DNA from: an uncultured cyanobacterium
GTDB taxonomy: Bacteria > Cyanobacteriota > Cyanobacteriia > CAKZMO01
Assembly: GCA_963719515.1 (NCBI GenBank)
Contig: CAVRCJ010000010.1
Coordinates: forward strand, 416,001-480,000
Direction: 5' to 3'
DNA: 64,000 nucleotides
The notes below the pieces were generated by a model. It ran no database searches. It had not been told where the DNA came from and was given only the letters and a program-made list of their open reading frames with translations. Both the position numbers and the translations under genes were made by a program. Shown here in pieces: positions 1 through 64,000 of the stretch; within the stretch, counting starts at the first letter, position 1, and each line of letters opens with the position of its first letter.

Positions 1-421
1 GACGGTCGCGTCCGTTAGACCAAATTTTTGGGGTTGTGATCAAGCTGAATCGAGTTACAGCTTCTAGCAGGTTAATCTACCCTATCTGTGGCCGAAAAGA
101 CAAGCCCTAGTTTTTTGGGGTGTGGTTTACTGGGGCGATCGCTGGCTGGATAGCTGTGGGTAACTTCTGTGTGCGCTAGTGGGGGGATGTTTTGAAAGGT
201 TGGGGGTGTGAGTGCGCTCAAATCTTTGCGGTGCGGGGGATGGGGCGTTTGGGGCTGGTGGGGAGGTTAGCGCGATCGCTGAAACTGTCGTGGTGAGAGG
301 GTTTGAGTTGTTACAGTCTTGTGATGTTTATGGCGAGTTGGTGGTGGAAGGGCTATTCTTGAGGGGATTAGCGAAAATGAACCTTGAAAACTTGATAGGC
401 ACTCCGTTTCAAAGTGCCGCA
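1..421 (+). promoter_or_regulatory. CRISPR leader region (5' limit uncertain)
   Basis: Non-coding stretch directly 5' of the first repeat. It contains GAACCTTGAAAAC (379-391), which I recall from cyanobacterial CRISPR leaders. The degenerate repeats lie at the opposite end of the array. Confidence 0.7.
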
Positions 422-1401
422 GTCGCAATGACCTAATACCCCGAAAGGGGATTGAAACATGGGACAATGCTCTATATGGACTCCGGTCTTATTGTCGCAA
501 TGACCTAATACCCCGAAAGGGGATTGAAACATATCTTAGGTGATCGTCTGTATCTTCCAGATCATAGTCGCAATGACCTAATACCCCGAAAGGGGATTGA
601 AACAGAGAACCTGGCTTCAAGGCAGCGGTATACAGTAAGTCGCAATGACCTAATACCCCGAAAGGGGATTGAAACATCGAATATATCTCGACTACCCTGA
701 TATGCAAATGTCGCAATGACCTAATACCCCGAAAGGGGATTGAAACGCCGTCGCGGTCCTTTATTGAGGTTATGGAGAGAGTCGCAATGACCTAATACCC
801 CGAAAGGGGATTGAAACGACCTAAGGCGCACCGACTACCTGGACATTGAAGGTCGCAATGACCTAATACCCCGAAAGGGGATTGAAACACGCTGGTTTTG
901 CCGCTGCCGGTTTCCCCGGCGATCGCGGTCGCAATGACCTAATATCCCGAAAGGGGATTGAAACGTCTTGTTGAGCTGCGGAAACACAAAGCTGCGCAGT
1001 CGCAATGACCTAATACCCCGAAAGGGGATTGAAACAAAGATAGTAGAGGTACTATCGGGCCACAGTAGCTTACCCGTCGCAATGACCTAATACCCCGAAA
1101 GGGGATTGAAACCAAACATTGACGCGACATAACGACCAGACGGAAGTCGCAATGACCTAATACCCCGAAAGGGGATTGAAACGGCGGTTTATCAGTCGGG
1201 ATCGGGTGCGTCGGCGATGTCGCAATGACCTAATACCCCGAAAGGGGATTGAAACGTACTGACGTGGCCAATGGCGCTATCTAGCTCATTGTCGCAATGA
1301 CCTAATACCCCGAAAGGGGATTGAAACGTGCTGGCGGCCAAGCCTACGGCCTGAATAGGGTGGGGTCGCAATGACCTAATACCCCGAAAGGGGATTGAAG
1401 C
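422..1401 (+). CRISPR. CRISPR array, 14 x 37-nt repeats, 13 spacers of 33-40 nt
   Basis: Repeat GTCGCAATGACCTAATACCCCGAAAGGGGATTGAAAC starts at 422, 494, 567, 639, 710, 781, 852, 928 (C>T variant), 999, 1076, 1146, 1219, 1291 and 1365 (ends GAAGC). It has a CCCC-GAAA-GGGG hairpin and an ATTGAAAC 3' end typical of Cas6-processed class 1 repeats. Confidence 0.99.
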
Positions 1402-1673
1402 ACTGCATTCAGACCGAGACAGATATTGATGAAAAGATTGCAATGATCCAAATATCCTGCAATCAACTATGTTTATCTCCAGAAGGACACAAAGCAAAAA
1501 TTGGGATTGCCAGGACCAGTGCAGAGTCGCCAAAATCAACTTTTCGCGCAGCACAAACAGTCAACCTCCTCAAGCGACCAATCGAAAGCTGAACCGCTAC
1601 ACAACAAAGTGAAGCAGACACAACTACCGCGCGTTCAGAGTTCTAAAACCTTCAATGTCCTGCGTCCGCCTCA

Positions 1674-1826
1674 GAGGGCGTTTGAAAAGTCACAAAAGTG
1701 CTGCATTACCCCCTCTAACTCCCCCTTGCTAAGGGGGAGAACTCCAACTTCCCCCCTTAGCAAGGGGGGACTGAGGGGGGTGAATCAGGAGCATACTGCT
1801 CCAACCGATACTTTTCAAACATCCTC
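1674..1826. mobile_element. MITE (IS5/IS1031-like ends) carrying a GC-rich hairpin doublet
   Basis: TIRs GAGGGCGTTTGAAAAGT / ACTTTTCAAACATCCTC (2 mismatches). TCA is duplicated at 1671-1673 and 1827-1829. Confidence 0.8.
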
Positions 1827-1868
1827 TCAGAACCACCCACCATCTAACCAACTCAAAAGAGGCAACCC

Positions 1869-3032
1869 TTACCCCACAGCAGCCTCCAACCCACCAGCCA
1901 GCGGCAGCCGACATTCCACCCTGCTCCAGCCCTCCTCATCCAAATCCCCCTCCCCAGACGGCGTCTCCAACAACGCCAGCTCCCCCCCCATCAGCGCCAT
2001 CAGCTGCTGACAGGTCATCATCGTCAACCCCACAGACGCATCCGAAAGACTCGCTTGTGTTTCAGAAGCCATCTCATACAGCGCCTTAGGGTCCGGCACG
2101 CTTTGCAGCAGCTCACAAGACTCCGACCAGGCCGCCGCCGGACGCTGGTCAGCTATCTTAATCAGCGCCTGCCCCCCCTGAATCTCCACACCGAGGCGAA
2201 TATAGCCGCTCTCCATCAGGTAAATCGGAGCCGTCAGCAAATGCAGCAGCACCTGCAGCAGCCGCTGGCGATCGCCATAAACCTCAATAGAATCTTCAGG
2301 GTGCTCAATAGTCAGCCTCAGATTGCGGTTTTGGGCCTGAATTTGCACCACCTGCTCCACCTCCAGCAGAATCTCATTCAGGTCAACGCTAGTCATCACA
2401 AGCGCCGCTCTGCCATGCTCCAGCTTAGAGAGTTCAGTCAGCTGGTCCAAAAGCTTCAGCAGCTTCAGGGCAGCGCCGTGGGCCTGACCCACAAACTCCC
2501 GCTCTTCTTCCGGGCTATCGCATAGATCCGTCAAAATCAGCTGATGCAGACCAATGACGCTGTTGAGAGGCGATCGCAGCTCATGGGAGGTGCGGGCCAA
2601 AAACCCCGCCTTCAGCTGGGCCATCTCCGCAGCGAGGTGGTACGCCAGCTGCCACTGGTCTTGCCCTGGAGCTTGCTCAGGCTGTGGATTAGGGTTTGGG
2701 ATGATACCTGGGTCAGTCTCTGGGCCAGCGCCTGAGCTAGACACCAGAGTCGTAGCCTGCTGCCCCTCATTGGGCAACCCAGCAGCAGCTGACCCGGCAC
2801 CAGATGGCCCGGCACCAGATGACCCAGCACCAGATGGCCCGGCACCAGATGACCCAGCATCAGAGTGAGCAGAGTCAGGAGACTGGTGAACAGAGTCAGG
2901 AGACTGCATCGCCCCTGCGCACCCCGCTCGCTCCGGGCCATTGCGCGACTCAAATTGAGGCCGAACGAGCCACCCCAGCGCACCACCGGCCAAGACACCG
3001 CTACTCAACCACACCATCGCCGTCCAGTCCAT
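1869..3032 (-). CDS. Membrane-anchored histidine kinase-like protein (HisKA plus degenerate HATPase domain)
   Basis: N-terminal TM helix and H-box FLARTSHELRSPL. The N, G1 and G2 boxes are poorly conserved. Confidence 0.85.
   Translation of the reverse strand: MDWTAMVWLSSGVLAGGALGWLVRPQFESRNGPERAGCAGAMQSPDSVHQSPDSAHSDAGSSGAGPSGAGSSGAGPSGAGSAAAGLPNEGQQATTLVSSSGAGPETDPGIIPNPNPQPEQAPGQDQWQLAYHLAAEMAQLKAGFLARTSHELRSPLNSVIGLHQLILTDLCDSPEEEREFVGQAHGAALKLLKLLDQLTELSKLEHGRAALVMTSVDLNEILLEVEQVVQIQAQNRNLRLTIEHPEDSIEVYGDRQRLLQVLLHLLTAPIYLMESGYIRLGVEIQGGQALIKIADQRPAAAWSESCELLQSVPDPKALYEMASETQASLSDASVGLTMMTCQQLMALMGGELALLETPSGEGDLDEEGWSRVECRLPLAGGLEAAVG
2791..2865. repeat. 15-nt tandem repeat x5 (GAGPS/GAGSS linker) inside the kinase gene
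   Basis: Units of GRCCCRGCACCAGAT. Confidence 0.9.
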
Positions 3033-3224
3033 TAAATACTTTCCTAGTAGCGCTGTATCTCTTTCAGTATGCCTTCTGGTTAGAGCCTGTCACTTAAAGT
3101 CTGTTTTGCTTACTACAAAAGGCCATTTTGCTTACTACAATAGACGGAGGTCGGTGCATCGCTGTGCCCCGATGATCGCTCTTACAGAGCTCAACTTACA
3201 GAGGCTCAACGAGGTAATCCGGCT

Positions 3225-4586
3225 ATGGCCCGCCCTATCGTCGCAATCATTGGTCGCCCCAACGTGGGCAAATCTACCTTAGTCAACCGGCTGGCCGGGG
3301 GGCGAGAGGCTATCGTACATGACGAGCCCGGCGTTACCCGCGATCGCACCTACCGGGACGCGTTCTGGCGCGATCGGGAGTTTCGGGTGGTGGATACGGG
3401 CGGTCTGGTGTTCGATGACGACACCGAGTTTTTGCCGCTGATTCGCGAGCAGGCGCTGCTGGCCCTGGGAGAGGCGAGCGCCGCTATCTTTGTGGTGGAT
3501 GGACAGGAAGGGCCGACGGTGGCCGACGAGACCCTTGCCGACTGGCTGCGCCAGCAGAAGGTGCCCGTCCTGCTGGCGGTGAACAAATGCGAGTCTGTAG
3601 ACGAGGGACTGCTGCTGGCGGCGCAGTTTTGGGGCCTGGGTCTAGGGGAGCCCTACCCCGTGTCGGGCATCCACGGCAGCGGCACCGGAGAGCTGCTAGA
3701 CGCCCTGATGGCCTACCTGCCGCCGACCGATGAGCTAACGGAGGAAAACGAGATTCGCGTGGCGATCGTGGGTCGGCCCAACGTCGGCAAGTCGAGCCTG
3801 CTGAATTCCTTTGTCGGGGAGAACCGCGCCATCGTCAGCCCGATCTCCGGCACCACCCGAGACACCATCGATATGCTGGTGGAGCGGCAAGGCCAGCGCT
3901 ACCGGATCATCGACACCGCCGGCATCCGCAAGAAGAAGAGCGTGCATTACGGCCCAGAGTTTTTTGGCATCGCCCGCGCCTTCAAGGCCATTCGCCGGGC
4001 CGACGTCGTGCTCTTTGTGGTGGACGCCGTAGACGGCATCACCGAGCAGGACCAGAAGCTAGCCGGACGCATTGAAGACGAGGGAAGAGCCTGCGTCGTG
4101 GTCGTCAACAAGTGGGACGCGGTGGAAAAAGACTCCCACACCATTTACGAACACGAGCGCCACCTCAAAGACCGGCTCTACTTTTTGGCCTGGGCGGAGC
4201 ACATTTACGTCAGCGCCGTGACGGGGCAGCGGGTGGAAAAGATTTTAGACTTAGTGGATTTAGCGGCGGCGGAGCACCAGCGCCGGGTCACGACCTCGGT
4301 GGTCAACGAAGTGCTGGAGGATGCCGCACGCTGGCACTCTCCCCCCACCACGCGCCAGGGCCGTCAGGGCAAAATCTACTACGGTACCCAGGTGCGGGCT
4401 CAGCCCCCCACCCTGGCGCTGTTCGTCAACGACCCCAAGCTATTCAATGAAAACTACCGCCGCTATATGGAGCGTCAGTTCCGCGAGCAGCTTGGCTTCC
4501 AGGGCAGTCCCATTCGCCTGATTTGGCGGGGTAAAAAGGTGCGGGATATGGAGCGCCAGACCGCGAACCGGGCAACTAAGGTATAA
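3225..4586 (+). CDS. der: Ribosome biogenesis GTPase Der (EngA)
   Basis: Two tandem G domains (GRPNVGKS x2, DTGG/DTAG, NKCE/NKWD) and a C-terminal KH-like domain. Confidence 0.98.
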
Positions 4587-4633
4587 AAAGCCTGAGCATA
4601 GGCTACTAGAGATTAGGTCAACCGTTATAGCGC

Positions 4634-5536
4634 ATGGATCTACTGCGATCGCTGCCCATTGGGCTCTATTTGGAGCAGCCTTCCACCTGGCTGCACCGCA
4701 TCGACGGGCGCGTCAAGTTTGCTTGGCTGCTGAGCTTTTTGCTGACCCCCATCGCCGCTAGCCCTGCCTGGCGGCTGACTATTGTGGCGGTGCTGCTGCT
4801 GCTCACCGTCATTGTTGGCATTCCTCGGCGCGTTTGGCAGCGGCAGGTGCTGCTGCTGCTGGGGTTCTCGCTGCTGCTGTTTTGCGTCACTCTGCTGCTG
4901 CCCGACGGCGTGGATGTGGCTTACCAGCCGCGATTGCCCCCCGGCGACGTGGTTTCCCTGGGCGATGCCCCAGCCCAGGTGAGCGCCCTGCCCCAGCCCA
5001 GCGGTTACCGCTACGTCTTATTAGACTGGTGGCGGGTGCGCGTTACCCGCCGCTCCCTAGACCTCGCCGTTCGCATTTCTACCTTGACCTTCACCCTGCT
5101 TTACAGCAGCAGCCTCTACCTGCTGACCACCATGCCCGAAGAGATTACGGCAGGACTAGAGTTTCTTCTACGGCCTCTACGGGTTTTGCGGGTGCCGGTT
5201 ACGGAGATTGTGCTGACGCTGACGCTGTCTCTACGATTTATTCCCCTGGTTTTAGAAGAGGTGCAAAATCTGATTCGCTCGGTGCGCACCCGGGCCATCA
5301 ATTGGAAAAAGCTTGGGGCCAAAGGCTCGCTGCAGGTGTGGCTGATGGTGGCCGAGCGGCTGTTTCAAAATTTAATTCTTCGGGCTGAGCAAACCGCCAG
5401 CGCCATGCAGGTGAGGGGGTTCACCACTGCTGATACCCACCGTGTTCGCTGGCATCAGTTCCGCTTTAGGGTCAGGGACGGCGTTGCGATCGCCATTTTG
5501 CTTGGGTTCTGGGTGACTCGCCTGCGCTGGGGCTAA
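4634..5536 (+). CDS. ECF transporter transmembrane component (EcfT/CbiQ, Ycf92-like)
   Basis: MDLLRSLPIGLYLE start, multiple TM segments, LRFIP and AMQVRG motifs. Confidence 0.9.
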   Translation: MDLLRSLPIGLYLEQPSTWLHRIDGRVKFAWLLSFLLTPIAASPAWRLTIVAVLLLLTVIVGIPRRVWQRQVLLLLGFSLLLFCVTLLLPDGVDVAYQPRLPPGDVVSLGDAPAQVSALPQPSGYRYVLLDWWRVRVTRRSLDLAVRISTLTFTLLYSSSLYLLTTMPEEITAGLEFLLRPLRVLRVPVTEIVLTLTLSLRFIPLVLEEVQNLIRSVRTRAINWKKLGAKGSLQVWLMVAERLFQNLILRAEQTASAMQVRGFTTADTHRVRWHQFRFRVRDGVAIAILLGFWVTRLRWG

Positions 5537-5699
5537 CCGCAACCCGCTCCCCGGCATCCCCGATTTATATTAAGCGTGCTTTACTTTGATTACAGTGAAA
5601 GCGCTCGGAATGTTACAACTTGCTAATAATATAGATAACAACCGTCCTAATCCGCCCCTTCCCATCCCATGTTTTTCTATGAGCGCCGTCAGATCTGAC

Positions 5700-5966
5700 A
5701 TGAGTACCGAGACCTACCTCAATCACCCAACATTTGGGCTCTTGTACCAAGTTTGTCTGATCGAAAATCAAAAAGAGCTGTTCGCGACGCTTTACGCTCA
5801 GCGCCTGTTTTTTATTGTTACCAGCGGGGCTGGTGGCGTTGAGTTCGATCCCATCGGACGCACAGACGCTAGAGTCCTAGTCGAGAACCGACTGCGGATG
5901 CTCCGCCATACCAACAGCCGCCAAGAGTACGAAGCGCTACAGTTCGTTCACAAGCAAACGTTTTAG
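5700..5966 (+). CDS. pipX: PII-interacting protein PipX
   Basis: MSTETYLNHPTFGLLY...FATLYAQRLFF, 88 aa from the ATG at 5700, upstream of pipY. Confidence 0.95.
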   Translation: MSTETYLNHPTFGLLYQVCLIENQKELFATLYAQRLFFIVTSGAGGVEFDPIGRTDARVLVENRLRMLRHTNSRQEYEALQFVHKQTF

Positions 5967-5968
5967 CA

Positions 5969-6643
5969 ATGTCACTTTCCTCTGACGCTGTCGCTGAGAG
6001 AATTACAGCGCTTCAGCAGGCTGTCCCCGCGAACGTGACGCTGGTGGCCGTCACTAAACAGGTGCCCGTTCACCTGATGAGGCTGGCCTACAGCCTGGGC
6101 ATCCGGAACTTCGGAGAGAGCAAGGTTCAGGAGGCGGCAGATAAGCAGGCCCAGCTCGACGACCTCACGGGAATCACCTGGCATCTGATTGGGCATCTTC
6201 AAAGCAACAAGGCCAGCAAAGCCCTGAGTCAGTTTCAGTGGATTCACTCTCTCGACAGCCTGAAGCTTGCCCTGCGGCTCAACAAGCTGTCCGCAGAGGC
6301 CGAGGTGCCCCCCAACCTCTGCCTGCAGGTTAAGCTGAGGCCCGATCCCAAAAAATACGGCTGGTCTCCTGAGGAGTTGCTCCAAGACTTACCCCAGCTT
6401 GACCAGTGCGAGAATCTCTCTATTCAAGGCCTGATGGTGATCCCACCCTACGGACTGCCGGAAGAAGAAACCCACCAGGTGTTTGCCGACGCCCGCCAGC
6501 TCGCTGACACAATCCGTCAGCGTTCCCCCTCGCGGATTCAGATGACGCAGCTTTCTATGGGCATGTCTGACGACTACCTGCTTGCGATCGCCGCCGGGGC
6601 CACCCTGATTCGTCCGGGGCGGATCCTGTTTGGCGAGCGCTAA
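5969..6643 (+). CDS. pipY: PLP-binding protein PipY (YggS family)
   Basis: LVAVTK, FGES, WHLIGHLQSNK, LSMGMSDDY. Confidence 0.96.
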   Translation: MSLSSDAVAERITALQQAVPANVTLVAVTKQVPVHLMRLAYSLGIRNFGESKVQEAADKQAQLDDLTGITWHLIGHLQSNKASKALSQFQWIHSLDSLKLALRLNKLSAEAEVPPNLCLQVKLRPDPKKYGWSPEELLQDLPQLDQCENLSIQGLMVIPPYGLPEEETHQVFADARQLADTIRQRSPSRIQMTQLSMGMSDDYLLAIAAGATLIRPGRILFGER

Positions 6644-7085
6644 AGGTAACGTTTTAGCGGTCCCGTCCCAAGGGCAGCGTTTTGGCCGCGATTCTTAATT
6701 TGGCCGCGCCACAGCTACCGCGATCGCCTAAACTTTAGAAATCTTTCAAAATTTACAGCGGCTGGATTGCGGATAGATTGATATCATCGTCCAGCGCTTT
6801 TTAAATACGTTTTGATCCCCGAGGGTAGTCCGTGCAACATTTGCGGTTTATTTCGCAAATGCATTGAACTATCAGGCATTGCAGTATATGATTTCATTCA
6901 AATCGTGCTATGCGAACAAGGGTGATCAAAGTTACAGTCTCAGTGGTGTTAGCCCCCAACAGGCAGCAGCGGATAGGGTCAGAACTGCTGGTTTAGTGCT
7001 TCGTTTAAGCGTTGCTCCCTGTCCTTCTTACCAGTCGAATTGAGACCTACATGCCTGCCACATCAAGTTATACGGAGTATTAGCA

Positions 7086-7673
7086 GTGAGCAACATTTTC
7101 AGTAAGCTTAAGGACTTTGTCGGATTTAATGAGCCCCTAGATTACGAGTATGACTACGACGAGGTCAACGACAACGCTTATCAAGACCTCTATCAGTCAG
7201 AAAATACCGACTCCGAGCAAGAGTCTCGTCAGCCCCGCGTGCGCGAACGTGCTGCCGTAACGACGGAACTGGGCAGCCGCAGCAGCAGTGCCGTACTGGG
7301 CAGCAACGTTATTGGAATGCCGGGGGCGCTCAACGGCATGTCTGAGGTGGTGGTCATTGAGCCCCAGTCTTTCGAGGAAATGCCCCAGGTGATTCGCTCC
7401 CTACGAGAGCGGAAGTCAGTGGTGCTCAACCTCACCCACATGGATGCCGATCAGGCCCAGCGCTCTGTAGACTTTATTGCAGGCGGCACCTATGCCATTG
7501 ACGGCCACCAGGAAAGAATTGGGGAGAGCATCTTTTTGTTTACGCCCAACTGCGTGCAGGTGAGGACGCAGCCCGGCATGCCTGCCGACGTGCCGGCATC
7601 GCCTAGCGAAGCGCCGTCTTACTTGCCGACGCCACCGCCGGCTTGGGGAAGCGAGCAGGCTCGCATGGCCTAG
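7086..7673 (+). CDS. sepF: Cell division protein SepF
   Basis: [12 protein letters not shown]...[17 protein letters not shown]; conserved pipY-sepF-proC order. Confidence 0.95.
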
Positions 7674-7723
7674 CGGGCCGGTAGCGCTTCGATACTTTGC
7701 GGTTGACTAGACGAGGATAGCTT

Positions 7724-8530
7724 GTGGTACTTGGGGTGATAGGCGGCGGTGTCATGGGCGAAGCGCTCATTCGCCGCCTGGTTGAGCGGTCTGTCTACGT
7801 CCCTCAAGAGATTCTCGTTAGCGATCCGCAGGCGGAGCGACTGGCTTACTTAAGCGATCGCTACGGTATTCGAGCGGCGAAGAACAACGGGGCTGTCGCC
7901 GCTGAGGCGAGCGTGCTGCTGCTGTCGGTCAAGCCGCAGGTGTTTGACGCCGTTGCAGTAGATCTCAAACCTCACCCAGAGCGCGCTTCAGCGCCCCCCC
8001 TGATTCTGTCGATTTTAGCGGGCATTCCCCTTGCCCGCCTAGAAGCGACGTTTTCAGAGCAGCCCGTGGTTCGAGCCATGCCCAACACGCCTGCCACGGT
8101 AGGCGCGGGAATCACGGCGATCGCCCCTGGGACGAGGGCAACCCCTGAGCATATTGAGCAGGCGACGCAGCTGTTCTCAGCGGTGGGGCAGGTGGTGCAG
8201 GTGCCAGAGTCTTCGATGGACGCAGTGACCGGTCTCTCTGGGTCGGGTCCGGGCTACGTCGCCCTAGTGATTGAGGCGCTGACGGACGGCGGAGTCGCGG
8301 TGGGGCTACCTCGGGCGGTGGCGGCACAGCTGGCGGTGCAGACCGTCCGGGGGACAGCTGAGCTGCTGGCAACGGGGGAGTTGCACCCCGCGCAGCTCAA
8401 AGACCGGGTGACTAGCCCTGGCGGCACTACCATCGCGGGCGTAGCTCACCTAGAGCAGGCCGGTCTGCGCTCGGCGCTGATTGGAGCGGTGCAGGCGGCC
8501 TACCAGCGATCGCAGGAGCTGGGGTCTTGA
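7724..8530 (+). CDS. proC: Pyrroline-5-carboxylate reductase
   Basis: GVIGGGVMG, RAMPNTP, GLSGSGP, VTSPGGTT. Confidence 0.97.
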   Translation: MVLGVIGGGVMGEALIRRLVERSVYVPQEILVSDPQAERLAYLSDRYGIRAAKNNGAVAAEASVLLLSVKPQVFDAVAVDLKPHPERASAPPLILSILAGIPLARLEATFSEQPVVRAMPNTPATVGAGITAIAPGTRATPEHIEQATQLFSAVGQVVQVPESSMDAVTGLSGSGPGYVALVIEALTDGGVAVGLPRAVAAQLAVQTVRGTAELLATGELHPAQLKDRVTSPGGTTIAGVAHLEQAGLRSALIGAVQAAYQRSQELGS

Positions 8531-8546
8531 CCCTTGAGTCTTGACG

Positions 8547-9746
8547 TTACAGGTAGGCGGCAGGGTTGACGGGGGAGCCGTCGCGGCGTACTTCAAAATG
8601 CAGATGAGGGCCCGTGGAGAGGCCGGTGGACCCTACGGCGGCAATCACCTGCCCCCGCTGCACGGTGTCGCCCTCCGATACATAGACCCGGCTGGCGTGG
8701 CCGTACAGGGTCGTGACGCCGTTTCCATGGTTGATGATGACGGCGCGACCATAGCCGCCGTACCACCCCGCAAACAAAACCCGTCCCGCATCGGCAGCTC
8801 GAATGGGCGTTCCCTGGCTGGCCCCAAAATCAATGCCAGAGTGGAAGCGCCGAGAGCCCAAGATAGGATGTACGCGCCAGCCAAAAGAGCTGGTGATTCG
8901 TCCCGCCGCTGGAAACGCCATCTGGCCTGATCCTAGGGCAACCTGCTGGCTGGCGGCAATCCGCTGCTGGATGAGGGCCGTCAGGCTTTTGGAGTCCTGC
9001 TCGAGGCGCGCTTCCGCTTCTTCGAGAGCCTTGCGGTCCTGCTGCAGCCGCACCACTAGAGTGCTTTGCTCTTGAGCCTGGGCCTCGTATTCCGACTTTT
9101 GCAGCAGCAGCCGCTGCCGCAGGAGCGCGATGTCGTTTTTCTTTTGCTCAACGCGCCGTTGAGTTTGCTCGATGGCGTCCGCCTCTTGGGCTAGCCCCGT
9201 CAGAATGCCTCGGTCGTTTGTATAGAGCAGCGATAGCTGTCGCCGTCGGTCTAAAAACTCGTTGAGATTATCGCTCTGCAGCAGCACCGCCCAGCCCTGA
9301 CCGATGGTCTGACGCTGCAGAAAGCGGAGCCGCGCTACGGTGGCGTACTGGTGGTCTTGGTGGGCCTGCTCTGCGCTAGCAAGGTCCTTTTGCAGCGTTT
9401 GCAGCTGGGTTTGGGCTGCCGCAAGACGCCGTTCGCTGTCGTCAACTTGATCTGACGTAGCTTGAATCGAATCCTTCAAGGTGCTCAGCTCGTCCTGGGC
9501 TTCTCCTTCCAGCGTCTGCAGGCGATCGCGCTCCTGCTGAATGGTGCTGCGCTGCTGCTCAACCTGCCGCTGCTGCTGCTGCAAAGTCTCGATTGAGGCG
9601 TTGGTTTGAGCGATTTGGGTGCGGTGCGGCGCGGCATAAGCTGCGCCAGCAGGCCCGGCCATCGCGACCTGCAGGCTGAGGAATAGGCCTACCCCCCAGC
9701 TCAGCAGCCAGCCCCGCCGCCGTGACCGAGGCACACCGACTCTCAT
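8547..9746 (-). CDS. Coiled-coil M23 peptidase (EnvC/NlpD-like)
   Basis: Signal peptide, long coiled coil, HSGID and HLHFE zinc motifs. The start was taken at the ATG at 9746. Confidence 0.9.
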   Translation of the reverse strand: MRVGVPRSRRRGWLLSWGVGLFLSLQVAMAGPAGAAYAAPHRTQIAQTNASIETLQQQQRQVEQQRSTIQQERDRLQTLEGEAQDELSTLKDSIQATSDQVDDSERRLAAAQTQLQTLQKDLASAEQAHQDHQYATVARLRFLQRQTIGQGWAVLLQSDNLNEFLDRRRQLSLLYTNDRGILTGLAQEADAIEQTQRRVEQKKNDIALLRQRLLLQKSEYEAQAQEQSTLVVRLQQDRKALEEAEARLEQDSKSLTALIQQRIAASQQVALGSGQMAFPAAGRITSSFGWRVHPILGSRRFHSGIDFGASQGTPIRAADAGRVLFAGWYGGYGRAVIINHGNGVTTLYGHASRVYVSEGDTVQRGQVIAAVGSTGLSTGPHLHFEVRRDGSPVNPAAYL

Positions 9747-9765
9747 GGCGATCGCTTCAACCGCA

Positions 9766-10035
9766 TCACGGCCCCGCAAAAACCGCCTCTTCTAAGTCTT
9801 GGCGGCTCAGGGAATATTTGAAAGAGCGCTGAACGTCGTCGCCGTCTTTGGCCCCGATATAGCGGATGTTCAGTGCGTCAGTGTCGAGGGTCAATTCGGC
9901 CTGCCAGCCGTCTTGCTCTATATGCCAGCAGTGGCGATTCTCAGAACTTTGCTCACAGCCCTGGGACAAAAGCCACTGCTCGATGTCGGGTAGCGGATGG
10001 TTGTACAGCGGGGTGTCGGCGGTGGGAAGTGTCAT
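9766..10035 (-). CDS. Conserved cyanobacterial protein (DUF3143-like)
   Basis: TPLYNHPLPDIEQWL...RSFKYSLSRQDLEEAVFAGP. Confidence 0.8.
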   Translation of the reverse strand: MTLPTADTPLYNHPLPDIEQWLLSQGCEQSSENRHCWHIEQDGWQAELTLDTDALNIRYIGAKDGDDVQRSFKYSLSRQDLEEAVFAGP

Positions 10036-10206
10036 AGAGGCTTACTCGGCGGTGGGCGTCAGCGGTTGGAGAAGGTCAAAGGCAAGAGGGGAGGAGCGGG
10101 CAGCCGCTTAAATCTACAGCTCACTATCATAGCAGCCTGCCCTCTGGGTTAATAGGGCTGTGGTTAATAGGGCCACGGTTAATAAGGCCAGGGCCGCAAA
10201 ACACGT

Positions 10207-10647
10207 TCAAAGGGAAAACTCCCCGCGAGCAACCCCAATGGCGATCGCCAGCAACAGGCAGCCTAAAACGGTAGCTCCCAGAAGACAAAGGGCAAATAGC
10301 TCACCACCAGAGAGGGGGCGATCTGTAGGATCTAGATAGGCCGAGCGACTGGAGTAGGGAGCCGACCGCCGAGGGGTCATGAAGTCTGCGGGGGGCTGAA
10401 TGACCGAAAACTTCGAGTAGCCCTGTTTGAGGTCATACCGGAGGCGACGCTCGGGATTACTCAAGGTTCCATAGGCTTCGTTGAGCTGCTGAAACTTGAC
10501 CACAGCTACGTCAGCGGGGAGGGCAGTCGTATCGGGGTGGTAGAGCTTGCTCAGCTCTCTGTAGGCCCGCCGAATCTCCTGCGGCGATGCCCAAGGAGAA
10601 ATTTCTAGGAGGGCGTAATGGCTGGTCAGTAGGCTCACGTCAACCAC
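10207..10647 (-). CDS. J-domain protein with C-terminal TM helix
   Basis: HYALL...IRRAYRELSKLYHPD. Confidence 0.9.
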   Translation of the reverse strand: MVDVSLLTSHYALLEISPWASPQEIRRAYRELSKLYHPDTTALPADVAVVKFQQLNEAYGTLSNPERRLRYDLKQGYSKFSVIQPPADFMTPRRSAPYSSRSAYLDPTDRPLSGGELFALCLLGATVLGCLLLAIAIGVARGEFSL

Positions 10648-10735
10648 GCTAGTCCAATTCGATAGCTAGATTCTCTCTCATGATGGCGTACAGGCCTACC
10701 AAATTCAATCTTCAACTGCGCTCACTTCGACGCCC

Positions 10736-11638
10736 CTACACCAGCGCTGAGCTATTCTCCCCGTGGGCTACCGCGCCCTCGCGGGTCAGCCGAATCTGCG
10801 CCAGGGTGAAGATTACCGGAATGATGCGGCTGTAGTTGGTGGCGATCGCTCGCCATCCCAGGTCCGTGAGCAACCAGGCCCACATCGCCGGGCCGAGCAG
10901 CGAGAACACCGTTCTCACCGCCGTATAGCGGGTCGCCGTCATCGCCATTCCCCGGCGAGCCATCTGCATCGTTACCCGCTGCTTAATTCGTGTGGAGACA
11001 AGAGCGCTACCCGCCGCCAGCGCCTGCTGAGTGACCTGATAGCGCGCCATGTGCCAGGCAAACTGGTGGGCCACCTGCCGCAGCAGCCAGCTCCGCAGCA
11101 CTGAGCTGACGGCGATCGCGCCGCTGCCGACCAGCAGCGTTCGCAGCGGGTCTTGGCGCATGGCGGCGGGCAGGTTTTTTTGCAGGGGCGATCGCAACAC
11201 CGACTGCTGCACCCGCAGCGCGAGGCGGTCTTGCTCTTGGGGCGGAAGCTGCTTCCAGCTGCGGTACAGCAGGTGCAAAAAGAGCTCCGCTTCCAAGTCC
11301 TCGGTCGATAGTTCACCGGCCACAGACAAAATCTCAGACAGGCTGAGGTTGCGGCAAACCGCCAGCAAAACCTGTCTATAGCTCAGCTGACGGCTTTGCC
11401 CCCGCAGCACCGTAATTCCATCAGCGGCCAAAAACCGAAATCGCTGCTCAATCTGATCGATTTGCTGCGCGCGCGCTAAGGTCTGGATGGCTAATGGAGT
11501 CGGAACGACCGCATAGTCTATGGGATTAAACCGGCGGCTGAACAACATTGACGCTAGGGCCTGCAGTTCGTCATCACTCGCCAGCTCTAACCCGACTCGC
11601 AGCTCATCCATCAGTTTCTCCTCGCGATCGCTTGCCAT
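10736..11638 (-). CDS. YaaW/UPF0174-like protein
   Basis: DELRVGLELASDDEL, RFRFLAADG, DLGWRAIATNYSRIIP. Confidence 0.8.
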   Translation of the reverse strand: MASDREEKLMDELRVGLELASDDELQALASMLFSRRFNPIDYAVVPTPLAIQTLARAQQIDQIEQRFRFLAADGITVLRGQSRQLSYRQVLLAVCRNLSLSEILSVAGELSTEDLEAELFLHLLYRSWKQLPPQEQDRLALRVQQSVLRSPLQKNLPAAMRQDPLRTLLVGSGAIAVSSVLRSWLLRQVAHQFAWHMARYQVTQQALAAGSALVSTRIKQRVTMQMARRGMAMTATRYTAVRTVFSLLGPAMWAWLLTDLGWRAIATNYSRIIPVIFTLAQIRLTREGAVAHGENSSALV

Positions 11639-11706
11639 GTCAATATTCTAATGAAACCGTTCAGGTAATTCCCGATTTTCGGGCCACAGGATTGGAGCCA
11701 AACTTG

Positions 11707-12747
11707 ATGTCGATTGAGTCGATTGAAGAGACTGACGCGACGCAGGCCGATGGCGGCATCGACGTTGCGGTGGTGGGAGCCGGACTTTCAGGCTTAACCT
11801 GTGGTCGCTGGCTCCACGAGCAGGGCTACCGGACCCTCGTTTTAGAAAAGTCTCGCGGGTTGGGCGGAAGAATTGCGACCCGCCGGGTGGAGGATGTTCC
11901 CTTAGACCACGGTGCACGCTACCTAGTAGAAGAAGGGATTCACACCCAGCGCCTCATTCAGCAAATGAGCGCAGAGGGCATTGTTTCGTCATCTGCTGCA
12001 TCGGTGGTCTCCCAAGGTAGCGACTCTCCTCACCAGGTCTATGTCGCGCCTCAGGGAATGACGGCGATCGCTAAGGCGCTGGCTGCAGACCTCACCGTGT
12101 ACCGGCAGCATCGGGTCGAGGGGATGGAGCGACAGGCAGACCGCTGGTGCCTGCAGGTTATGGCGCTGGGTCAGCCGAAGACGATTACCGCCCGCGCTGT
12201 CGTTTTAGCCCTACCGGCCCCCCAGGTCGTGGCTCTCCTGCGATCGCAGGAGAGCGGCCTAGCCCAGCTAGTTCGCGCCGCCGAAGCCGTTGCCTTTGAC
12301 CCCTGCTTTAGCGTCATGGCGGGCTACGCCGCCGCACCCTCAGCGGATCTGCCCTTGGGACTGCTGATCGATGAAACGGGCCACGACTTAAGCTGGATTG
12401 GGTTCGAGCAGCGCAAGCGCCCCATGGCTCACTGCAGGGTCGTTTTACAAAGCAGCGCTGAATTTGCAGCGCAGGCCATTGATCGCCTGGCCCCCGCCCA
12501 AATCGCCGAGCGTCTTGTGCAGGCGAGTCAGGCCATTCAGCCTGTAGCGGCTTTGGGGCAGCCCGAATGGACACAGACCCACCGCTGGCGCTATGCCTTT
12601 TGCCGCCGTCCTCACCCTGAACCCTGCTTGAGCGGTCAAACGCCGCTGCCGCTGGTCTGCTGTGGTGATTGGTGTGGGGGCAGCACGCTCGAATCCGCTG
12701 CTCGCTCAGGCCTAGCGGCCGCTGAAGCGATCGCCAGCGCCTTCTAG
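11707..12747 (+). CDS. FAD-dependent oxidoreductase (renalase-like)
   Basis: VVGAGLSG, EKSRGLGGRIATR, DHGARY, HRWRYA, CGDW. The start was taken at the ATG at 11707. Confidence 0.9.
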   Translation: MSIESIEETDATQADGGIDVAVVGAGLSGLTCGRWLHEQGYRTLVLEKSRGLGGRIATRRVEDVPLDHGARYLVEEGIHTQRLIQQMSAEGIVSSSAASVVSQGSDSPHQVYVAPQGMTAIAKALAADLTVYRQHRVEGMERQADRWCLQVMALGQPKTITARAVVLALPAPQVVALLRSQESGLAQLVRAAEAVAFDPCFSVMAGYAAAPSADLPLGLLIDETGHDLSWIGFEQRKRPMAHCRVVLQSSAEFAAQAIDRLAPAQIAERLVQASQAIQPVAALGQPEWTQTHRWRYAFCRRPHPEPCLSGQTPLPLVCCGDWCGGSTLESAARSGLAAAEAIASAF

Positions 12748-12764
12748 CCCCGAGTCAAGGTCAA

Positions 12765-12956
12765 CTAGCTATCTTGCTTCGGCGTGGTGCCGCTGCTGTT
12801 TTCGCTATCGCTATTCTCGTCTTGCTCAGAGCTCTCTGAGCGGTTTTGGTTATACTGACGGCGGCCAAAGCGGGAGTTGCTGCGCTTGCGGAATTTTCGG
12901 GCGTAAGCTTCGTTGCGTAGGGCTTTCTCTTTCTTCAGGTTGCGGCGTTTAGCCAT
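12765..12956 (-). CDS. Small basic conserved hypothetical protein
   Basis: MAKRRNLKKEKALRNEAYARKF, with a GAGG RBS upstream on the minus strand. Confidence 0.75.
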   Translation of the reverse strand: MAKRRNLKKEKALRNEAYARKFRKRSNSRFGRRQYNQNRSESSEQDENSDSENSSGTTPKQDS

Positions 12957-13146
12957 CCTAAACCTCTAGTGATGATGTGAACATGTTAGACAAACGGTTC
13001 TCTATCTTACAAAAAAAATCAGGCTGATGGACTCCGGTCCGTTTGAACCATAGCACTGCTCAGGGTCTCAATCTCTTCAGAGATGTGGCGTTTTGCCCCT
13101 ATTTTAACCCTACAGTTCAGCGCCCACGCCCTTAGATTTAGAGCAG

Positions 13147-13794
13147 CTAGATCAGAGCAATGCGCTGACGCTCTTGCTGCAGATCTAGGCTCTGCAGGTG
13201 GGAATAGGCTTGGTCCACCGCCCTCGCCCCCCGCAAAAACCCTACATTGGCCCCAGGGCAGATGTAGCGGAGCGTCTCGGGCGTGAAGCGATCGCGCAGG
13301 TGCTCCACGCTTTTGAGCTGGCGATACCAGTGAAAGGTTTTGGCCAGCCGCAGGGGGACGGGATGACCGCTGCTGTTGGGCAGCAGGTGTCGCCCGGTGA
13401 ACAGGAGGCCGCCCTCGCGCTGCAGGTAGAGGCAGGCAGAGCCCGGAGAGTAGCCCGGAGTCCAGATCAGCTCAGCGGAGGGGCTGAGACGGTGCTCCCG
13501 CTGAAACGTCACGGAATCGAGATTGGGGAGCCGGTAGGCCTCCTGCTCTTGAATAATTAGCGGACAGGAGAACTGAGCCTGGAGGGGACGCACCTGGCCA
13601 ATGCCGTCGCGGTGGGTGATCACAATAGCGCCGACGCCGTGGTGCTCCAAGAATGCCTGAGTTTCCTCGGTCGAAGGTGGACAATCGATCAGCAGGTTGC
13701 CGGTATCTGGAGCCAGGACAAAGTACGAGGTTCCTCCCAGGGTATCTCGGTTGGGGGGAAAGGCAAAAACATCGTCGAAGACGGGGCGGGTCAT
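13147..13794 (-). CDS. MBL-fold metallo-hydrolase
   Basis: FAFPPNRDTLGGTSY, LLIDCP, ITHR, WTPGYSPGS. The start was taken at the ATG at 13794. Confidence 0.85.
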   Translation of the reverse strand: MTRPVFDDVFAFPPNRDTLGGTSYFVLAPDTGNLLIDCPPSTEETQAFLEHHGVGAIVITHRDGIGQVRPLQAQFSCPLIIQEQEAYRLPNLDSVTFQREHRLSPSAELIWTPGYSPGSACLYLQREGGLLFTGRHLLPNSSGHPVPLRLAKTFHWYRQLKSVEHLRDRFTPETLRYICPGANVGFLRGARAVDQAYSHLQSLDLQQERQRIALI

Positions 13795-13950
13795 AAAAGC
13801 GGGGGTAAAGAGCGTAATCTTTCTTAACCTTTCGGGGAGGCTGCTGCGATCGCATTCCTGAGGCGGCGTTGAGGGGCGATGGGGGCGATCGCACCGGGCT
13901 GCGGAGCATGAATCTAGCCCTTGGCCTTGCCCAGACTCGAAAGATGGAGA

Positions 13951-13967
13951 TATAGTACTTGTGTACT
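13951..13967 (+). promoter_or_regulatory. Putative LexA box overlapping the -10 element of the parM-like operon
   Basis: AGTAC-TTGT-GTACT (13954-13967) fits the cyanobacterial consensus RGTACNNNDGTWCB. TATAGT lies at 13951-13956. Confidence 0.65.
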
Positions 13968-14004
13968 GCTCGGGGACAAACAAGCCCAGTTGGAGTAACC
14001 ACCT

Positions 14005-15048
14005 ATGACTACAGCTACCAGACAAAAGCGTTCTAGTAAAGTGCAGGGGAGTCCTTCCTCCCCTACAGCGCCGTCCACCGCGACGCGAATTGTTGCCCTC
14101 GACGCCGGCAACTACGACCTCAAGTTTTTCGACGGGGTGAATCACCCCAAGGCGATACGCTCGGTGCGCTATCAGCTTCCCCAGGGCCGCGACCCCGTCA
14201 GTACCTCAGACGCCTCGCCCCTAGTCGAGCTTTCCGACGGCACCCGCTACCACTTCGGGGCCCAGGCCTATAAATATCGCCGTCAGCAGCAAACGGTCAT
14301 CGAAAATAAGATAGAGCTGGCGCGTTTGCATCTCTACGCCTGTTTAGAGCCGCTCAACGGCATGTCTAGCGAATTTTCTCTACAACTGCATCTGTCGACC
14401 CCTGAGCCCGGTAAGCACGGTGAGGCTCTGAAAAAAGAGCTGCGAGGGCTGCACGAGTTTACCCGCAACGGCATCGAGTTCCGCGTCAACGTCGAGAACG
14501 TCACCGTAGAGCGCGAGGGCATGGGAGCCTACTGGTACGCCAAGAACCAGGGCTTTATTCCCAACCAGGGCTACACCATCGTCGTTGATATCGGCGGCGG
14601 CACCTGGCTCACCCGGCTAGTCGATGGGGAAGGCGAGGTAATAGACGAGAACGTGATGAATCGAGGGGGCTCCTACGAGCTAGCGGTCTCTATCAGCTTC
14701 GATCGCCGCCTTACCGACGCCCTGGGCACCACGGCAGACCCCAGCCTTGTGATGGATGGATTCCGCAGCGGTCACGGCTACGCCGACACAGGGCTCTCTT
14801 GGAGCCCCTGGCTCGACGAGCACCTTGACCCCTGGTTCAAAGGCATTTTCCAAACCGTCAAGGCTCAATACACCCCCTATATGGCCCGCGTCACCAAGTT
14901 CCTCGTGACGGGCGGCGGCTCCCACCTCATTTCCGAGCGACTTGCCGGACGTAAACTGTTTACCGTGATGGGCGACCCTCAGTTCGCCAACGTTCGCGGT
15001 CTGTACCTTCTTACCCAAGACAGCCAGCTATGCATGACAACAAAGTAA
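14005..15048 (+). CDS. ParM/StbA-family actin-like ATPase
   Basis: Phosphate-1 motif ALDAGNYDLK, REGMGA, phosphate-2 motif VDIGGGT, adenosine motif VTGGG, C-terminal PQFANVRG. Confidence 0.9.
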   Translation: MTTATRQKRSSKVQGSPSSPTAPSTATRIVALDAGNYDLKFFDGVNHPKAIRSVRYQLPQGRDPVSTSDASPLVELSDGTRYHFGAQAYKYRRQQQTVIENKIELARLHLYACLEPLNGMSSEFSLQLHLSTPEPGKHGEALKKELRGLHEFTRNGIEFRVNVENVTVEREGMGAYWYAKNQGFIPNQGYTIVVDIGGGTWLTRLVDGEGEVIDENVMNRGGSYELAVSISFDRRLTDALGTTADPSLVMDGFRSGHGYADTGLSWSPWLDEHLDPWFKGIFQTVKAQYTPYMARVTKFLVTGGGSHLISERLAGRKLFTVMGDPQFANVRGLYLLTQDSQLCMTTK

Positions 15049-15320
15049 GACTTAGCCAAGATGTGATCGACAAAGCGCAGGTGATCGCCACCGAATGGGG
15101 TCTGAAAAACGCCCGCGCCGCCGTTGAGGCCGTGTTTCGCCGCTATTCAGACGAGTACCTATACGGGCGACAATCCTCAGGGCCAATAGGTCAGCCAGTG
15201 GGTCAGCCAGTGGGTCAGCCAGTAGATTTACCAGTGGGCCTGCCGCTGCGGGCCGTTCCTGCGAGCGCCGCCGCGAGCTGCGAGGCGCTAGAGGAGCTAG
15301 ACGATCTGCTGGCGATGTGA
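15030..15320 (+). CDS. Small partner protein of the ParM-like ATPase (ParR-like adaptor candidate)
   Basis: Overlaps the parM stop. Predicted beta-helix-helix N-terminus, PVGQ-repeat linker and acidic C-terminal helix EALEELDDLL. Confidence 0.65.
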   Translation: MHDNKVRLSQDVIDKAQVIATEWGLKNARAAVEAVFRRYSDEYLYGRQSSGPIGQPVGQPVGQPVDLPVGLPLRAVPASAAASCEALEELDDLLAM

Positions 15321-15333
15321 GGCGGCATAGGGG

Positions 15334-16482
15334 CTAATGTCTTAGGGCGTTATCTACGGCCTGCTGCTGATCGCGGCGAGTAATCCAGCGGTGGTAGGTC
15401 TGGGTGTGGAGACTCACGGAATGCCCCATCATCTGGGCCGCGACGGTGTCCGGTAGGCCGACGTGAATGGTGCGTACGGCCCAAGCGTGACGGAGGTCGT
15501 AGGGCTTAAAGGGGAGGCGGTAGCGGCGCAGCTGGGTCGTCACTTTTTGCCCAATGCGCTGCAGGGTAGTTTGACTCAGATCGGTGGTTAGCTTTGGCAA
15601 AACTACAGTCTGCAGCTCAAACTGCTCTACCCATTCTGGGTGGAACGGCCATACCTCGCGCTGTCCGGTCTTGGTGGTTTCCAGCACCTCTACGGAAGCG
15701 CGAGAAGGGTCTGACGCCTGCAGTAGGCGATCGCAGTTGCAAAAAAACACCTCGTGGTTACGCAACCCATAGGCCGCCATCATGCCGTAAACGAAGCGCC
15801 ACCCTGGATTAGGAATTTGGCGGTAGGTCTCAACAATCGCCTCATCCGTAGGCAGCTGCCGCAGCTTCGCGTGGGTGCGGCTGTAGCTGCCCCAGCGCTG
15901 ATCTAGGTCAGGGAGCTCTAAATCGAGAAACTGAGCGAAGGCGCTGAGGGCGGTGTAGGCCACTTGGCGGCTGCGGGAGCGCGGCGGAATAGCGTCGAGG
16001 GTGGTGTAGATGGTCTCAGCTAAAGTGAGCCGAGAGGAGGATTGGGCCGCTGCCTCCAATTTGCGCAGGTAGGGAGCGTAGGCCGTCCGCCAGGTGGTTT
16101 TGGCGGCGGCCTGGGCCATGACGGTTTGGCGCTGCTGAAAGAAGCTCGCCTGAAACGCCTCAATCTGCTCTGAAAGGCACAGCTGGTGCAGCCGCTTCCC
16201 CCCAGGCTGATAGTTTCGCCAGTCGAAGGTGCGCTCTATCAGCTTGGCGGCGATAATCTTCGCCTCTTGTTCCGCCTGCTTCAGCCCGGGCTTTGTGGCC
16301 GGAAGCCCTAGACTGAGGCGCTGCTGGCAGGGGCGGAGCCGGGCGCTCTCGGGGCGGGGCGGAAAGGTGCCCCGCAAACTCAGCTTTTGCCCCCGGCGCT
16401 CGAGATGTACGCCGAGCTGGGCGGCTTTTAGCCGTTGATTGATCTGTTGGAGGCGGAGATCGATGTCAGCTGAGGGGACCAT
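15334..16482 (-). CDS. Tyrosine recombinase (XisA/XisC-like site-specific integrase)
   Basis: YGLRNHE, TKTG, YDLRHAW, MGHS and HTQTY catalytic motifs. Confidence 0.9.
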   Translation of the reverse strand: MVPSADIDLRLQQINQRLKAAQLGVHLERRGQKLSLRGTFPPRPESARLRPCQQRLSLGLPATKPGLKQAEQEAKIIAAKLIERTFDWRNYQPGGKRLHQLCLSEQIEAFQASFFQQRQTVMAQAAAKTTWRTAYAPYLRKLEAAAQSSSRLTLAETIYTTLDAIPPRSRSRQVAYTALSAFAQFLDLELPDLDQRWGSYSRTHAKLRQLPTDEAIVETYRQIPNPGWRFVYGMMAAYGLRNHEVFFCNCDRLLQASDPSRASVEVLETTKTGQREVWPFHPEWVEQFELQTVVLPKLTTDLSQTTLQRIGQKVTTQLRRYRLPFKPYDLRHAWAVRTIHVGLPDTVAAQMMGHSVSLHTQTYHRWITRRDQQQAVDNALRH

Positions 16483-16729
16483 TGTCAAACAGTCGCAAGT
16501 ATTGTGACAGAGGAGAGCTTAAGACGGGCTTAAGGTTTAAACTAACGGTTAGCTTGTTCCACTGATAGCTTATAGAAAGCGAATTTATAGAAATAAATCG
16601 TTCGCTGGATTCTGACATCTACACCGATCGATGCCAGTTTCAGCGCTAAGATTAAGAAATATTATCTTTACTATAGAAGATACTGAGTCGTCTACAGTTG
16701 GTTCGCTTAAGTTTGTTATCTCATAGACA

Positions 16730-17914
16730 GTGAAGGGGAATGCCGTGGTCACGACAGGTCGCGTTGGAGTATTGCTGCTAAATCTAGGAGGACCAGACCA
16801 GCTTGAGGACGTTCGCCCCTTTCTGTTCAACCTGTTCTCTGACCCAGAGATCATTCGCCTCCCCGTAGCCTGGCTACAAAAACCGCTGGCCTGGCTGATC
16901 TCGACGACTCGGGCCAATAAGTCGAAAGAAAACTACCGCCAGATCGGCGGCGGTTCCCCCCTGCGCCGGATCACCGAGGAGCAGGGGCAGGCGCTGCAGG
17001 AAATCCTGCGCCAGCAGGGACAAGAGGCCCAGGTGTATGTAGGCATGCGGTACTGGTACCCCTTCACGGAGGAGGCGATCGCCCGCATCAAGCGCGATCG
17101 CATCGAGCATCTGGTGATTTTGCCCCTCTATCCCCACTTCTCCATCAGCACCAGCGGCTCTAGCTTCCGCCTTCTAGAGCGCATCTGGAACGAAGACCCG
17201 GCGCTACAGAATATTGAATATACCGTCATCCCTTCTTGGTACGATCGCCCCGGTTACCTAGAGGCCATGGCCCAGCTAATTGCCCAAGAGCTAGACCAGC
17301 TGCCGGACCCCAACAGCGCCCACGTCTTTTTTAGCGCCCACGGGGTGCCAATTAGCTATGTGGAAGAGGCGGGCGATCCCTACCAGCGAGAGATTGAGGC
17401 CTGCGTTGAGCTAATTATGCAGCGGCTCAACCGGCCCAACGAGCATACGCTGGCTTACCAAAGCCGCGTTGGCCCCGTGGAGTGGCTGAAGCCCTACACC
17501 GAGGACGCGATTGAAGAGCTAGCCCAGCGCGTCGATACTCTGGTGGTGGTGCCCATCAGCTTCGTGTCTGAGCATATCGAAACCCTGCAGGAAATCGACA
17601 TGGAGTACCGCGAGCTTGCCGAGGAGGCGGGCCTGGAAAACTTCCACCGCGTTCCGGCCCTCAACACCCATCCGGTCTTCATTGAAGATATGGCCAATAT
17701 GGTGACCGAAGCATTGCAGGGTCCGGCGCTCAAGCTTGAAGAGGTGATGCGTCCCCCCATTGAGACCAAGATCTATCCCCAGGAAAAGTGGGAGTGGGGG
17801 CTGACGACGGCAGCAGAAGTGTGGAACGGGCGGCTGGCGATGCTGGGCTTTTTGGCCCTGATGGCCGAGCTGATTAGCGGCCAAGGCCCTCTGCATTTTG
17901 TCGGGTTACTATAG
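16730..17914 (+). CDS. hemH: Ferrochelatase with C-terminal CAB domain
   Basis: [32 protein letters not shown]; tail [12 protein letters not shown]. The exact GTG start is uncertain. Confidence 0.97.
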
Positions 17915-18343
17915 TAGTTAGGGAAATCTACAGACTGCCGTCATTTCCATCCTGATGAATTCTCTTAACCGTTGTGTAGTCTTACACAGCGGTATTAGGA
18001 TAGGCGGCACCTACCTTCGGTCGGGGCATTTGCCATTTTAAGACGACTGTAAACTGACATCTATCTACAGCAACGGCGATCGCAACGGTCGCAAGCCGCA
18101 GTCTAACCACTACAGGGAGTGCCACAGCGGTTGTTCGACTTCACCCAATTGGATTACACAATAGCCGTATAGCAACTGTTCTTCTGCACCGAGTGTATTA
18201 GGACATTCGCGCACTCTATGGTCTCCGCCGCAAAAGGCTCTAAGCCCATGCTGGTGTGAGCGGTAGGGTCACGGTAATTAAGACTGGCCACAAATATCGG
18301 GGCACTGCTGTTGGGCGGCCCTGGCAAAGGGGAATGAGTATCT

Positions 18344-21300
18344 ATGATGCAGATTAGACGCGCAACGCGCGATGACGTCCGTGTGGATATGGAGCAGCGC
18401 CTAAGCGCTGCAAGCGCAGGCGACACAGAAGCGATCGCCGCCCTAATTGAGCGATCGCTAATTCTATCGCGGGTCGCCGTGCGGGCGCGAATCGAGGGGC
18501 GCTGTCTCTACATCATTCTCTATGGGCAAACGGGGCAGCAGGATAGTCTGGTGCGCTTCATTAAGTCGGGCCTGCAGCAGATTCGCATTGAGGGCGTCAG
18601 CGAGATAGATATTGCGCTGCACGAGGACGAATCGGAGCGCAGCCCCATCTGGAGCTATCGCGGTCAGCTGCGGCCGTCCCAGCCCGTGGCGGTATTGGCG
18701 ACGCCCAAAGCTATTCCGCCATCCACCTCCCCCCGCCGGGTAATCACCGGAAACTACAGCACCCAGTGGACTTCCAGCGGCATTCGCGTTGACGCCACTT
18801 CCTCTAGCCCCCAGCGGTGGGTGCCCCAGTCGGCAACTCCCCCCGCCGCGCAGGATCTGTTTGACCGGCAGTCGGCCATCTACAAAGCCACCCAGGCCAT
18901 CAAGTCGGGCGCTCCCCTCCAGGTTCACGGTCCTTCTGGGGCTGGAAAGACCACATTCTTGCGCCACCTGATTCACCAGCAGGAGGTGCAGCAGTTTGGC
19001 GACGGCATTGTCTACATAGAGGCCTACAAATCTCTCAGTATTGACCTGCTCCAGCAGCTATTCGAGGCCCTTTACCACAGCAACAACGCGGTCCCCACCA
19101 AACCGACTCTCCCGGAGCTTTACCACGCCCTCCGCAGCCGCAATAGCCTAGCCGTTATTGACCAAACTGCAGCGGTGGACAGCCTCGATCCTCTCATTGG
19201 CACCGTACCGCTGCTGCTGGCCGCGCAGACCTGCTACCTCTGGGAGCGGGGAGAGGTGGTTCCCCTAGAGGCTTTTTCAGACCACGAAGCCCTCACCTTT
19301 GTTGAGCTGAAGCTGGGCCGTGCCCTATCCGTAGACGAGCAGCGCTCTGCAATGGATCTTTGCCGTCACCTCAAGGGCAACCCGGCCCTGCTGATTCAGC
19401 ATGTGGGGATAGTGCGGCGGGGACAGTCCTCCTTTGCAGAACTCGCACAGCAGATAGACGCTGGGTTTTCCCCAGACGCGCTGGTCATGCGGGCCGCTAG
19501 CGATCTCTCAGACGAAGAGCGGCGACTGCTGGCTACCCTAGCCGTTTTTGGCCCCGTTCCCATTCGGGCCCATCACCTGCAGGCGATCGCTGGCGTGGAC
19601 AGCATTTCCCTGACGGAGCTACAGGCTCGGGGACTGGTGTGGGGCGACGACGCCTACCGGCTGGCTAACAATCTGCTAGCTCCGCTGCAGCAGGTGTGGG
19701 ATCTCACCCCCTGGTATGAGCGAGCGGTGCATTATTTCAGCAGCTGGGCCACCTCCCAGCACGAGCGCATCCCGGCTTCTGGGGAGGCGGCTTCGCCAGA
19801 GACCCTGGCCATGCTCGACCTCCTGTGGCGATTGCTGGAGCGCTCGGTGGAGCTGCATCAGTGGTCCGACAGCCTGTCCCTATGCCGCGCCTTGGATCCA
19901 CTGCTCTACCAGTACTGCCGCTGGGGACGGTGGCAGCAGATCTGGGAATTGGGCCGACAGGCGGCGCGGGAGCTAGAAGACAGCGCGACTGAGGCCTGGG
20001 CCTTGCACCAGATGGGCAGCGCTGCCCTTTGCCTTGACGACAGCTTTGCGGCCCAGGCCCACCTCGCAGAAGCTCAGCAGCTGCGGCTGCAGGCGGGCGA
20101 TATGGTTGGGGCGGCGCTGTCTCAGCACAACCTGAGCGTTGTCACCCAAACCCTGGGCAAAGACGTCACCCGTAAGGAGGCTGCTCGGCCAGCCTCCAGT
20201 GCCCCAGCCGCTGCCTTCGTGTCTATGCCTCAGCAGCTGCCGCTCAAGTGGCTCCTGTTGGGCGGCGCGGCGCTCCTGGCCGGAGTTGGAGCGATGTTTA
20301 GTTTGCAGTCGTCGTCGTCGGAGGTCTCAGTGCGTCCGGGTCTGATTACCTTTCCGCCCCAGCTGCGCTCTACCCCCAGCGAAACGCGCGAGATTGTGGT
20401 TTACAACAACAGCTCCGAAGCGCTGTCTATTGACGAAATTGTTCTGGGCGATCGCGAGGGAAACGTAGACACCAGTCAAGACGCTGGCGACGACCCTGCG
20501 CTTTCCGGCAGCAATTTTCAGATTGAAGAAAACTGCACCGATAGCGTTCTTCTCCCCGAGGCCTCCTGCACAATTGAGGCGCAGTTCACGCCACAATCCG
20601 TGGGAGCCCACGCCGCGACGGTGACCATTGTTGACGACAGACAGCCCCTGAAAACGGTGACTCTCCGCGGTGTGGGTGCGGTTGCAGAAGCTGAATTTGA
20701 GCCCAAGTCTTTGACGTTTGAGCCGCAGCAGCCCGACGCTGAGCCCACGACCCAAATCGTCACCGTCCGCAATAAAGGGGCCGTGGCTTTTGCTGTGGCA
20801 ACGGTGGCCCTAGAAGACACAACGGCCTTCTCTATTAAGGCTGATGAATGCGCTGGGCTGACCCTAGACACGCGGGACACCTGCCGCCTTGTGGTCCAGT
20901 TTGACCCGCCCGAAGCCGGCGAATTTGCGGCGACGCTGACCGTCACCCCCGAAACCCGCTCGACAATTTGGACGCTGCCTCTAGAAGCCGCCGTCTCTAC
21001 GACACCCTCGTCAGGGACTACCCCGTCTACCCCCTCAAGCCCTTCAGCGCCCCCTGCGCCACCGAGCCCCTCGCAAGCGCCTCGCCTAAGCTTCCCGCCC
21101 CTGCGTCTGCCGCCCATCTTTACCCCGTCCCCTAGCCCCGCACCGCGCCCGCGCCCGCGCCCGCGTCTCAAGGCCGAGCTTGCCGCCAACGTAGAGTCAG
21201 TCGCCTTTGACGACCAGCGCGCAGGCAGTACGGGAACCGAGCGCATCACGCTGACCAACAGAGGAAACGGAGACCTATACTTCGACTCGATCACCCTCGA

Positions 21301-22159
21301 CGAGACGGACCACTTTGAGATTGCTGGTACAGACTGCGGCCTACTTAAGCCGGGCGGTGACTGCGTTGTGGCTGTAGAGTTTGTTCCCCAAAGCGCGGGA
21401 GAACATGTCACTCAGCTGCAAGTTAGCAGCAACATCGAGACGTCTCCCATTCCCATCAGCGGAACCGCAACGGCAGGGGAGCGATCGCCCCAATCCCGTC
21501 CGCCCCAAACCCAGCCGCCCGGAGCCCAGCCGCCTCAGACGCAACCTCCCCAAGCTCGCCCTCCCCAAGCCCAAGCGCCCAAAATTCAGGCCCTCAGCCT
21601 ATCGAGCCGCACCGTCGGCCCTGGGGAAGCGGTAGACCTGTGCTACGACGTCACTGGGGCCGATACAATCTCCCTTAGCGACGGCCAGACGACCCGGCCA
21701 TTGAATAATCTAGCGGAATGCCTACCGCTCTCCCCCCAGGCCACCACCACCTACACCCTGATTGCCCAGTCCGGCGAAGAGCAAGTTGAGCAGTCTGTCA
21801 CCATCACGGTAGAAGATGTCGCCGTTGATATCCCGGTGAGAGCCCCCTTAACGCCTCCCCTTCCCTTGTCTCCGGGAAGCGCCGGCAGCGCCCCCCCGGT
21901 CTCCTGCATCGCCAACTCAGTGATCCTGCAGTGGGAGGGATCTGCAGAGTCCTACGAGGTGACCCTAGAGCGCGAAGAGACCGCAGACGATGCTCCGGTC
22001 TGGGTACCGGTGTTCACCCAAACGGTTGACCAGTCCCAGCTCGACGTCTCGGCCTCTGTGGGCAACTTCGGCCTCCACCGTTGGCGGGTGCGATCGCTAG
22101 GCGCATCTGGAAGCAGCAGCGCCTCCGCCTGGCAAACTTTCCTGTGTGTGGTGGAGTAG
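18344..22159 (+). CDS. Large membrane protein: STAND-like P-loop NTPase, TPR-like helices, TM helix and Ig-like (ASH/choice-of-anchor D-like) repeats
   Basis: GPSGAGKTT, LAVID, GNPALL, EAWALHQMG, hydrophobic WLLLGGAALLAGVGAMF, three beta-rich repeats of the type C..L.....C...V.F.P...G...A.L, Pro-rich linkers. Confidence 0.8.
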   Translation: MMQIRRATRDDVRVDMEQRLSAASAGDTEAIAALIERSLILSRVAVRARIEGRCLYIILYGQTGQQDSLVRFIKSGLQQIRIEGVSEIDIALHEDESERSPIWSYRGQLRPSQPVAVLATPKAIPPSTSPRRVITGNYSTQWTSSGIRVDATSSSPQRWVPQSATPPAAQDLFDRQSAIYKATQAIKSGAPLQVHGPSGAGKTTFLRHLIHQQEVQQFGDGIVYIEAYKSLSIDLLQQLFEALYHSNNAVPTKPTLPELYHALRSRNSLAVIDQTAAVDSLDPLIGTVPLLLAAQTCYLWERGEVVPLEAFSDHEALTFVELKLGRALSVDEQRSAMDLCRHLKGNPALLIQHVGIVRRGQSSFAELAQQIDAGFSPDALVMRAASDLSDEERRLLATLAVFGPVPIRAHHLQAIAGVDSISLTELQARGLVWGDDAYRLANNLLAPLQQVWDLTPWYERAVHYFSSWATSQHERIPASGEAASPETLAMLDLLWRLLERSVELHQWSDSLSLCRALDPLLYQYCRWGRWQQIWELGRQAARELEDSATEAWALHQMGSAALCLDDSFAAQAHLAEAQQLRLQAGDMVGAALSQHNLSVVTQTLGKDVTRKEAARPASSAPAAAFVSMPQQLPLKWLLLGGAALLAGVGAMFSLQSSSSEVSVRPGLITFPPQLRSTPSETREIVVYNNSSEALSIDEIVLGDREGNVDTSQDAGDDPALSGSNFQIEENCTDSVLLPEASCTIEAQFTPQSVGAHAATVTIVDDRQPLKTVTLRGVGAVAEAEFEPKSLTFEPQQPDAEPTTQIVTVRNKGAVAFAVATVALEDTTAFSIKADECAGLTLDTRDTCRLVVQFDPPEAGEFAATLTVTPETRSTIWTLPLEAAVSTTPSSGTTPSTPSSPSAPPAPPSPSQAPRLSFPPLRLPPIFTPSPSPAPRPRPRPRLKAELAANVESVAFDDQRAGSTGTERITLTNRGNGDLYFDSITLDETDHFEIAGTDCGLLKPGGDCVVAVEFVPQSAGEHVTQLQVSSNIETSPIPISGTATAGERSPQSRPPQTQPPGAQPPQTQPPQARPPQAQAPKIQALSLSSRTVGPGEAVDLCYDVTGADTISLSDGQTTRPLNNLAECLPLSPQATTTYTLIAQSGEEQVEQSVTITVEDVAVDIPVRAPLTPPLPLSPGSAGSAPPVSCIANSVILQWEGSAESYEVTLEREETADDAPVWVPVFTQTVDQSQLDVSASVGNFGLHRWRVRSLGASGSSSASAWQTFLCVVE

Positions 22160-22177
22160 CGGCGGCCTAAAAACAGG

Positions 22178-23461
22178 CTAGGTCTGGGGCGACATCACCT
22201 TGGAAAGTGCCGCGTAGGCGGCGATCGCCACCACAATGCCGTTGATGGGCACAATGCCCCAGCCCAATTGGCCGGTCACATAAGCCACCGCTGACGCCAG
22301 CACATAGGCAATGACGCCCGCCCAGTTGAATGACGGCTGCGGAATATCTAAAGGGGGAAACTGCTCTCGGCGATAGAGCCAGTAGTCCGCCATGATCACG
22401 CCGCCAATGGGTGGAATAAAGGTGCCCAACAACAGCAGGTAGTTCACCAGCATCTCATAGATGCCGCCCCAGGCCAGCATCAGCGCCACCGTCGCGCCCC
22501 CGAGAACAAACAGGGTGCGCTTGCTGGTGCGGAACATGTTGGCCCCAGCGATGGAAAAGGCGTAGATTGTATTGTCCTGGGTGGTCCACATGTTGAAAAA
22601 GAATAGGACTAGCCCCCCCACCAGCAGGCCTTGCTGCGCCATCACCTTGACGATGTCGGGCTCGCCGTAGACCTGGGCGCAAAAAGCGCCGCTAAAAATC
22701 AAGAATCCGTTGCCCAAAAAAAACGCCAGCAGCATGGCCCAAAAGCCCAGCCGCCCCGATGGGGCAAAGCGGCTCCAGTTGGTAGACTGCGTCCCCCCCG
22801 AGACGAAGGTGCCGACAATGATGGTGATGGCCGCACCGAGGGGCAGCGGGTCCCCTAGCTCGGTGGTCTGTAGCCCCGCAAAGCCGCCTACGTCCCCCGC
22901 AGCGATCGCCAGGCTCCACAGCATCAGGATCACCATGGCCGGGACAGCAATCCGGCTCAGCCAGTCCATGGCCCGGTAGCCGATGTAGGCCGTAGAGCAG
23001 AAAAAATAGGTGAAAAACAGAATGATGAGCCAGTTCCAGGACTCAGGCACTCCGGCCAAGCTGTTCAACAGCTGCGCCATCAGCGCCGAGCCCCAGGCGT
23101 ACCAGCCCACTTGAGTAAAGCCCAGAATAAAATCGACCCAGCGGGAGCCCACGTTGCCGAAGCTAACGCGGGACATGAGCACCGTGGTCAGTCCGGTTTC
23201 AGCGGCGATGTAGCCCAGGAGGGCGGCGTACAGCCCCAGAATAAAGTTGCCCAGCAGAATGACGCCGACCAAGTCTGGAAAGAAGCGAAAGGAGGGACCG
23301 ACTAAGCCCCCGGCAAACAGGGTGCCGGAGTAAAGGGTGAACCCGACTAGGATGGGAGCCAGGGACCACAAGGAGCGGCGAGCGAAGGCAGGAACGGGCT
23401 GAAGGGGAAAGTCTTCAGCGGTGTTCGGAGTTTGTGTGGTGCGAGGCTCGGTAGTTTGCAT
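22178..23461 (-). CDS. codB: Cytosine permease (NCS1 family)
   Basis: Multiple TM segments, VSFGNVGS, GFTQVGWY, NMWTTQDN, IPPIGGVIMADY, IVPINGI. Confidence 0.9.
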   Translation of the reverse strand: MQTTEPRTTQTPNTAEDFPLQPVPAFARRSLWSLAPILVGFTLYSGTLFAGGLVGPSFRFFPDLVGVILLGNFILGLYAALLGYIAAETGLTTVLMSRVSFGNVGSRWVDFILGFTQVGWYAWGSALMAQLLNSLAGVPESWNWLIILFFTYFFCSTAYIGYRAMDWLSRIAVPAMVILMLWSLAIAAGDVGGFAGLQTTELGDPLPLGAAITIIVGTFVSGGTQSTNWSRFAPSGRLGFWAMLLAFFLGNGFLIFSGAFCAQVYGEPDIVKVMAQQGLLVGGLVLFFFNMWTTQDNTIYAFSIAGANMFRTSKRTLFVLGGATVALMLAWGGIYEMLVNYLLLLGTFIPPIGGVIMADYWLYRREQFPPLDIPQPSFNWAGVIAYVLASAVAYVTGQLGWGIVPINGIVVAIAAYAALSKVMSPQT

Positions 23462-23489
23462 GACCTAAACAGTTGCAGCGAGTGGGGCT

Positions 23490-23531
23490 ATTGTGTCTGA
23501 ACAGGCCCAAGGGTGCCGTATCCCAGATTAC
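23490..23531 (-). promoter_or_regulatory. NtcA-dependent promoter candidate for codB
   Basis: GTA-N8-TAC at 23518-23531, then 22 nt, then a -10-like CACAAT (minus strand, 23495-23490). Confidence 0.65.
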
Positions 23532-23656
23532 GACCTAGACTATCTCGCTCTCGGCGAGTTGACTACCACTAGGGGAGCACTCGCGCGGTAAGGTGTCAGA
23601 AATTCGGCGGGTCTATCAATTTGACGACTCGGCGGATGTAGGGACGCCTGAGGCGA

Positions 23657-23959
23657 TCAGTCAGCTTGAGGAGTTTTCGGAGGGGGCGTATTGGTTGCGG
23701 CCCGATGAGCTTTTAGTGCTGCTGGTTCAGCAAGGTCGCTCGGTGGGGGCGGCGGCGTGAAGATGATGATGAAGGTGGCCTCTGGGATGAGGCGGCGGAG
23801 AGTGCGGGCGTGGGCGTCGGCATCGTTGCGTTTGCGGAAGCGGGCGACGGTGATGCGTTGGGCTTTGGGCAATAGGCGGATGATGCTCCAGGGGTGAAGC
23901 TGGGCGCGGTAGGTTTGGCCAGGGCCAAGATCTGCGCCAGGTTGAGATGTTGGTATCAT
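23657..23959 (-). CDS. Small hypothetical protein divergent from the XRE regulator
   Basis: YRAQLHPWSIIRLLP...VARFRKRNDADAH, a type I recall from cyanobacterial accessory regions. Confidence 0.7.
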   Translation of the reverse strand: MIPTSQPGADLGPGQTYRAQLHPWSIIRLLPKAQRITVARFRKRNDADAHARTLRRLIPEATFIIIFTPPPPPSDLAEPAALKAHRAATNTPPPKTPQAD

Positions 23960-24060
23960 GGGGAAATCTTGCCCCGCTGGTGCGGGGTTTGAGAGATGGC
24001 AACTGCCCGAAACTTGCCGGTGGGAGGCAGTTGCCTTTGCGTGTCAATAAAAATAGTAAA

Positions 24061-24076
24061 CGATAAGTACTTATCG
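24061..24076. promoter_or_regulatory. Perfect 16-bp palindrome, candidate XRE operator
   Basis: CGATAAGTACTTATCG between the divergent genes. Confidence 0.6.
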
Positions 24077-24089
24077 CTTGTCAAGTACG

Positions 24090-24299
24090 ATGGGACTGGT
24101 CCGATTGCGAATTCGTGAGATGGCCGATGAGCGCGGCTGGACATTGAAGGATGTTGCCGATCGCTCTGGGGTGCCGTATAGTACGGTGCGCCACTATGCG
24201 CGATCGGAGCTGGCTACGGTTGACTTGTCGTCTGTACAGAAGATTGCTCGCACATTTGAGGCTTTGATTGAGGATTTGCTCGAAGTAGTAAAGGAGTAG
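24090..24299 (+). CDS. XRE-family HTH transcriptional regulator
   Basis: MGLVRLRIREMADERGWTLKDVADRSGVPYSTV. Confidence 0.9.
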   Translation: MGLVRLRIREMADERGWTLKDVADRSGVPYSTVRHYARSELATVDLSSVQKIARTFEALIEDLLEVVKE

Positions 24300-24587
24300 T
24301 GACCAGCAAGGGCCAGGCACCTTTATTCCCCATTGAAATAGATGCAGTAAGCTCTATACAGCTCGACACGATAAAAAATCATCTGAGACTGTTGCGACCG
24401 CCACAACATACAATTTAAAAGCATTCAGAGATATATTGCTTCAGTGAACTCTAGTTTCTAAATTCGTGTTTTTTTAGCAGAATATCTCTGAATTCGTTAT
24501 TTTACTATGCCTGAGGGTACTATTAATACAGGTAGAGTTCGCTCTGGCTGTACAGTTCTTTACATACTCAAGAGCTGAAAGAATACT

Positions 24588-25136
24588 ATGGCTAAACAAG
24601 CAACTAAGCGAAAGACGCGTCCAAATATCAACAAAGTTAGAGCAGAAATTCGTGACCTCGTTGTGCAGCATGGTTATGACGATCAAATCTTGCTGGACTT
24701 TGCAGAATTCGTTAACGGCGGAGCTTTCAAGCCTGTAGAGCTGCGTATGCAAGACCTTAAGGAAGCTGTTATAGCTGAATTTAATTGTGCATCGTACAAG
24801 GATTTAAAGAAAGACAGCAGCTTTCAAATGTTTGTTCGAGAGCACAGTCTCAAAATGAATTCTAAAGCTTCCTGGCTAAAGGTTTACCGAAAGTTTGTGG
24901 GGCTGCCTCAAAGCGAGAAAAATTCTATCAGCGACACATCTATTAATGGTATTGATGTATTGCGAAACTTTTTGCCTTGGAAAGTTTTTGCCTTAGATCC
25001 GAAAACAGCCACCGCTGACCAAATCAAAACTGAGTTCAATAAGCTTGCTAAGAAGCATCATCCTGACCACGGGGGTAATGCAAACGTATTTAAGCAGCTC
25101 AAGGTAATGCGAGATAGCCTGTTAGCCGCATATTAA
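24588..25136 (+). CDS. Protein with C-terminal J-domain
   Basis: PWKVFALD...DQIKTEFNKLAKKHHPDHGG; AT-richer than the flanks. Confidence 0.85.
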   Translation: MAKQATKRKTRPNINKVRAEIRDLVVQHGYDDQILLDFAEFVNGGAFKPVELRMQDLKEAVIAEFNCASYKDLKKDSSFQMFVREHSLKMNSKASWLKVYRKFVGLPQSEKNSISDTSINGIDVLRNFLPWKVFALDPKTATADQIKTEFNKLAKKHHPDHGGNANVFKQLKVMRDSLLAAY

Positions 25137-25161
25137 AAATTTAAAGATAGCTTCAGAATCA

Positions 25162-26172
25162 ATGGGAAAGTGCAATATTACGGGTAAAGAACTAGCCAGC
25201 GCCCTGGATATTAAGGAAGAGCGTCTGCTTGAAATTTGTGAGTTTTTCGATCTTGATCCAGATGACGATTGGGAGCTAATAAAAGATACCCACTTCAAGT
25301 GGGGACCTTACGGCGCAAGAATATTCAGCCCAGAGGGAGCAGTTGAAATCTGTCACTATCTGGAAAAAAATAAACAGGAACGTCCTCGTCTGAAGCGCTG
25401 GGAGCGATGGCTATTTCAACGCGATCGCCGCTTAAAGGGCCTGATGGTTGCAAAGCGCGTTCAAGAAATCAGCCAGCTTGAAGGGCAGATTGTTTTCAAT
25501 AGCGGCAGAGCGTTTCTGGAACCAAGAGCTTGCCGCGAAGTACTTGGACTTGGAACACGCCAAGATATATTGAATAGAACTTTTCAGGAGATCCAGCGAT
25601 CTGACAACGTGGAGCTTGAACCGCTGAAAATTGACGTTGACTTTTTCATTCATGAGAGAAGTGCTCGCTGCTTTAGCCGTTCTGGCCTCGCCTCAGTAAG
25701 TAAGCAGTTAGGAGTTCGGCTTTCTCAGAAGCACCGCCAGGAGTGGATGAAGGCTGTTGCCGATTATGCGCCTTCGGCCCTAGAAACGATTGAGAATCAC
25801 GAAGCAGATCGAGCAAAGCGTATCACGCGAGCAATGAACAAAATTCGCAAACAAGCGAAAGGTAGATGTCAACTAACCAACCGCCCTAAAGCAATATATA
25901 AGTTTAATCTAGAGGTTCATCACCTTTTTGATAAAAATGCTTATCCACAGCTTGCTGATATGGAGACCAATCTCATTGCTGTTGCATCTGATATTCATGC
26001 CCACTTTCATCAGTGGATGGGTGGTACACATATTACCTGTACTGTAGAAGATATGGAACGCTATATTGACGAATTTGGAAACTCCCTTTTTGATGATGAT
26101 CGTGCAGAACAGGCGACAAAAGTAGCTATTGCTCTATCTATAGCAAAGAAAACACTAAGACCATTGATTTAA
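25162..26172 (+). CDS. Protein with C-terminal HNH-like nuclease domain
   Basis: GRCQLT...LEVHHLF...NLIAV...IHAHFH. Confidence 0.75.
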   Translation: MGKCNITGKELASALDIKEERLLEICEFFDLDPDDDWELIKDTHFKWGPYGARIFSPEGAVEICHYLEKNKQERPRLKRWERWLFQRDRRLKGLMVAKRVQEISQLEGQIVFNSGRAFLEPRACREVLGLGTRQDILNRTFQEIQRSDNVELEPLKIDVDFFIHERSARCFSRSGLASVSKQLGVRLSQKHRQEWMKAVADYAPSALETIENHEADRAKRITRAMNKIRKQAKGRCQLTNRPKAIYKFNLEVHHLFDKNAYPQLADMETNLIAVASDIHAHFHQWMGGTHITCTVEDMERYIDEFGNSLFDDDRAEQATKVAIALSIAKKTLRPLI

Positions 26173-26212
26173 TTAGCACTTTTGCATATCTACCCATTCT
26201 TAGTTGTTACCG

Positions 26213-26884
26213 TTAAATCAGCTCCGGGTCTTCCCCCAACTCCCGCAACCGAGCCGCCAGCCGCTCCGCTCGCTCCTCCGGCGTCAAAAGCCGCTTCCCA
26301 ACTCCATCAAACCACCCCAACATCTCCAGGGCATCACCGCCCGAAACTCTCTCAAATCGCCCAATCCCCAAACCAATCTACGGCATCCAAAACGGCTCGC
26401 CAAGCTGCAACTGGTACACCCCATCCACCAGCTTGTAAACCTCAAACGGCTGATGCCCGTCCCGTTGCCAAAACTCCGGGTTATAGACAATGTCATACAA
26501 CACGCCCAGCTTGCTGTAAATCTCCAGCTTCTCGCCATACTCCCCACCCGGCGTCCAAGACACCACCTCCAGCGCCAGCGTAGGAACGACCTGCTCCTCC
26601 CAAACCACGTAGCTGCGGCGCAACTTCCCATCCTTCCGCCGCTTCACCCCCAAACTAAGGAACCCATCCGGTACAACCGGCACCCTAGGATGCACACCAG
26701 TCGTGTGGTAGATTCCCATATCCACGCCAAAGAACCAGTCATTGCGATCGGCCCATAGCGCCTTGAGGACAAACAGAAGGATGTTGGGAATTAGGTTCTG
26801 TAGCTGATCATCCACAGGCAAACCGTCTGAGTCGGGCAGCTCAGCGCTAAAGGGTAGACGGCTATCGACATCGGGTTGAACCAT
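26213..26884 (-). pseudogene. Uma2-family endonuclease with an in-frame nonsense codon
   Basis: The Uma2 sequence (VPDGFLSLG, LEVVS, EYGEKLEIY) reads WMP-TAG(26378-26380)-IGLGIGR...TPEERAERLAARLRELGEDPELI in one frame. Confidence 0.85.
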
Positions 26885-26932
26885 AGGACAGAATAGCCTC
26901 AGCCTGATTTCAGGGCAACTACAGTGCAAAGA

Positions 26933-27307
26933 TCAAGACGATAAATAATTCTGAGCTTGCTCAACAAACACCTTTGCCGCTGTAAAAATTGTTGCCGCCT
27001 GCTCCCGCGTTAAAAATACGGTAACCTCGTAGTCACTCAGCCTTCGGAGGTCATAAGCATTGCTCAATGCCCGCGCCAAATCAACCGGCAGTTCTTCGCT
27101 TTTGATGAAATACTGACCAAAGGCTTGAATAGCCCCTTTGTGTGTCTTGTTGCTGATTCCCTTTGAGGACAATAATGCCTGGGTCGCATGGTACATAGCG
27201 TAGTAAGACCGCGAGATGCAAGCCCGATGCCTCTCATTCACTAGAAGTATCTCAGCCGTTTCTAGTTCATCCCGCGCTAGGTTTAGAAATGGGTCAATTT
27301 GACTCAC
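26933..27307 (-). CDS. HEPN-domain toxin
   Basis: ISRSYYAMYHA, KTHKG, LRRLSDY; 4-nt overlap with the MNT gene. Confidence 0.9.
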   Translation of the reverse strand: MSQIDPFLNLARDELETAEILLVNERHRACISRSYYAMYHATQALLSSKGISNKTHKGAIQAFGQYFIKSEELPVDLARALSNAYDLRRLSDYEVTVFLTREQAATIFTAAKVFVEQAQNYLSS

Positions 27308-27690
27308 ACAGCAAGTCCTTCCTGCCGAATGACTTCCAGCAAAGGCGACTCCCGATGCTGATAGTCATCAGCTGAAACTGGCACTACCGAAATCAGCTCA
27401 TCGTACTTAAGATTTAGCGTCGTCTTCACGTCACCCATGCGAAAAATCTCATCGCCGGGAGAAATAGGCCCTTGGAGAACCACCATCACATCTACATCAG
27501 ACTCCGCCGTTGCCTCCTGCCTTGCATAGGAGCCATAGAGAATTAAGCCAGCAAGGCGATCGCCGTACAGCTCAATCAACCCTTGGCGAAATTCCTGCAG
27601 CAGGCAGCTTATTTTTTTGCTCGCAACCGCGCTCAAGTCAGATGGCTCCAGGCCAGGGAGTTTGGAGATATCAAGATCAGATTGAACCAT
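27304..27690 (-). CDS. Minimal nucleotidyltransferase (MNT) antitoxin
   Basis: GS-X10-DXD motif (GSYARQEATAESDVD), C-terminal EVIRQEG. The start was taken at the ATG at 27690. Confidence 0.9.
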   Translation of the reverse strand: MVQSDLDISKLPGLEPSDLSAVASKKISCLLQEFRQGLIELYGDRLAGLILYGSYARQEATAESDVDVMVVLQGPISPGDEIFRMGDVKTTLNLKYDELISVVPVSADDYQHRESPLLEVIRQEGLAV

Positions 27691-27750
27691 GCAGCCGTAC
27701 TTATACAAACTCCACAGTGGCTTTGGCGTTCAGCAACGTACATACTCTAT

Positions 27751-28142
27751 GTGACATCCTCCCGACGCTGACAGCAAGCTGTACAGCGCGGGCTTCCTCA
27801 GTGACTCCCAGCTATTGCCGAGACATATCCTGAGATAGGTTTATACTCCGCCTGATGCCCCACGGCAGAGTTTTGAATTTTCATCTCCGCGAGGGAGGAT
27901 ACGCACTATGTGTCGCAGATACATTTGCAAACTGAGGAACGGGTGACTTGCAGCTTTCGCCTACGGGCCCGTCACACTCTTTGCGGGGTGTATCACCTTG
28001 CTATCTCTATCATACCAACTGCTAGCCTCAGCGCTGAGCGCACTATCCGCTGTGCATCATTTTGCGGGCGCACTTCGGCTAGCGCGACTCTCATCCCGAC
28101 GCTCACCCTGACGGGTAGAGCGCGGGGCTTCCTGTCTAGTCG
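27751..28142 (-). mobile_element. 392-bp non-autonomous IS200/IS605 (tnpB-derived) element, copy 1
   Basis: Near-identical (2 differences seen) to 63351-63742. It has related subterminal hairpins at both ends, a right end GATGTCAC, TTAG next to the left end, no TSD, and a decayed tnpB C-terminus (NSAVGH...AIAG). Confidence 0.85.
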
Positions 28143-28180
28143 CTAACTCAAGAGTACCGACACCTCTATCTTAAAGCCGC

Positions 28181-31100
28181 TCACCGCACACAGAGCGCCG
28201 ACGACCTAGCCACAAACCCCTCACTCACCAACTCATTCACCGTCGACTGCGTATCCATCACGCAAAACTGCACCCCCAGCCGCACCAGCTGCCGCCGCGG
28301 CCCCCCACTAATCACCGCCACCACCGGCACCTTGTTTTTCCCCTTCTCCTCATGGTGCTGCAGCAAAATGCTCCGCAGGCGGTGCTGCTGGGCAATATCC
28401 CCCGCTACCTGGGGTTCAATCTCCACCATCACCATCTGCACCGCATCCACCGGCTCCGCATCCTCTACAATCAGCTGCAGCTGCTCATCCCGTCCGCTGT
28501 CAATCTTGCCCCACAGCATCAGCGGCTTATCCGGCACAATGTGCTCGCTCACCTGCTCATAGGTGCGCGGAAAGACGACGCCGTCAATTTTCCCCGTCAG
28601 GTCTTCCACCTCCACAATCGCCATCCGCGCCCCCTTCTTCGTCTGCACCGGCTTCACCAGGCTCAGCATGGCAATCACGCTCACCGTGCCGCGATCGCGG
28701 TAATCGTTGGCCTCCGCCAGGTCGATGGGGGCCAGCACCTTGGCCGCCTTTTGCACCGACTTCAGCGGATGGTCCGAGATATAGAAGCCCAGCAGTTCCT
28801 TCTCCAGCTTCAGCTTTTCCTGGGGCGGGTAGTCCGCCACGGGGGCAGCCTTCGGGGCCACCTCAAAGCCGGGGGTGGCAGGTCCACTGCTGGCAGCGCC
28901 GCCCCCCAACAGGTCCAGCAAATTTCCCTGGCCAATCTCCCGGTCCTTGGCTCTTCCCTGGGCCCAGTCCAGCACCAGGTCCAGGTCCTGCGTTAGCTGG
29001 TTGCGGTTGGGCTCTAGGGCGTCCAGAGCCCCCGACTGAATGAGGGCTTCTAGGGCGCGGCGGTTCACCGTACGGGAGTCCACGCGATCGCACAGGCCCG
29101 CTAGAGACTCGAACGGCCCTTCCTTCCGCGCGGCAATGACGGCCTCAATCGCCCCCAGCCCCACGTTGCGCACCGCCGACAGACCAAACAGGATGGCCCG
29201 CTTAGTCTCGTGAGGCAGCGGCGTGAAGTCCACCCCCGAGCGGTTTACGTCCGGCGGCAGCACGTCGATGCCCATGGCGATCGCATTGCCGATGTACTGC
29301 TGCACCTTGGCCTGGTCGCCGCTGTTAGCGGTCAGCAGCGCCGCCATATACTCCACCGGGTAGTTGGCCTTCAGGTAGGCGGTCTGGAAAGTCACATAGC
29401 CGTAGGCCGTGGAGTGAGACTTGTTGAAGCAGTACTCGGCAAACAGCACCATCTGCTCAAATAGGTCCGCCGCTACCTTGGCCTTCACCCCGTTTTTTTC
29501 CGACCCCTCCACAAAGATGGGCTGGTGCTTCTCCATTTCGGAGACCTTCTTCTTACCCATGGCCCGCCGCAGCAGATCCGCCTGTCCCAACGAGTAGCCC
29601 GCCATATCCTGGGCGATCTTCATGATCTGCTCTTGGTAGACCATGATGCCGTAGGTCTCTTTGAGAATCGGCTTCAGGATGGCGTGGGGGTAGTCGATGT
29701 GCTCCCGCCCGTGCTTGCGGTTGATGAACTTAGGAATTAGGCCCGCGTCTAGCGGTCCCGGTCGGTAGAGCGCCAGCACCGAGGAGATGTCTTCTAGGCC
29801 CGAGGGCTTCAGGTCCCGCACGATCTGCCGCATGCCGGAGGACTCTAGCTGGAATATTCCCGCCAGGTCGCCCCGCGCCAGCAGCGCGTAGGTCGGTGGG
29901 TCGTCCATGGGCAAGCGGTCAATATCCAGCGCCGTTTGCCGCGTCTCCTGCACCAGGTCGATGGTTTTTTGAATGGTGGTCAGATTCTTCAGGCCCAAAA
30001 AGTCCATCTTCAAGAGGCCCATAGACTCAATATCCTCCATGGAATACTGGGTCACCGCCCCGTCGCTGTCTTTGTTCAGCTGCAGCGGCACAATCTCATC
30101 TAGAATCTGGGCCGAAATCACCACCCCCGCCGCGTGAATGCCGACGCTCTTGTTGGTGCCTTCAATCCGCAGCGCCATGTCCACCCAGCGGCGATGGGTG
30201 ACGTCGGTGCCGGGAATTACCTGGTCGCTCTCGTACTTGTCGCGAAACTCCACGGCGGGGGACTTGTCCGACACCATGACGTTGAGCTTGGTGGGCTTAC
30301 CTCGCACCACCGGAATCAGCTTCGCCATCTTGTTGGATTCGTCGAAGGGAATATCCAACACCCGGGCGACGTCTTTGAGCACCGCCTTAGAGGTCATGCG
30401 GTTGTAGGTGATGATCTGGGCGACGCGATCGCCCCCATATTTCTCCGTCACGTACTGAATCACCTCGTCCCGCCGATCGATGCAGAAGTCGGTGTCAATA
30501 TCGGGCATGGACTTACGCTCGGGGTTCAAGAACCGCTCGAACAGCAGGCCGTGGTGCACCGGGTCGATGTTGGTGATCCCCAAGGCGTAGGCCACCAAGG
30601 ACCCTGCCGCCGAGCCCCGCCCTGGACCCACCGGAATGCCGCGATCGCGGGCAAATTTGATGTAGTCCCACACCACCAAAAAGTAGGTAGAGAATCCCAT
30701 CTGGTCCATCATCTGCAGTTCGTACTCCAGCCGCTCCCGGTAGGTGGCATCTGCCGCCTCGTAGCTGCCGACACCCAGGCGATCTAGCAGGCCCTCGCGG
30801 GTGACTTTTTGCAGGTAGGAGGTGGGGTCATGGCCTTCGGGGATGGGGTAGTCGGGGATGCGGGACCCGCCCAGTAGCTCGTCCTTGTATTCGGTGACCT
30901 TTTCAGCCACGAGCACCGTATTGGCGATCGCCTCGTCGACTACGTCCTGGGTCAGGTGATCGCGAAACAGCAGCCGCATTTCCTCCGCCGACTTCACGTA
31001 CTCCGTGCCGCTGTAGCGCAGCCGCTTGTCTTCAGTGAGCAGCTTTCCCGTCTGGATGCACAGCAGGGCGTCGTGGGCCTCCACGTCGTAGCAGGAAATG

Positions 31101-31726
31101 TAGTGGGAGTCGTTGGTGGCCACCAGCTTGATATCCAGCTCTCGCGCCAGGGCCACGATTTGTGGGTTGATGATCCGCTCTTCGGGCAGGCCGTGGTCTT
31201 GAATCTCCAGGTAATAGTCCTCGCCAAAGAGGTCTTTGTACCACTGGGCCACCCGCTTTGCCACCTCGGGCTTGCGCTGCAGAAACGCCTGGGGCACCTC
31301 TCCCGCTAGGCAGCCGCTGGTGACAATCAGCCCCTCGTGGTGCCGCTGCAGCATCTCTTTATTGATGCAGGGGCGGGAGAAGATGCCCTTGCCCTGGACG
31401 CCGTGCAGGTGGGAGTCGCTGGTCAGCTTCACCAAATTTTTGTATCCCGCCACGTTTTTGGCCAGCACTACCTGGTGATAGCGGGGACGGCGCTCCTGCT
31501 TGGTGGGGTCGCCGTTAATCACGTACATCTCGTTGCCGATAATCGGCTTGATGCCTTTACCGCTGCACAGCTTCATCAGCTCCACCGCACCGTACATCAC
31601 CCCGTGGTCTGTGAGGGCGATCGCGGGCATACCTAGCTCCACGGCGCGGTCGACTAGGGCAGGGAGCTGGCTGGCCCCATCGAGGAGACTGTAGTCGCTG
31701 TGGATGTGGAGGCCGACGAAGGACAT
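28181..31726 (-). CDS. dnaE: DNA polymerase III alpha subunit, contiguous and intein-free
   Basis: [14 protein letters not shown] domain, [28 protein letters not shown]-terminal OB fold. Confidence 0.99.
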
Positions 31727-31835
31727 GGCAGAAACCGGGTACAGATACGATTAGGGTATCCGATCTATGGCGCTATATCTAGCATATTGTTTCGATTTTT
31801 TACCGCAAATCCCCCCTACATGTATGGACGCCCCG

Positions 31836-32005
31836 GTAGGGACATGGCATGCCATGGTCCCTGTTTAGCGTAGCCTTGGCCCTCTCCCCCGGCCCCTCTC
31901 CCAAATTTGGGAGAGGGGAGGCTGGTCCCCTTCCCTCAGAATTGGGGGAAGGGTTAGGGATGGGGGCTTTCCAAAACGCTAAACAGATACATGCCATGTC
32001 CCTAC
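31836..32005. repeat. GTAG-type REP palindrome split by a MITE
   Basis: Removing the insert restores the perfect palindrome GTAGGGACATGGCATGCCATGTCCCTAC. Confidence 0.85.
31857..31990. mobile_element. 134-bp MITE with 8-bp TSD
   Basis: TIRs GTCCCTGTTTAGCGT / ACGCTAAACAGATAC; TSD ATGCCATG at 31849-31856 and 31991-31998. Confidence 0.85.
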
Positions 32006-32165
32006 AACATGCGGCGGTGTGACCGACCTATTGGCCGACGTATTGGGTTGCGATGCCCGAAACATTCATCACCGTGGGTTGTAGGGATACGGCGATCGCC
32101 CGGTACCGGTACTAATATACTAAATCTACGCGGTTTAATCTATGGTGCCGTCTTGCCAAATACCT

Positions 32166-35100
32166 TTAAATAACAGCGCCAAGGGCAATCAGCTCATCCC
32201 GCTGCGCAGGGGTCAGTCCCCCAACCTCCGTAATCGACGTATCTTCGTAGGGGCGCTTGACCTGATAAGTTTGCAGGCAGGTTGCAGACGCCAGGTCCCA
32301 AAGCTTCGCGGTCTCGTCCGCACTGCCGCTAGCAATGCGATACTGCCCTGTCAGGTTGAAGTGCGCCCGGTCAAAGGCGACGGTCAAGACGGGTTTGGTG
32401 TGTTCCCTAAGCTCGTTGGTACAGCGGCCCTCCGAGACATCCCAAACCCGGATGGTGCGGTCATAGCTGCTGCTGACAATTTTTTTGCCGTCTGGACTAA
32501 TATCGACGCCCCAGACCCAGCCCCGGTGGCCTTCAAACGTTGCTAAGCAGTCGCCCGTTTCGGTATCCCACAGCTTGACCCGTTTATCGGCCCCGCCGCT
32601 GACCAACCACGTAGCTTTGCCAGCGCTCTCAGAAGGCTGTACAAACGCTAGGCTATAGATCCAATCGTCATGTCCGGGCAGAATCTTCAGACATTCCCCG
32701 GTCTCTACATCCCACAGCCGAATTACTTTGTCGGCTCCTCCAGTGGCAGCCAAGCAGCTATTCGACTGGAACGACAGCGCCCACAGCTGAGTTTGATGCC
32801 CCTGCAGAGACCGGAGAAAGGCACCTGTCTTAGCATCCCAAACCATGACTGAGGGCGTAATGCCAACACCCGCCAAAAACCGACCATCGGAGCTAAAGGC
32901 GACGGCGCGAATCCAGCCCACTTGCCCCGACAGGGTTTGGAGGCAGGTCCCCGACTGAGTATCCCAAAGCTTGATAGATTGGTCCATGCCAGCGCTCGCC
33001 AATCGGGTACCGGCTGGATCAAAAGCAACAGACCAGATACCGCCGCTGTGGCCGTCCAAAGTGCTTAGGCAAGCCCCCGTTTCAACGTTCCAAAGCCGAG
33101 CCTTAGCATCGTCTGCGCCGGTCGCCAGACAGCTCTTCTCTGGGCAAAAGGCAGCGGTCTGGACGTAGTTCGTGTAGCCCTGCAGCGTCCGCAGGCACTG
33201 TCCCGTTGTGGGAGACCACCACTTCACGGTTTGGTCAAAGCTGCCGCTGGCGATCGCGTTTCCCTGAGGGTGGACGGCGACCATAAACACCTGGCCTCGG
33301 TGGCCCTGCAGGACGCGGCGACAGCTGCCGGTGTTTAGGTGCCACAGCCTCACCGTGTGATCTAAGCTGGCGCTGACCAGCCAGCGACTGTCAGGGCTAA
33401 AGGCTACCGACCACACCTGGTCTTTGTGACCCTGGAGCACCGCAAGGCAGCGACCAGTCGCGATTTGCCAAAGCCGAATGGTCTTATCAGCGCCTGAAGC
33501 GGCGAGCCATTTTCCGTCGGGGCTAAAGGGGGCAGACCACACAGGGCCCATTGCGCCTATGTCAGGTGCGTCTGGGCCAGGTGCGTCTAGGCCAGCTCCC
33601 TCCGGAATACCGCCTTCTAAAATCTGCAGACATTCGCCGTTGTTCACCTGCCAAATTCTCACCGTACCGTCCGTGCTGCCGGTGGCCAATCGCTCTCCCT
33701 CTGGGCTGAAGCTGACGGAGCGAACCCAGCCTCGGTGACCGGTCAACGTCCGGATGCAGTTTCCCTGGAGATCCCAGAGCTTGACGGTCGCGTCGTCGCT
33801 AGCGGTCGCGATAATGCCGCGCGGACTGATGGCGACGTCCCACACAACGCTGGTGTGGCCCTTGATGACGCGATCGCATTGCCCTGTGGAGAGGGTCCAG
33901 ATTCGCATTGAGTAATCCACACCGACACTCACCAAGGTCTGATCATCTGCGCTGAAGGCTAGGGAGGCGACCCAGCCTACATGCCCTTTTAGCGTTTGCG
34001 CAAGCTGCCCCGTTTGGGTGTCCCAGAGGCAAATCTTAGAGGTGGTGTCGCCCGTCGCGAGCCACCGGCCCTGGGGGCTGAACCGCAGGCAAATGATATT
34101 GCCGAAGGTTTGGGCGAAGACCGTATGGTCAAATTCCGAGGCATCAAAGCTGACCCAGTGTAAGGGCGTCGCTCTTAAGTCGGCGTGGCGAATGGTGAGC
34201 TGGGAAAAATCAAATCCGGTGAAGTCGACTCCCATATGCGCTCCCAGGTTGAGGAGATTGCCCGCGCCATAGCCCGACGAAAGAATCGAGCTTTGCCGCA
34301 GGTGCTTCAAGGCGCGATGAAACGGGTCTAGCAGCAGGTGGGGCCGCCTGTAGTAGGGCTGAAGCTTTTGCGCGATCGCCTCTAAGATTAGACGGCGCTG
34401 GCTCTGCTGGACGTAGTCTCGGGCTGTGGTTTTAATTAGGGCATGGGAATCCAGCGGCGAGGGGGCAGCGCCATCCTCCTCGACCGGGGCGTTTGGCGTA
34501 ATCAGGCTCTGGGCGATCGCCTCAACCAACTGCTCGGTGACGAACTCCATGACGACGGGCTGCTGGGTGTACTGGCCTTTGCTGCGCTCCACCAGCGATC
34601 GCCAGCTCAGCGATTCTAGGGCCGTCAGCACGTCGCTGCGCGGCACCGCCGGCACGATGTCGGCCACCAGCTCTAGAATCGAAGTCCATTCACGGTTGAC
34701 CGCCAGCCAATACATAATCGATTTCTCAAGAGGCGAGAGGCGCTCAAACTGCTGCCCAACCAGGCGCTGCAGGCCGTTGAATACCAGCAGGTCAACCTCG
34801 CCAAGAAAGGCGCGAATATCCCCATCGAACAAATTTTGAACCGATGTCGCAACGATTTTTATGGCTAGAGGGTTGTTGCTGTAGCGATCGCAGAGGGTTT
34901 GCTTTTCTGATTCTGAACCCGTTAACCCTTTAGACTGCAGCAGCAGGATTGCCGCCTCTTGCGCTCCCTGTAGTGTCAAGGTTCGCACCGGCAGCGCCGC
35001 CCCCTCTGCCGCCCCCACTTCTGCTGGTTTTTCTCGGCTTGTCAGCAGCAGGCAGCTCTGGTGGCTCACCTCTCCTAAAAGCTGTAGCAGATCGCCGTAG

Positions 35101-35861
35101 CCTCGGTAATTCGCCGCAAACAGGCCCGCACTTTCACCGGAGACCATTAAGGTCTCCATGTTGTCCAAAACGATCAAGCAGCGGTAGCGGCGGAGGTAGT
35201 CTAGAAGCGTTTTGGGGTCACCCTGGATGTCGGCATGGTTCGAGAAGAACTCTACGCACTCTGCCAGCAGGCTGCTGGCGCTGGGGGCATTGCGCAGCGA
35301 TCGCCAAATGACGAACTCAAACTCGCGGCTCACCTGCTGGGCAAACTTGGTCACTAGCGCGGTTTTGCCAATTCCCCCTAGGCCCAGCACGGCCATCACC
35401 CGGCAGCGCTCTTCAATAACCTGCTGCTGCAGGTGTCCCAGCTCTTGCTCTCGTCCCAAAAAGGCGCTGACGTCAACGGCTTCTCCCCAATCTTGCTTTG
35501 CCGAATGAGCGGCGGGCTGCGCCACGTCATCTCCTACGGCGGGCGGCACTGCCGCTGAGGGTTCAGATGCACCACTGGCTGGGGTGGGGCAGTACCGGGC
35601 GACCGCCTCTCTGAAATTGGGCTTACTCACCGGTTCACACAGCGCCTCAGAGAGGCTTTTCCAAAGCTTTGGCCCAATATTGCGCCGCAAGTAGCTAGGG
35701 GAGTATCCCGAGCCGTCTGCGATCGTCTCGTAGGTCTGCCGCTGCCAAGCCCCCTGCAAGACGATGGTTTCTACATCGCTGAGACTACGGGAAAATTTGG
35801 CCTCTATTGCCCGGTTGATGGCGCTTAGAGCCGCTTCAACAGTGAGTTCAGATGACGCCAT
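32166..35861 (-). CDS. STAND protein: N-terminal HTH-like domain, NB-ARC and many WD40 repeats
   Basis: GAWQRQTYETIA...YSPSYL...GPKLW, GLGGIGKT, LIVLDN, LLTSRE, NPLA, then more than ten GH...WD repeats. Confidence 0.93.
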   Translation of the reverse strand: MASSELTVEAALSAINRAIEAKFSRSLSDVETIVLQGAWQRQTYETIADGSGYSPSYLRRNIGPKLWKSLSEALCEPVSKPNFREAVARYCPTPASGASEPSAAVPPAVGDDVAQPAAHSAKQDWGEAVDVSAFLGREQELGHLQQQVIEERCRVMAVLGLGGIGKTALVTKFAQQVSREFEFVIWRSLRNAPSASSLLAECVEFFSNHADIQGDPKTLLDYLRRYRCLIVLDNMETLMVSGESAGLFAANYRGYGDLLQLLGEVSHQSCLLLTSREKPAEVGAAEGAALPVRTLTLQGAQEAAILLLQSKGLTGSESEKQTLCDRYSNNPLAIKIVATSVQNLFDGDIRAFLGEVDLLVFNGLQRLVGQQFERLSPLEKSIMYWLAVNREWTSILELVADIVPAVPRSDVLTALESLSWRSLVERSKGQYTQQPVVMEFVTEQLVEAIAQSLITPNAPVEEDGAAPSPLDSHALIKTTARDYVQQSQRRLILEAIAQKLQPYYRRPHLLLDPFHRALKHLRQSSILSSGYGAGNLLNLGAHMGVDFTGFDFSQLTIRHADLRATPLHWVSFDASEFDHTVFAQTFGNIICLRFSPQGRWLATGDTTSKICLWDTQTGQLAQTLKGHVGWVASLAFSADDQTLVSVGVDYSMRIWTLSTGQCDRVIKGHTSVVWDVAISPRGIIATASDDATVKLWDLQGNCIRTLTGHRGWVRSVSFSPEGERLATGSTDGTVRIWQVNNGECLQILEGGIPEGAGLDAPGPDAPDIGAMGPVWSAPFSPDGKWLAASGADKTIRLWQIATGRCLAVLQGHKDQVWSVAFSPDSRWLVSASLDHTVRLWHLNTGSCRRVLQGHRGQVFMVAVHPQGNAIASGSFDQTVKWWSPTTGQCLRTLQGYTNYVQTAAFCPEKSCLATGADDAKARLWNVETGACLSTLDGHSGGIWSVAFDPAGTRLASAGMDQSIKLWDTQSGTCLQTLSGQVGWIRAVAFSSDGRFLAGVGITPSVMVWDAKTGAFLRSLQGHQTQLWALSFQSNSCLAATGGADKVIRLWDVETGECLKILPGHDDWIYSLAFVQPSESAGKATWLVSGGADKRVKLWDTETGDCLATFEGHRGWVWGVDISPDGKKIVSSSYDRTIRVWDVSEGRCTNELREHTKPVLTVAFDRAHFNLTGQYRIASGSADETAKLWDLASATCLQTYQVKRPYEDTSITEVGGLTPAQRDELIALGAVI

Positions 35862-36401
35862 CGGCAGTGCCGCAATTACTTATCGATATAGCAAACATCC
35901 TGATGTACTGGGACATTTGCGCGCTGTTTTGCCTACGAGATTTGAGGCTTTTGGCCATTTAGTAGGATCCTGGGCAACAGCGCCAACGCAATATGCACTG
36001 AAAGCTTTGCAGTAGAGGGAGTATAGCACTTTGATGCTGGCTCAAAAGTGACTTTAAGTGACAAAGCGGGAAAAGTCACCTTCGAAACTGGCGACCTTTT
36101 AGGTAACGACGGATACAAAAATCAGTTTTAGAGTTGAGTCATCGGGTTGAGAGCCCGGAAGAAAAAACAGCATGCTTTCCCAAGCTAATTGCGGAATTAA
36201 CGTCACAAAAGCAATGACCTATATTCACAATCGCTCAGATTTTTTCTACTCAATTACTGCAAGCATGTACGCGCAAAAGCGTTCCAAGCTAGCGGCCAAG
36301 TGGATTAAGAAGAACGGGAAGCTTATCTGTCAATTGACTGCCGAATAGCAGTGAATTCAAGACCAAAACTAGAACAATCAACACAATCAACGGAGTAAAA
36401 A

Positions 36402-37704
36402 ATGGTTAGCATTCTTGGAACTAACGGCAACAACACGCTTCACGGCACTAACGCTAAAGACTTTATCTACGGATACGCAGGTAACGACGATCTCTACGGT
36501 AATGGTGGCAACGCTCAGTGGTGCAGAAAACTCAAGGAGAGAATATTTGCTCCCAGGATGAGGCCGGATAAGCTCAAAATCATGCCCTCAAATCACGTAA
36601 ATTCGTAGAGGGTAGCCTCGCTGCACTTGCGATCGCAGAAACTGACACTTTTTCAACAATCCTTTAGCCATAGGGGTTTCAGGAGTTTTCTGCACCACCA
36701 AGGGTGGCAACGACACGATTTATGGCCACGCGGGCAACGATTTCATCGATGGAGGTTCCGGCGCCGACCATATGTATGGCGGTAGTGATAACGATACCTA
36801 CATTGTCAATAGCGGCAGCGACACCGTAACCGAGTACGGCGGCGAAGGAATAGACACCGTTAGGTCCTACATCCCCAATTACACCCTTGGCGCTAACGTT
36901 GAGTATCTACAGCTTTCCGGCGCCCCTGCCGTTAACGGCACTGGAAACGGCCTCAACAACTTCATCTACGGCAATAGCAACAACAACATCCTCAAAGGGA
37001 TGGGCGGCAACGACAACCTCTACGGCTTTGGCGGCAATGACTTTCTTGATGGAGGCCCCGGCGTCGATAACATGTACGGGGGCTCCGGCAACGACAGGTA
37101 CATTGTCAACAGCAGTAGCGATAAAGTTGTCGAGGCCAACAACCAAGGCACAGATCAAGTCGATTCCTACATCCACACCTACATTCTTGACAATAACGTT
37201 GAGGGTGTGCAGCTTTTTGGGCCTGCAATTGCAGCTTACGGCAACAGCAAAACGAACGCCTTAGTTGGCAATGCGAACGACAACGTTTTGTCTGGCGGTA
37301 ACGGCGGCAGCAACGTTCTGTCTGGCGGCGCTGGTGACGACACCATCTATGCCGCGTTCGGCAATGACGTCCTCGTTGGCGGCGCAGATGACGATCATCT
37401 GACGGGTGGCGGTGGTTTTGACATCATGACTGGCGGTACCGGCGCTGATGTCTTTGCCTTGGGGATCAAAAACAGTCCCTTGCTTTACACCGGAGTTGAC
37501 TATGCCGTCATCCAGGATTTTTTCTTTTCCGACGGTGACAAGGTTCAGCTCAAAGGGGTGATGAGCGACTACACGGTCATTAAAGGAGTCAACCTTTCGG
37601 GGGGTAATGCCTACGACACGATCATTCAAAGGAACAGCAACACAATCGGCATTATTGAAGATACGACAGTTTTCAGCCTCGGCCTAGATGTGAACTACGT
37701 GTAG
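36402..37704 (+). pseudogene. RTX/hemolysin-type Ca-binding repeat protein interrupted by a MITE
   Basis: GGxGxD nonapeptides on both sides of the insert. Deleting the insert and one TSD copy gives a single 367-aa frame (...GNGGNDTIYGHAGND...). Confidence 0.9.
36514..36702. mobile_element. 189-bp MITE with 10-bp TSD (IS4-like by TSD length)
   Basis: TIRs CTCAGTGGTGCAGAAAACTC / GAGTTTTCTGCACCACCAAG; TSD GGTGGCAACG at 36504-36513 and 36703-36712. Confidence 0.92.
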
Positions 37705-37736
37705 GGCGATCGCCGTCAATAGAAGACGCTGTCGGA

Positions 37737-37765
37737 AAGGGTGCCCTCTAATCAGGGGCACCCTT
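37737..37765 (+). terminator. Hairpin downstream of the RTX gene
   Basis: AAGGGTGCCC...GGGCACCCTT stem with only a weak U tract. Confidence 0.45.
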
Positions 37766-37804
37766 CCCGCGTCTCTAGTCGGTGGAGGGTGCGCCCCAAC
37801 AATA

Positions 37805-38023
37805 ATACCGCTGGCGAAATATTTTGTAATGGCATTTGGCGTCTTGCAGGCCCCCTCCGCCCCCAATCCTGGGGGAACCCGAGCAGCGTCTATACCATTG
37901 ACCGCTATTGACTTTGAGGATTTCTGGCCTCTCTGAAGTCCCCCAGAATTGGGGGATTTAGGGGGCCTCTCCGAGGCAGGAAATAGCCAAGATATAGCAA
38001 GACATAAAGTTCGCCAGCGGTAT
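37805..38023. mobile_element. 219-bp MITE carrying GC-rich hairpin repeats
   Basis: Perfect TIRs ATACCGCTGGCGAA / TTCGCCAGCGGTAT; CAATA at 37800-37804 and 38024-38028. Confidence 0.8.
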
Positions 38024-38166
38024 CAATAATAGGGATTGCCTAATGTCAACATATGAAGACGCGCCGCCGCTCTAGCCCCTGTTTTGGCTTTGGGCCTACC
38101 CGTCGAAAGAGGTTTTTTGCGGCTGGTTTCACTACAGTCAAACTATAGCCGCTAGCCCTACCTCGT

Positions 38167-39066
38167 ATGGACCTCTCCCTGCAACCCCATCGCTCCTTTC
38201 AAGGGCGTCTCTACGACGCTTTCCTGCTGCTCGCCGTCTACTCCAACTTATGGGTAGCCGCGGCGATCGCCTCCTTGGTCCCCTTCGTGCAGATGACTCT
38301 CGGTCTCGCTCTAGACTGGCGGCCCATCGCTCTAATTTTCGCCTCAGCTTTGGTGCCTTACTTGCTTGATCGCTTGGTAGACGCCTATGGGCAAAGAATT
38401 CCCGACTGGCGCGCTCAGGCTTTTTTCAGGCAGCCTGTTAGCCTAGCTCTATTTGCGATCGCCAGCCTGATGACCGCTACGCTGATCTACAGCGCCCCGT
38501 CCCAGGTCCAGGTTGTCTGTTTGGGCGGGCTAGTGCCGCTGCTCTACGGACTGCCGCTGTTTCCAGGACGTAGCCAAGACGGCGCGCGCTGGTATCGTCT
38601 CAAGGACATTCCGGGGTCGAAAGCCTGGATTGTCTGCGGCACTATCACCTATGCCCTGCTCGCTGTTCCGCTAGCCTACGCCAATGAATCCGTCAGCCCT
38701 GCCGTTGTGGCTGTCGCGCTGTTTTTGCTGGCGTTCATCGGCAGCAATTCTCACGTGTTTGACATTCGCGATATCCAGTCAGATCGGCGCAATGGGGTTA
38801 TGACTATGCCAGTGCTGCTCGGCACCTGGAACACGCGTTGGATGCTGACGGCGCTGAATCTGGCCATGCTGGGGGGGTTGGTTTTAATCCAGTGGCAGGG
38901 GAGAGAGGGACCGGCTTTGAGCGTCGTGTTTCCGGCTACGGCGGTCACGGTAGCCTATGTGTGGTTGATTAATCCCCGCACGCCGCGAAATATTTACAAC
39001 GTTTGGGTGGATGGCGCGCTATTTTTGCCGCTGGTACTGTCGATTGGAAATCGACTATCGATTTAG
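38167..39066 (+). CDS. UbiA-family prenyltransferase-like membrane protein
   Basis: YLLDRLVD, RLKDIPGSK, FDIRDIQSDRRNGVMT. Confidence 0.85.
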   Translation: MDLSLQPHRSFQGRLYDAFLLLAVYSNLWVAAAIASLVPFVQMTLGLALDWRPIALIFASALVPYLLDRLVDAYGQRIPDWRAQAFFRQPVSLALFAIASLMTATLIYSAPSQVQVVCLGGLVPLLYGLPLFPGRSQDGARWYRLKDIPGSKAWIVCGTITYALLAVPLAYANESVSPAVVAVALFLLAFIGSNSHVFDIRDIQSDRRNGVMTMPVLLGTWNTRWMLTALNLAMLGGLVLIQWQGREGPALSVVFPATAVTVAYVWLINPRTPRNIYNVWVDGALFLPLVLSIGNRLSI

Positions 39067-39276
39067 ATAGTTTCAATGCAGTTTTGACAATATTGAGCCC
39101 CTTTTGAGTCCGCAAGCTTTACCAAAGATTAAATTTTTAGATTAAATTTTCCTCAGTTTGCGGAACCTCGTTTTCCACGAACGAAAGCTTAGCTTGTCCA
39201 CACTAAAATTATGTGTAGGTGGGGATTCGAATTGACTCGGCTGAAAGATTAAGTACACCACAATTTTGTTAACTGT

Positions 39277-39681
39277 ATGACTGGTGACAACTCATCGAAC
39301 CAAGCAGCGCTAAGCCCAGCATCCGTAGAGTTGGCTGCGGCGGCAGAACCTGCTGAGAGCACAGCTCGAGAGACGCTTCTAGCGGAGCCAGCAACGAGCG
39401 ATGTCGAGCTGCCTCAGGGTGGGGCAGGGCTAACCTTTGGCGTCATGATTGCGACGGCTCTAGCCGTCTTGTTGGGGCGATCGCTGCTGAGGCCAAAACG
39501 TCGGCCAGTGAAGGTGAGCCATCGCCGCCAGCGGCTGCCCTGCGAGACCTGCCGCTTCAAGGGAGACAATATCCATCTGCGCTGTGCGGTGCACCCCTAT
39601 AAAGCGATGACGGCAGAGGCAATGGACTGCCCGGACTATTGGGCCAAAGATAGCGATCGCTTTGAGCAGTCTCGGCGATAG
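39277..39681 (+). CDS. Small membrane protein with Cys-rich C-terminus
   Basis: One TM helix, PCETCRF...LRCAVHP...DCPDY. Confidence 0.75.
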   Translation: MTGDNSSNQAALSPASVELAAAAEPAESTARETLLAEPATSDVELPQGGAGLTFGVMIATALAVLLGRSLLRPKRRPVKVSHRRQRLPCETCRFKGDNIHLRCAVHPYKAMTAEAMDCPDYWAKDSDRFEQSRR

Positions 39682-39723
39682 GGGTTGAGGCAATGAATAT
39701 TATGCCGTTGGGAGCCATGAGCC

Positions 39724-41127
39724 TCAGGGGCTATACTGCACCCGGTAAATGCGCCCGTTCATCTCCTCGGTCACGAGCAAGCTGCCGTCGGGCATCACTA
39801 GGAGACCGACGGGGCGACCCCAAGTATCAGGGCCGGTGGGGTTGACCAAAAAGCCGGTCATAAAGTCTTCGTAATGGCCCACAGGACGGTTGTCTTGGCC
39901 AAAGGGAATATGGACGAGTTTGTAGCCCGTGCCTTGGCTGCGGTTCCAGGATCCGCGAAAGGCGGCAAACGCGCCGTTTCGGTAGGGTTCAGGAAAGGTG
40001 TCGCCGTCGTAAAACTGCAGACCTAGGGCGGCGGAGTGAGACTGAAACAACACGTCCGGCATCCGGGTCTGAGCGGCGAGCTCAGGATTGCTGCTGCGGT
40101 TGCCCTCGGTTTGGCGGGGGTCAAGGCGATCGGGGGTGAGGTAAGTGTAGGGCCAGCCATAGAACTCGCCCTGGCGGATGCGGGTGAAGTAGTCGGGGAC
40201 TAGATCATCTCCTAACCCATCGCGCTCATTGACGTTGGTATACAGCTCTCCGGTGACGGGGTGAAAATCGAGGCCAACGGGATTACGCAGGCCGTAGGCG
40301 AAGGTCTCCTGGTCGCTGCCGTCGAGGGCCAGGCGCTGTACTGAGGCGCGGGGCAAAGGCTCAGCGGTGACGTTAGAGCGCGAGCCAATGGAAACGTAGA
40401 GGGTCTTGCCGTCGGGGGCGACAACCACGTTACGGGTCCAGTGCTGGTTGTAGCCGCCGCCGGGCAGCTTGGCAATTTGATCGCCCCTTCCCTGGAGTGC
40501 CTGCCCGGTGTAACCATAGCGGCGCACCTCGTCGGTGTTTCCTAAAAAGAAGCTATCGCCGGTAAAAGCCATGCCAAAGGGAATGTTCAGCCCGTTTGTA
40601 GCGTTGGCGAATACGGTTTTTCCGTCGGCGACGCCGTCTCCGTCACTGTCCTGCAGCCGCTGGATGCGGTTTTCCCGCGTCTCGGTGACCAGCACGTCGC
40701 CTTCGGGGGTAAGCGCTAGCCAGCGGGGGCGATCGAGGTTCTCGGCAAAGACGTTGACGGTAAAGCCGTCCGGAACCTGAAGCACAGGGTTCTCTGGAAC
40801 GGGAATGACGTTGGGAGATCTAGAGGCGCTCTGGGTGGCGTAAGGTTCGGGAAGGTCTTCTAAGCCGACGCGAATGGGCTCAGGGGAGAGGGGCTGGGTG
40901 GCGATGAGGCTACTTTGGGGCGGCTTGGCGGGCTCATCGGCGGACGGGACGCTGCTGGGGTCGTCGGCTTGGTCAACGACGACCTGACTATCGTCTGCGC
41001 TGTCTGCAGACGATTGAGAGGTAGGCGATTTAGAGGTCTGGGCGCTGGGTGGCGCTGGGGACGAGCAGGCTGCTAGGAGTCCGAGCAAGCCGATAGCTAG
41101 GGAATGCTTAACGGAAAGATAGGCCAT
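39724..41127 (-). CDS. PQQ-dependent sugar/sorbosone dehydrogenase lipoprotein
   Basis: Lipobox LAAC, NQHWTRN, GLRNPVG, NERDGLGDDLVPDY, GRPVG. The start was taken at the ATG at 41127. Confidence 0.9.
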   Translation of the reverse strand: MAYLSVKHSLAIGLLGLLAACSSPAPPSAQTSKSPTSQSSADSADDSQVVVDQADDPSSVPSADEPAKPPQSSLIATQPLSPEPIRVGLEDLPEPYATQSASRSPNVIPVPENPVLQVPDGFTVNVFAENLDRPRWLALTPEGDVLVTETRENRIQRLQDSDGDGVADGKTVFANATNGLNIPFGMAFTGDSFFLGNTDEVRRYGYTGQALQGRGDQIAKLPGGGYNQHWTRNVVVAPDGKTLYVSIGSRSNVTAEPLPRASVQRLALDGSDQETFAYGLRNPVGLDFHPVTGELYTNVNERDGLGDDLVPDYFTRIRQGEFYGWPYTYLTPDRLDPRQTEGNRSSNPELAAQTRMPDVLFQSHSAALGLQFYDGDTFPEPYRNGAFAAFRGSWNRSQGTGYKLVHIPFGQDNRPVGHYEDFMTGFLVNPTGPDTWGRPVGLLVMPDGSLLVTEEMNGRIYRVQYSP

Positions 41128-42496
41128 GAGATCCGGTGAGCTACGTGAGTAACAGCTAACTCTATTGTGCCTAGCGGCTCGTGATGCTGGGTGGGTCAGT
41201 GGACAAAAGGTATTGCCAAAGAGCTTGCTATGAGTCAACGCTCACCGCCGTTTCTGCTGCGCTTTCTCAAGGCTTATTTCCTACAGAGGAAATATGACGG
41301 ACCGCCCTGGCTGCGGCTGTATCGGTTTACGCTGCTGCGGGAGTGGGTGGATGAGCTGACGGATCGCCATAGTGAGCGGAAGGCGGCGGCGGAGCAGGCG
41401 TTGCACCGCTGCAGGGTACGGAGCCAATGGCGAGCGATAGCCAATCGCTCATGCGCTTCGGTTCTATACAGGTGACACAGGAGCAGTCGATCGTAGTAGG
41501 GGGTACGCGCTGAGCCTCCATCACCTGCTGAGTTAGATTGGGATACAGCACCGAGTCAGTTCCTTTGTCCTCCCTCTTATCCTCAAAGTGGCTTAGCTCC
41601 TGCGCTGGCCTTGAGCTGTGCTGCCGGGGAATGGCTCGCCAGAGCATCCAGCCGCCAACGATTAAAATTGCACCATAGCTCACCAGCTTCACCACCCGAT
41701 AATTTTCTGGTGCGCTCTGGCGTAGCACTAGGTTGAGCAGTAGCGCCACGACAATGGCCGACAGGACGTGGAAAACTGCAATCCGAGTTCCCATAGTGAG
41801 CCCTCGCCGCAAGCTCCCGCCCTCACCAATAAAGTAGGCAATAATAATCGCTTTGCCATGCCCTGGCCCTAACGTATGGAGCACACCATAGCTAAAGGCA
41901 ATCAGCAGCCCCAATAGAAAGGCCTTGGGCGATCGCTGACGCTGAACATTTCCCACAGCCTCGGTAAGTAATGCTGACGCTCTCGCCTGTAAGCGCTGCC
42001 ACCAGGGCCCAGAGGGTAATGAGCGCTCAAGTGACGACGTCACGCCTGGGCCGCGGGGCGTTTCGGAAAAAGTCAGGTGATCGAGGGTGAGGGTATAGTT
42101 CACTTCAACCGGACGCGATCCATCCACCCGAAACAACTCGTAGGTTGCCGATTGAGATTGCAGTTCTCCTTCTACGATGACTTGGGTAAACAGGCCTGGT
42201 GCCGTCAGTGCCTGCTCTGGTTAAATATAAATGATTTGGTTGGGTGGCGGCGGAGGCACATGGATACAGGCTCCAACATAAGGAACGAGAAAAAAATCTG
42301 TTACCTGATTAGTTCGATTCAGGGTCAGCGGCAATACATAGCCTTCAAGCTGTATTGTTTGCCCTGTCCACTGTGGGTTGGTAGCGCGAGATTGCTGTTG
42401 CCAGTAAGTCCGCGCCTGGTCCACCTGGGACAACAGCGCCGCCACATCTAGGCCTTGAGCTCGAAGCTTTTTTTCGAGCTGTACTATCTCCTGTGC

Positions 42497-44053
42497 GTAC
42501 GTATTCAGGTCTAGAGGTTGACGGCACAGGGCTGTAGATGCTGGAGAGGGATGAGTGACACCTCCAAGTCGATGGCTCCTGCCGCTTTGGCCAATGCCTG
42601 CCCGACGAAGGCTATGGCAGAGCGTCCCTGAGCCCGACAGGTCTGAATCACCGATAATAGTCGTGCGGTGTGCTCAAAGCCTGACATCGAGCGAGAGCCG
42701 CCTGACACCTTGCGTTTGGTCACTCCGAGCCGCAGCGAGCGCTCAGCACAATTGTTGTCTGGCGGCACCTGAGGGTGGTCTAGGAAGTACCACCACTGGT
42801 GCGCCTTGCTCACCAATGAGGTGAGCAGAAGCCCAGCCGCATGGCCCGCTTTGGGCTTCCACTCGGCTATTGCCTCGGCTAATGTAACTTTGAATTGCTC
42901 AGCCCATAGGTTATAGGATGCCCTGTCGCCTGCGAGGCGGTAGTGGCGATGGCGGTCAAAGGCCTCTTTTATCAAGGCAATGAATGCTTCGGCCAATGCC
43001 TTCTGGTGCGGGGGCTTTAGCTTAGCTACTTGCTTGAAGTGCCGCAATAGGTGCGCTAGGCACTTCTGCTGAGCGGCTACCGGGTAGCCGTTGTATACGC
43101 TGTAGTCATCGGAGATGAGCACCCCTGCAAAGCTCTTTCCCAGCAGCATCTCCAGCTCACTGCGCGAGCGGGTATCCCCGGCATGGAGGAGCGCAAATCC
43201 TTCACCGCTGATGGTCCATAACCACTCTTTGACCCCCTTCACCAGCCAAGCTGTTTCATCCACATGCAGCTGTGGTTGCTGCTTTGCCCAAGCTTGCAAG
43301 TCATCCACCGCTGCCGCTACTGCTTGGCTAGCCCGCCGCGTCGTTGCCACAAGCGTCCCCACACCTACCTCGATATCACCTAGCTCTTTGAGCCATTCCT
43401 GCTGCTTGCCGTAGGATAAGTGGCCATAGTGACTCAGCCACACCAGCATCGCCTGCAAGCTCACGCCCAAATCCTCTCCTGCCACCACATCCTCGGGTAA
43501 GGGCGCAGCGACATGGCTACCACATCCCCCGCAATATCCCCGCCACTGCTGGTATTCCACCACTTCTATCGGCTTGGCCACCAGCTGCGCCACCTGGTAG
43601 CACCGATAGCTTTGTCCCACGCTTTCGATATGTCCACTTCCGCATCTCGGGCAATGCTCTAGATGCACCACCTCGTATCGATCTACTCGTCCAAATCCCT
43701 TGCGTGTTTTCCCCTGGTGCCCTGGCTGTCCCCCTGCTTTCCGCTTGCCGGCTTTGGGCAAATCCTCTTTCCCCTCTTCTGCTGGCTTTGGTTTCTCACT
43801 GCGTCGCACCAAGTCGCTTGACGGCGGTTTCGACGAACTCTGGCTATCGCTATCAATGATTCCTTTGAGCCGCTCTACCTCTCGAGCTAGCTGCTCTATC
43901 AGCTCTTGCTGCCGCACGATAATCCCTACCAGCACAGAGCGCGGTGCTTGCTCTAATTCGCTGAGGTCTGGAATATCCGAGGCAGGTGGTGGGCTCATCA
44001 ACTAACGCTACCGCAACGTCTCCCTTTGTCAATCCCTGCACCTGAATAGGTAC
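42497..44053 (-). mobile_element. IS66-family insertion sequence (single-ORF type)
   Basis: TIRs GTACCTATTCAGG / CCTGAATACGTAC; 8-bp TSD TCCTGTGC at 42489-42496 and 44054-44061. Confidence 0.95.
42511..43998 (-). CDS. IS66 transposase
   Basis: SSKPPSSD, GGQPGH, zinc-finger cysteines, HVDET, SDDYSVY, QKCLAH, DNNCAERSLR. Confidence 0.95.
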   Translation of the reverse strand: MSPPPASDIPDLSELEQAPRSVLVGIIVRQQELIEQLAREVERLKGIIDSDSQSSSKPPSSDLVRRSEKPKPAEEGKEDLPKAGKRKAGGQPGHQGKTRKGFGRVDRYEVVHLEHCPRCGSGHIESVGQSYRCYQVAQLVAKPIEVVEYQQWRGYCGGCGSHVAAPLPEDVVAGEDLGVSLQAMLVWLSHYGHLSYGKQQEWLKELGDIEVGVGTLVATTRRASQAVAAAVDDLQAWAKQQPQLHVDETAWLVKGVKEWLWTISGEGFALLHAGDTRSRSELEMLLGKSFAGVLISDDYSVYNGYPVAAQQKCLAHLLRHFKQVAKLKPPHQKALAEAFIALIKEAFDRHRHYRLAGDRASYNLWAEQFKVTLAEAIAEWKPKAGHAAGLLLTSLVSKAHQWWYFLDHPQVPPDNNCAERSLRLGVTKRKVSGGSRSMSGFEHTARLLSVIQTCRAQGRSAIAFVGQALAKAAGAIDLEVSLIPLQHLQPCAVNL

Positions 44054-44801
44054 TCCTGTGCTTCCAGACTGTCCGAGGGGGCCTGGTTTTCGTCTACCCA
44101 GGTCTGCAGCCGCGCCAGCGTTGCCAAGTCATAGGTTTGCTCAGTAGACAGATGGGCGTAGGGGTTCTCGGTTGTAGTCTCGGGAGGCTGCAGATCGTTC
44201 CAGGTGAGTCGTGACTGGGCTGAAACCGAAGCGCCCAAACCCCAGACTAGGCAAAAGCTGAGAATGAGCAAGCCGATATATCGGCTCCACCGTTTGATGA
44301 TAGCCATTACATGGAGAAAAGACTAGACATTTGCTGACCTCAGCCACGTTTTGCAGGCGCTCTTTGGCAAATACTCTTTGTGGGTCTCAGTGAAACTATC
44401 GCTTCGCAAGTGTTCTACAAGGCCTGCCTTGAAACATGGCACCAGTGTACACGGTTTGAGTGTAGGCGATTTGACAGTTATCATCAAATTTTGAGAGTCC
44501 AGTACTCGGCGGTACAAATAAGCCAAAGGGTCATGATATAAGTGGCATGCTCCCATCTCTATTTAGGCTAGCGAAACTTTTCGGATTTACCGAGAGCAAA
44601 AGCTAGCAAGCATTCTTTTGATATGGCTCAATAGTTGAGCAGAAGCCAGCGATTTCATAGTAGGGTATACGGCTCTTCAACAGGCAGATCAGCGCGCGAT
44701 CGCCGATCGCTAGACTATTCACAACTTGCCTATAGGCAGATTCACGTTGAATAAGTTCTCGGTACTGTGTTGTAGCTTATTCAACACAATTTGTTAACGC
44801 C

Positions 44802-45785
44802 GTGGACGACATTTCGCTTTCGATTGCTTGGGAAAAGATTGAGTCAATGGTGGAATACACCATCCGCCTAATTCCTAACCTCATTCTAGGAATTATCGTC
44901 TTCGTCATTTTCTGGATCATTGCCCGCTTCGTCCGCTCCACGGTGCGGAGAATCGCGCAAAATCGCAAGAACTCCCGCAACTTCGGCCTGGTGTTTGGTC
45001 GCTTGGCTCAGGGGGGTCTCATAATCCTAGGGTTGCTGGTGGCAATGACCATCGTCTTCCCCAATTTCAAGCCAGCCGATTTGATCGCCACCTTAGGCAT
45101 CGGTGGTGTCGCTATCGGCTTTGCCTTCCGCGACGTGCTGCAGAACTTTTTGGCAGGCATCTTGATTTTGCTCACCGAACCCTTTGAGCTTGACGACCAA
45201 ATCGTATTCAAAGACTACGAGGGGACGGTGGAGCGGATTCAGACCCGAGCGACGACCATTCGCACCTACGACGGTCGCCGGGTGGTGATTCCCAACGGGG
45301 AGCTGTTCACCAACTCGGTCACCGTTAACACCGCCTACGAAAAGCGGCGGCTGCAGTACGACATCGGCATTGGCTACGGCGACGACATTGCAGCGGCCAA
45401 GAAGATTATTCTGGAGGTGCTGCAGCAGGGGGAGAACATTCTGAACGACCCGGCTCCCGAGGCGCTGGTGGTGGATCTAGCAGATTTCACCATCAACATT
45501 CGCGCCCGCTGGTGGATCAATTCGCCGCTGCGGGCTGACGTGGTCTCCTCCTACGACGACGTGCTGGAAGAAGTGTGCAACCGCCTAGTCGATGCGGGCA
45601 TCGATCTGCCGTTCCCGACGCAGCAAATCCTGTTCCACGACCAGACGGAAGAAACCGACGGCGATCGCACTCAGCAGAGAGAGGGGTGGCCTGTGCAGAA
45701 GGGAGAGACCCCGAAGTCGATGAGCCTGGCGCGATCGGTAAGCAAGCTAGCGGGCTCTAGGACAAAGCAGTCCGAGAGGCAGTAG
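44802..45785 (+). CDS. mscS: Small-conductance mechanosensitive channel
   Basis: LGIGGVAIGFAFRDVLQNF, GTVERI, IPNGELF, GIDLPFP. Confidence 0.92.
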   Translation: MDDISLSIAWEKIESMVEYTIRLIPNLILGIIVFVIFWIIARFVRSTVRRIAQNRKNSRNFGLVFGRLAQGGLIILGLLVAMTIVFPNFKPADLIATLGIGGVAIGFAFRDVLQNFLAGILILLTEPFELDDQIVFKDYEGTVERIQTRATTIRTYDGRRVVIPNGELFTNSVTVNTAYEKRRLQYDIGIGYGDDIAAAKKIILEVLQQGENILNDPAPEALVVDLADFTINIRARWWINSPLRADVVSSYDDVLEEVCNRLVDAGIDLPFPTQQILFHDQTEETDGDRTQQREGWPVQKGETPKSMSLARSVSKLAGSRTKQSERQ

Positions 45786-45804
45786 GCGAGCAAAGCGGTC
45801 CTGC

Positions 45805-46704
45805 CTAAACCTGCTCAACGCTGTAGGTGGCCGTCAGGCGAAACTCGCTTCCGGGCTGCACCTCTATGACGTCCGTAGCCGCGTTCGTCGTCTCCACGCA
45901 GATCATGCCTTGGTAGGCGTTATCTTCCAGGTCGCCCGACTGGGCCGAAATATCGGCCCAGGGGTTCCAAACCACAGCCGTCTTGCTGCCGCTGGAGGTG
46001 ACGTGAATTTTGCGTCCTAGGGAGCCATCGTCGATGACGAGCTTTGGCGGCACGTCCAAATAGATGCGGTCTACTTCCTGAGCGACGGTGACCGCTCCCG
46101 ACTGGGTCTTTTGCGCGCCGCCGTCCACCTTATCCAAGTACTCGGTGCCCTCCAGCCCCAGCACAGTGACTTGAGCGATGTCGCCCACCGTAAAATAGGT
46201 GTGCAGCGCCTGGGTAATCGAGAAAGGGGCGTCGCCCGTATTTCGGGTCATTAGGGCAACAGAAAGAGCCGTCCCTACCGAAATCTCAATAGCCAAATCA
46301 AAGGACTGCGGCCAAATGGCGCGAGTGTCGTCGCTGGCGGACACCCCGAGGGTAATTGTCGTGGTGTCGCCGCTCCCTTCAATCTTCACCACGGTCCACA
46401 GGCGGTTGCGTACAAACCCGTGGTTGGGACGACCTTGTCCCTCGGGGTCAGGGCCAAACCAGGGCCAGCAGACGGGCATCCCCCCTTTGATTGCCTTGCC
46501 CTCGCTGTAGTAGGCATTCTCACTCAAGAACAAAACGGGGTTGGGATCTCCCTTGGGCTGGAAGGACAGCACCTGCCCCCCGTAGAGCGAGATCGTGGCG
46601 GTGGCGCTGCCATTGTCAACTTCGATGAGAGGAAAGTCCCCTTTACCAGTCGTAAACTGAACCTCCTCGGTTCCATGGTTGGCGTTAAGCTGCTCTATCG
46701 TCAT
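45805..46704 (-). CDS. D-hexose-6-phosphate mutarotase (YeaD family)
   Basis: AIKGGMPVCWPWFG, HGFVRN, ALHTYF, VVWNPW, CVE. Confidence 0.92.
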   Translation of the reverse strand: MTIEQLNANHGTEEVQFTTGKGDFPLIEVDNGSATATISLYGGQVLSFQPKGDPNPVLFLSENAYYSEGKAIKGGMPVCWPWFGPDPEGQGRPNHGFVRNRLWTVVKIEGSGDTTTITLGVSASDDTRAIWPQSFDLAIEISVGTALSVALMTRNTGDAPFSITQALHTYFTVGDIAQVTVLGLEGTEYLDKVDGGAQKTQSGAVTVAQEVDRIYLDVPPKLVIDDGSLGRKIHVTSSGSKTAVVWNPWADISAQSGDLEDNAYQGMICVETTNAATDVIEVQPGSEFRLTATYSVEQV

Positions 46705-46990
46705 GTCTAAATAAACCTCTTCTGTGACGGACTATCGCTCTCTTCGTAGTTTAGGTTTGGCGTGAGCCCATTCAATTTTTAAGCTGTAATATTGGTTCAG
46801 GCTTAGCCCCTAAGACCGGCTCAGTCACTGAGCTTGAGCCCATATCTCAACTAGGGCCAAGCATGGCTACAACCTACCACAATTTAGGGACTAGACCTGA
46901 AACCCAAATCGAAGACAATTTGCAGAGGTCGATGGGGCGAGCGGACCCTTTCACGGTAAAATCGGCAAGGCGTAAGCAAGGGCTGGGCGA

Positions 46991-47491
46991 ATGGTTGAGA
47001 AACCCATTAAGAAATCAGAGCGCGAGAAGCGCAACAGTGACGGAGCGGCAGAGGTGCCCGATAGCGAGCGTAGTGCAGCTGTCAGTAAGCCCATCAAGCG
47101 CAGTGAACGCAGCGACGACGGGGAGAGTAAGACTGAGCGCCGAGCCGATAGCCGAGGCGATCGCGATGATCGGCGAGGCAAAGGGGGCCGTAAGGGCGGA
47201 CGCGATCGCGACGAGCGGCGTCCACCTATGAACTTGGCCCTCGTCCGCGGTCCCAAGCCGCAGCCCGCCAAGCCTGAGCCTGAGCCCGAGCCCGAGCCTG
47301 AGGTAGAAGCAGCCGAGACGGCGGGCGATGACGCCGTTGAGAGCGCGGCAGACAGTTCGGTAGCAGACAGTTCGGTGGCAGACAGCTCGGTGGCAGACAG
47401 CTCGGTGGCAGACAGTCCGGTGGCAGACAGTCCGGTAGTCGCCGCGAGCGATGACGCGGCACCTGCGGTAGAGTCCTCTGAAGAGCCATAG
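46991..47491 (+). CDS. Low-complexity hypothetical protein
   Basis: MVEKPIKKSER...LALVRGPKP, acidic tail. Confidence 0.75.
   Translation: MVEKPIKKSEREKRNSDGAAEVPDSERSAAVSKPIKRSERSDDGESKTERRADSRGDRDDRRGKGGRKGGRDRDERRPPMNLALVRGPKPQPAKPEPEPEPEPEVEAAETAGDDAVESAADSSVADSSVADSSVADSSVADSPVADSPVVAASDDAAPAVESSEEP
47348..47437 (+). repeat. 15-nt tandem repeat x6 (ADSSV/ADSPV)
   Basis: Units of GCAGACAGYYCGGTR. Confidence 0.92.
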
Positions 47492-47499
47492 GTACTCAG

Positions 47500-48168
47500 C
47501 TACTTTACGCCTGGCGATAGCTGCCGGTAAAGCACAACGATGTAAATAACTCCAACAGCCCCCCCCAGCAGCGACCCAGCGGCGTTGATGAGGGGGGCTA
47601 AGCTTTCGGCGTCGCCGGGCGTCAAAGCGAGGAAGAGGCTGCCCAATAGGCCCAAAATCAGGCCAAGCGCTAACCCCATCAGCGCGACTGCCACCATCAA
47701 TACTAGAGCCGCGCAGAACAGCTTCCAGACCCGCCCACTGGTAAGGGTCCAGCTGCGGGATAGGGCCTCAATCGGAGAGTCGTCCTCTACAGCAGCAGCG
47801 CAAGCGGCAAAGGCTAGCCGGACGCCCAAGTAGATGCCGGGAAGCACAAACAGTAGCAGCCCCGATGCGACGACAAGAAAGACCATCAGGCTAGTCGCGA
47901 GCAGCGGCAGAAACCGGCCTGCCGCCTGCTTGAACGCGCTGCCAAGGCTCAGAGTCCGACCTTGAGAGGCGTAGTAGGCGTACACCAGCGCTGCGCCGTT
48001 GAAGAAAACCGACAGTACTGCCGCTATCGGATAGATTAAGATGGTGCCTGCCGACGCGCTAGCGCTTGGAATGGCGTAAAGCAAGGTTGTGGGCAGCAGG
48101 ATTAACGCCAGTTTGCCAATCAAGTTACCCTGATTGACTGTCTCTTGAATCGCGCGCTGAATGTTCAT
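47500..48168 (-). CDS. Integral membrane protein (YciC/GDPD membrane-domain-like)
   Basis: LLFVLPGIYLGVRL, IEALSRSWTLTSG; several TM segments. Confidence 0.75.
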   Translation of the reverse strand: MNIQRAIQETVNQGNLIGKLALILLPTTLLYAIPSASASAGTILIYPIAAVLSVFFNGAALVYAYYASQGRTLSLGSAFKQAAGRFLPLLATSLMVFLVVASGLLLFVLPGIYLGVRLAFAACAAAVEDDSPIEALSRSWTLTSGRVWKLFCAALVLMVAVALMGLALGLILGLLGSLFLALTPGDAESLAPLINAAGSLLGGAVGVIYIVVLYRQLSPGVK

Positions 48169-48236
48169 GAGAAGTCAGTAACTTGGCGGTTTCAATGCCA
48201 TAAGCCTACACCCCCGGTCTCACGCCTGTCTATTCA

Positions 48237-49409
48237 CTATGCCGGTGTTTCGTTGCCCGCTTGAAGAGGCCGCAGCACCCTCACCGTTTCCACCACCTGC
48301 GCCGCTGCCCGCTCGATCTCTTCCTCGGTGGTAAATCGTCCCAAGCCAAAGCGAATCGAAGCGTAGGCCAAGGCATCCGATCGCCCCAAAGCCTTGAGCA
48401 CGTGGGAGGGGGCCATCGATGCCGTAGAGCAGGCCGCTCCTGACGACACCGCCACGACCGGCTGCAGGCCCAGCAGCAGCGCCTGACCTTCTACCCCCTC
48501 CACGCTAATGTTGAGATTGCCGGGGAGGCGCTGACTTGGGTGGCCGTTGAGGTGTATACCGGGTGTCGCCTCAAGGGGTTTCCAGAGCCGATCCCGCAGC
48601 TGTTGCAGCCGCAGCGACTCTGCAGGCATCTCCTCCAGGGCCAGCGTCACCGCCTTCGCAAACCCCACAATTTGCGGCGGATACAGCGTCCCCGATCGCC
48701 GTCCCCCCTCTTGGCCACCGCCGTGGAGCTGGGGGGCGACCTGGACGCGAGGATCGCGGCGGCGGACGTACAGAGCTCCAATACCTTTGGGGCCGTAGAG
48801 CTTGTGGGCGGTGAAGGACATAAGGTCCACAGTTATTGCCTCCACATCCAGGGGGATTTTTCCCACCGCCTGAGCCGCGTCGGTGTGGAACAGGACTTGG
48901 CGATCGCGGCAGCGGGCACCGATTTCGGCTAGGGGCTGCAGCACACCGATTTCGTTGTTAGCGGCCATCACTGAAACGAGGATAGTGTCGGGGCGAAAAG
49001 CCTGCTCTAGCGCTTTTAGAGACACTAGCCCGTTAGGCTGCACAGGTAGTGTGGTGATCTCGAAGCCTAGGGACTCCAAATATCGACAGGGATCGAGCAC
49101 GGCGCTATGCTCTGTCTGCACAGTGATGATGTGACGACCCCGCGACAGATAGGCTTCAGCCACCCCTTTAATCGCCAGATTGTTGGCCTCGGTGGCCCCG
49201 CTGGTGAATACAATCTCGCTGGGTTCGGCGTTGATGGCCGCTGCAATTTGTTCACGGGCCTGCTTCACGGCGGCTTCTGCCTCCCAGCCGTAGGCGTGGA
49301 GAGTGCTAGAAGGGTTGCCAAACTGCTGAGTGAAGTAGGGCAGCATGGCGGTGAGGACACGCTCGTCAACGGGGGTGGTGGCGTTGGCGTCGAGGTAGAT
49401 GGGGCGCAT
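48237..49409 (-). CDS. iscS: Cysteine desulfurase
   Basis: YLDANATT, FTSGATE, HKLYGPKG, SSGAAC. Confidence 0.93.
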   Translation of the reverse strand: MRPIYLDANATTPVDERVLTAMLPYFTQQFGNPSSTLHAYGWEAEAAVKQAREQIAAAINAEPSEIVFTSGATEANNLAIKGVAEAYLSRGRHIITVQTEHSAVLDPCRYLESLGFEITTLPVQPNGLVSLKALEQAFRPDTILVSVMAANNEIGVLQPLAEIGARCRDRQVLFHTDAAQAVGKIPLDVEAITVDLMSFTAHKLYGPKGIGALYVRRRDPRVQVAPQLHGGGQEGGRRSGTLYPPQIVGFAKAVTLALEEMPAESLRLQQLRDRLWKPLEATPGIHLNGHPSQRLPGNLNISVEGVEGQALLLGLQPVVAVSSGAACSTASMAPSHVLKALGRSDALAYASIRFGLGRFTTEEEIERAAAQVVETVRVLRPLQAGNETPA

Positions 49410-49437
49410 GGGTTGGAGCCGGTATGATCAATGTGCC

Positions 49438-49465
49438 GTAGGGACAAGGCGTGCTCTGTCCCTAC
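49438..49465. repeat. GTAG-type REP hairpin
   Basis: GTAGGGACAAGGCGTGCTCTGTCCCTAC, with the same ends as the REP at 31836. Confidence 0.75.
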
Positions 49466-49470
49466 GGCGG

Positions 49471-50655
49471 CTAGTTTGATTCTATATCCGGGTCGTCCTC
49501 AGTCGCCGCATCTAAAAGTTCGTCAATGTCCCCGCACAGGCTCTGCAAATCCTGATGGTGCGATCGCCGAGACGGGCGGCGATAGCGCTTGGTTGCCAGC
49601 TTAGGTTCGTAGTAGGTCTGCCCCGCTTCACCACTGAGACGCTTGACGCTCTCTTCTACAGCCGTAGTCTGCTCTAAAGCGGTCTGTCGGGCGATCGCCT
49701 CTTCCAAAAAAGTGAGGTAGTGCGCGTAGCGCTCCCAGCCGTCTGCCCCTTCTCCCCGCACAATGCAGCCGGGTTCGCTCTGGTGCAGGCAGTTGCTGAA
49801 CTGGCAGTCTCCCTGGCTGAGCCGCTGGCGAACTTCAGGGAAGTAAGATCCCAGTTCGCTGGGCGTACAGGAAAGGGTGGGTTGATTAAATCCCGGCGAG
49901 TCGGCCAGCAGGCCCAGCTTCGTGGCGGAACCAACCGGGGTCGGCAGCTCAAACAGCTCTACGTGGCGGGTGGTGTGGCGTCCCCGCGCCAGCTTTCCCG
50001 AGACGGCGTTCACCCGCTGATCTACCGCCGGGATTAGGTGGTTGATCAAGCTCGATTTTCCCACCCCCGATGGCCCAGAGATGACGCTGAGGTGTCCCGC
50101 CAGCATCTGACGCACTGCGCCCAGGCCGAGGCCGCTCTGTACGCTGATGATCCGGGGACTGTAGCCCCACTGACTGAGGCGATCGCACCACTGCTGCTGG
50201 GCCTCAGGCGAGATCCGATCGCACTTGTTTAGGCATAGCGCGACTTCAAGCCCCGTAGACTCTGCAGCTATCAAGAAGCGGCTCAGCTGCCAGGGGTCTA
50301 GATCCGGCTCTACTAGGGCGAACACCAGCAGCAGCAGGTCGGCGTTGGCAACGGGCGGTCGCTCTAGAGCCGTTCGGCGGGGCATCACCTGGGCGATGGC
50401 TCCTCGACCGCTGCCCCAGTCGATATCTTCTACCCCAACGCGATCGCCTACCCACACCTGCTGACCGATTTTCTTGAGGCGCGATCGCCGCGTACAGAGC
50501 ACCATCGCGCAGGGTTGGAGCGGGGGCTCTGACAACAGGGGAGGCGACTCTAACCGCACCCAGTAGTAGTTAGCCTGAACGGCGGTCACCATCCCTTGCG
50601 CCGTCCCTATCCGCACATCAGACGCCTCCGAGCCTTGGGAGTGGGGCTTCCTCAT
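49471..50655 (-). CDS. rsgA: Ribosome biogenesis GTPase RsgA
   Basis: NKCD, GPSGVGKSS, GRHTT, DSPG, CQFSNCLH..EPGC. Confidence 0.96.
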   Translation of the reverse strand: MRKPHSQGSEASDVRIGTAQGMVTAVQANYYWVRLESPPLLSEPPLQPCAMVLCTRRSRLKKIGQQVWVGDRVGVEDIDWGSGRGAIAQVMPRRTALERPPVANADLLLLVFALVEPDLDPWQLSRFLIAAESTGLEVALCLNKCDRISPEAQQQWCDRLSQWGYSPRIISVQSGLGLGAVRQMLAGHLSVISGPSGVGKSSLINHLIPAVDQRVNAVSGKLARGRHTTRHVELFELPTPVGSATKLGLLADSPGFNQPTLSCTPSELGSYFPEVRQRLSQGDCQFSNCLHQSEPGCIVRGEGADGWERYAHYLTFLEEAIARQTALEQTTAVEESVKRLSGEAGQTYYEPKLATKRYRRPSRRSHHQDLQSLCGDIDELLDAATEDDPDIESN

Positions 50656-50900
50656 TCAGGGCAGCGTATCCGAAGGGCAAAAAACTCGGTGCGATCGTCA
50701 ATGCTCTCGACGCTGTAGCCTTCCATCGTCAAGCTAGAAGGCACTTGCTCTATCGGCTCGCCCCCGTCTAGCCAGACTTCTAAAACGCTGCCGGGAAGCA
50801 TTTTTTCTAGGCAGAGCTTGGTGCGAATAAAGTTAATGGGACAGGGGGTGCCGCGCAGGTCGAGCTGCTTGTCGGGCGTTGGCGCTGTGGTCGACGTCAT
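50652..50900 (-). CDS. TusA/SirA-family sulfur carrier
   Basis: LDLRGTPCP. Confidence 0.9.
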
Positions 50901-52027
50901 CCTCGAAACAGGCCTCCCAAAAAGCCCTCCAGCCCGGCCCCTTTGCCAGCACGATTGCCGCTGATTTCGGCTAGCTTAGTCAGCAGCTCGCGCTCTTCTG
51001 TCGTCAGCTTGGTGGGAATGTCGATATGAACCGTCACCTGGTGATCCCCTCGGCTCACGGGGTTGCCTAAGCGCGGCACTCCTTTGTTCTCTAGGATGAC
51101 GACGGTGTCGGGCTGAGTGCCTGCGGCGATGGTAACTTCCTCAGGCTCGCCGTCTACCGTCTCAACGTTGAGGCGACAGCCTAAAATCGCCTGGAGGTAG
51201 CTAATGGTGATCTCAGAAAAAATAGTGATGCCGTCGCGGGTAAACGTTTCGTCTTCTTTGACGAACAGGTAGACGTACAGATCCCCCGGCGGCCCGTTTC
51301 GCTTGCCGGTGTCCCCTTCTCCCGATACTCGCAGGCGAGTGCCGCTATCTACCCCAGCGGGTACGGTAATCTTGAGCTTTTTGGTCTCTTGCTTTTGACC
51401 GCTACCCCCGCAGGTGCCGCACTTGTCTTCGATGACTTGACCATTGCCCCCGCAGGTGGGACAGGCTGAGACCTGAGTAAAGCTACCAAAGGGAGTGCGC
51501 GTTGCTCGGCGCACCTGCCCTTGCCCGTTACAAGTAGCGCAGGTGCGAGGCTGAGTCCCGGGCTTAGCGCCGTTACCGCTGCAGGTGGCGCAGGTCTCTA
51601 GATGGGTAACGCGAATCTCCTTATCGCCGCCAAAGACAGCCTCTCGAAAGTCAAGCTTCAGATCGTACCGCAGATCTTCGCCCCTAACGGGACCGCTACG
51701 TCTGCGCCCCTGCTGTCCAGGGGTTCCCGAAAACCCACCAAAAAAGCTTTCGAAGATATCAGCAGCGAACCCACTGAAGTCTCCAAAATCCTGCGCGCCG
51801 GCACCAGCGCTGACGCCCGCTTCTCCGAACTGGTCATAGCGAGCCCGCATCTCTGGCTCAGACAAGACTTCGTAAGCGCGGTTAATTTCCTTGAAGCGCT
51901 CCTCGGCTCCGCTCTCTTTGTTGACATCCGGATGATATTGGCGGGCAAGACGGCGATATGCCCGTTTGATCTCATCTTTATCGGCGCTGCGAGAGATGTC
52001 GAGAGTATCGTAGTAATCGCGAGCCAT
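50897..52027 (-). CDS. dnaJ: Chaperone DnaJ
   Basis: HPD motif, G/F region, four CxxCxGxG repeats. Confidence 0.98.
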
Positions 52028-52122
52028 AGAACGCTGTACCGAAGAAGTTGAAAGTAAGTTCGCAAATTAATGCAAGAGCCAATGCTATCACCAGCTCCTA
52101 CCTTAATGTATATCTTATCGCG

Positions 52123-54111
52123 CTAGTCAATCGGTTCGTAGTCTGCCACGATGGTTTCGTCCTCATCGTCGAAGCTGTAGTTCTCGTCGCCATCACCCAC
52201 AGGCGCTGACTGGCCATTTATCGCATCGGCGACGACGGTATCCTCCGAACCGTCAACAGCGCCGTCCCTGTCGACAGCGTCGTCCAGATCGCTGACGCGA
52301 TTCGCCTCTCGATAAACCGACGTTCCGATTCCCAGAAGTAGCTGCTGCAGCCCCTCCACTTTGCGCTTAAGGTCGTCTAGCTCAAGCGAGCGATCGGCGA
52401 TCGCGGCTCTGACCTCAGCCACCTGCTCACTGGACTGCGTCTTCAGCGCTTCAGAAATAAACTGGGCGTTGTCGCGCATCGTTTCTTCGTAGCTTCTAAA
52501 TAGCGTCTCGGCGTAGTTCTTGACCTCCGTTCGCTTGATACGCTGCTCGTCTTCCTCGCGGTAGACCTCGGCCTCCTGGCGCATACGCTCAATCTCAGAC
52601 TGCGTCAGCCCGCCGGTATTCGTAATGCGAATGCTCTGCTCACGCCCGGTGCCCTTGTCGCGAGCGCCGACCTGGAGAATGCCGTTGGCGTCAATCTCAA
52701 ACGACACTTCGATTTGTGGAATCCCTCGGGGCGCAGGGGGAATGCCCGTCAGCTGAAATTTGCCTAGGCTTTTGTTGTCCTTGACCATAGCCCGCTCCCC
52801 CTGAAGCACGTGGATCTCCACGGAGGTTTGGCCGTCTGTCGCCGTTGAGAAAGCCTTGGTCTTACTGGTGGGAATGGTGGTGTTACGCTCAATAATCTTG
52901 GTAAAGACTTCGCCCAGGGTTTCGATCCCCAGGGACAGCGGAGTCACGTCTAGAAGCAGCAGGTCTTTGACTTCTCCCCCCAGCACGCCGCCCTGAATCG
53001 CGGCCCCAAGAGCGACCGCCTCATCCGGGTTGACGGATTTGTCTGGAGCTTTGCCGTCGAAGTGATCGCTGATGGCCCGCTGCACCGCCGGAATGCGGGT
53101 TGATCCTCCCACAAGCAAGATCCGATCGACCTCACTGGCCTTCATGTCAGCGTCTTTGAGCGCTTGCACAACGGGCTCAATGGTGGCGCTGACCAAATCG
53201 CCCACCAGCTCCTCAAATTTGGCCCGCGTCAGGTCCATCTCCAGGTGCTTCGGTCCCGTTTCATCCGCCGAAATAAACGGCAGGTTGACCGAAGTGGCCA
53301 GCATGCTCGACAGCTCAACTTTAGCTTTCTCAGCTGCTTCCCGCAGCCGCTGTAAGGCCATGCTGTCAGTCGAGAGATCGATACCTTGCTCTTCGCTGAA
53401 CGCATCGATCATCCAGCGAACCAGGGCGTTGTCAAAATCATCGCCCCCCAGGTGGTTGTTTCCCGCCGTGGCTTTCACCTCAAACACGCCGTCTCCCAGC
53501 TGCAGCAGAGAGACGTCGAAGGTGCCGCCGCCCAGGTCAAACACCAAAACGATTTGGTCTTGGTCCTGTTTGTCCAGGCCGTAGGACAGCGCCGCTGCCG
53601 TGGGCTCGTTGATGATGCGCATCACCTCTAGGCCAGAGATGGTGCCTGCGTCTTTGGTGGCCTGCCGCTGCGCGTCTGTAAAGTACGCGGGCACAGTGAT
53701 GACGGCCTGAGTGACTTCCTCTCCGAGGTAAGCCTCCGCGTCGTCCTTGAGCTTTTGCAGAATCATGGCCGAGACTTCCTGGGCCGTGTAGGTCCGGTCT
53801 CGGATCTGAACGTTGACGGTGTTGTCGCGTCCTTTGGTGCAGCTATAGGGGACACGACCGCGCTCTTCTTGAGTGTCGTCCCACCGCCGGCCAATAAACC
53901 GCTTGATGCTGAAGATAGTATTCTCGGCATTGGTAACCGCCTGCCGCTTGGCAAGCTGGCCTACAAGGCGATCGCCCGCTTTACCAAATCCGACGATGCT
54001 GGGGGTAGTGCGCCCTCCCTCTGAGTTAGGAATAACAATAGGCTGCCCTCCTTCTAAAACAGAAACGCAGCTATTTGTGGTCCCTAAGTCAATACCAATA
54101 ACTTTTCCCAT
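52123..54111 (-). CDS. dnaK: Chaperone DnaK
   Basis: [26 protein letters not shown]. Confidence 0.99.
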
Positions 54112-54458
54112 AATCAGCAGCCATGAATGCGGTTTATTAGGAGCCTTTAACTTTAGCCTTTATTCAGCGACTAGCTTGTCTGATCAGGGCTAATAGCGCT
54201 ATAAAACCCTGAATCAAATAAAAGTCAAATTCACGCAATGCGCCAATAGTGCTGTTTGAACCACCATAGCCGACATCAGTAGGAAATCGCTAGCGCCTCA
54301 AGGATCGAACCCAGTAGAGTCATTCAGCCCAATTACCCAGTGGAAATTTCACCCGCGGGCTTTGGAGCCGTATTGTGTCTTGATCACCCGCTTTTAGAAG
54401 TGCCCGTGAAAGCGGACGCTTGCAACAATTTGCCGGATTTCGCCCTGTCAGCCCGCTT

Positions 54459-54540
54459 CTACAGACCAGTTTGCTCCTACAGCCTGGTTTGCCTCTACAG
54501 CCTAGTTCGCCTCTACAGACTGTGCCCTCTGTAGAGGCGA
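54459..54540. repeat. Degenerate 18-nt tandem repeats between grpE and dnaK
   Basis: CTACAG-led units at 54459, 54477, 54495 and 54513, followed by an inverted CTGTAGAGGCGA. Confidence 0.65.
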
Positions 54541-54552
54541 CGTATCGCGGTT

Positions 54553-55284
54553 CTAGGCATCTGCGCCAGCATCTACGCCGTCAGAGGTGGCAACTTTTAC
54601 CATGGCGTGGCGTAGAACCCGGTCAGCCAGCGTGTAGCCCCGCACCAGCTGCTCAATCACGACTCCGTCGTCATATTCATTCGTCGGTTCGCGCATCACG
54701 GCTTCGTGTAGGCCTGGGTCAAACGGCTCCCCTTCCGCTCGCATTGGAGAGACCCCTAGCTTCTTAAGGGAGTCTACAAGCTGCTTATACACCCCCTGAT
54801 AGCTTTTGTGGATCGTCATCTCGCTGTCTGTCTGGGGCTTAATTTGCGATCGCGCCCGCTCGAAGTTATCGATTACGGGCAGCATCTCAGAAATGGTTGA
54901 GCATTTGATTTGAACTTCTAGCTCTTGACGCTCTTTCTGCGTCCGCTTACGGAAGTTCTCGAAGTCTGCGGCAATCCGCATATACTGCGCTATCCGCTCG
55001 TCAAGCTGAGCTCGAAGACGCTCGATCTCCTGTTGAAGTGAGTCTGCAGACTGCGCAGGCGAGGTGCCTTCGTCACTCCCGGAAGGACTACCTGAAAATT
55101 GCTCAGGCGATTCATCCAGCATTTCGTTTGGCAGCTCGCTATCCAATTCGTCGTCGAGATTTAGCTCAACCTCATCTAAGGTCGGCCCATCTTCAGGAAG
55201 GGCAGCGTCGCTAGGGCTAGGGCTACTCTCACTGCCCGGCTGAGGTTGATAGTCTTCAAGAGGCTTTTCGTCTTCAATCATCAT
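54553..55284 (-). CDS. grpE: Nucleotide exchange factor GrpE
   Basis: [33 protein letters not shown]. Confidence 0.97.
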
Positions 55285-55932
55285 GACCCGTAAACATCAA
55301 AATTCAACTCTATATAGACATTTTTACTCTACAGTCAGGTTTTCTAGCTAGGGGAAAACCGTACGACAGCGCAAATCGCTCTATCTTATGAAGCCCAGGA
55401 TAGCACTCCTGAATAAGCTTTAAGAAATGTGAATTATATCCGGATCGCCTGACTGCAGTTCTCTCATTGGTGCTCGAGGCAGGTTTTAACTGGCAGGTCG
55501 CTGTCAACAAGGCAAATCAATAAGGCAGACTAGACGGCCAGGCTTTACTGCAAAATATACAGCCAGCCAGTGTAGTGCTAGCTATAGTTATTGGGTAAGA
55601 TCACAGACATACGACAGGCCCTTCCAGGCGACGAGCACTCACTGACCCCTCATAATAAAGGTCAATGAGTGAAAATAGCGGCGTCGGAGGGCAGCGCGGT
55701 GGAGCGTAACCCCATCGGGCGCTTGTGCTTGACATCGGCGGTGGTGTTCGGTGTGATGGTGTAGTGTGACGGCCTTCCCCGTGACGGTCTTTGGCTACGG
55801 CAATCTTTGCAGAGCCGCAGCGTCGCTCGATGCTGTTGCTCTCTATTAGGTAGGCAATCAAAGCACGTTACCTTACCTCAAGGTGGCTGAGAGGAAGGGA
55901 TAGAGTACAGTTCAAGGATTAATGCAGTAGCT

Positions 55933-57939
55933 ATGGCTAATTCTTCGTCACAAAGGCGCGCGCTCGTCGTCAGACAAGACTTTTCGCCGTTTGGCAATAA
56001 GCTTGTTCAAGCTGGCTATATCGACTCTGAGCAGATGCAGCAGGCGCTCGTCGAAAGCCGAAAATCGGGGCGTCCTCTGACAGACGTGCTAGAAACGCTG
56101 ACGGGAAAAAACCTGCCGCCAGATCTACTCAGGCAGTATAAGAAGCAGCAGCTGTTCGAGCTCAAAATCCTCTTCGGCGTCGAGTCCCTCGATCCAGAAC
56201 TCAGCGAAATCCCGACGACTCAGGTGAGCCACCTGATTGATGGTCTTATCCCGGTGGACACTTGCCGCCGCTACCAGCTTATTCCGCTGTCTCGTAACGA
56301 AACTGAGCCGCCATCGGTGTTGGTGGCCATGGTTGACCCGGACGACTTGTCTGCCCAAGACGACCTCAACCGAATTTTACGCCCTCAAAAACTGGCGCTG
56401 CAGCGCATGGTCATCACCCCAGATGACTACCAGCGGCTGATGTCGCAGTACCTAGACGAAAAGGTTGAGCGCGAAAAGAAGATCGAGCAGGAGTCGCGGG
56501 TTGACGTCCGCTCAGACATCGAAGGGTTGGACTACCTTGACTTAGAGGAAGCCCCCGATGACATGGAGGCCAATCTCGACAGCGCCCTTCAGGATGCCGA
56601 GGCGGCCCCCATTATCTCCCTCGTCAACAAGATGTTGATCAAAGCGCTACAGGGCGACGTCTCTGACATTCACGTCGAGCCCCAGGAAGAGTCGCTGCGG
56701 GTCCGCTACAGGAAAGACGGCGTGCTGCGGGAAGCCTTTGACCCGCTACCTAAAAAGATTGTCCCCTCCGTGACGGCCCGCCTGAAGATCATGGCTAGCC
56801 TGGACATCGCAGAGCGGCGAATTCCTCAAGATGGCCGCATACGCCGACGCTTCGACAATCGCGTTATCGATTTCCGCGTCAGCACCATCCCCAGCCGCTA
56901 TGGTGAGAAAGTTTGTCTACGGATTCTAGACAACTCGGCGACCGAATTTGGTCTAGACGCTTTAATTACCGACCCGGCCAGCCTGCAGATGGTCAAAGAA
57001 ATGGTCAGTCGCCCCTTTGGCCTAATTCTGGTGACGGGGCCGACGGGGTCCGGAAAGACGACGACGCTGTACTCTGCCCTGTCGGAGCGCAATACCCCAG
57101 ATGTCAACATCAATACGGTCGAAGACCCCATTGAGTATTCGCTACCCGGCATTACCCAGGTCCAGGTGATTCGCGAGAAGGGCATCGACTTTGCGTCAGT
57201 GCTGCGCTCCTTTCTACGTCAGGATCCGGACGTGATTCTGGTGGGTGAGACTCGCGATAAGGAGACGGCAAAAACTGCTATCGAGGCGGCCTTGACGGGA
57301 CATTTGGTGATGACGACCCTGCACACCAACGATGCCGCTAGCGCGATCGCCCGCCTAGACGAAATGGGGGTAGAGCCGTTTATGCTGTCGGGCTCGCTGA
57401 TCGGTATCTTGGCCCAGCGCCTCGTGCGGCGCGTCTGCAACAGCTGCCGCCAGCCCTATACCCCATCGAGTGAAGAGCTGTCCCGGTTCGGCCTCTCCGA
57501 CACCGTGGATCTCGAGCGCACCTTCTACCGGGCCACTGTCCTCAGCGTTGAGCAAATCAAAGCTGCTCAGGGAGAGAGCACATTGTGCTCCCACTGCGGA
57601 GGGTCGGGCTATAAAGGGCGCTGCGGCGTTTACGAGGTGATGCGGATGACTGAGACTATCGAAGCCCTGATTACGGGAGGAGCGCCCACCGAGCGCATCA
57701 AAGAGGTCGCTAGCGAAGAAGGCATGAAAACCTTGCTGTCCTATAGCCTTGAGCTTGTCCGTCAAGGGCTAACGACGTTTGAGGAGGTCGAGCGGGTAAC
57801 GCTCACCGACTCGGGACTAGAGGCTGAACTCAAGGCGCGGCGCAAGGCGTCACTGGTTTGCCAGGTGTGTGATGCCGCCCTGCTGCCCGAGTGGTCCAAC
57901 TGTCCGTACTGCACAACGCCGCGATTTCACGGTGGATAG
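55933..57939 (+). CDS. pilB: Type IV pilus assembly ATPase PilB
   Basis: SDIHVEP, GPTGSGKTT, LRQDPD, TLHTN; C-terminal CxxC...CPYC extension. Confidence 0.96.
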   Translation: MANSSSQRRALVVRQDFSPFGNKLVQAGYIDSEQMQQALVESRKSGRPLTDVLETLTGKNLPPDLLRQYKKQQLFELKILFGVESLDPELSEIPTTQVSHLIDGLIPVDTCRRYQLIPLSRNETEPPSVLVAMVDPDDLSAQDDLNRILRPQKLALQRMVITPDDYQRLMSQYLDEKVEREKKIEQESRVDVRSDIEGLDYLDLEEAPDDMEANLDSALQDAEAAPIISLVNKMLIKALQGDVSDIHVEPQEESLRVRYRKDGVLREAFDPLPKKIVPSVTARLKIMASLDIAERRIPQDGRIRRRFDNRVIDFRVSTIPSRYGEKVCLRILDNSATEFGLDALITDPASLQMVKEMVSRPFGLILVTGPTGSGKTTTLYSALSERNTPDVNINTVEDPIEYSLPGITQVQVIREKGIDFASVLRSFLRQDPDVILVGETRDKETAKTAIEAALTGHLVMTTLHTNDAASAIARLDEMGVEPFMLSGSLIGILAQRLVRRVCNSCRQPYTPSSEELSRFGLSDTVDLERTFYRATVLSVEQIKAAQGESTLCSHCGGSGYKGRCGVYEVMRMTETIEALITGGAPTERIKEVASEEGMKTLLSYSLELVRQGLTTFEEVERVTLTDSGLEAELKARRKASLVCQVCDAALLPEWSNCPYCTTPRFHGG

Positions 57940-58076
57940 CGCCGCTGCCCAAGCCGATATCTAGTCCCCCAGTGCCCAGTCTCTGCAGCGCTTTAACCCG
58001 ATACAGCACGTACATACCCCCCACGTTGGCCCAATCCGCTGGCCTTCTCACCCCACCCTTTAGGAGCGATCGCAAC

Positions 58077-59201
58077 ATGATGGACTTGATGATTGAAGAC
58101 TTGATGGAGCAGCTGGTGGAGATGGGAGGCTCTGACCTCCACCTCTCAGCCGGAGTTCCTCCGTATTTCCGCATCGGAGGAAAGCTAACCCCCATCGGAG
58201 ACGAGCCGATGACGGCAGATCAATGTCAAAGACTGATCTTCAGCATGCTCAACAACACTCAGCGCAAAACCCTAGAGCAAACCTGGGAGTTGGACTGCTC
58301 CTACGGCGTCAAAGGGCTGGCTCGCTTCAGGGTCAACGTCTACAAAGATCGCGGCACTTACGCGGCCTGCTTAAGGGCTTTGAGCTCGAATATTCCGACC
58401 TTCGAGAAGCTGGGCCTACCTGATGTGGTGCGAGAGATGGCGGAAAAGCCCCGGGGTCTGATTTTGGTGACGGGGCCAACGGGGTCTGGCAAGACCACAA
58501 CCCTAGCGGCCATGATTGACCTCATTAACCGCACTAGGGCTGAGCACATCTTGACCGTCGAAGACCCGATCGAGTTTGTCTACGGTCCGGTCAAGAGCCT
58601 GATCCACCAGCGACAGCTCGGCGAAGATACCAAAAGCTTCGCCAATGCCCTGCGCTCGGCCCTGCGGGAAGACCCAGACATTATCCTAGTGGGCGAATTG
58701 CGGGACCTAGAAACTATTTCTCTAGCCATCACGGCGGCAGAAACGGGTCACCTGGTGTTTGGCACCCTGCACACCAGCTCTGCGGCTCAAACCGTTGACC
58801 GTATGATCGACGTCTTTCCTGCAGACAAGCAAACCCAGGTGCGCGTTCAGCTCTCCAACTCTCTGGTTGCGGTATTCAGCCAAACCCTGATTCCTCGCAT
58901 GAAGCCCAAACCCGGCGAATTCGCGCGCGTGATGGCGCAGGAAATTATGGTGGTGACGCCAGCGATCGCCAACCTGATTCGAGAGGGTAAAACGTCTCAG
59001 ATCTATTCAGCTATTCAAACGGGCGGAAAACTGGGAATGCGGACCTTGGAGCGAGTGCTAGCGGACCTCTACAAGTCGGGAGCCATCTCGTTTGACGCAG
59101 CCATGTCTAAAACCTCCAAGCCGGATGAAATGCAGCGTCTGATTAGCGGGGGAACAAAGCCAGCCAACCCAGGTCCTTACGCCGCTGCTGCCCGCCGATA
59201 G
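58077..59201 (+). CDS. pilT: Type IV pilus retraction ATPase PilT
   Basis: SDLHL, GPTGSGKTT, ALREDPD, AIANLIRE; AGGAG RBS before the ATG at 58077. Confidence 0.97.
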   Translation: MMDLMIEDLMEQLVEMGGSDLHLSAGVPPYFRIGGKLTPIGDEPMTADQCQRLIFSMLNNTQRKTLEQTWELDCSYGVKGLARFRVNVYKDRGTYAACLRALSSNIPTFEKLGLPDVVREMAEKPRGLILVTGPTGSGKTTTLAAMIDLINRTRAEHILTVEDPIEFVYGPVKSLIHQRQLGEDTKSFANALRSALREDPDIILVGELRDLETISLAITAAETGHLVFGTLHTSSAAQTVDRMIDVFPADKQTQVRVQLSNSLVAVFSQTLIPRMKPKPGEFARVMAQEIMVVTPAIANLIREGKTSQIYSAIQTGGKLGMRTLERVLADLYKSGAISFDAAMSKTSKPDEMQRLISGGTKPANPGPYAAAARR

Positions 59202-59281
59202 TCGCGCTAGACCCGTTTGCATTCCAAATCTTGCATCCCGAATCCTGCAGTAACCTTGCATCCCGTTGAGAGGACGTCGCC

Positions 59282-60497
59282 ATGCCCACCTACACCGTTC
59301 AAGCTAGAGACACGCGAGGCAATTTTCGGCGGTTGAAGGTGCCAGCCGCCTCTGCCGCCGAAGCCAGAGGAATTTTGCGCGATCGCGGTCTTTTTGTTCA
59401 AGACCTAAAAGAGGCCAAAGGCTTCAACTTCAACAACCTCAGCTTTGACGGCCTTACCAGAGCGATGACGCGGGTGAGCGTTAAGGACAAAGCCGTCTTC
59501 TCGCGCCAGTTTGCCGTGCTGATCAACGCCGGGATTGCCATCGTTAGGGGATTGGGCATTTTGGCGGAGCAAACCCCCAATCCCAAATTAAAAAAGGCGC
59601 TGCAAGAGGTGAATAGCGATGTGCAGCAGGGGACGACTCTCGCCGATTCCATGAGCCGGCATCCCAACTGCTTCGATAACCTGTACGTCAGCATGGTGCA
59701 GGCAGGCGAAACGGGCGGCGTGCTGGACGAGGTGATGAACCGCCTTTCCAAACTGCTAGAGGACATGGCGCGGCTCAACAACCAGATCAAGTCAGCCATG
59801 ACCTACCCCATCGCCGTCGGCGTGATTGCGATCTCTGTCTTTTTGGGCATGACGGTATTTTTGCTTCCGACCTTTGCCAACATTTTCGAAGAACTAGACG
59901 CCGAGCTGCCCGTCTTCACCCAGTTCATGCTGGGTATCAGCGACTTCTTGCGCAACCCGGTTTATATTGTGGTTCTGCTGGTGGTCATCCTGGCGCTGGC
60001 CTTTGCCTTTCGGCAGTACTACTCCACCCGCGTCGGCCGAGAGACCGTCGATCGGATGTTGCTCAAGCTGCCGCTCTTTGGCGACCTGATTCAAAAAACC
60101 GCCGTGGCCCGCTTTTGTCGAACCTTTGGAGCTCTGTCCCGCTCTGGGGTTCCCATTCTCTCCTCTCTAGAAATTGTCCGCGACACGACGGGCAATCAGG
60201 TGATTTCCAACGCTATCGATGTGGCCCGCCAAAAGATTCAAACCGGGGGCGTCATCAGCTTGGCGCTGCAGCAGGAGAAGGTGTTTCCGCCCATGGCGAT
60301 TCAGATGATCAACATCGGTGAGGAGACCGGAGAGCTGGACACCATGCTGATGAAGGTGGCCGACTTCTATGAGGATGAGGTGGAGCAGGCGGTGAAAGCT
60401 CTGACCTCCATCATGGAGCCCATCATGATTGTGGTGCTGGGGGGCATGGTTGGCTCTATTTTGATCGCCATGTACCTGCCTATTTTTCGCGTCATGG

Positions 60498-60511
<14 letters not shown>
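59282..60511 (+). CDS. pilC: Type IV pilus platform protein PilC
   Basis: FSRQFA, AGETGG, GEETGELD, MYLPIF. Confidence 0.96.
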
Positions 60512-61607
<1,096 letters not shown>

Positions 61608-61687
61608 TGCAGAAAATTCTTACGGGTTTGGGGCTTTATTGATGAATATCAAACTGGTAAGTACTGTGTCTTGATGGGTGAAGGGCG

Positions 61688-63238
61688 ATGACCGGCGGAG
61701 AATTTAATTTAAGGCAGCTCCTAAGAGAAAGGTGGGTGAGGCAGCTACGGCGACCGCTGCTGGCTGTGTTGGTTGCCCTGCTCAGCTTTAGCGCTGTGCT
61801 GCAGTCGGGCGTCCATCCTGCCCAAGGCCGCACAGCGCCCTATTGCCAAAGCCTCAGCGCAGACCCAAGCGCCCCAGCCACCAAAGACACCCTGCGGCAG
61901 GCTGCCCTATCTGGAGATCCCGCCGCACAGCAGGCCTATCGCACTGCTGTGGCCCAAAGTGCAACAGACCTGCAGCGCTGCCGCGCCCAAAACTGGCCTA
62001 AGCAGCAGGCTATCTGGCTGAGGCTTTACCCCTGCGATGCCCGGCCCGGCGTGGTGGATGAAGTTCTTGACCACATCGTAGACCTGGGCTACAACCAGGT
62101 TTACCTAGAGGCCTTTTACAACGGTCAGGTGCTGCTGCCTACGAGCGCTAACGCTACAGCATGGCCGTCTGTGGTGCGTAACCCCGGCTATGAGAGCGTC
62201 GACCTGCTGGCGGAGACCATTGCCAAAGGTCACGAACGGGGACTGAAGGTGTACGCCTGGATGTTCACCATGAATTTTGGCTATTCCTACGGCAGCGCCA
62301 ATCCCGCAGTCCTGGCCCTCAATGGCCGGGGGCAAACCAGCATTGCTGCTTTTGAAGCGGCCCGCCGCGAGTTCACCGACGCCAACAGCTCGGAAGAGGT
62401 CTTCATCGATCCCTACAGCGATAAGGCGAAGCAAGACTACTACGCCATGGCCCAGGCGATCGCCCAGCGCCAGCCCGACGGTATGCTGTTTGACTATGTG
62501 CGCTACCCGCGCGGCTTTGGGGGAGAGTCGGTGGCTAGCCGGGCGCAGGATCTGTGGATTTACGGCGATGCGGCCCGCAATGCTCTACTGGAGCGATCGC
62601 TCAACCCGAGCGGCAGGGCGCTGATTGAAAAGTTCATGGCCCAAGGCTATGTGACCGTAGGGGACGTCGCGACAGCTCAGGGTCAGTTTCCCGACGACCT
62701 GCTTCCCCAGTGGCAGGGCCAGCAGCTTCCCGACGACGTCACGGATCTGACTGCCGACGAACTTGCACCTCTGCTCAGCCAGCAGCTGTGGGACCTAAGC
62801 GTGGGGCATGCAACTCAAGGCGTGCTCGACTTTTTAGCGGTGGCGCGACTGGCGGCGGAGCGGGCCGGGCTTCCTACCGGGGCGGTCTTTTTCCCAGAGG
62901 CCAACGCAGCGGTGAGTCAGGGCTACGACTCGCGGCTGCAGCCCTGGGATCGCTTTCCCACCACCATGGAGTGGCACCCCATGGCCTACGGCGTCTGCGG
63001 CGACGCGAGCTGCGTGCTCTCTAAGATTCAGCGAGTCTTAGATAAGTCGCCAGTCCCAGCGCAGGTGATGCCTGTATTAGCGGGAGCCTGGGGCCGGACG
63101 CTGCAGAGCCATCCCTCTCTAGAGGTGCAGATGAACGCGATTCGACAGGCTATGCCCCAGCTGCAAACCGTCAGCCATTTCGCCTATTCCTGGCAAGATC
63201 CAGAGCGGGATGGCAGCCGCAGATTCTGTAGACTATAG
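61688..63238 (+). CDS. Glycoside hydrolase-like family 10 (DUF187) exported protein
   Basis: Signal peptide, IWLRLYPCD, GLKVYAW, FDYVRYP. Confidence 0.8.
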   Translation: MTGGEFNLRQLLRERWVRQLRRPLLAVLVALLSFSAVLQSGVHPAQGRTAPYCQSLSADPSAPATKDTLRQAALSGDPAAQQAYRTAVAQSATDLQRCRAQNWPKQQAIWLRLYPCDARPGVVDEVLDHIVDLGYNQVYLEAFYNGQVLLPTSANATAWPSVVRNPGYESVDLLAETIAKGHERGLKVYAWMFTMNFGYSYGSANPAVLALNGRGQTSIAAFEAARREFTDANSSEEVFIDPYSDKAKQDYYAMAQAIAQRQPDGMLFDYVRYPRGFGGESVASRAQDLWIYGDAARNALLERSLNPSGRALIEKFMAQGYVTVGDVATAQGQFPDDLLPQWQGQQLPDDVTDLTADELAPLLSQQLWDLSVGHATQGVLDFLAVARLAAERAGLPTGAVFFPEANAAVSQGYDSRLQPWDRFPTTMEWHPMAYGVCGDASCVLSKIQRVLDKSPVPAQVMPVLAGAWGRTLQSHPSLEVQMNAIRQAMPQLQTVSHFAYSWQDPERDGSRRFCRL

Positions 63239-63350
63239 CGCTCTCCTGAGTAACTTTTGTCAGCCCAGGGCCTTTCCTGCAGCTGGCCACATCCTTGAGC
63301 TTGGCAAGACGACTGCCGCCTATAATTTCAATCTATTAGTGAGGCTTTAG

Positions 63351-63742
63351 CTACTAGACAGGAAGCCCCGCGCTCTACCCGTCAGGGTGAGCGTCGGGAT
63401 GAGAGTCGCGCTGGCCGAAGTGCGCCCGCAAAATGATGCACAGCGGATAGTGCGCTCAGCGCTGAGGCTAGCAGTTGGTATGATAGAGATAGCAAGGTGA
63501 TACACCCCGCAAAGAGTGTGACGGGCCCGTAGGCGAAAGCTGCAAGTCACCCGTTCCTCAGTTTGCAAATGTATCTGCGACACATAGTGCGTATCCTCCC
63601 TCGCGGAGATGAAAATTCAAAACTCTGCCGTGGGGCATCAGGCGGAGTATAAACCTATCTCAGGATATGTCTCGGCAATAGCTGGGAGTCACTGAGGAAG
63701 CCCGCGCTGTACAGCTTGCTGTCAGCGTCGGGAGGATGTCAC
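63351..63742 (+). mobile_element. 392-bp non-autonomous IS200/IS605 (tnpB-derived) element, copy 2
   Basis: Reverse complement of 27751-28142; preceded by TTAG; ends GATGTCAC. Confidence 0.85.
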
Positions 63743-63745
63743 CAA

Positions 63746-64000
63746 ATGTCACCCAAAGAGCGACCTAACGGCAACGAGCAGCAGACGACGCCTGCAAATC
63801 TGGTTCAGCGCTTTCTACTTGGCGCTTTCTTCAGCGGCCTGTTCGTCTTCGTCTACTTGACGCTATCCCTTGAGATGACCCATGTGTCTCTGATGGAGTT
63901 TGGCAGACTCAAGCTAGCGGCAGCGATCGCCGCCCCTGTTCTGTGTGGCATAGCGTCCGCTGCCTATGGAGACCGAGCTACCAAGCTAATTGCGGCAACG
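63746..64000 (+). CDS. Small membrane protein (runs off the window)
   Basis: Open frame MSPKERPNG...FLLGAFFSGLFVFVYL...; the original TATAAT (63321) and GAGG (63341) lie on the far side of the element. Confidence 0.7.
   Translation, partial: MSPKERPNGNEQQTTPANLVQRFLLGAFFSGLFVFVYLTLSLEMTHVSLMEFGRLKLAAAIAAPVLCGIASAAYGDRATKLIAAT

Follow-up and report, generated by a model that had tools for sequence, protein, structure and literature searches.

We describe a two-gene pair, M and R, in which a ParM/ParR system of cyanobacteria was almost certainly domesticated independently on the chromosome. In our preferred reading, which we hold with a probability of roughly 0.45, the pair is LexA-controlled and probably moves DNA under stress. 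The features of the locus, numbered within the window (the whole 64,000-nucleotide stretch of DNA that was analysed), are as follows.

13927 to 13956, plus strand: sigma70-like promoter, with the -35 element at 13927, an 18-nt spacer and the -10 element at 13951-13956.
13954 to 13967, no strand assigned: 14-bp palindrome of 12.1 bits over the -10 element, a cyanobacterial LexA-type box.
13972 to 13987, no strand assigned: a further palindrome, weaker than the first and 18 bp downstream of it, either a tandem LexA site or an operator for R.
14005 to 15048, plus strand: M, ParM-type actin ATPase of 347 aa, identified by ALP_N, fold and motifs.
15030 to 15320, plus strand: R, ParR-like adaptor of 96 aa with a head (1-46), a linker and a C-terminal helix (84-96), delimited by alignment and model.
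15182 to 15244, plus strand: 12-nt tandem repeat encoding the adaptor linker, not found in aligned relatives.
15334 to 16488, minus strand: tyrosine recombinase, a neighbour outside the system with orthologues elsewhere on other chromosomes.

The two open reading frames overlap by 19 nt and are single-copy on a contig of 905 kb. The first-pass annotation had described a complete actin-fold ATPase overlapping a 96-aa gene, set among core genes of host-like composition with no rep, mob or tra genes and no iteron array nearby, and each of these points was borne out. M matches ALP_N and the actin fold, its neighbours in the window are housekeeping genes, and the locus has a GC content of 0.59, the contigs one of 0.56-0.58. 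No match to rep, mob or tra families was obtained in 46 further open reading frames of the window or in three flanking ones. The sole tandem repeat between 12700 and 16800 codes for the R linker, so it can be ruled out as a parC and this interval contains no iteron array. The adjacent recombinase, a resident enzyme, has orthologues at 62-66% identity in three of the five other genomes tested, and was dismissed as a mark of recent insertion. The succession MBL hydrolase-integrase-hemH, which had been proposed as a synteny marker, turned out to be local to the closest relatives and fails as a family-wide marker: with flanks of 1.5-4 kb, MBL was found in 5, the integrase in 7 and hemH in 2 of 117 loci. 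R lies directly after M in 116 of these 117 loci and stays there while the neighbours change by lineage. Elsewhere in the window, a region of low GC (24000-27800, 0.43-0.52) encodes a small HTH-like protein, a DnaJ-like one and a HEPN/nucleotidyltransferase pair, together with two further genes that have no Pfam match; a 1271-aa protein (18344-22159) combines an ATPase-like N-terminal part with ASH/HYDIN Ig-like domains, and an IS66 transposase is located at 42514-44001.

M passes the Pfam ALP_N model (E 3.8e-9); StbA_N gave no match anywhere in 401 genomes, controls included, and thus carries no information. A fold search with the predicted structure of M (pLDDT 81.7) revealed similarity to Ta0583 (E 7e-20, TM 0.73), to plasmid ParMs and, fourth in the list, to CorM (PDB 9RMI; E 6.5e-18, TM 0.68, 18% identity). 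In an alignment of 49 orthologues the actin motifs, which we take to be phosphate-1, connect-1 (Glu171), phosphate-2, adenosine and connect-2, are invariant or nearly so. The N-terminus of M is basic and disordered over about 29 residues. Across 93 sequences this disordered extension has a median length of 29 aa and a net charge of +4, and it is mostly missing in six plasmid-type sisters of M.

The model of R (pLDDT 61.6) comprises helices at residues 10-23, 28-46 and 85-95. Among 54 orthologues the head of about 46 residues contains 21 invariant positions and is more conserved than M; the linker varies, and the acidic tail retains Cys84, Ala86 and Leu90. The RHH-like N-terminus previously suggested for R stands as a likeness of fold, through weak matches to CopG, Arc and omega and Atlas leads at 0.82-0.84, but not as a family assignment, as no RHH family matched at E<=0.001; the head likely has the RHH fold. 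Judged from its sequence, R is without an N-terminal amphipathic helix: its N-terminus has a moment of 0.32, no aromatic residue and a net charge of 0, whereas two helix-bearing CorRs reach moments of 0.50 and 0.65 and contain Trp/Phe; the N-terminal extensions of some R orthologues were assessed by eye only. Complex prediction docks R residues 84-96 on a surface of M (275-319) that is rich in invariant residues, with a score of 0.64 against 0.00 for the best control, which may reflect likeness to the solved ParM-ParR and CorM-CorR structures. The score mark is reached by 116 of 157 solved pairs and by 2 of 215 mismatched pairs; across runs, contact agreement was at least 46% and partner pLDDT at least 53. 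Cys84 (15279-15281), with which the M-binding helix begins, is invariant in 54 of 54 adaptors and is a possible redox switch.

The sigma70-like promoter is weak evidence alone (one found against 0.5 expected in shuffles), and 67 of 90 orthologue promoters have a -10-like hexamer that overlaps their box. The box at 13954-13967 ranks in the top 1% of 2718 upstream regions and fits the cyanobacterial LexA consensus published in section 6 of PMC3091678. The left half of the second site follows the first box in 61 of the 90 promoters, paired palindromes 15-24 bp apart are present in 41, and in Nodosilinea-named loci the second site is a full LexA-type box. This conserved two-site motif (13954-13987) had been missed by the first-pass annotation, which reported no visible parC. 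A genome scan for the same arrangement returned 15 scattered matches and no array. The second site was also considered as an RNA hairpin, which is unlikely by eye, the right arm being poorly conserved.

We scored the promoters with a matrix derived from 30 sites in 31 lexA promoters only. At least 10 bits were reached by 73 of 90 M promoters, a set of distinct proteins in which kin are over-represented, as against 1.2% of the 2718 upstream regions of the own genome and 33 of 1800 shuffled controls; 17 promoters fell under 10 bits. Three of 93 promoters with short flanks were left out of the set, and six loci were dropped as no start was found. Identical box variants precede recA in several genomes, and the motif matches the lexA and recA promoter sites in carrier lineages; it also occurs in taxa without the pair, according to PMC3091678. 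A lexA gene is present in 30 of 30 carriers tested, and the cleavage and catalytic residues (Ala-Gly/Ser/Lys) are intact in 28 of 31 LexA sequences, which by sequence makes the host LexA one of the cleavable type. LexA control of the pair is probable, and the motif suggests that it would take the form of repression. Cyanobacterial LexA also controls non-SOS genes (PMC13416735), and no ParM-type member of its regulon is named in the accessible parts of PMC3091678 and PMC13416735. Among the distant ParM loci, 2 of 13 reach at least 10 bits (L204, 11.1; L205, 13.9); both are among the three closest mobile-type sisters of M, so the box may predate domestication or have come with the cassette.

Other sites of this type were noted along the way. 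Strong LexA-type boxes lie upstream at G000:C3:539331, C3:800366 and C3:756352 (L136-L138), in front of two genes without a Pfam match and one class II ribonucleotide reductase with an intein. At seven places in G000, identical gene copies carry a 12-bit LexA-like site 15 bp before the start; judged by its N-terminus, we take the product to be a TnpB-like insertion-sequence protein. Six genomes of family f9 hold at least two full-length recA genes, several with LexA-type boxes (L263, L269, L272, L273, L276, L288, L297-L302).

Orthologues of the pair were found in 15 of 16 genomes of its own family. In a sample of the class, with orthologues defined by at least 64% identity, intact M is present in 87 of 400 genomes at 64-87% identity, all in four families (f1 7/7, f14 50/53, f16 14/34, f9 16/53) and in 0 of 253 genomes of the others. 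Two non-intact copies, broken in G105 and a relic in G192, would bring f14 to 51/53 and f9 to 17/53. Named carriers include Leptolyngbyaceae, Oculatellaceae, Elainellaceae, Nodosilinea, Stenomitos and Halomicronema. Seven one-contig genomes carry the pair on that contig, and in L079 it lies on a named complete chromosome; the pair is stable on the chromosomes of thin filamentous cyanobacteria. A search of 72,556 plasmids gave 72 matches, of which the best has 47% identity and the remainder, among the best 40 of the 72, at most 30%. In four pairwise comparisons M has a dN of 0.009-0.066 at a dS of about 1 or more (dN/dS about 0.01-0.06), as expected of a sequence under purifying selection. Distances between M proteins track those between RpoB proteins (39 genomes; Mantel rho 0.71), and the two trees have most of their small clades in common; RpoB replaced RecA, whose tree was too noisy and contained paralogues, and in the RpoB tree, of 80 author-chosen genomes, deep branches are weak and the protein and nucleotide versions differ. 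Carriers often hold further distant ParMs. In G000, outside the window, a second chromosomal ParM-like gene (C10:73370-74503; L203, L314) encodes 378 aa, is accompanied by an RHH-like partner of 134 aa, and is unrelated to M, distant from CorM and devoid of a strong LexA box. It occurs at 91-94% identity in 4/4 genomes of the genus and at 76% in 3/4 of a second genus, and is patchy beyond.

We then placed M relative to CorM, the actin of the CorMR system of Anabaena PCC 7120 (bioRxiv 10.1101/2025.06.27.661541; PDB 9RMI), which is the FcmBC of Nostoc punctiforme (PMC12645912). In a midpoint-rooted FastTree phylogeny of 142 ParMs over 316 columns, the M clade receives a support of 1.00, and its sister group (0.97) consists of plasmid-type proteins, L132 among them; the CorM clade is on the other side of the tree. 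M matches CorM with an E of only 0.064, and shares 28% over 116 residues with L149, a CorM orthologue (E 1e-194 to 9RMI). The earlier view of M as a ParM of another clade than CorM is therefore sustained. That the pair is a recent plasmid relic or a CorM orthologue has hardly any probability left. The adjacent tyrosine recombinase and the fourth rank of CorM in the fold search speak for it, and against it stand the presence in 15/16 family genomes and 87/400 of the class, the separate clade, the 62-66% recombinase orthologues, the low dN/dS, the tracking of RpoB and the best plasmid match of 47%; the 18% structural identity and the R without an amphipathic helix separate it from CorM/CorR. Together these results support the independent co-option first proposed for this locus.

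The own genome lacks CorM, and its MinC is an open frame of 261 aa against 359 aa, where a long MinC exceeds 300 aa. CorM is found in 97 of the 401 genomes of the class sample; it is absent among the 150 representatives listed and was reached through ALP_N in 10 genomes. Among the 147 genomes of the four carrier families, 4 have both genes, 84 M only (G105 counted), 29 CorM only and 30 neither. In f16 (34 genomes) there are 14 with M, 18 with CorM, none with both and 2 with neither, most of the CorM genomes forming one clade; in f9 (53 genomes) there are 3 with both, 13 with M, 11 with CorM and 26 with neither, which is no depletion (Fisher p 0.51). As kin are not independent, our tally comes to about six separate instances in which CorM is present and M absent, four in which both are kept, and several losses that leave neither; the near exclusion rests on few events. 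In two genomes with acquired CorMR the pair was lost: G192 has a helix-bearing CorMR and fragments of M and R, a deletion relic, beside glgC, and G333 has a helix-bearing CorMR and lacks M-R at the syntenic site where its sister G317 keeps it. Helix-bearing CorMR and intact M-R occur together in G215, G317 and G404, and G105 has a broken M without CorM.

CorM loci, sorted by eye and by the 142-ParM tree, are of two kinds, with a helix-bearing CorR (N-terminal extension of 30-48 aa) or a helix-less one, and helix-bearing CorM nests inside helix-less CorM. A LexA box lies within 300 bp at 14 of 25 helix-less loci, as opposed to 0 of 17 helix-bearing CorM genomes with a box of at least 10 bits. 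Many helix-less corM genes are divergent to ftsH, and 14 of 17 such loci have the box against 0 of 11 ftsH promoters without corM, so the box goes with corM and not with ftsH. Given these box counts and the distribution, there are two unrelated chromosomal ParMR pairs that share a regulatory signal and are seldom together. CorM-clade genes (L146-L153, L406-L422) also extend beyond the two orders that the preprint names, into further families such as f20 (8/8, small genomes) and f28 (7/7); most of these have no CorR helix and are neighbours of ftsH, frequently with a LexA box. The helix-bearing CorMR of f9 and f16 (L208-L212, L217) groups with the f27/f32 type at 75-81% identity, and its varied neighbourhoods make horizontal transfer likely.

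In the preferred reading, a two-gene ParM/ParR cassette passed from a cyanobacterial plasmid to the chromosome of the four families' ancestor, with vertical inheritance ever since, as the genomic data show. The LexA box over the -10 element would repress the pair, to be expressed upon LexA inactivation, most likely by DNA damage. From its intact motifs and what is known of the family, M would polymerise with ATP; R would grip M through its C-terminal helix, as modelled, and DNA through its highly conserved RHH-like head. Since the system has neither a membrane helix nor a parC array, the filaments would most likely serve, in recovery from stress, to push chromosome copies or set them apart, or to hold them away from the septum; the odds that the cargo is DNA rather than membrane are about even. 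Against this reading, no chromosomal parC-like array was found, and CorR, which has an RHH, did not bind the two DNAs tested. The few events behind the exclusion, the missing depletion in f9, the 30 of 147 genomes with neither gene, the non-SOS targets of cyanobacterial LexA, the 17 of 90 promoters under 10 bits and the boxes of L204 and L205 also weigh against it. The pair would fill the slot of the helix-less, LexA-boxed CorMR relatives, and redundancy in this slot may be the reason for the observed tendency of lineages to keep only one of the two.

The main rival is a convergent cell-shape cytoskeleton, in which the pair would do the job of CorMR/FcmBC where that system is absent, attached to the membrane by the basic tail of M or another anchor, and LexA would adjust cell shape during stress. 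It would fit the near exclusion between the pair and CorM and the loss of the pair after CorMR was acquired. It would also fit the gain by M, as by CorM, of a disordered N-terminus (29 aa at the median, net charge +4) and the statement in PMC12645912 that the filamentous strains without FcmBC belong to subsection III. We nevertheless regard it as rather unlikely, because R is without the N-terminal amphipathic helix essential to CorR, MinC is short (261 versus 359 aa), helix-bearing CorMR coexists with M-R in G215, G317 and G404, and helix-bearing CorMR has no LexA box (0/17).

Plasmid ParRs autorepress, and the promoter palindromes might instead be an operator for R or a minimal parC, the pair being a constitutive, LexA-independent segregator or positioner of the chromosome from a single locus. 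The two palindromes 15-24 bp apart in 41/90 promoters and the R head, more conserved than M, would suit such a role; it is improbable given that the motif is found at the lexA and recA promoters of these lineages and also in taxa without the pair, that an unrelated adaptor (helix-less CorR) stands behind the same box, and that the locus moves among many neighbourhoods. A still smaller chance goes to machinery that the host keeps and that acts in trans, under SOS, to stabilise resident plasmids or phages or to interfere with them. Its plasmid ancestry, the LexA-like boxes at two mobile-type sisters and the further distant ParMs of many carriers point that way, but plasmid ParRs and ParMs are highly diverse and R is nearly invariant.

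If the preferred reading of LexA-controlled DNA movement is extended, an SOS-inducible actin system of filamentous cyanobacteria would move chromosomes after DNA damage in two unrelated, interchangeable versions, M-R and the helix-less CorMR relatives, and the cell-shape cytoskeleton CorMR/FcmBC would descend from the second version, to which a membrane helix and a long tail were added and in which LexA control was lost; we offer this tentatively, as a somewhat doubtful scheme. The LexA link would then supply an intermediate step that has been lacking between the segregation of plasmids and the control of cell shape. The pair itself is almost certainly a second, independent and old ParMR incorporation, in filamentous lineages said to lack FcmBC, and it is a candidate for handling multi-copy cyanobacterial chromosomes under stress. 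Cultured carriers exist among Leptolyngbyaceae, Nodosilinea and Halomicronema strains.

Among known systems, CorMR/FcmBC is likewise a parM-parR operon that filamentous cyanobacteria carry on the chromosome and inherit vertically, with no parC array, a disordered actin N-terminus (about 42 aa in CorM and shorter in M, with a median of 29 aa in 93 sequences) and an adaptor that binds through its C-terminal helix, for M-R as modelled. M-R differs by its separate clade (18% structural identity; 28% over 116 aa versus L149), its R of 96 aa without amphipathic helix, the short MinC, the LexA-type box and a nearly complementary distribution. According to the preprint (bioRxiv 10.1101/2025.06.27.661541), the amphipathic helix of CorR is essential and CorR keeps the RHH yet did not bind the two DNAs tested; its authors infer that ParMR entered cyanobacterial chromosomes a single time, with vertical transmission thereafter, and raise the question of repeated repurposing. 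The words LexA and Leptolyngby do not occur in its main text or in the accessible text of PMC12645912. A search of mostly openly available literature gave nothing relevant on the M-R clade or on a LexA-ParM link beyond the papers cited here; the clade is apparently uncharacterised, and may stand unnamed in the tree of the CorMR preprint. Salactin of the archaeon Halobacterium salinarum (PMC10746226) offers a functional precedent, as this actin homologue is encoded on the chromosome and has been proposed to distribute DNA in a stress condition. As in the cyanobacterial LexA regulon (PMC3091678, PMC13416735), the M-R promoter has the 14-bp consensus box. With type II ParMRC (R1, pSK41) the pair shares gene order and overlap, an actin-fold ATPase with intact nucleotide motifs, the adaptor layout and, in the model, a C-terminal helix of R that docks on M. 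The closest plasmid pair, on NC_019741.1 (L132), has a ParM with 47% identity to M and a downstream gene that ends in a similar acidic helix. Unlike these plasmid systems, M-R is chromosomal, lies in a housekeeping context, is strongly conserved and has an N-terminal extension, and in place of the parC iteron array of type II ParMRC it has two palindromes.
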